From IMG/VR virus record IMGVR_UViG_3300022920_000001, positions 1 through 5,534 of that record: a stretch of DNA of 5,534 nucleotides, one strand, 5' to 3'. The number at the start of each line of letters is the position of its first letter. Positions within the stretch are counted from its first letter, which is position 1. Position numbers and translations under genes: made by a program. Under the pieces are notes generated by a model that saw only the letters and a program-made list of their open reading frames with translations, did no database searches and was not told the DNA's origin. This document shows, in pieces, positions 1 through 5,534 of the stretch. This DNA comes from a virus.

Positions 1-127
1 GGAGTTCATACCGTGGTGTTAACATAACAAATAGACTACTAAATCTAGTGAGTATGAAAAAAGTGTTTTACTATCTACAGAAAGTATGAAACACAATATA
101 CAGCAGAAACGAATCCACAAAACGCTA
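1..127. repeat. Terminal redundancy copy 1 (wrap-around of the circular genome)
   Basis: Read directly: ggagttcataccgtggtgttaacataac...gaatccacaaaacgcta is identical to 5408-5534. Confidence 0.97.
14..39 (+). promoter_or_regulatory. Candidate (+)-strand replication origin-like motif (second copy at 5421-5446 in the redundancy)
   Basis: tggtgttaacataacaaatagactac aligns by eye with the remembered phiX174 origin core TGATATTAATAACACTATAGACCAC. About 20 of 27 alignment columns match, including the TTAA, TAACA and ATAGAC blocks. It lies in the non-coding region just 3' of Rep and contains the 8-bp palindrome tgttaaca (17-24). Confidence 0.25.
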
Positions 128-137
128 TAGTATGTGA

Positions 138-167
138 TTTACATATTATAAATTATGCGTTTATACA
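138..167 (+). promoter_or_regulatory. Candidate sigma70-type promoter for the structural gene block
   Basis: The -35-like element is tttaca (138-143). An 18-nt AT-rich spacer follows, then the -10-like element tataca (162-167), about 25 nt upstream of the first ORF at 192. Consensus matches are only partial (5/6 and 4/6). Confidence 0.25.
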
Positions 168-191
168 CCCCAAGGGGTAGTAGAGAGCCAT

Positions 192-380
192 ATGTATAAA
201 TTTCTATTAATAGAAATCGCAAAACCAATCATCCGACGTGCTGGAACAGCTATGGGCGCCGCCCTTGTCGGTCTTGGTGTTGCATCAGATCAAGCCATTC
301 AGATTGAAACAGCGTCAATATCGCTGCTGCTAATCATGGCCGATCTAATTTTATCCCATTTAGAAAGGAATAAACCATGA
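192..380 (+). CDS. Small hydrophobic protein, 62 aa, with two short hydrophobic segments and a charged C-terminus (holin-like topology, function unknown)
   Basis: This is the first ORF after the non-coding region. Hydrophobic segments are AGTAMGAALVGLGVA and ISLLLIMADLILSHL, with the tail ERNKP. Its stop overlaps the next ATG (ATGA at 377-380). The Shine-Dalgarno is weak (gagag). Confidence 0.5.
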   Translation: MYKFLLIEIAKPIIRRAGTAMGAALVGLGVASDQAIQIETASISLLLIMADLILSHLERNKP

Positions 381-469
381 AGAACATTCACAACATTGCG
401 CACGGCGCAGTTGCTGGAACCCTCATTTCACTAGCCCTGTTTGGGCCTATGATCATGGGGTTTGTCTAA
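377..469 (+). CDS. Mini membrane protein, 30 aa (MKNIHNIAHGAVAGTLISLALFGPMIMGFV), not in the supplied ORF track
   Basis: Translated by hand. The Shine-Dalgarno aagga (365-369) lies 7 nt upstream of ATG 377. ATG overlaps the upstream stop (ATGA). Its TAA (467-469) overlaps the next ATG (TAATG at 467-471). It has a single hydrophobic helix-length segment and exactly fills the gap between the two neighbouring ORFs. Confidence 0.5.
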   Translation: MKNIHNIAHGAVAGTLISLALFGPMIMGFV

Positions 470-1161
470 TGTTTGGTGCTTTGATGACGTGGTTGGCCAC
501 GCCTGGAGCCTCTACTTTAGTTGGCGCAGGTACTGCAGCGGTGTCTACATACGCTCAGTCAAGAAATGCTGAGAAAATGGCAAACCAAGGCACTGACCTT
601 GGAAAGCTTCGTAGCGAAGCAGAAGCAAACGGCTTTAACCCCCTCACCGTGTTGCGCGCAACTGGTGGTCAAGGGTTTAAGCAAAACGTAAGTATGGGTT
701 CAGGTGCGTTAGCTAGTGCATCGTTTTTTAACGCTTTTGCAGGATTGGGTCAAAACATTGCCCAAGCAAAACAGCAAGAAGCAACATTGAAAAACACGTT
801 AGCATCTACAGCTTATTACACAGCGCAATCACGTGCTTTGTCAACAAGCGCGGTTTCTCAGGTTGCGGCTATACCCGACAATATTATTGCTTCAATACCA
901 GCAGCCTCACCTGTTACGACCAGCAAGTTGGCCGTTCACGGTTCAACAGGTCATGTGGTCGATCCCAAGCTTCATTATTTATACGAAGTTTATGTAAAGT
1001 CAGACGGTTCTACAGGTACCCGTATCGCAGGTGACGATTGGGGTGAACAGCTGGTTAATATGTCTACAATAGCGCTTGACGAAGTAGCGCGTAGTAAACG
1101 TGCCGCTTCGGGATGGCTTTCTAAGCCTTATCTCGAATCAGGCCAATTTGATCCCTTTTAG
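469..1161 (+). CDS. Putative DNA pilot / minor capsid protein (phiX H or gokushovirus VP2 analogue), 230 aa
   Basis: The N-terminus is hydrophobic and Gly/Ala-rich (MFGALMTWLATPGASTLVGAGTAAV). It is followed by a charged helix and an ANGFNPLTVL motif reminiscent of the GxNP motifs in microvirus pilot proteins. Composition is Ala/Ser/Gln-rich. It is the second-largest structural-block ORF and is adjacent to the capsid gene. Confidence 0.7.
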   Translation: MFGALMTWLATPGASTLVGAGTAAVSTYAQSRNAEKMANQGTDLGKLRSEAEANGFNPLTVLRATGGQGFKQNVSMGSGALASASFFNAFAGLGQNIAQAKQQEATLKNTLASTAYYTAQSRALSTSAVSQVAAIPDNIIASIPAASPVTTSKLAVHGSTGHVVDPKLHYLYEVYVKSDGSTGTRIAGDDWGEQLVNMSTIALDEVARSKRAASGWLSKPYLESGQFDPF

Positions 1162-1168
1162 GTGAACA

Positions 1169-1240
1169 ATGGCCTGTAAGCGCTGCAAAAAAATACGAAA
1201 AATTATCAAGTCAATCATTCAAAGGAGAAACTCGAAATGA
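1169..1240 (+). CDS. 23-aa highly basic peptide (MACKRCKKIRKIIKSIIQRRNSK), a candidate J/VP8-like DNA-binding packaging protein, not in the supplied ORF track
   Basis: Translated by hand. It has 10 Lys/Arg in 23 residues and no acidic residues. The Shine-Dalgarno-like aggtg (1160-1164) lies 4 nt upstream. Its stop overlaps the capsid ATG (ATGA at 1237-1240). It sits immediately 5' of the major capsid gene, as gene J does relative to gene F in phiX174-like phages. Confidence 0.55.
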   Translation: MACKRCKKIRKIIKSIIQRRNSK

Positions 1241-2901
1241 GAATGAATGAACTAATCCCGAACCAACCTATTGCGGTACAGAAGTCCCGCCGCAACGCGC
1301 GTGGGCGTGTACTCACTTCAGGTGATGCAGGTAAAATTCTGCCGCTAAAATACGAATGGTTACACCGCGAGGACGGCGTTCAATCAGGTAAGATCCGCGT
1401 AAACGTGGAGATGCAAGAAACTGCAGAACTCTTGATGAACGGAGTGGGCGTCACTTGTTACGCACACTTTGTACCAATGCTTGCATTTGACCGTTTTAAC
1501 GGTTCAATGGATGAACTTAACCGCTCCTATAAGGGCGAAAACGGCGCAGCTGGTAGCGTAGTTCCGTTTTTTGAGTCTAATAAATTCTACAATCATTATA
1601 CTAATGGTGTAGCGGAATTTGCTCAAGAAGACAGACTTACTATTGATACGGATAATGATCCGTGGTGGGCAAGTAATATTCATGCACCTAAGTTTTTACA
1701 GACAATGGGTATTCATACACAATCTACGAATTATAACACAACAATTGTTGAGGCATACAACGCGATCGTAAACATGCGTCGTAAAGCACGTTCTAAGTCG
1801 CTGCCATTACGCAACGCATTTGACCACTCGCTTGCAGAGGCGTTTTGGATCAATAACGGGATGCAAAATATTGTCCCAGATTTCGATCAGTCATTGATCG
1901 ATGGGCAAGTATCTTTGAGCGGTTTGACATTTCAAGCGCCAATCACAGCACCCCAATCCAGTTGGGGTTCTACAGATAACCCACAATCTGGCACGGGTGT
2001 TATAGGCAGTCCCCGCGGTTCTTCCGATTGGGACGGTTCTAAGCATGTTTGGAATGATGTTTTCGCCGAGCTAACGGCTGGCGGTAATGCAACAATGTCT
2101 CTCGCAGATATTGAGCAAGCACGCAAAACAGCATCATTTGCAAAATTGCGTTCAATGTATGATGGCGTTGACGACGAACACATTATTGATTTGTTGATGT
2201 CTGGTATTCGAGTACCAGACGAAGCGTTAAAACAGCCTATTTTATTGGGCCGTCAGCGCGCAATGATGGGCTTTAATCAACGTTACGCTACAGATGGCGG
2301 TAACTTGGATGACAGCGCAACAAACGGTTACGCAACGATTGATATGAACATTCGCACACCTGCGATGAATACTGGCGGCGTGATTATGATCACTGCCGAG
2401 ATCGTTCCGGAACAACTATGGGAACGCAAGAAAGATTATTTCTTGTACACAACAGATCCAGATACGTTGCCAAACTATCTTCGTGATGTGTTGGACCCAG
2501 AAAAAGTGGCCGTTGTCAAAAACGACCACGCAGATGTCAATCACGCAACACCAGACAGCACTTTTGGTTATGCTCCGCTTAACCACCAGTGGCAAAAAGA
2601 CATGGTGAATGTAGGTGGTAAATATTACCGCCCTGCTAATGATGCTTTTGACGAAGATCGCGCAAAGATTTGGACAGCAGAAGCTACAAATCCAAGTTTA
2701 AATGAAGACTTTTATTTGGTGTCAGAACTTCACAAGAAAGTATTCAGCGATCAGGTATCAGACAGTTTCGAAATCACTGCACTTACCGATTTTAATATCG
2801 TGGGCAACACAGTGTTCGGCGCAGGTCTGCATGAGTCAGATGCAACTTCTGACTATGACGTAATCACTTCGCAAGTCGACGAAACACGTATTGACAAGTG
2901 A
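1237..2901 (+). CDS. Major capsid protein (Microviridae F/VP1 family), 554 aa
   Basis: This is the largest ORF and is the size typical of VP1. Shine-Dalgarno aaggag (1222-1227) lies 9 nt upstream. The N-terminal layout (GxxLPL...; hydrophobic strand plus HFVP) resembles the conserved GxLxP...FFVP region of microvirus capsids. Genome context supports the call. A second in-frame ATG at 1243 is an alternative start. Confidence 0.92.
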   Translation: MRMNELIPNQPIAVQKSRRNARGRVLTSGDAGKILPLKYEWLHREDGVQSGKIRVNVEMQETAELLMNGVGVTCYAHFVPMLAFDRFNGSMDELNRSYKGENGAAGSVVPFFESNKFYNHYTNGVAEFAQEDRLTIDTDNDPWWASNIHAPKFLQTMGIHTQSTNYNTTIVEAYNAIVNMRRKARSKSLPLRNAFDHSLAEAFWINNGMQNIVPDFDQSLIDGQVSLSGLTFQAPITAPQSSWGSTDNPQSGTGVIGSPRGSSDWDGSKHVWNDVFAELTAGGNATMSLADIEQARKTASFAKLRSMYDGVDDEHIIDLLMSGIRVPDEALKQPILLGRQRAMMGFNQRYATDGGNLDDSATNGYATIDMNIRTPAMNTGGVIMITAEIVPEQLWERKKDYFLYTTDPDTLPNYLRDVLDPEKVAVVKNDHADVNHATPDSTFGYAPLNHQWQKDMVNVGGKYYRPANDAFDEDRAKIWTAEATNPSLNEDFYLVSELHKKVFSDQVSDSFEITALTDFNIVGNTVFGAGLHESDATSDYDVITSQVDETRIDK

Positions 2902-2906
2902 TAAAT

Positions 2907-2933
2907 GCAGGGGAGGTCCTCCCCCTCCCCTGC
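2907..2933 (+). terminator. GC-rich hairpin downstream of the capsid gene (10-bp perfect stem, 7-nt loop)
   Basis: gcaggggagg (2907-2916) is the exact reverse complement of cctcccctgc (2924-2933). The loop is tcctccc. It begins 6 nt after the capsid stop and is followed by cccaaaaattt rather than a clean U-tract, so the terminator role is uncertain. Confidence 0.55.
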
Positions 2934-2956
2934 CCCAAAAATTTAAGGATGATAAA

Positions 2957-3484
2957 ATGAAAACGTTGAAAAACGGTCCACTATCCGCGTGGAAACAAGT
3001 CGAGGCTGGCCGCGTTATTGAGTTTCTCTCAACTAAACCGCGCCATGTTAAATTTCAAATTACCGCTAACTCGCCTGTCGAGATTTGGGCGGCGTCTGAC
3101 GAAGAAATGAGCGATGGTGTGCTTATTGGCGCATCAGACGAAAAAGTAGCTGTGGAATACACAGCAAACGGCACGAGCTATGTCTTGATCAAAGCAGAGA
3201 AAAAAGCAGCCGTATATATAAACGCAGCAGACGTTGACCAAACGGTGCCTCAAGGCGAGAAACCAAGTTTCACAAGCATTGAGCCACGGGTGCGTAATAA
3301 CACTGAGTTTGATCGTATGATGCAGTACGTAAAACTCAATGAGCAGCGCCGCGAAGCGGAGCTAGCCACAGAGCGCGCAGCATTGCGCGCAGAGATGGCT
3401 AAACTGGGTTCAGCTACCCCTGTAGCGGAACCAGTACCAGAGGAGTCTACAGACGATGCTGAAGGAGCTGAGACCACTTCTTAA
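2957..3484 (+). CDS. Hypothetical protein, 175 aa (possible scaffolding or accessory structural protein)
   Basis: I prefer ATG 2957, with Shine-Dalgarno aagga (2945-2949) 7 nt upstream, over the TTG 2891 start given in the track. No motif was recognised. The N-terminal two thirds look beta-rich. The C-terminus has a charged helix (EQRREAELATERAALRAEMAKLG) and an acidic tail (PEESTDDAEGAETTS). It lies between the capsid and peptidase genes. Confidence 0.75.
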   Translation: MKTLKNGPLSAWKQVEAGRVIEFLSTKPRHVKFQITANSPVEIWAASDEEMSDGVLIGASDEKVAVEYTANGTSYVLIKAEKKAAVYINAADVDQTVPQGEKPSFTSIEPRVRNNTEFDRMMQYVKLNEQRREAELATERAALRAEMAKLGSATPVAEPVPEESTDDAEGAETTS

Positions 3485-4064
3485 GCTCCTAAGGTGGGTG
3501 CGGTTATTTGACCGCATCCACAAAGGCCCAAAAAGTGAGTTCGTTTCTACGGATCACATAGAGGCCGCAAGGAGTTTGGCTGACCCAGACGCTTCAGAAA
3601 AGCTATGGGTAAAAATAGAAGCCACAAACAACGATTATAGATATTCACACCCCGAAATAGTCATATTTTGGAAGGCCATGTTTAAACACATGAAGGCACG
3701 CGGCATACCTGTACGCGCCTTTGAATTTACGCGTTCAATGGAACGTCAAAACGAGTTGTTCGATACAGGTCGCACGAAAGCACGTGCCGGCCAAAGTCCA
3801 CATCAAATACACACTTTTCGTATGGAGTCGAAAGACCCAATCACGGGAGTTGTGTTAAAAACGTATAAAGATTGCAGCGCGGCCGTGGATATAATCCACG
3901 CTACACGCGGTTGGAATCTAACGAAAAAAGAGTGGGATGTCGTTGGCGCTATCGGCAAGGAAATCGCACGTAAAAGAAACATTGACATTGAATGGGGCGG
4001 GGACTGGCAGTTCTACGATCCCGCACATTGGCAATTAAAAAGTTGGAAGACGCTACTGCACTAA
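3456..4064 (+). CDS. Zinc D,D-/L,D-peptidase of the M15 (VanY / phage L-alanoyl-D-glutamate endopeptidase-like, LAS superfamily) type, a putative endolysin, 202 aa
   Basis: The motif order is typical of M15 cell-wall peptidases: TRSMERQNELF, then AGQSPH (His116, nt 3801-3803), then AAVDIIH (Asp145, nt 3888-3890), then WGGDW...DPAHW (His191, nt 4026-4028). Shine-Dalgarno aggag (3441-3445) lies 10 nt upstream of ATG 3456. The ORF overlaps the upstream ORF by 29 nt. Confidence 0.85.
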   Translation: MLKELRPLLKLLRWVRLFDRIHKGPKSEFVSTDHIEAARSLADPDASEKLWVKIEATNNDYRYSHPEIVIFWKAMFKHMKARGIPVRAFEFTRSMERQNELFDTGRTKARAGQSPHQIHTFRMESKDPITGVVLKTYKDCSAAVDIIHATRGWNLTKKEWDVVGAIGKEIARKRNIDIEWGGDWQFYDPAHWQLKSWKTLLH

Positions 4065-4071
4065 CAACGTA

Positions 4072-4118
4072 GGCCCCCCGAAAACGTAAACTCCATATAT
4101 TGGAGTTTTCGGGGGGCC
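4072..4118 (+). terminator. Long GC-rich bulged hairpin between the peptidase and Rep genes
   Basis: ggccccccgaaaac (4072-4085) is the exact reverse complement of gttttcggggggcc (4105-4118). An inner stem tcca/tgga (4092-4095 / 4101-4104) surrounds the loop tatat. An alternative 8-bp stem is aaactcca/tggagttt (4088-4095 / 4101-4108). It begins 8 nt after the peptidase stop and has no U-tract after it. Confidence 0.55.
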
Positions 4119-4179
4119 GGCACCATATCGCTCTAGTTACGATATATGCATTTAGTGACACCAAACGAGGTAAAGAAAG

Positions 4180-5259
4180 ATGTGTATTTGCCCAAATACT
4201 TTAGATTGCGGTACTGAGGTTGCGTGTCGCGAATGCTGGCAATGCCGAAAACGAAGAGTCAACGATCTCGTTGGAAGATGCATTGCCGAAAGTAAGTTTT
4301 CAGAAAAAACTTACGCTATAACGTTAACGTACAAGCCCACAGAGGGCGTTAACGCAGTGACATTGATTTATAAAGACGTCCAAGATTTTCTCAAAAGATT
4401 ACGTAAGAAATATAAATGTCGCTACATCGTCACTGGAGAATACGGAAGTGCGAAAGGGAGAGCTCATTGGCACATAATTGTATTTTTCAAAGACAATTAC
4501 CCGGAGGTCGACACAAACAAACGGGTTGATTGGAAGTATTGGCCGCACGGCCTTGTATATTTCCAAGAACCCGATTGGAAAGGTTTTGAATACTGTTTGA
4601 AATACGTCCTGAAAGATCAGACGTCACGAACAGCAGACAGCCACTTGGCGATGTCTAAAAAACCTCCACTTGGCGCAGAGTATTTTGAGTGGCTAGCGGA
4701 TGAACACGTGGCCCAAGGCCTCGCTCCGCAAACGTACTTCTACAAATTTGGAGACGTACGGGACGCCAAAAACCGAGACAAAAGCTTCATAATGACAGGT
4801 AAAACAAAGGAAAACTTTATGGAAAGATTTCTTCAAAAATGGGTTGAGCAATATGATTCTGAACCCTTATCTGAGATTGTAGACGAATATTTCGATAAAA
4901 TCACAGAAATAGAATATACCGATGAAGAGCTGATCAAGCGATTACATTATAAGCCCGTCAGATATACCTCCCCAGCCGCTCAGCAGCGAGAAGCTGCGCA
5001 CAATCCTATGGATTACGCAATTCTTCACGAATTAGTTTACCGCGGCATACCGCTTGCGGTGTGGGAGTATGACGACAAATTTCATATCATAACGGAGAAC
5101 GACGAATGGCAAGAAGATCGAAAAGAAGTAGTCGAAGAAATCAAAAAACGGTCCAGAACCCTACGCAAGCGCAGCGCCAGCGAAATACGGCGCAAAGAGT
5201 GGCAAGAATTGGAGAACAATTCAGAGGGTATAGCCCTCTCGCCACAGGAGTACGCGTAA
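4180..5259 (+). CDS. Rolling-circle replication initiation protein (HUH endonuclease; phiX A / gokushovirus VP4 family), 359 aa
   Basis: Motif I is AITLTY. Motif II is GRAHWHIIVF (HWH at nt 4465-4473). Motif III has paired catalytic tyrosines, YCLKYVLK (nt 4591-4605), matching the YxxKY arrangement of phiX174 protein A. The N-terminus has a Cys cluster (C2, C4, C10, C16, C19, C22). Shine-Dalgarno gaggt (4167-4171) lies 8 nt upstream. Confidence 0.95.
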   Translation: MCICPNTLDCGTEVACRECWQCRKRRVNDLVGRCIAESKFSEKTYAITLTYKPTEGVNAVTLIYKDVQDFLKRLRKKYKCRYIVTGEYGSAKGRAHWHIIVFFKDNYPEVDTNKRVDWKYWPHGLVYFQEPDWKGFEYCLKYVLKDQTSRTADSHLAMSKKPPLGAEYFEWLADEHVAQGLAPQTYFYKFGDVRDAKNRDKSFIMTGKTKENFMERFLQKWVEQYDSEPLSEIVDEYFDKITEIEYTDEELIKRLHYKPVRYTSPAAQQREAAHNPMDYAILHELVYRGIPLAVWEYDDKFHIITENDEWQEDRKEVVEEIKKRSRTLRKRSASEIRRKEWQELENNSEGIALSPQEYA

Positions 5260-5429
5260 GCACTCCAAGCGCCGCCGTAGCACCTCCTGAAAAGGAAATA
5301 GCGAAGCGAAAAAAACCCCATAATAAAGAATGGTCAACGAAGTTGCGGTTAAAGTGCAAGGGAAAGCCCAAAAGAAACAAGCCGAAAGGCGCAGGTGCGG
5401 GCACAAGGGAGTTCATACCGTGGTGTTAA
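5106..5429 (+). CDS. Candidate overprinted gene: 107-aa highly basic protein in the +1 frame over the Rep 3' end, extending across the circular junction
   Basis: Shine-Dalgarno ggag (5094-5097) lies 8 nt upstream of ATG 5106. The ORF overlaps Rep by 154 nt, then stays open for 170 nt through otherwise unassigned sequence. It ends at TAA 5427-5429, which is circular coordinate 20-22. It is very Arg/Lys-rich. Caveat: the region is purine-rich, which keeps several frames on both strands open by composition alone. Confidence 0.3.
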   Translation: MARRSKRSSRRNQKTVQNPTQAQRQRNTAQRVARIGEQFRGYSPLATGVRVSTPSAAVAPPEKEIAKRKKPHNKEWSTKLRLKCKGKPKRNKPKGAGAGTREFIPWC

Positions 5430-5534
5430 CATAACAAATAGACTACTAAATCTAGTGAGTATGAAAAAAGTGTTTTACTATCTACAGAAAGTATGAAACA
5501 CAATATACAGCAGAAACGAATCCACAAAACGCTA
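5408..5534. repeat. Terminal redundancy copy 2 (wrap-around of the circular genome)
   Basis: Exact 127-nt match to 1-127. The match runs to the last base of the window, as expected for an assembly or linearisation overlap. Confidence 0.97.

Follow-up and report, generated by a model that had tools for sequence, protein, structure and literature searches.

Two short genes, ORF62 and ORF30, lie directly upstream of the DNA pilot protein gene in the marine microvirus genome analysed here, and both are genuine, conserved and translationally chained membrane mini-genes. Judged from its sequence, ORF62 is a candidate holin for the M15 endolysin of the same genome, which is its most likely function and one to which we give about an even chance. 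The most economical reading of ORF30, and a tentative one, is that of a candidate single-helix partner or regulator. That the two together form a membrane module giving the cytoplasmic M15 peptidase access to the cell wall is a claim that we place slightly below even chances.

The window, that is, the whole stretch of DNA analysed (5,534 nt), begins and ends with the same sequence: positions 1–127 and 5408–5534 are identical, an exact terminal redundancy of 127 nt. The record is therefore a closed circle of 5,407 nt and a complete microvirus genome; its class in IMG/VR is complete, with direct terminal repeats. All sizeable genes lie on the + strand, with the following features.

192–380, + strand: ORF62, 62 aa, membrane protein and candidate holin.
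365–369, + strand: AAGGA, Shine-Dalgarno-like, with purine-rich equivalents in all relatives.
377–380, + strand: ATGA overlap of the ORF30 start and the ORF62 stop, translational coupling.
377–469, + strand: ORF30, 30 aa, single-helix membrane peptide and candidate holin partner or regulator.
467–471, + strand: TAATG overlap, in which the ORF30 stop is joined to the pilot ATG at 469.
469–1161, + strand: DNA pilot protein (VP2/H-like), the last gene of the chain, with profile matches and homologues annotated as DNA pilot protein.
1237–2901, + strand: major capsid protein, with 71 microvirus capsid genes found by tblastn.
Ending at 3484, + strand: 197-aa protein.
3456–4064, + strand: M15 metallopeptidase (endolysin), with a PHROG endolysin match at 7e-18 and weak Pfam matches to Peptidase_M15_4 and VanY.
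4180–5259, + strand: Rep.
5106–5429, + strand: highly basic 107-aa ORF overlapping the 3' end of Rep.

The closest isolates are the Roseobacter RCA phages CRPss-151, -152, -153 and -155, whose capsid proteins are ~75% identical to that of the window; the CRPss phages were placed in the subfamily Occultatumvirinae by the paper describing them (PMC11499846). The major capsid protein (1237–2901) has no Pfam or PHROG match, and this capsid lineage is uncovered by the profile libraries. The C-terminal F-x-P-W-C motif of the 107-aa ORF also occurs in CRPss-251, a Rhizobium phage and Tortoise microvirus 70, and the equivalent g10 product of phage Ebor is present in virions (PMC11980548); the ORF probably encodes a DNA-charge-neutralising virion protein.

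The initial annotation had described a chain of two coupled membrane-protein genes running into the pilot gene, and its coordinates all hold: ORF62 at 192–380, the ATGA at 377–380, ORF30 at 377–469 and the TAATG at 467–471. Also borne out are the Shine-Dalgarno-like AAGGA of ORF30 (365–369), which lies within the end of ORF62 and 7 nt before the ATG, the two uncharged hydrophobic stretches of ORF62 (~17–30 and 40–54, the second broken by D51) with their charged C-terminal tail, and the single hydrophobic helix of ORF30, which reaches the C-terminus of the peptide. The further argument that an ORF filling the gap between its neighbours exactly is unlikely to arise by chance fails on a single sequence, as 100 ORFs in the window reach 20 aa or more. 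With short frames this common, and with the antisense frame over ORF30 open too, the fit to the gap is weak evidence. This antisense frame (388–456 of the window, − strand) is stop-free in 57 of 59 relatives; most likely this reflects which codons a hydrophobic helix uses, with no gene behind it.

Both ORFs are intact in all related marine genomes examined, including the 18 that were read in detail. The dN/dS values are below 1 and indicate purifying selection on both ORFs. For ORF62, the Nei-Gojobori ratio is 0.03–0.2 (0.08–0.2 within clades), and dN between clades is only 0.1–0.2 while synonymous sites are saturated. For ORF30, the ratio obtained with the same method is ~0.15–0.4 between clades, with dS near saturation, and reaches 0.45–0.9 inside one clade, a value that is noisy because the differences are very few. 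Overall, we regard ORF62 as almost certainly a real gene and ORF30 as very probably one.

The way in which the genes are joined is also conserved. At the first junction, the ATGA overlap is found in two clades, a third clade has an 8-nt overlap with a TTG-started ORF62, and CRPss-251 has a 14-nt overlap, and start/stop coupling is kept across these three junction designs. At the second junction, TAATG or TAAATG is present in 18 of 18 genomes, even with a differing N-terminus of the pilot protein. An ORF62 homologue lies upstream of the pilot gene at 76 loci, and a hydrophobic ORF30-type mini-ORF stands between the two in all 62 marine-clade loci. A profile search recovered ORF30-family ORFs at 68 loci, corresponding to 59 distinct DNA sequences, 54 of which have exactly 31 codons. 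In some genomes, ORF62 and ORF30 are separated by an insert, namely a 67-aa soluble ORF in L092 and a 78–93-aa ORF in L094 and L095, and both genes are unbroken; because they survive this rearrangement, ORF62 and ORF30 are separate units. The inserted ORFs (L092:515–718, L095:213–494 and L094:32–268) are soluble and acidic, measure 67–93 aa and are likewise joined to their neighbours by overlaps. Three other loci carry a third hydrophobic mini-ORF of 32–33 aa between the ORF30 homologue and the pilot gene (L050:1992–2090, L091:5144–5245 and L096:1854–1955); its C-terminus is basic, and it would probably have the opposite orientation in the membrane. In GenBank, the ORF62 homologue is annotated as hypothetical. 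Standard annotation misses the 30–31-aa gene. Of the five records for the closest isolates, four leave it out, namely those of CRPss-151, -152, -153 and -155 (L001:1616–1711 and the same place in L002–L004), and CRPss-251 annotates a 29-aa ORF30 homologue.

ORF62 is a member of a large family of ~60-aa proteins found almost only in microviruses. When a profile of the window clade was searched against 1.84 billion representative proteins, 217 relatives were found at E ≤ 1e-3, almost all of them 57–70 aa long, and cluster look-ups placed nearly all of these on contigs of at most 8 kb, the size of a microvirus. A few members are located in genome contigs of Roseobacter, Phaeobacter and Mesorhizobium; these copies may be prophages. 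Scans of genome contigs for the bacterial homologue P0045 returned nothing, and a homologue search with the family member P0117 returned only P0117 itself. Similarly, tblastn with the family against 50,697 phage records found microviruses only, with no tailed-phage homologue and no Pam3. In Rhizobium, tortoise and flying-fox microviruses, the gene of this family stands immediately before the pilot gene or overlaps it.

The family has a common layout, which was read from 61 members. Residues 1–14 are amphipathic and are followed by Arg-Arg at 15–16, an uncharged, Gly/Ala-rich stretch at 17–30 (mean Gly/Ala/Ser/Thr fraction of 0.57 across the family), an acidic segment at 31–39, a stretch at 40–54 that is hydrophobic except for D51, and a basic tail. 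P12, R16 and G18 are invariant, and R15, G29, D51 and L52 are nearly so. Among these 61 members, Lys and Arg are confined to positions 2–16 and 56–62, mainly 59–62, where their fractions are 0.95, 0.72, 0.44 and 0.39; R59 is conserved in 89% of members. ORF62 therefore has the hydrophilic, charged C-terminal tail expected of a holin, and its charge pattern looks like that of a predicted N-in/C-in membrane hairpin under the positive-inside rule. AlphaFold2, run on the alignment, gives two helices, 2–27 and 32–59, with a mean pLDDT of 89.5. At 14 and ~15 residues, the hydrophobic stretches are short for segments that fully span a membrane, and the second contains D51. Searched with Foldseek against viral structures, the model of ORF62 had no named match.

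ORF30 begins with a short polar segment containing a Lys, its helix bears a GxxxG motif, and a conserved ALFGP-type motif lies close to the end. Its predicted C-terminus would end in the membrane or barely emerge beyond it. The ORF30 family is confined to the marine clade; homology searches gave no database lead, and its ESM Atlas match is at chance level. GxxxG-type spacing is also found in the first helix of ORF62, and packing between the helices of ORF62 and ORF30 would be plausible.

Two kinds of search link ORF62 to a family that curators call holin, Pfam PF23987 (Phage_holin_10, the Pam3 gp28 family). For ORF62 itself, the score is 15.6 bits (E 0.017), or 14.8 bits when taken from the genome scan; both are below the curated cut-off of 27 bits, and ORF62 does not qualify as a member. 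Matches to PF23987 were obtained for 9 of 10 close relatives and then for 23 of 61 and 14 of 67 distant members (37 of 128 in the wider family at E ≤ 0.1), with a best E of 3.3e-6, and any other Pfam family was matched by a single ORF62-family member at most. The window-clade profile had also recovered, at E 3e-7, a member (P0117) for which a PF23987.2 label is precomputed. Of the 30 ESM Atlas clusters nearest to ORF62, 17 are described as Pam3-gp28 family putative phage holin (score 0.90, 182 shared features). PHROGs and NCBIfam returned nothing for ORF62 or ORF30. The PF23987 proteins (~50–60 aa) and the ORF62 family are alike in size and two-helix layout, whereas the ORF62 family occurs in microviruses beside the pilot gene rather than in a tailed-phage lysis cassette. 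In the literature searched, we found no experiment behind the holin label of Pam3 gp28, and the Pam3 structure paper is silent on gp28 and on holins. These matches suggest a relationship between ORF62 and the curated family that is weak but specific.

The initial annotation had argued that a cytoplasmic M15 endolysin needs a route across the inner membrane, and the comparison of homologues agrees with it. The peptidase has no signal or SAR segment, and the maximum 19-residue hydropathy is at most 1.35 in 24 of 24 homologues; with no hydrophobic segment, the M15 peptidases cannot export themselves. A holin is expected to have a partner endolysin without an export signal of its own, and this is the case here. 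The claim that ORF62 and ORF30 are the only obvious candidates likewise stood, as a scan of + strand ORFs of at least 20 aa (17-residue hydropathy window, at least 1.6) identified them as the only hydrophobic ORFs on the coding strand. Among other genomes, a 66-aa ORF that follows the Rhizobium phage endolysin was considered as an alternative holin and rejected, as it is not hydrophobic. A holin gene is also expected beside its endolysin gene, and ORF62 (192–380) is not: it lies ~3 kb from M15 (3456–4064), with the pilot, the capsid and the 197-aa gene between them. This distance and the adjacency to the pilot gene are unlike most lysis cassettes and count against the holin reading.

Across 25 diverse genomes, the ORF62 family and M15 occur together in 18, both are missing from three (CRPss-154 and two Ciona-gut microviruses), M15 occurs without the family in four, and the family never occurs without M15. 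A further 32 relatives of the Ciona-gut genomes, with capsid identities down to 50%, lack both and keep the pilot gene, which brings the combined tally to 18 genomes with both, 35 with neither, none with the family alone and four with M15 alone. On the capsid tree, however, the state of M15 changes only twice and that of the ORF62 family three times. With only two M15 changes, the co-occurrence has no statistical weight, though it is in the expected direction; an independent-contrast test of ORF62 against M15 yields two contrasts only and cannot reach significance.

In three of the four genomes with M15 and without the family (Tortoise microvirus 70, a rat microvirus and ICBM5), an unrelated ORF with a single helix ends at the pilot start; it may be a replacement for ORF62. 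These ORFs are L021:4858–5091, L099:4646–4834 and a 41-aa ORF ending at 484 in L111, the first two being clearly similar. The M15-less Ciona-gut clade has no conserved membrane mini-gene abutting the pilot gene. Separately, small ORFs with lipoprotein-like signal peptides (lipobox L-x-G/A-C) lie directly upstream of the pilot start, or overlap it, in several genomes of the clade without M15 and ORF62 (L139:2401–2520; L142, where the ORF crosses the record end upstream of the pilot gene at 239; L143:1287–1424; L112:4102–4473). These ORFs are candidates for another function, in lysis or in exclusion.

Class II holins such as the pinholin S21 68 of phage 21 are ~60–70 aa long and have two helices, an N-in/C-in topology and a charged C-terminal tail, and pinholins act with SAR endolysins. 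ORF62 has a similar size, a similar predicted hairpin and a charged C-terminal tail, and its first helix is rich in Gly, Ala, Ser and Thr like a SAR-type TMD1. In contrast, it has no sequence similarity to S21 68, the window contains no dual-start motif, and the M15 peptidase lacks the N-terminal SAR domain, or any signal segment, that a pinholin system would have in its endolysin. In mycobacteriophage Ms6, the adjacent genes for Gp4 and Gp5, a two-helix and a one-helix membrane protein, jointly set lysis timing. ORF62 and ORF30 are likewise adjacent genes, for a predicted two-helix and a predicted one-helix protein, but ORF30 is far smaller, and there is no homology. The small proteins E (lysis) and K (a small membrane protein) of phiX174 are also hydrophobic and have no similarity to ORF62 or ORF30. 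Moreover, the genes for E and K overprint other genes, and E needs no endolysin, whereas ORF62 and ORF30 occupy their own space except for overlaps of 1–4 nt and M15 is present. Within the Microviridae, the related phage Ebor (Tainavirinae), an alphaproteobacterial microvirus, encodes both a peptidoglycan hydrolase, whose activity was verified enzymatically, and Gp1, a predicted membrane protein of 45 aa with no assigned function whose gene lies upstream of the pilot gene (PMC11980548). Gp1 was not detected in virions, which speaks for the holin reading. Another gene separates it from the pilot gene, and the ORF62 profile found no family match in ICBM5, the Tainavirinae genome searched. Spanin identity was ruled out for the two ORFs, since there is no lipobox, ORF30 ends with its helix and the loop of ORF62 has only ~9 residues.

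The position of the two genes suggests another role, in which ORF62 and ORF30 would be membrane cofactors of the pilot protein that act in its insertion, chaperoning or assembly at the inner membrane, or in DNA delivery. This role would explain the translational chaining to the pilot gene, and it agrees with the coupling to the pilot start in 18 of 18 genomes, with the family gene overlapping or directly preceding the pilot gene in the Rhizobium, tortoise and flying-fox microviruses, and with the distance of both genes from M15. However, the pilot protein is conserved without either mini-gene in CRPss-154 and in a clade of 34 genomes, and some genomes have unrelated genes standing between ORF62 and ORF30. 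Furthermore, mass spectrometry of Ebor virions found the pilot protein and not the small membrane protein, which belongs to a different family and, like other small hydrophobic proteins, is easily missed (PMC11980548). The initial annotation had named DNA delivery alongside the pilot protein as an alternative; it is weakened by the persistence of the pilot protein without the mini-genes in two M15-less lineages, and we consider a cofactor role unlikely, although it is the main rival of the holin reading. Superinfection exclusion or host takeover is a frequent role of small phage membrane proteins in general, and ORF62 and ORF30 could be membrane peptides of this kind, unrelated to lysis; the occurrence of the family in a few Phaeobacter, Mesorhizobium and Roseobacter contigs, possibly prophages, is consistent with this. 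We judge this role improbable, as it leaves unexplained both the restriction to M15-carrying genomes and the link to PF23987 and the ESM Atlas clusters, and as the strong conservation resembles that of a core gene rather than an accessory one.

For ORF30, the stop/start overlaps at both of its ends, its fixed length (31 codons in 54 of 59 variants) and the lack of a database lead are also what would be seen if it were a mere translated spacer that brings ribosomes to the pilot start and yields a functionless peptide. Against this, the GxxxG motif, the ALFGP-type motif and the N-terminal Lys persist from clade to clade despite saturation at synonymous sites (dN/dS ~0.15–0.4), and the terrestrial clade joins ORF62 directly to the pilot gene with no spacer ORF, so that we give the spacer little probability. 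In the last reading, ORF62 or ORF30 would by itself bring about lysis like protein E of phiX174, as a membrane helix that blocks cell-wall synthesis, and M15 would be left for another step, e.g. entry. E-type lysis is the only lysis mechanism proven in the Microviridae (PMC3394797), and ORF30 consists of one membrane helix, in which a Pro is conserved. However, there is a conserved peptidase, neither ORF lies nested within a second gene, and both are absent exactly where M15 is absent, which makes an E-type protein very improbable.

For the preferred reading of ORF62 as a holin and ORF30 as its partner, we propose the following mechanism. The two would form a small, late-expressed membrane module. 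ORF62 would insert into the inner membrane as an N-in/C-in helical hairpin and accumulate there; on reaching a critical level, it would form oligomers that permeabilise the membrane and let the M15 peptidase reach the peptidoglycan. ORF30 would be a tail-anchored, GxxxG-bearing helix lying against ORF62 that, as a co-holin or antiholin, adjusts the formation of holes, and the chain from ORF62 through ORF30 to the pilot gene would tie the dosage of both to late structural gene expression. Here, we infer the permeabilisation of the membrane, the contact between ORF62 and ORF30 and the role in timing. More broadly, and more speculatively, microviruses of the Occultatumvirinae type might use canonical holin-endolysin lysis rather than single-gene lysis, with a multi-part holin made up of ORF62, the 30–31-aa ORF30 and, in some genomes, a third helix of 33 aa, all chained to the pilot gene such that the output of late structural genes would set lysis timing.

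Roux et al. reported that some microviruses encode an M15 peptidase and set this against the single-gene lysis of phiX174 (PMC3394797). The papers on the CRPss phages (PMC11499846), on ICBM5 and on the Rhizobium phages name a lysin and no holin, the Ebor paper (PMC11980548) names no holin either, and in the literature searched we found no earlier description of a Microviridae holin. The candidate holin-type system described here is probably new for this phage family and otherwise of a known kind. If the proposed role holds, few known holin partners or antiholins would be as small as ORF30. In many environmental microviruses there is an M15 or other peptidoglycan hydrolase whose crossing of the inner membrane has so far been unexplained, and a family of ~60-aa predicted hairpins that occurs only where the endolysin is present offers a concrete holin candidate. 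Collectively, these observations suggest that a 5.4-kb ssDNA phage may share the two-step lysis logic of tailed phages.

Follow-up and report, generated by a model that had tools for sequence, protein, structure and literature searches.

Results

The locus and its phage group

The window, that is, the whole 5,534-nt stretch of DNA analysed here, contains a complete circular genome of 5,407 nt. The genome is that of an Occultatumvirinae microvirus, a marine ssDNA phage: at the DNA level, the Roseobacter phages CRPss-151 to -153 share 72% identity with the window over 72% of the genome, and CRPss-155 shares 73.6% identity over 68% of the genome. The genes and residues discussed below are listed in Table 1. 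The peptidase gene starts with ATG, encodes 202 aa and ends with a stop codon within its coordinates. It lies after VP1 and one unnamed gene and before VP4, which matches the gene order of the CRPss phages. The unnamed upstream gene, whose reading frame is open from a TTG at 2891, overlaps the peptidase gene by 29 nt (3456-3484), as the initial inspection of the sequence had noted, and a counterpart of this overlap is found in CRPss-151 at 4978-5006.

Table 1. Positions of the peptidase gene, its key residues and associated features in the window.
Feature	Position	Strand	Basis
Small conserved protein, 62 aa, two hydrophobic segments, candidate holin	192..380	+	tblastn, family alignment A4, weak profile matches
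Upstream gene, 175 aa from ATG at 2957, acidic C-terminal tail	2957..3484	+	Kept in 85/86 loci
Lysis peptidase gene, predicted LAS/M15 zinc peptidase, L-Ala-D-Glu endopeptidase fold type	3456..4064	+	ORF, PHROG, Foldseek, identity to CRPss enzymes
Cationic amphipathic N-terminal helix, residues 1-23, MLKELRPLLKLLRWVRLFDRIHK	3456..3524	+	First 29 nt overlap upstream gene
Arg93 codon, active-site arginine, RSxxxQ block	3732..3734	+	Invariant in family alignment A1; kept in all listed spacing variants
His116 codon, predicted first zinc ligand, SPH of SxH block	3801..3803	+	Invariant in A1 and HMM alignment
22-residue insert, residues 118-139, IHTFRMESKDPITGVVLKTYKD, modelled beta-hairpin arm	3807..3872	+	HMM-alignment insert states; AF2
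Asp145 codon, predicted second zinc ligand, AxD block, canonical strand 143-148	3888..3890	+	Invariant in both alignments
Asp188-Pro-Ala-His191, catalytic Asp and predicted third zinc ligand, DxxH block	4017..4028	+	D188, P189, A190 and H191 invariant

Most Occultatumvirinae genomes carry a peptidase/endolysin-like gene in the order VP2-VP1-peptidase-VP4, for which a role in lysis has been proposed (PMC11499846); according to Zucker et al. (PMC9753089), the proteins typical of these subfamilies include one for lysis. The sequence-only reading had taken the peptidase for uncommon, probably horizontally acquired cargo. Its presence in most members of the subfamily speaks against this view, as do further cases of lysis or peptidase genes in microviruses (PMC9512667, PMC3394797, PMC11980548). 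The gene is the customary, previously annotated lysis gene of Occultatumvirinae and not unusual cargo.

The capsid protein, pilot protein and upstream gene had no match in sequence searches of Pfam, PHROGs and PDB, and an NCBIfam search with all window proteins gave none. A promoter and terminator scan found fewer promoter-like sites than in shuffles and nothing informative near the peptidase gene.

The peptidase belongs to the LAS/M15 group

The native peptidase matched the endolysin family PHROG 465 (7e-18) and is 51-54% identical to its counterparts in CRPss-151 to -155, which are annotated as M15 metallopeptidases. A PDB sequence search retrieved ChiX, LysECD7, LysB4 and Ply500. Moreover, the AF2 model (mean pLDDT 87.8) has the LAS fold, and Foldseek against PDB gave a probability of 1.0 for 5opz, 8q2g, 2vo9, 6akv and 23ri (E-values 9e-7 to 1.6e-4), with VanY and LdcB ranking below these L-Ala-D-Glu endopeptidases. 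A BFVD fold search returned family members only, at query-normalised TM-scores of 0.69 or less, and none with the full architecture. Homology and predicted fold thus support the identification of the protein as an M15/LAS-type peptidoglycan peptidase, in agreement with the sequence-only reading; we infer that it binds zinc, and it may share the L-Ala-D-Glu bond specificity.

Arg93, His116, Asp145, Asp188 and His191 are invariant in a 32-sequence family alignment (A1) and are kept in every insert-bearing protein of an HMM alignment of 215 family proteins. Asp188-Pro-Ala-His191, which aligns with the C-terminal His block of ChiX, LysECD7 and LysB4, and Arg93 provide the Asp/Glu-x-x-His block and the conserved Arg that mark members of the group. 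In LysB4, Asp188 and His191 correspond to Asp129 and His132, and Arg93 corresponds to Arg50, which contacts a bound sulfate in the cleft (PMC6354061). A further mark, the SxHxxGxAxD motif, in which 3-6 residues separate His from Asp, is absent in its usual form: the protein reads S114-P-H116 ... S141-A-A-V-D145, with Ser in place of the motif Gly and both flanking motif halves intact. Its homology to canonical members is nevertheless unambiguous. H116, D145 and H191 had been placed identically on first inspection.

The departure from the usual form has a direct effect on profile searches. The native peptidase scored 19.2 bits with Pfam Peptidase_M15_4 (PF13539), below the cutoff of 25, over residues 143-193 only, and 15.3 bits with the VanY profile over residues 65-108. 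In silico removal of residues 118-139 raised the Peptidase_M15_4 score to 30.0 bits, over profile positions 3-69 and with the His block included. Likewise, the insert-free relative P0009 scored 38.9 bits and the insert-bearing relative P0008 scored 22.9 bits. The insert thus accounts for the sub-threshold score of the native protein, and a match above the cutoff was obtained for the shortened but not for the native sequence.

A beta-hairpin is modelled between the first two zinc ligands

His116 and Asp145 are separated by 28 residues, compared with 6 in the usual SPHQYGMAVD (H-x6-D). In the alignments, the conserved column of the second ligand falls on Asp145, and residues 118-139 occupy insert states. 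The insert of about 22 residues that had been proposed at about nt 3804-3878 was thus confirmed and narrowed to nt 3807-3872, with edges ambiguous by a few residues. His119, at the start of the insert, is conserved in all insert-bearing variants.

In the AF2 model, the insert forms two strands, 119-126 and 133-141, which run into the canonical strand 143-148. The 10-residue block means of pLDDT across the insert are 92-95, values that may be optimistic because only 7/32 rows of the input alignment carry the insert, and the models contain no zinc. A second model, of P0008, whose His-Asp spacing is extended by 29 residues, agreed in architecture but had a longer arm (strands 115-126 and 132-144). 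The arm is confidently modelled as a beta-hairpin in place of the tight HxxG turn. The corresponding first His of LysB4 is on the flap helix alpha-4 and the Asp is on beta-2, both at the cleft (PMC6354061).

Other origins of the insert were examined. An assembly artefact was ruled out, since assemblies from JGI, ENA and Logan all contain the identical protein, for which two contigs were read; related inserts were found in additional independent contigs. An overprinted gene was rejected: the stop-free stretches in the +1 and +2 frames of 10 insert-bearing loci range from 2 to 83 aa and contain no conserved ORF. An origin by copying from within the genome was also rejected, as six-frame local alignments of four inserts with the genomes that carry them scored within the shuffle range. 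The high self-alignment score of one contig (L090) is due solely to the two genome copies that it contains.

The insert is rare and varies between close relatives

Among the 215 family proteins, the His-Asp spacing is x6 in 187, x5 in 5, x11 in 11 and at least 23 residues in 8. Long inserts thus occur in approximately 4% of the family, and in 4/80 IMG/VR loci; most relatives, cultured ones included, have none. The arm adds 17-42 residues across variants (long spacings x23-48), and all insert variants are in frame. Within a tight clade, insert-bearing and insert-free states are intermingled. A clean in-frame indel of 87 nt directly after SPHQ, together with a Gly-to-Ser change, separates P0008 from P0009, whose DNA is otherwise approximately 94% identical. 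In one further variant (L089), the insert consists of the hairpin unit duplicated in tandem, with an alignment score that none of 2000 shuffles reached.

The N-terminus and a candidate holin

Residues 6-23 of the peptidase have a hydrophobic moment of 0.66, the highest helical value in the protein, and the first 25 residues carry a net charge of +5. AF2 models residues 3-22 as a helix with moderate confidence (pLDDT approximately 65), followed by a linker in which residues 23-26 fall below pLDDT 50 and residues 23-33 have no regular secondary structure. The N-terminal consensus across the family is RPxxxxLRxxRxxDR (A1). No transmembrane-grade stretch was found in the peptidase, the best 19-residue Kyte-Doolittle mean being 0.91, in the insert/strand region, and neither the N-terminal hydrophobic signal nor the membrane span of a signal-peptide or SAR endolysin is present. 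These data bear out the earlier description of a cationic amphipathic N-terminus without a signal peptide. The helix may assist membrane association, in line with the membrane access suggested on first inspection, but the small membrane protein described next would provide the conventional route of export.

The product of 192-380 has tblastn matches of 40-87% identity in 39/86 related loci. In its family (alignment A4), the N-terminus is basic and is followed by a segment rich in Gly and Ala and by a second hydrophobic segment, in which Asp51 is invariant. Pfam Phage_holin_10 matched the product at 15.6 bits, below the cutoff of 27; sub-threshold matches were seen in 6/12 members of the family for Phage_holin_10 (best 5e-4) and in 5/12 for the holin family PHROG 565 (best 8e-3). 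The counterpart in the CRPss phages is annotated as hypothetical only. By these sequence features, the product is a weak holin candidate.

Discussion

A proposed accessory arm on a lysis endopeptidase

We propose that the gene encodes a lysis endopeptidase that has a full catalytic set, carries an accessory beta-hairpin arm and is exported with the 192-380 product acting as holin (probability approximately 0.7). According to this model, the tight six-residue turn (H-Q-Y-G-x-A-V-D) would have been opened and replaced by a two-stranded arm, whose strands would pair with each other and thereby bring the entry and exit points together. Judging from the modelled secondary structure, the chain that joins the ligands outside the arm (H116-Q-I ... 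C-S-A-A-V-D145) has approximately normal length, and the metal site can thus stay intact. The turn glycine would no longer be required, and Ser or Cys is found instead. The arm probably extends outwards at the rim of the catalytic cleft, at the junction of the flap subdomain and strand beta-2, and may modulate peptidoglycan binding or access to the cleft. The peptidase has neither a signal peptide nor a membrane span. It would most likely reach the wall through the 192-380 membrane protein as holin.

We favour the view that the arm is a dispensable accessory module rather than a catalytic necessity, because most relatives, cultured ones included, lack it, because indels and tandem duplication have changed its length, and because alleles with and without it occur in near-identical genomes.

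Comparison with known enzymes

The closest known relatives are orthologs from Occultatumvirinae subgroup 11, namely the M15 metallopeptidases of phages CRPss-151 to -155 (for example XAO36509.1 in PP558214.1), for which a lysis role has been proposed (PMC11499846). As in the window, their genes lie after the unnamed upstream gene, which they overlap by 29 nt, and before the replication gene, and the enzymes have the N-terminal extension and the catalytic residues. However, they are approximately 180 aa long, have the H-x6-D spacing without an arm and reach the Peptidase_M15_4 threshold, as insert-free relatives do.

The solved L-Ala-D-Glu endopeptidases ChiX (5OPZ), LysECD7 (8Q2G), RB49/T5 (23RI, 2MXZ), Ply500 (2VO9) and LysB4 (6AKV) have the LAS fold, the SxH, AxD and DxxH blocks and the conserved Arg in common with the window peptidase, at only 20-24% sequence identity. 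In contrast to it, all have the H-x6-D spacing (His80 and Asp87 in LysB4; PMC6354061) and lack both a beta-arm and the N-terminal extension of approximately 60 residues; Ply500 and LysB4 have C-terminal wall-binding domains.

Members of the same family, with 29-50% identity by tblastn, are found in Rhizobium microviruses, where the gene is annotated as an endolysin (lys; PMC9512667), and as unnamed homologs in Tortoise, Flyfo and Rattus microviruses. They too lie upstream of the replication gene, but have canonical spacing, with no long insert among those examined. The Peptidase M15_3 enzymes of human-associated Gokushovirinae and Alpavirinae, proposed as endolysins by Roux et al. in 2012, are of the same zinc-peptidase clan but belong to another Pfam family (PF08291) and represent separate acquisitions (PMC3394797); a Pfam search of the window peptidase gave no match to PF08291. 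Gp7 of Ebor (Tainavirinae, on Rhodobacter capsulatus) is a peptidoglycan hydrolase active by zymogram (PMC11980548). It resembles the window enzyme as a hydrolase of an alphaproteobacterial microvirus with a small membrane protein gene upstream of the pilot gene; it differs in its length of 146 aa and in its best HHpred match, 6SSC_A (PMC11980548).

Alternative explanations

It is possible, although we consider it the less probable account, that the insert is a functionless loop expansion tolerated at a permissive turn, produced by slippage, duplication and recombination and selected only against misfolding. The site behaves as an indel hot spot with x5, x6, x11 and x23-48 states, the insert is missing in most relatives and has been gained or lost among near-identical genomes, and one variant arose by tandem duplication. 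In addition, the insert diverges faster than the remainder of the peptidase gene: in the window's own clade its dN/dS is 0.58, indistinguishable from neutrality (p = 0.37), compared with 0.07 in the remainder of the gene, which is under strong purifying selection. A group of alleles with another insert type (35-type) argues against this account. Purifying selection on these alleles is clear from a pN/pS of 0.14 (for the pair L020/L057, binomial p = 1e-5), and they stand out as an island of synonymous divergence (pS 0.72 versus 0.09 in the flanks; Fisher p = 9e-7), which indicates long maintenance. Moreover, His119 and the hairpin pattern are retained in three lineages, and the window's clade has kept the insert across 36% protein divergence (window versus P0005) in a 5.4-kb genome.

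A more specific function is also conceivable, in which the arm is a swappable specificity or regulatory module that is polymorphic in natural populations, with the lysis enzyme under balancing or diversifying selection. Arm-less alleles and at least two arm classes do occur in nearly identical genomes. The arm segment would be older than its flanks and carried by recombination, and selection could act, for example, through host peptidoglycan chemistry or host-encoded enzyme inhibitors. The invariant His119 would join a remodelled metal site. We regard this proposal as rather unlikely.

The phage T5 endopeptidase has a calcium-dependent activation loop, and the arm could serve a comparable purpose as a regulatory lid or latch: by covering or distorting the cleft, it would hold the cytoplasmic enzyme inactive until the enzyme is exported or meets a periplasmic cue. 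The arm emerges between two metal ligands at the flap-sheet junction, and His119, which is invariant in insert-bearing variants and lies next to the ligand His116, could reach the metal. However, near-identical genomes with insert-free alleles evidently cope without the arm, and we consider a latch unlikely.

Still less probable is a main role as a virion-associated entry enzyme, in which the N-terminal helix would tether the protein to packaged DNA or the inner capsid and the enzyme would open peptidoglycan for the pilot protein during genome delivery. The conserved basic helix with its flexible linker, which enzymes of the ChiX and T5 types lack, would suit such a role, and the Ebor Gp7 hydrolase was detected in purified virions (PMC11980548). 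Nevertheless, it was present there in trace amounts, which speaks against a structural component; the published reading for Occultatumvirinae is lysis (PMC11499846), and the genome contains a candidate holin.

Finally, it is highly improbable that there is no true insert and that the first ligand was lost (Lys138) or replaced by His119, leaving an inactive enzyme or another metal site: a phmmer pairwise alignment places the LysB4 ligand His over Lys138 and His119 is invariant among insert-bearing variants, but loss of the ligand was rejected on the strength of the family alignments, where the SPH block never varies and runs on without a break into that of insert-free sequences and where only insert states cover residues 118-139, and of the clean P0008/P0009 indel right after SPHQ. 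The low dN/dS of the remaining gene is that expected of an active enzyme, and excision of the insert restores a full-length Pfam match.

Implications

The gene family and its role in lysis were already described for Occultatumvirinae; what is new is the insert. In LAS/M15 enzymes, the turn from His to Asp is usually taken as a fixed H-x(3-6)-D, yet it can accept a hairpin of 17-42 residues while all catalytic residues are kept and the remaining enzyme stays under strong purifying selection. An opened turn is useful knowledge for motif-based annotation. In a large protein collection, 7/7 insert-bearing proteins carry no domain label, and because the insert drops the score below the Pfam threshold, such lysis genes are easily missed in viromes. 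The turn may also offer a permissive grafting site for endolysin engineering. Together, the presence/absence polymorphism and the divergence island make this locus a tractable example, on a small scale, of how modules evolve and recombine within a 5.4-kb ssDNA phage, for which cultured relatives, the CRPss phages, are available for testing.

A complete circular genome with a conserved gene order

The genome is complete and circular, with a length of 5,407 nt, as shown by an exact 127-nt direct repeat at the window ends (1-127 and 5408-5534), an assembly overlap. In L005, an independent assembly of the same genome, the contig is 5,548 nt long and the repeat 141 nt, giving an equal unit length. 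All long ORFs lie on the + strand. The closest cultured genomes, those of Roseobacter phages CRPss-151 to -155, show ~72% DNA identity across ~72% of the length and an identical gene order; these phages have been placed in subgroup 11 of the proposed subfamily Occultatumvirinae (PMC11499846). The capsid protein has a median identity of 75% across related loci and zero matches in Pfam, PHROGs, NCBIfam and PDB sequences, in agreement with the published statement that only remote-homology tools reveal capsid similarity for this group (PMC9753089).

Positions of the genes and other features in the window
Feature	Position	Strand	Remark
62-aa ORF	192-380	+	two hydrophobic segments
230-aa ORF	469-1161	+	occupies pilot protein position
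Capsid protein, 554 aa	1237-2901	+	named by homology to CRPss annotation
175-aa ORF	2957-3484	+	strongly acidic C-terminal tail
Peptidase, 202 aa	3456-4064	+	ORF under study
Insert in peptidase	3807-3872	+	residues 118-139
Stem-loop	4072-4118		between peptidase stop and replication gene
Replication initiator, 359 aa	4180-5259	+	Pfam REP_ORF2-G2P 5e-19; PHROG 942 1e-37
107-aa ORF, very basic	5106-5429	+	overlaps replication gene 3' end in another frame

The 175-aa protein is kept in 85 of 86 related loci, and its gene always ends within the start of the peptidase gene; a search for a family match found none, and it might be a scaffolding-type protein. The 107-aa ORF, kept in 55/86 loci, resembles in charge and position Ebor Gp10; for this virion protein, neutralisation of DNA charge has been proposed, and its gene likewise overlaps the replication gene 3' end (PMC11980548).

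The stem-loop is strong (-20.5 kcal/mol as DNA, z = -6.4), and no shuffled sequence folds equally well. A hairpin with the inner core ACTCCA, a 5-nt loop and TGGAGT occurs at the same position in most of 20 related loci checked, its outer stem varying in sequence with pairing retained; three of the 20 have a different hairpin there. A classical terminator was ruled out because a T-run is absent, and the element may serve as an origin signal, either for replication or for the complementary strand. L090 (ENA contig NODE_6823, 10,689 nt) holds two tandem genome copies of a related microvirus, so that the peptidase and replication genes each occur twice. A concatemer, or read-through of a circle during assembly, could account for this.

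The window protein is a LAS/M15 peptidase

The ORF, coordinates and residue numbers in the sequence-only reading were correct. Pfam matches to the native protein, Peptidase_M15_4 (19.2 bits, residues 143-193) and VanY (15.3 bits, 65-108), both fall below the cutoff of 25. Evidence beyond Pfam unambiguously identifies a LAS/M15 peptidase: the protein matches PHROG 465 (endolysin, 7e-18) and, by sequence, the solved L-Ala-D-Glu endopeptidases ChiX, LysECD7, LysB4 and Ply500; it is 51-54% identical to the annotated CRPss M15 metallopeptidases; and its confident AlphaFold model (mean pLDDT 87.8, pTM 0.78) has 5opz, 8q2g, 2vo9, 6akv and 23ri as top PDB matches (probability 1.0), with VanY and LdcB next. 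Residues R93, H116, D145, D188 and H191 are among the invariant columns of a 32-sequence alignment, and correspond to the arginine (Arg50), three zinc ligands (His80, Asp87, His132) and catalytic aspartate (Asp129) of LysB4 (PMC6354061).

A rare insert separates two zinc ligands and depresses Pfam scores

Ordinary family members carry SPHQYGMAVD, the textbook SxHxxGxAxD motif. In the window protein, SPHQ is followed by 22 extra residues (118-139), and the motif has serine where glycine is usual. The insert between zinc ligands that had been claimed from the sequence is real, as demonstrated by the 32-sequence alignment and by alignment of 215 proteins to a family-alignment HMM (71 word-indexed homologs and 144 further representatives of clusters, of which an exhaustive HMMER search yielded 281 below 1e-30). 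The number of residues between the ligand His and Asp is 6 in 187 of the 215 proteins, 5 in five, 11 in eleven and 23-48 in eight; the His or Asp column is unmatched in four. R93, H116, D145, D188 and H191 are kept in every spacing variant of complete sequence. Among 80 related IMG/VR loci, four have a long insert.

In silico removal of residues 118-139 raised the Peptidase_M15_4 score from 19.2 to 30.0 bits, and the match now spanned the His block. The natural pair of homologs P0009 (without insert) and P0008 (with insert) scored 38.9 and 22.9, respectively. The precomputed Pfam label is absent in 7/7 insert-bearing proteins and present in most of their relatives, because the insert depresses the Peptidase_M15_4 score.

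The spacing of 11 is confined to a separate subclade outside the window (P0029-P0038 and P0061), whose proteins have five residues inserted at this site (HNIGGLGLSAAVD), are likewise without the precomputed Pfam label and read GSEF instead of GGDW further along. Given this second insertion at one site, the His-Asp turn appears to be an indel hot spot of the peptidase family as a whole.

The insert is modelled as a beta-hairpin arm

In the model, strands 119-126 and 133-141 are joined by a six-residue turn, and the second leads straight into the canonical strand 143-148, which bears Asp145. Mean pLDDT of 10-residue blocks over the insert is 92-95. The P0008 model (35 residues between ligands) shares this architecture, its strands being longer (115-126 and 132-144). 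Since the arm strands pair with each other, the chain would exit and re-enter at adjacent points, and from this secondary structure we infer that the inter-ligand chain outside the arm is of approximately normal length. Hydrophobic and charged residues alternate in the first strand (F121, M123 versus R122, E124, K126) and the second (L135, Y137 versus K136, K138), which is compatible with a predicted hairpin with one apolar face. In LysB4, the flap helix carries the first His and strand beta-2 the Asp, at the cleft that separates the two subdomains (PMC6354061); by analogy, the arm should arise at the edge of the catalytic cleft.

The insert varies among and within lineages

A neighbour-joining tree computed with the insert columns left out contains two insert-bearing groups. 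Clade A comprises the window and four relatives (78-94% identical; P0005 64%), all with inserts and 28-48 residues between ligands. Clade B is a tight cluster (DNA divergence 2-9%) in which arm-less, 25-type and 35-type alleles (named by the His-Asp residue count) are intermingled; its member L057 has a 35-type insert. P0094, with 23 residues between ligands, represents a third lineage. A clean in-frame indel of 87 nt and GGA to TCG (Gly to Ser) distinguish P0008 from P0009, the remaining DNA being ~94% identical. L089 has a 44-residue insert made up of a tandemly duplicated hairpin unit; the two copies, TFRFESKNEETEKLVTF and TFRFEVKNSSTKKKLVTY, align with a score that 0 of 2,000 shuffles reached. 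Every insert variant opens with [ILV]-His, three residues past the ligand His, and closes with an aromatic residue or Cys, then Ser or Cys.

The selection and divergence tests involve few codons and non-independent pairs and are indicative only: dN/dS between the window and L087 (clade A) is 0.58 in the insert and 0.07 in the rest of the gene, pN/pS of pooled 35-type alleles (clade B) is 0.14 and 0.07, and pS between L020 and L057 (clade B) is 0.72 and 0.09. Synonymous divergence in clade A is 0.29 in both insert and rest, with nonsynonymous changes ~10x enriched in the insert (Fisher p = 4e-6), but evolution of the insert is indistinguishable from neutral (p = 0.37). In clade B, L020 and L057 show an excess of synonymous changes in the insert (binomial p = 1e-5), pS differs between insert and flanks (Fisher p = 9e-7), and identity dips locally at the insert in a sliding-window comparison. 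These indications suggest that selection on the insert differs between the clades, and that the clade B insert is a translated, constrained segment older than its flanks. On this reading, recombination probably accounts for the patchy occurrence of the arm. No conserved alternative-frame ORF was found over the insert, and the inserts showed no resemblance to the rest of their own genomes.

A family-wide N-terminal helix and a candidate holin

Within the protein, the helical hydrophobic moment peaks over residues 6-23 (0.66, reached by 65/2,000 shuffles of the first 30 residues), and the first 25 residues carry a net charge of +5; no segment of the window protein is hydrophobic enough to span a membrane. 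At moderate confidence, the model has residues 3-22 as a helix; the linker after it is of low confidence. An RPxxxxLRxxRxxDR pattern is conserved far past the 29-nt overlap with the upstream gene, which makes the predicted helix a family trait at the protein level that extends beyond this genome.

The 62-aa product has tblastn matches in 39/86 related loci. Its N-terminus is basic and is followed by a hydrophobic segment rich in Gly/Ala and by another that contains an invariant Asp. It has sub-threshold holin-family matches in two libraries, Pfam (Phage_holin_10) and PHROGs (565). Its counterparts in the cultured CRPss phages are annotated only as hypothetical, and the text checked from the literature on these subfamilies makes no mention of a holin. 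We consider it a reasonable, not established, holin candidate.

Discussion

Microvirus Peptidase M15_3 genes were reported in 2012 as proposed endolysins (PMC3394797), and Rhizobium microviruses have an annotated lys gene (PMC9512667), which belongs to the same family as the window peptidase. A lysis protein is among the usual proteins of Tainavirinae and Occultatumvirinae (PMC9753089), most Occultatumvirinae genomes carry the peptidase (PMC11499846), and activity has been shown for the peptidoglycan hydrolase of microvirus Ebor (PMC11980548). Therefore, the gene is already known and the rule in its lineage; the sequence-only reading of an M15-type peptidase with an insert between zinc ligands holds, but not its view of the gene as unusual cargo. 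Text searches of these five papers found no mention of an insertion in the enzyme, and both "insert" and "insertion" are absent from the CRPss paper (PMC11499846). Provisionally, with the LAS-enzyme literature covered in part, we regard the insert as undescribed. The window protein is the lysis peptidase that is standard for a known subfamily of microviruses, and its insert is a rare, variable beta-hairpin between two zinc ligands, an arm that is probably accessory.
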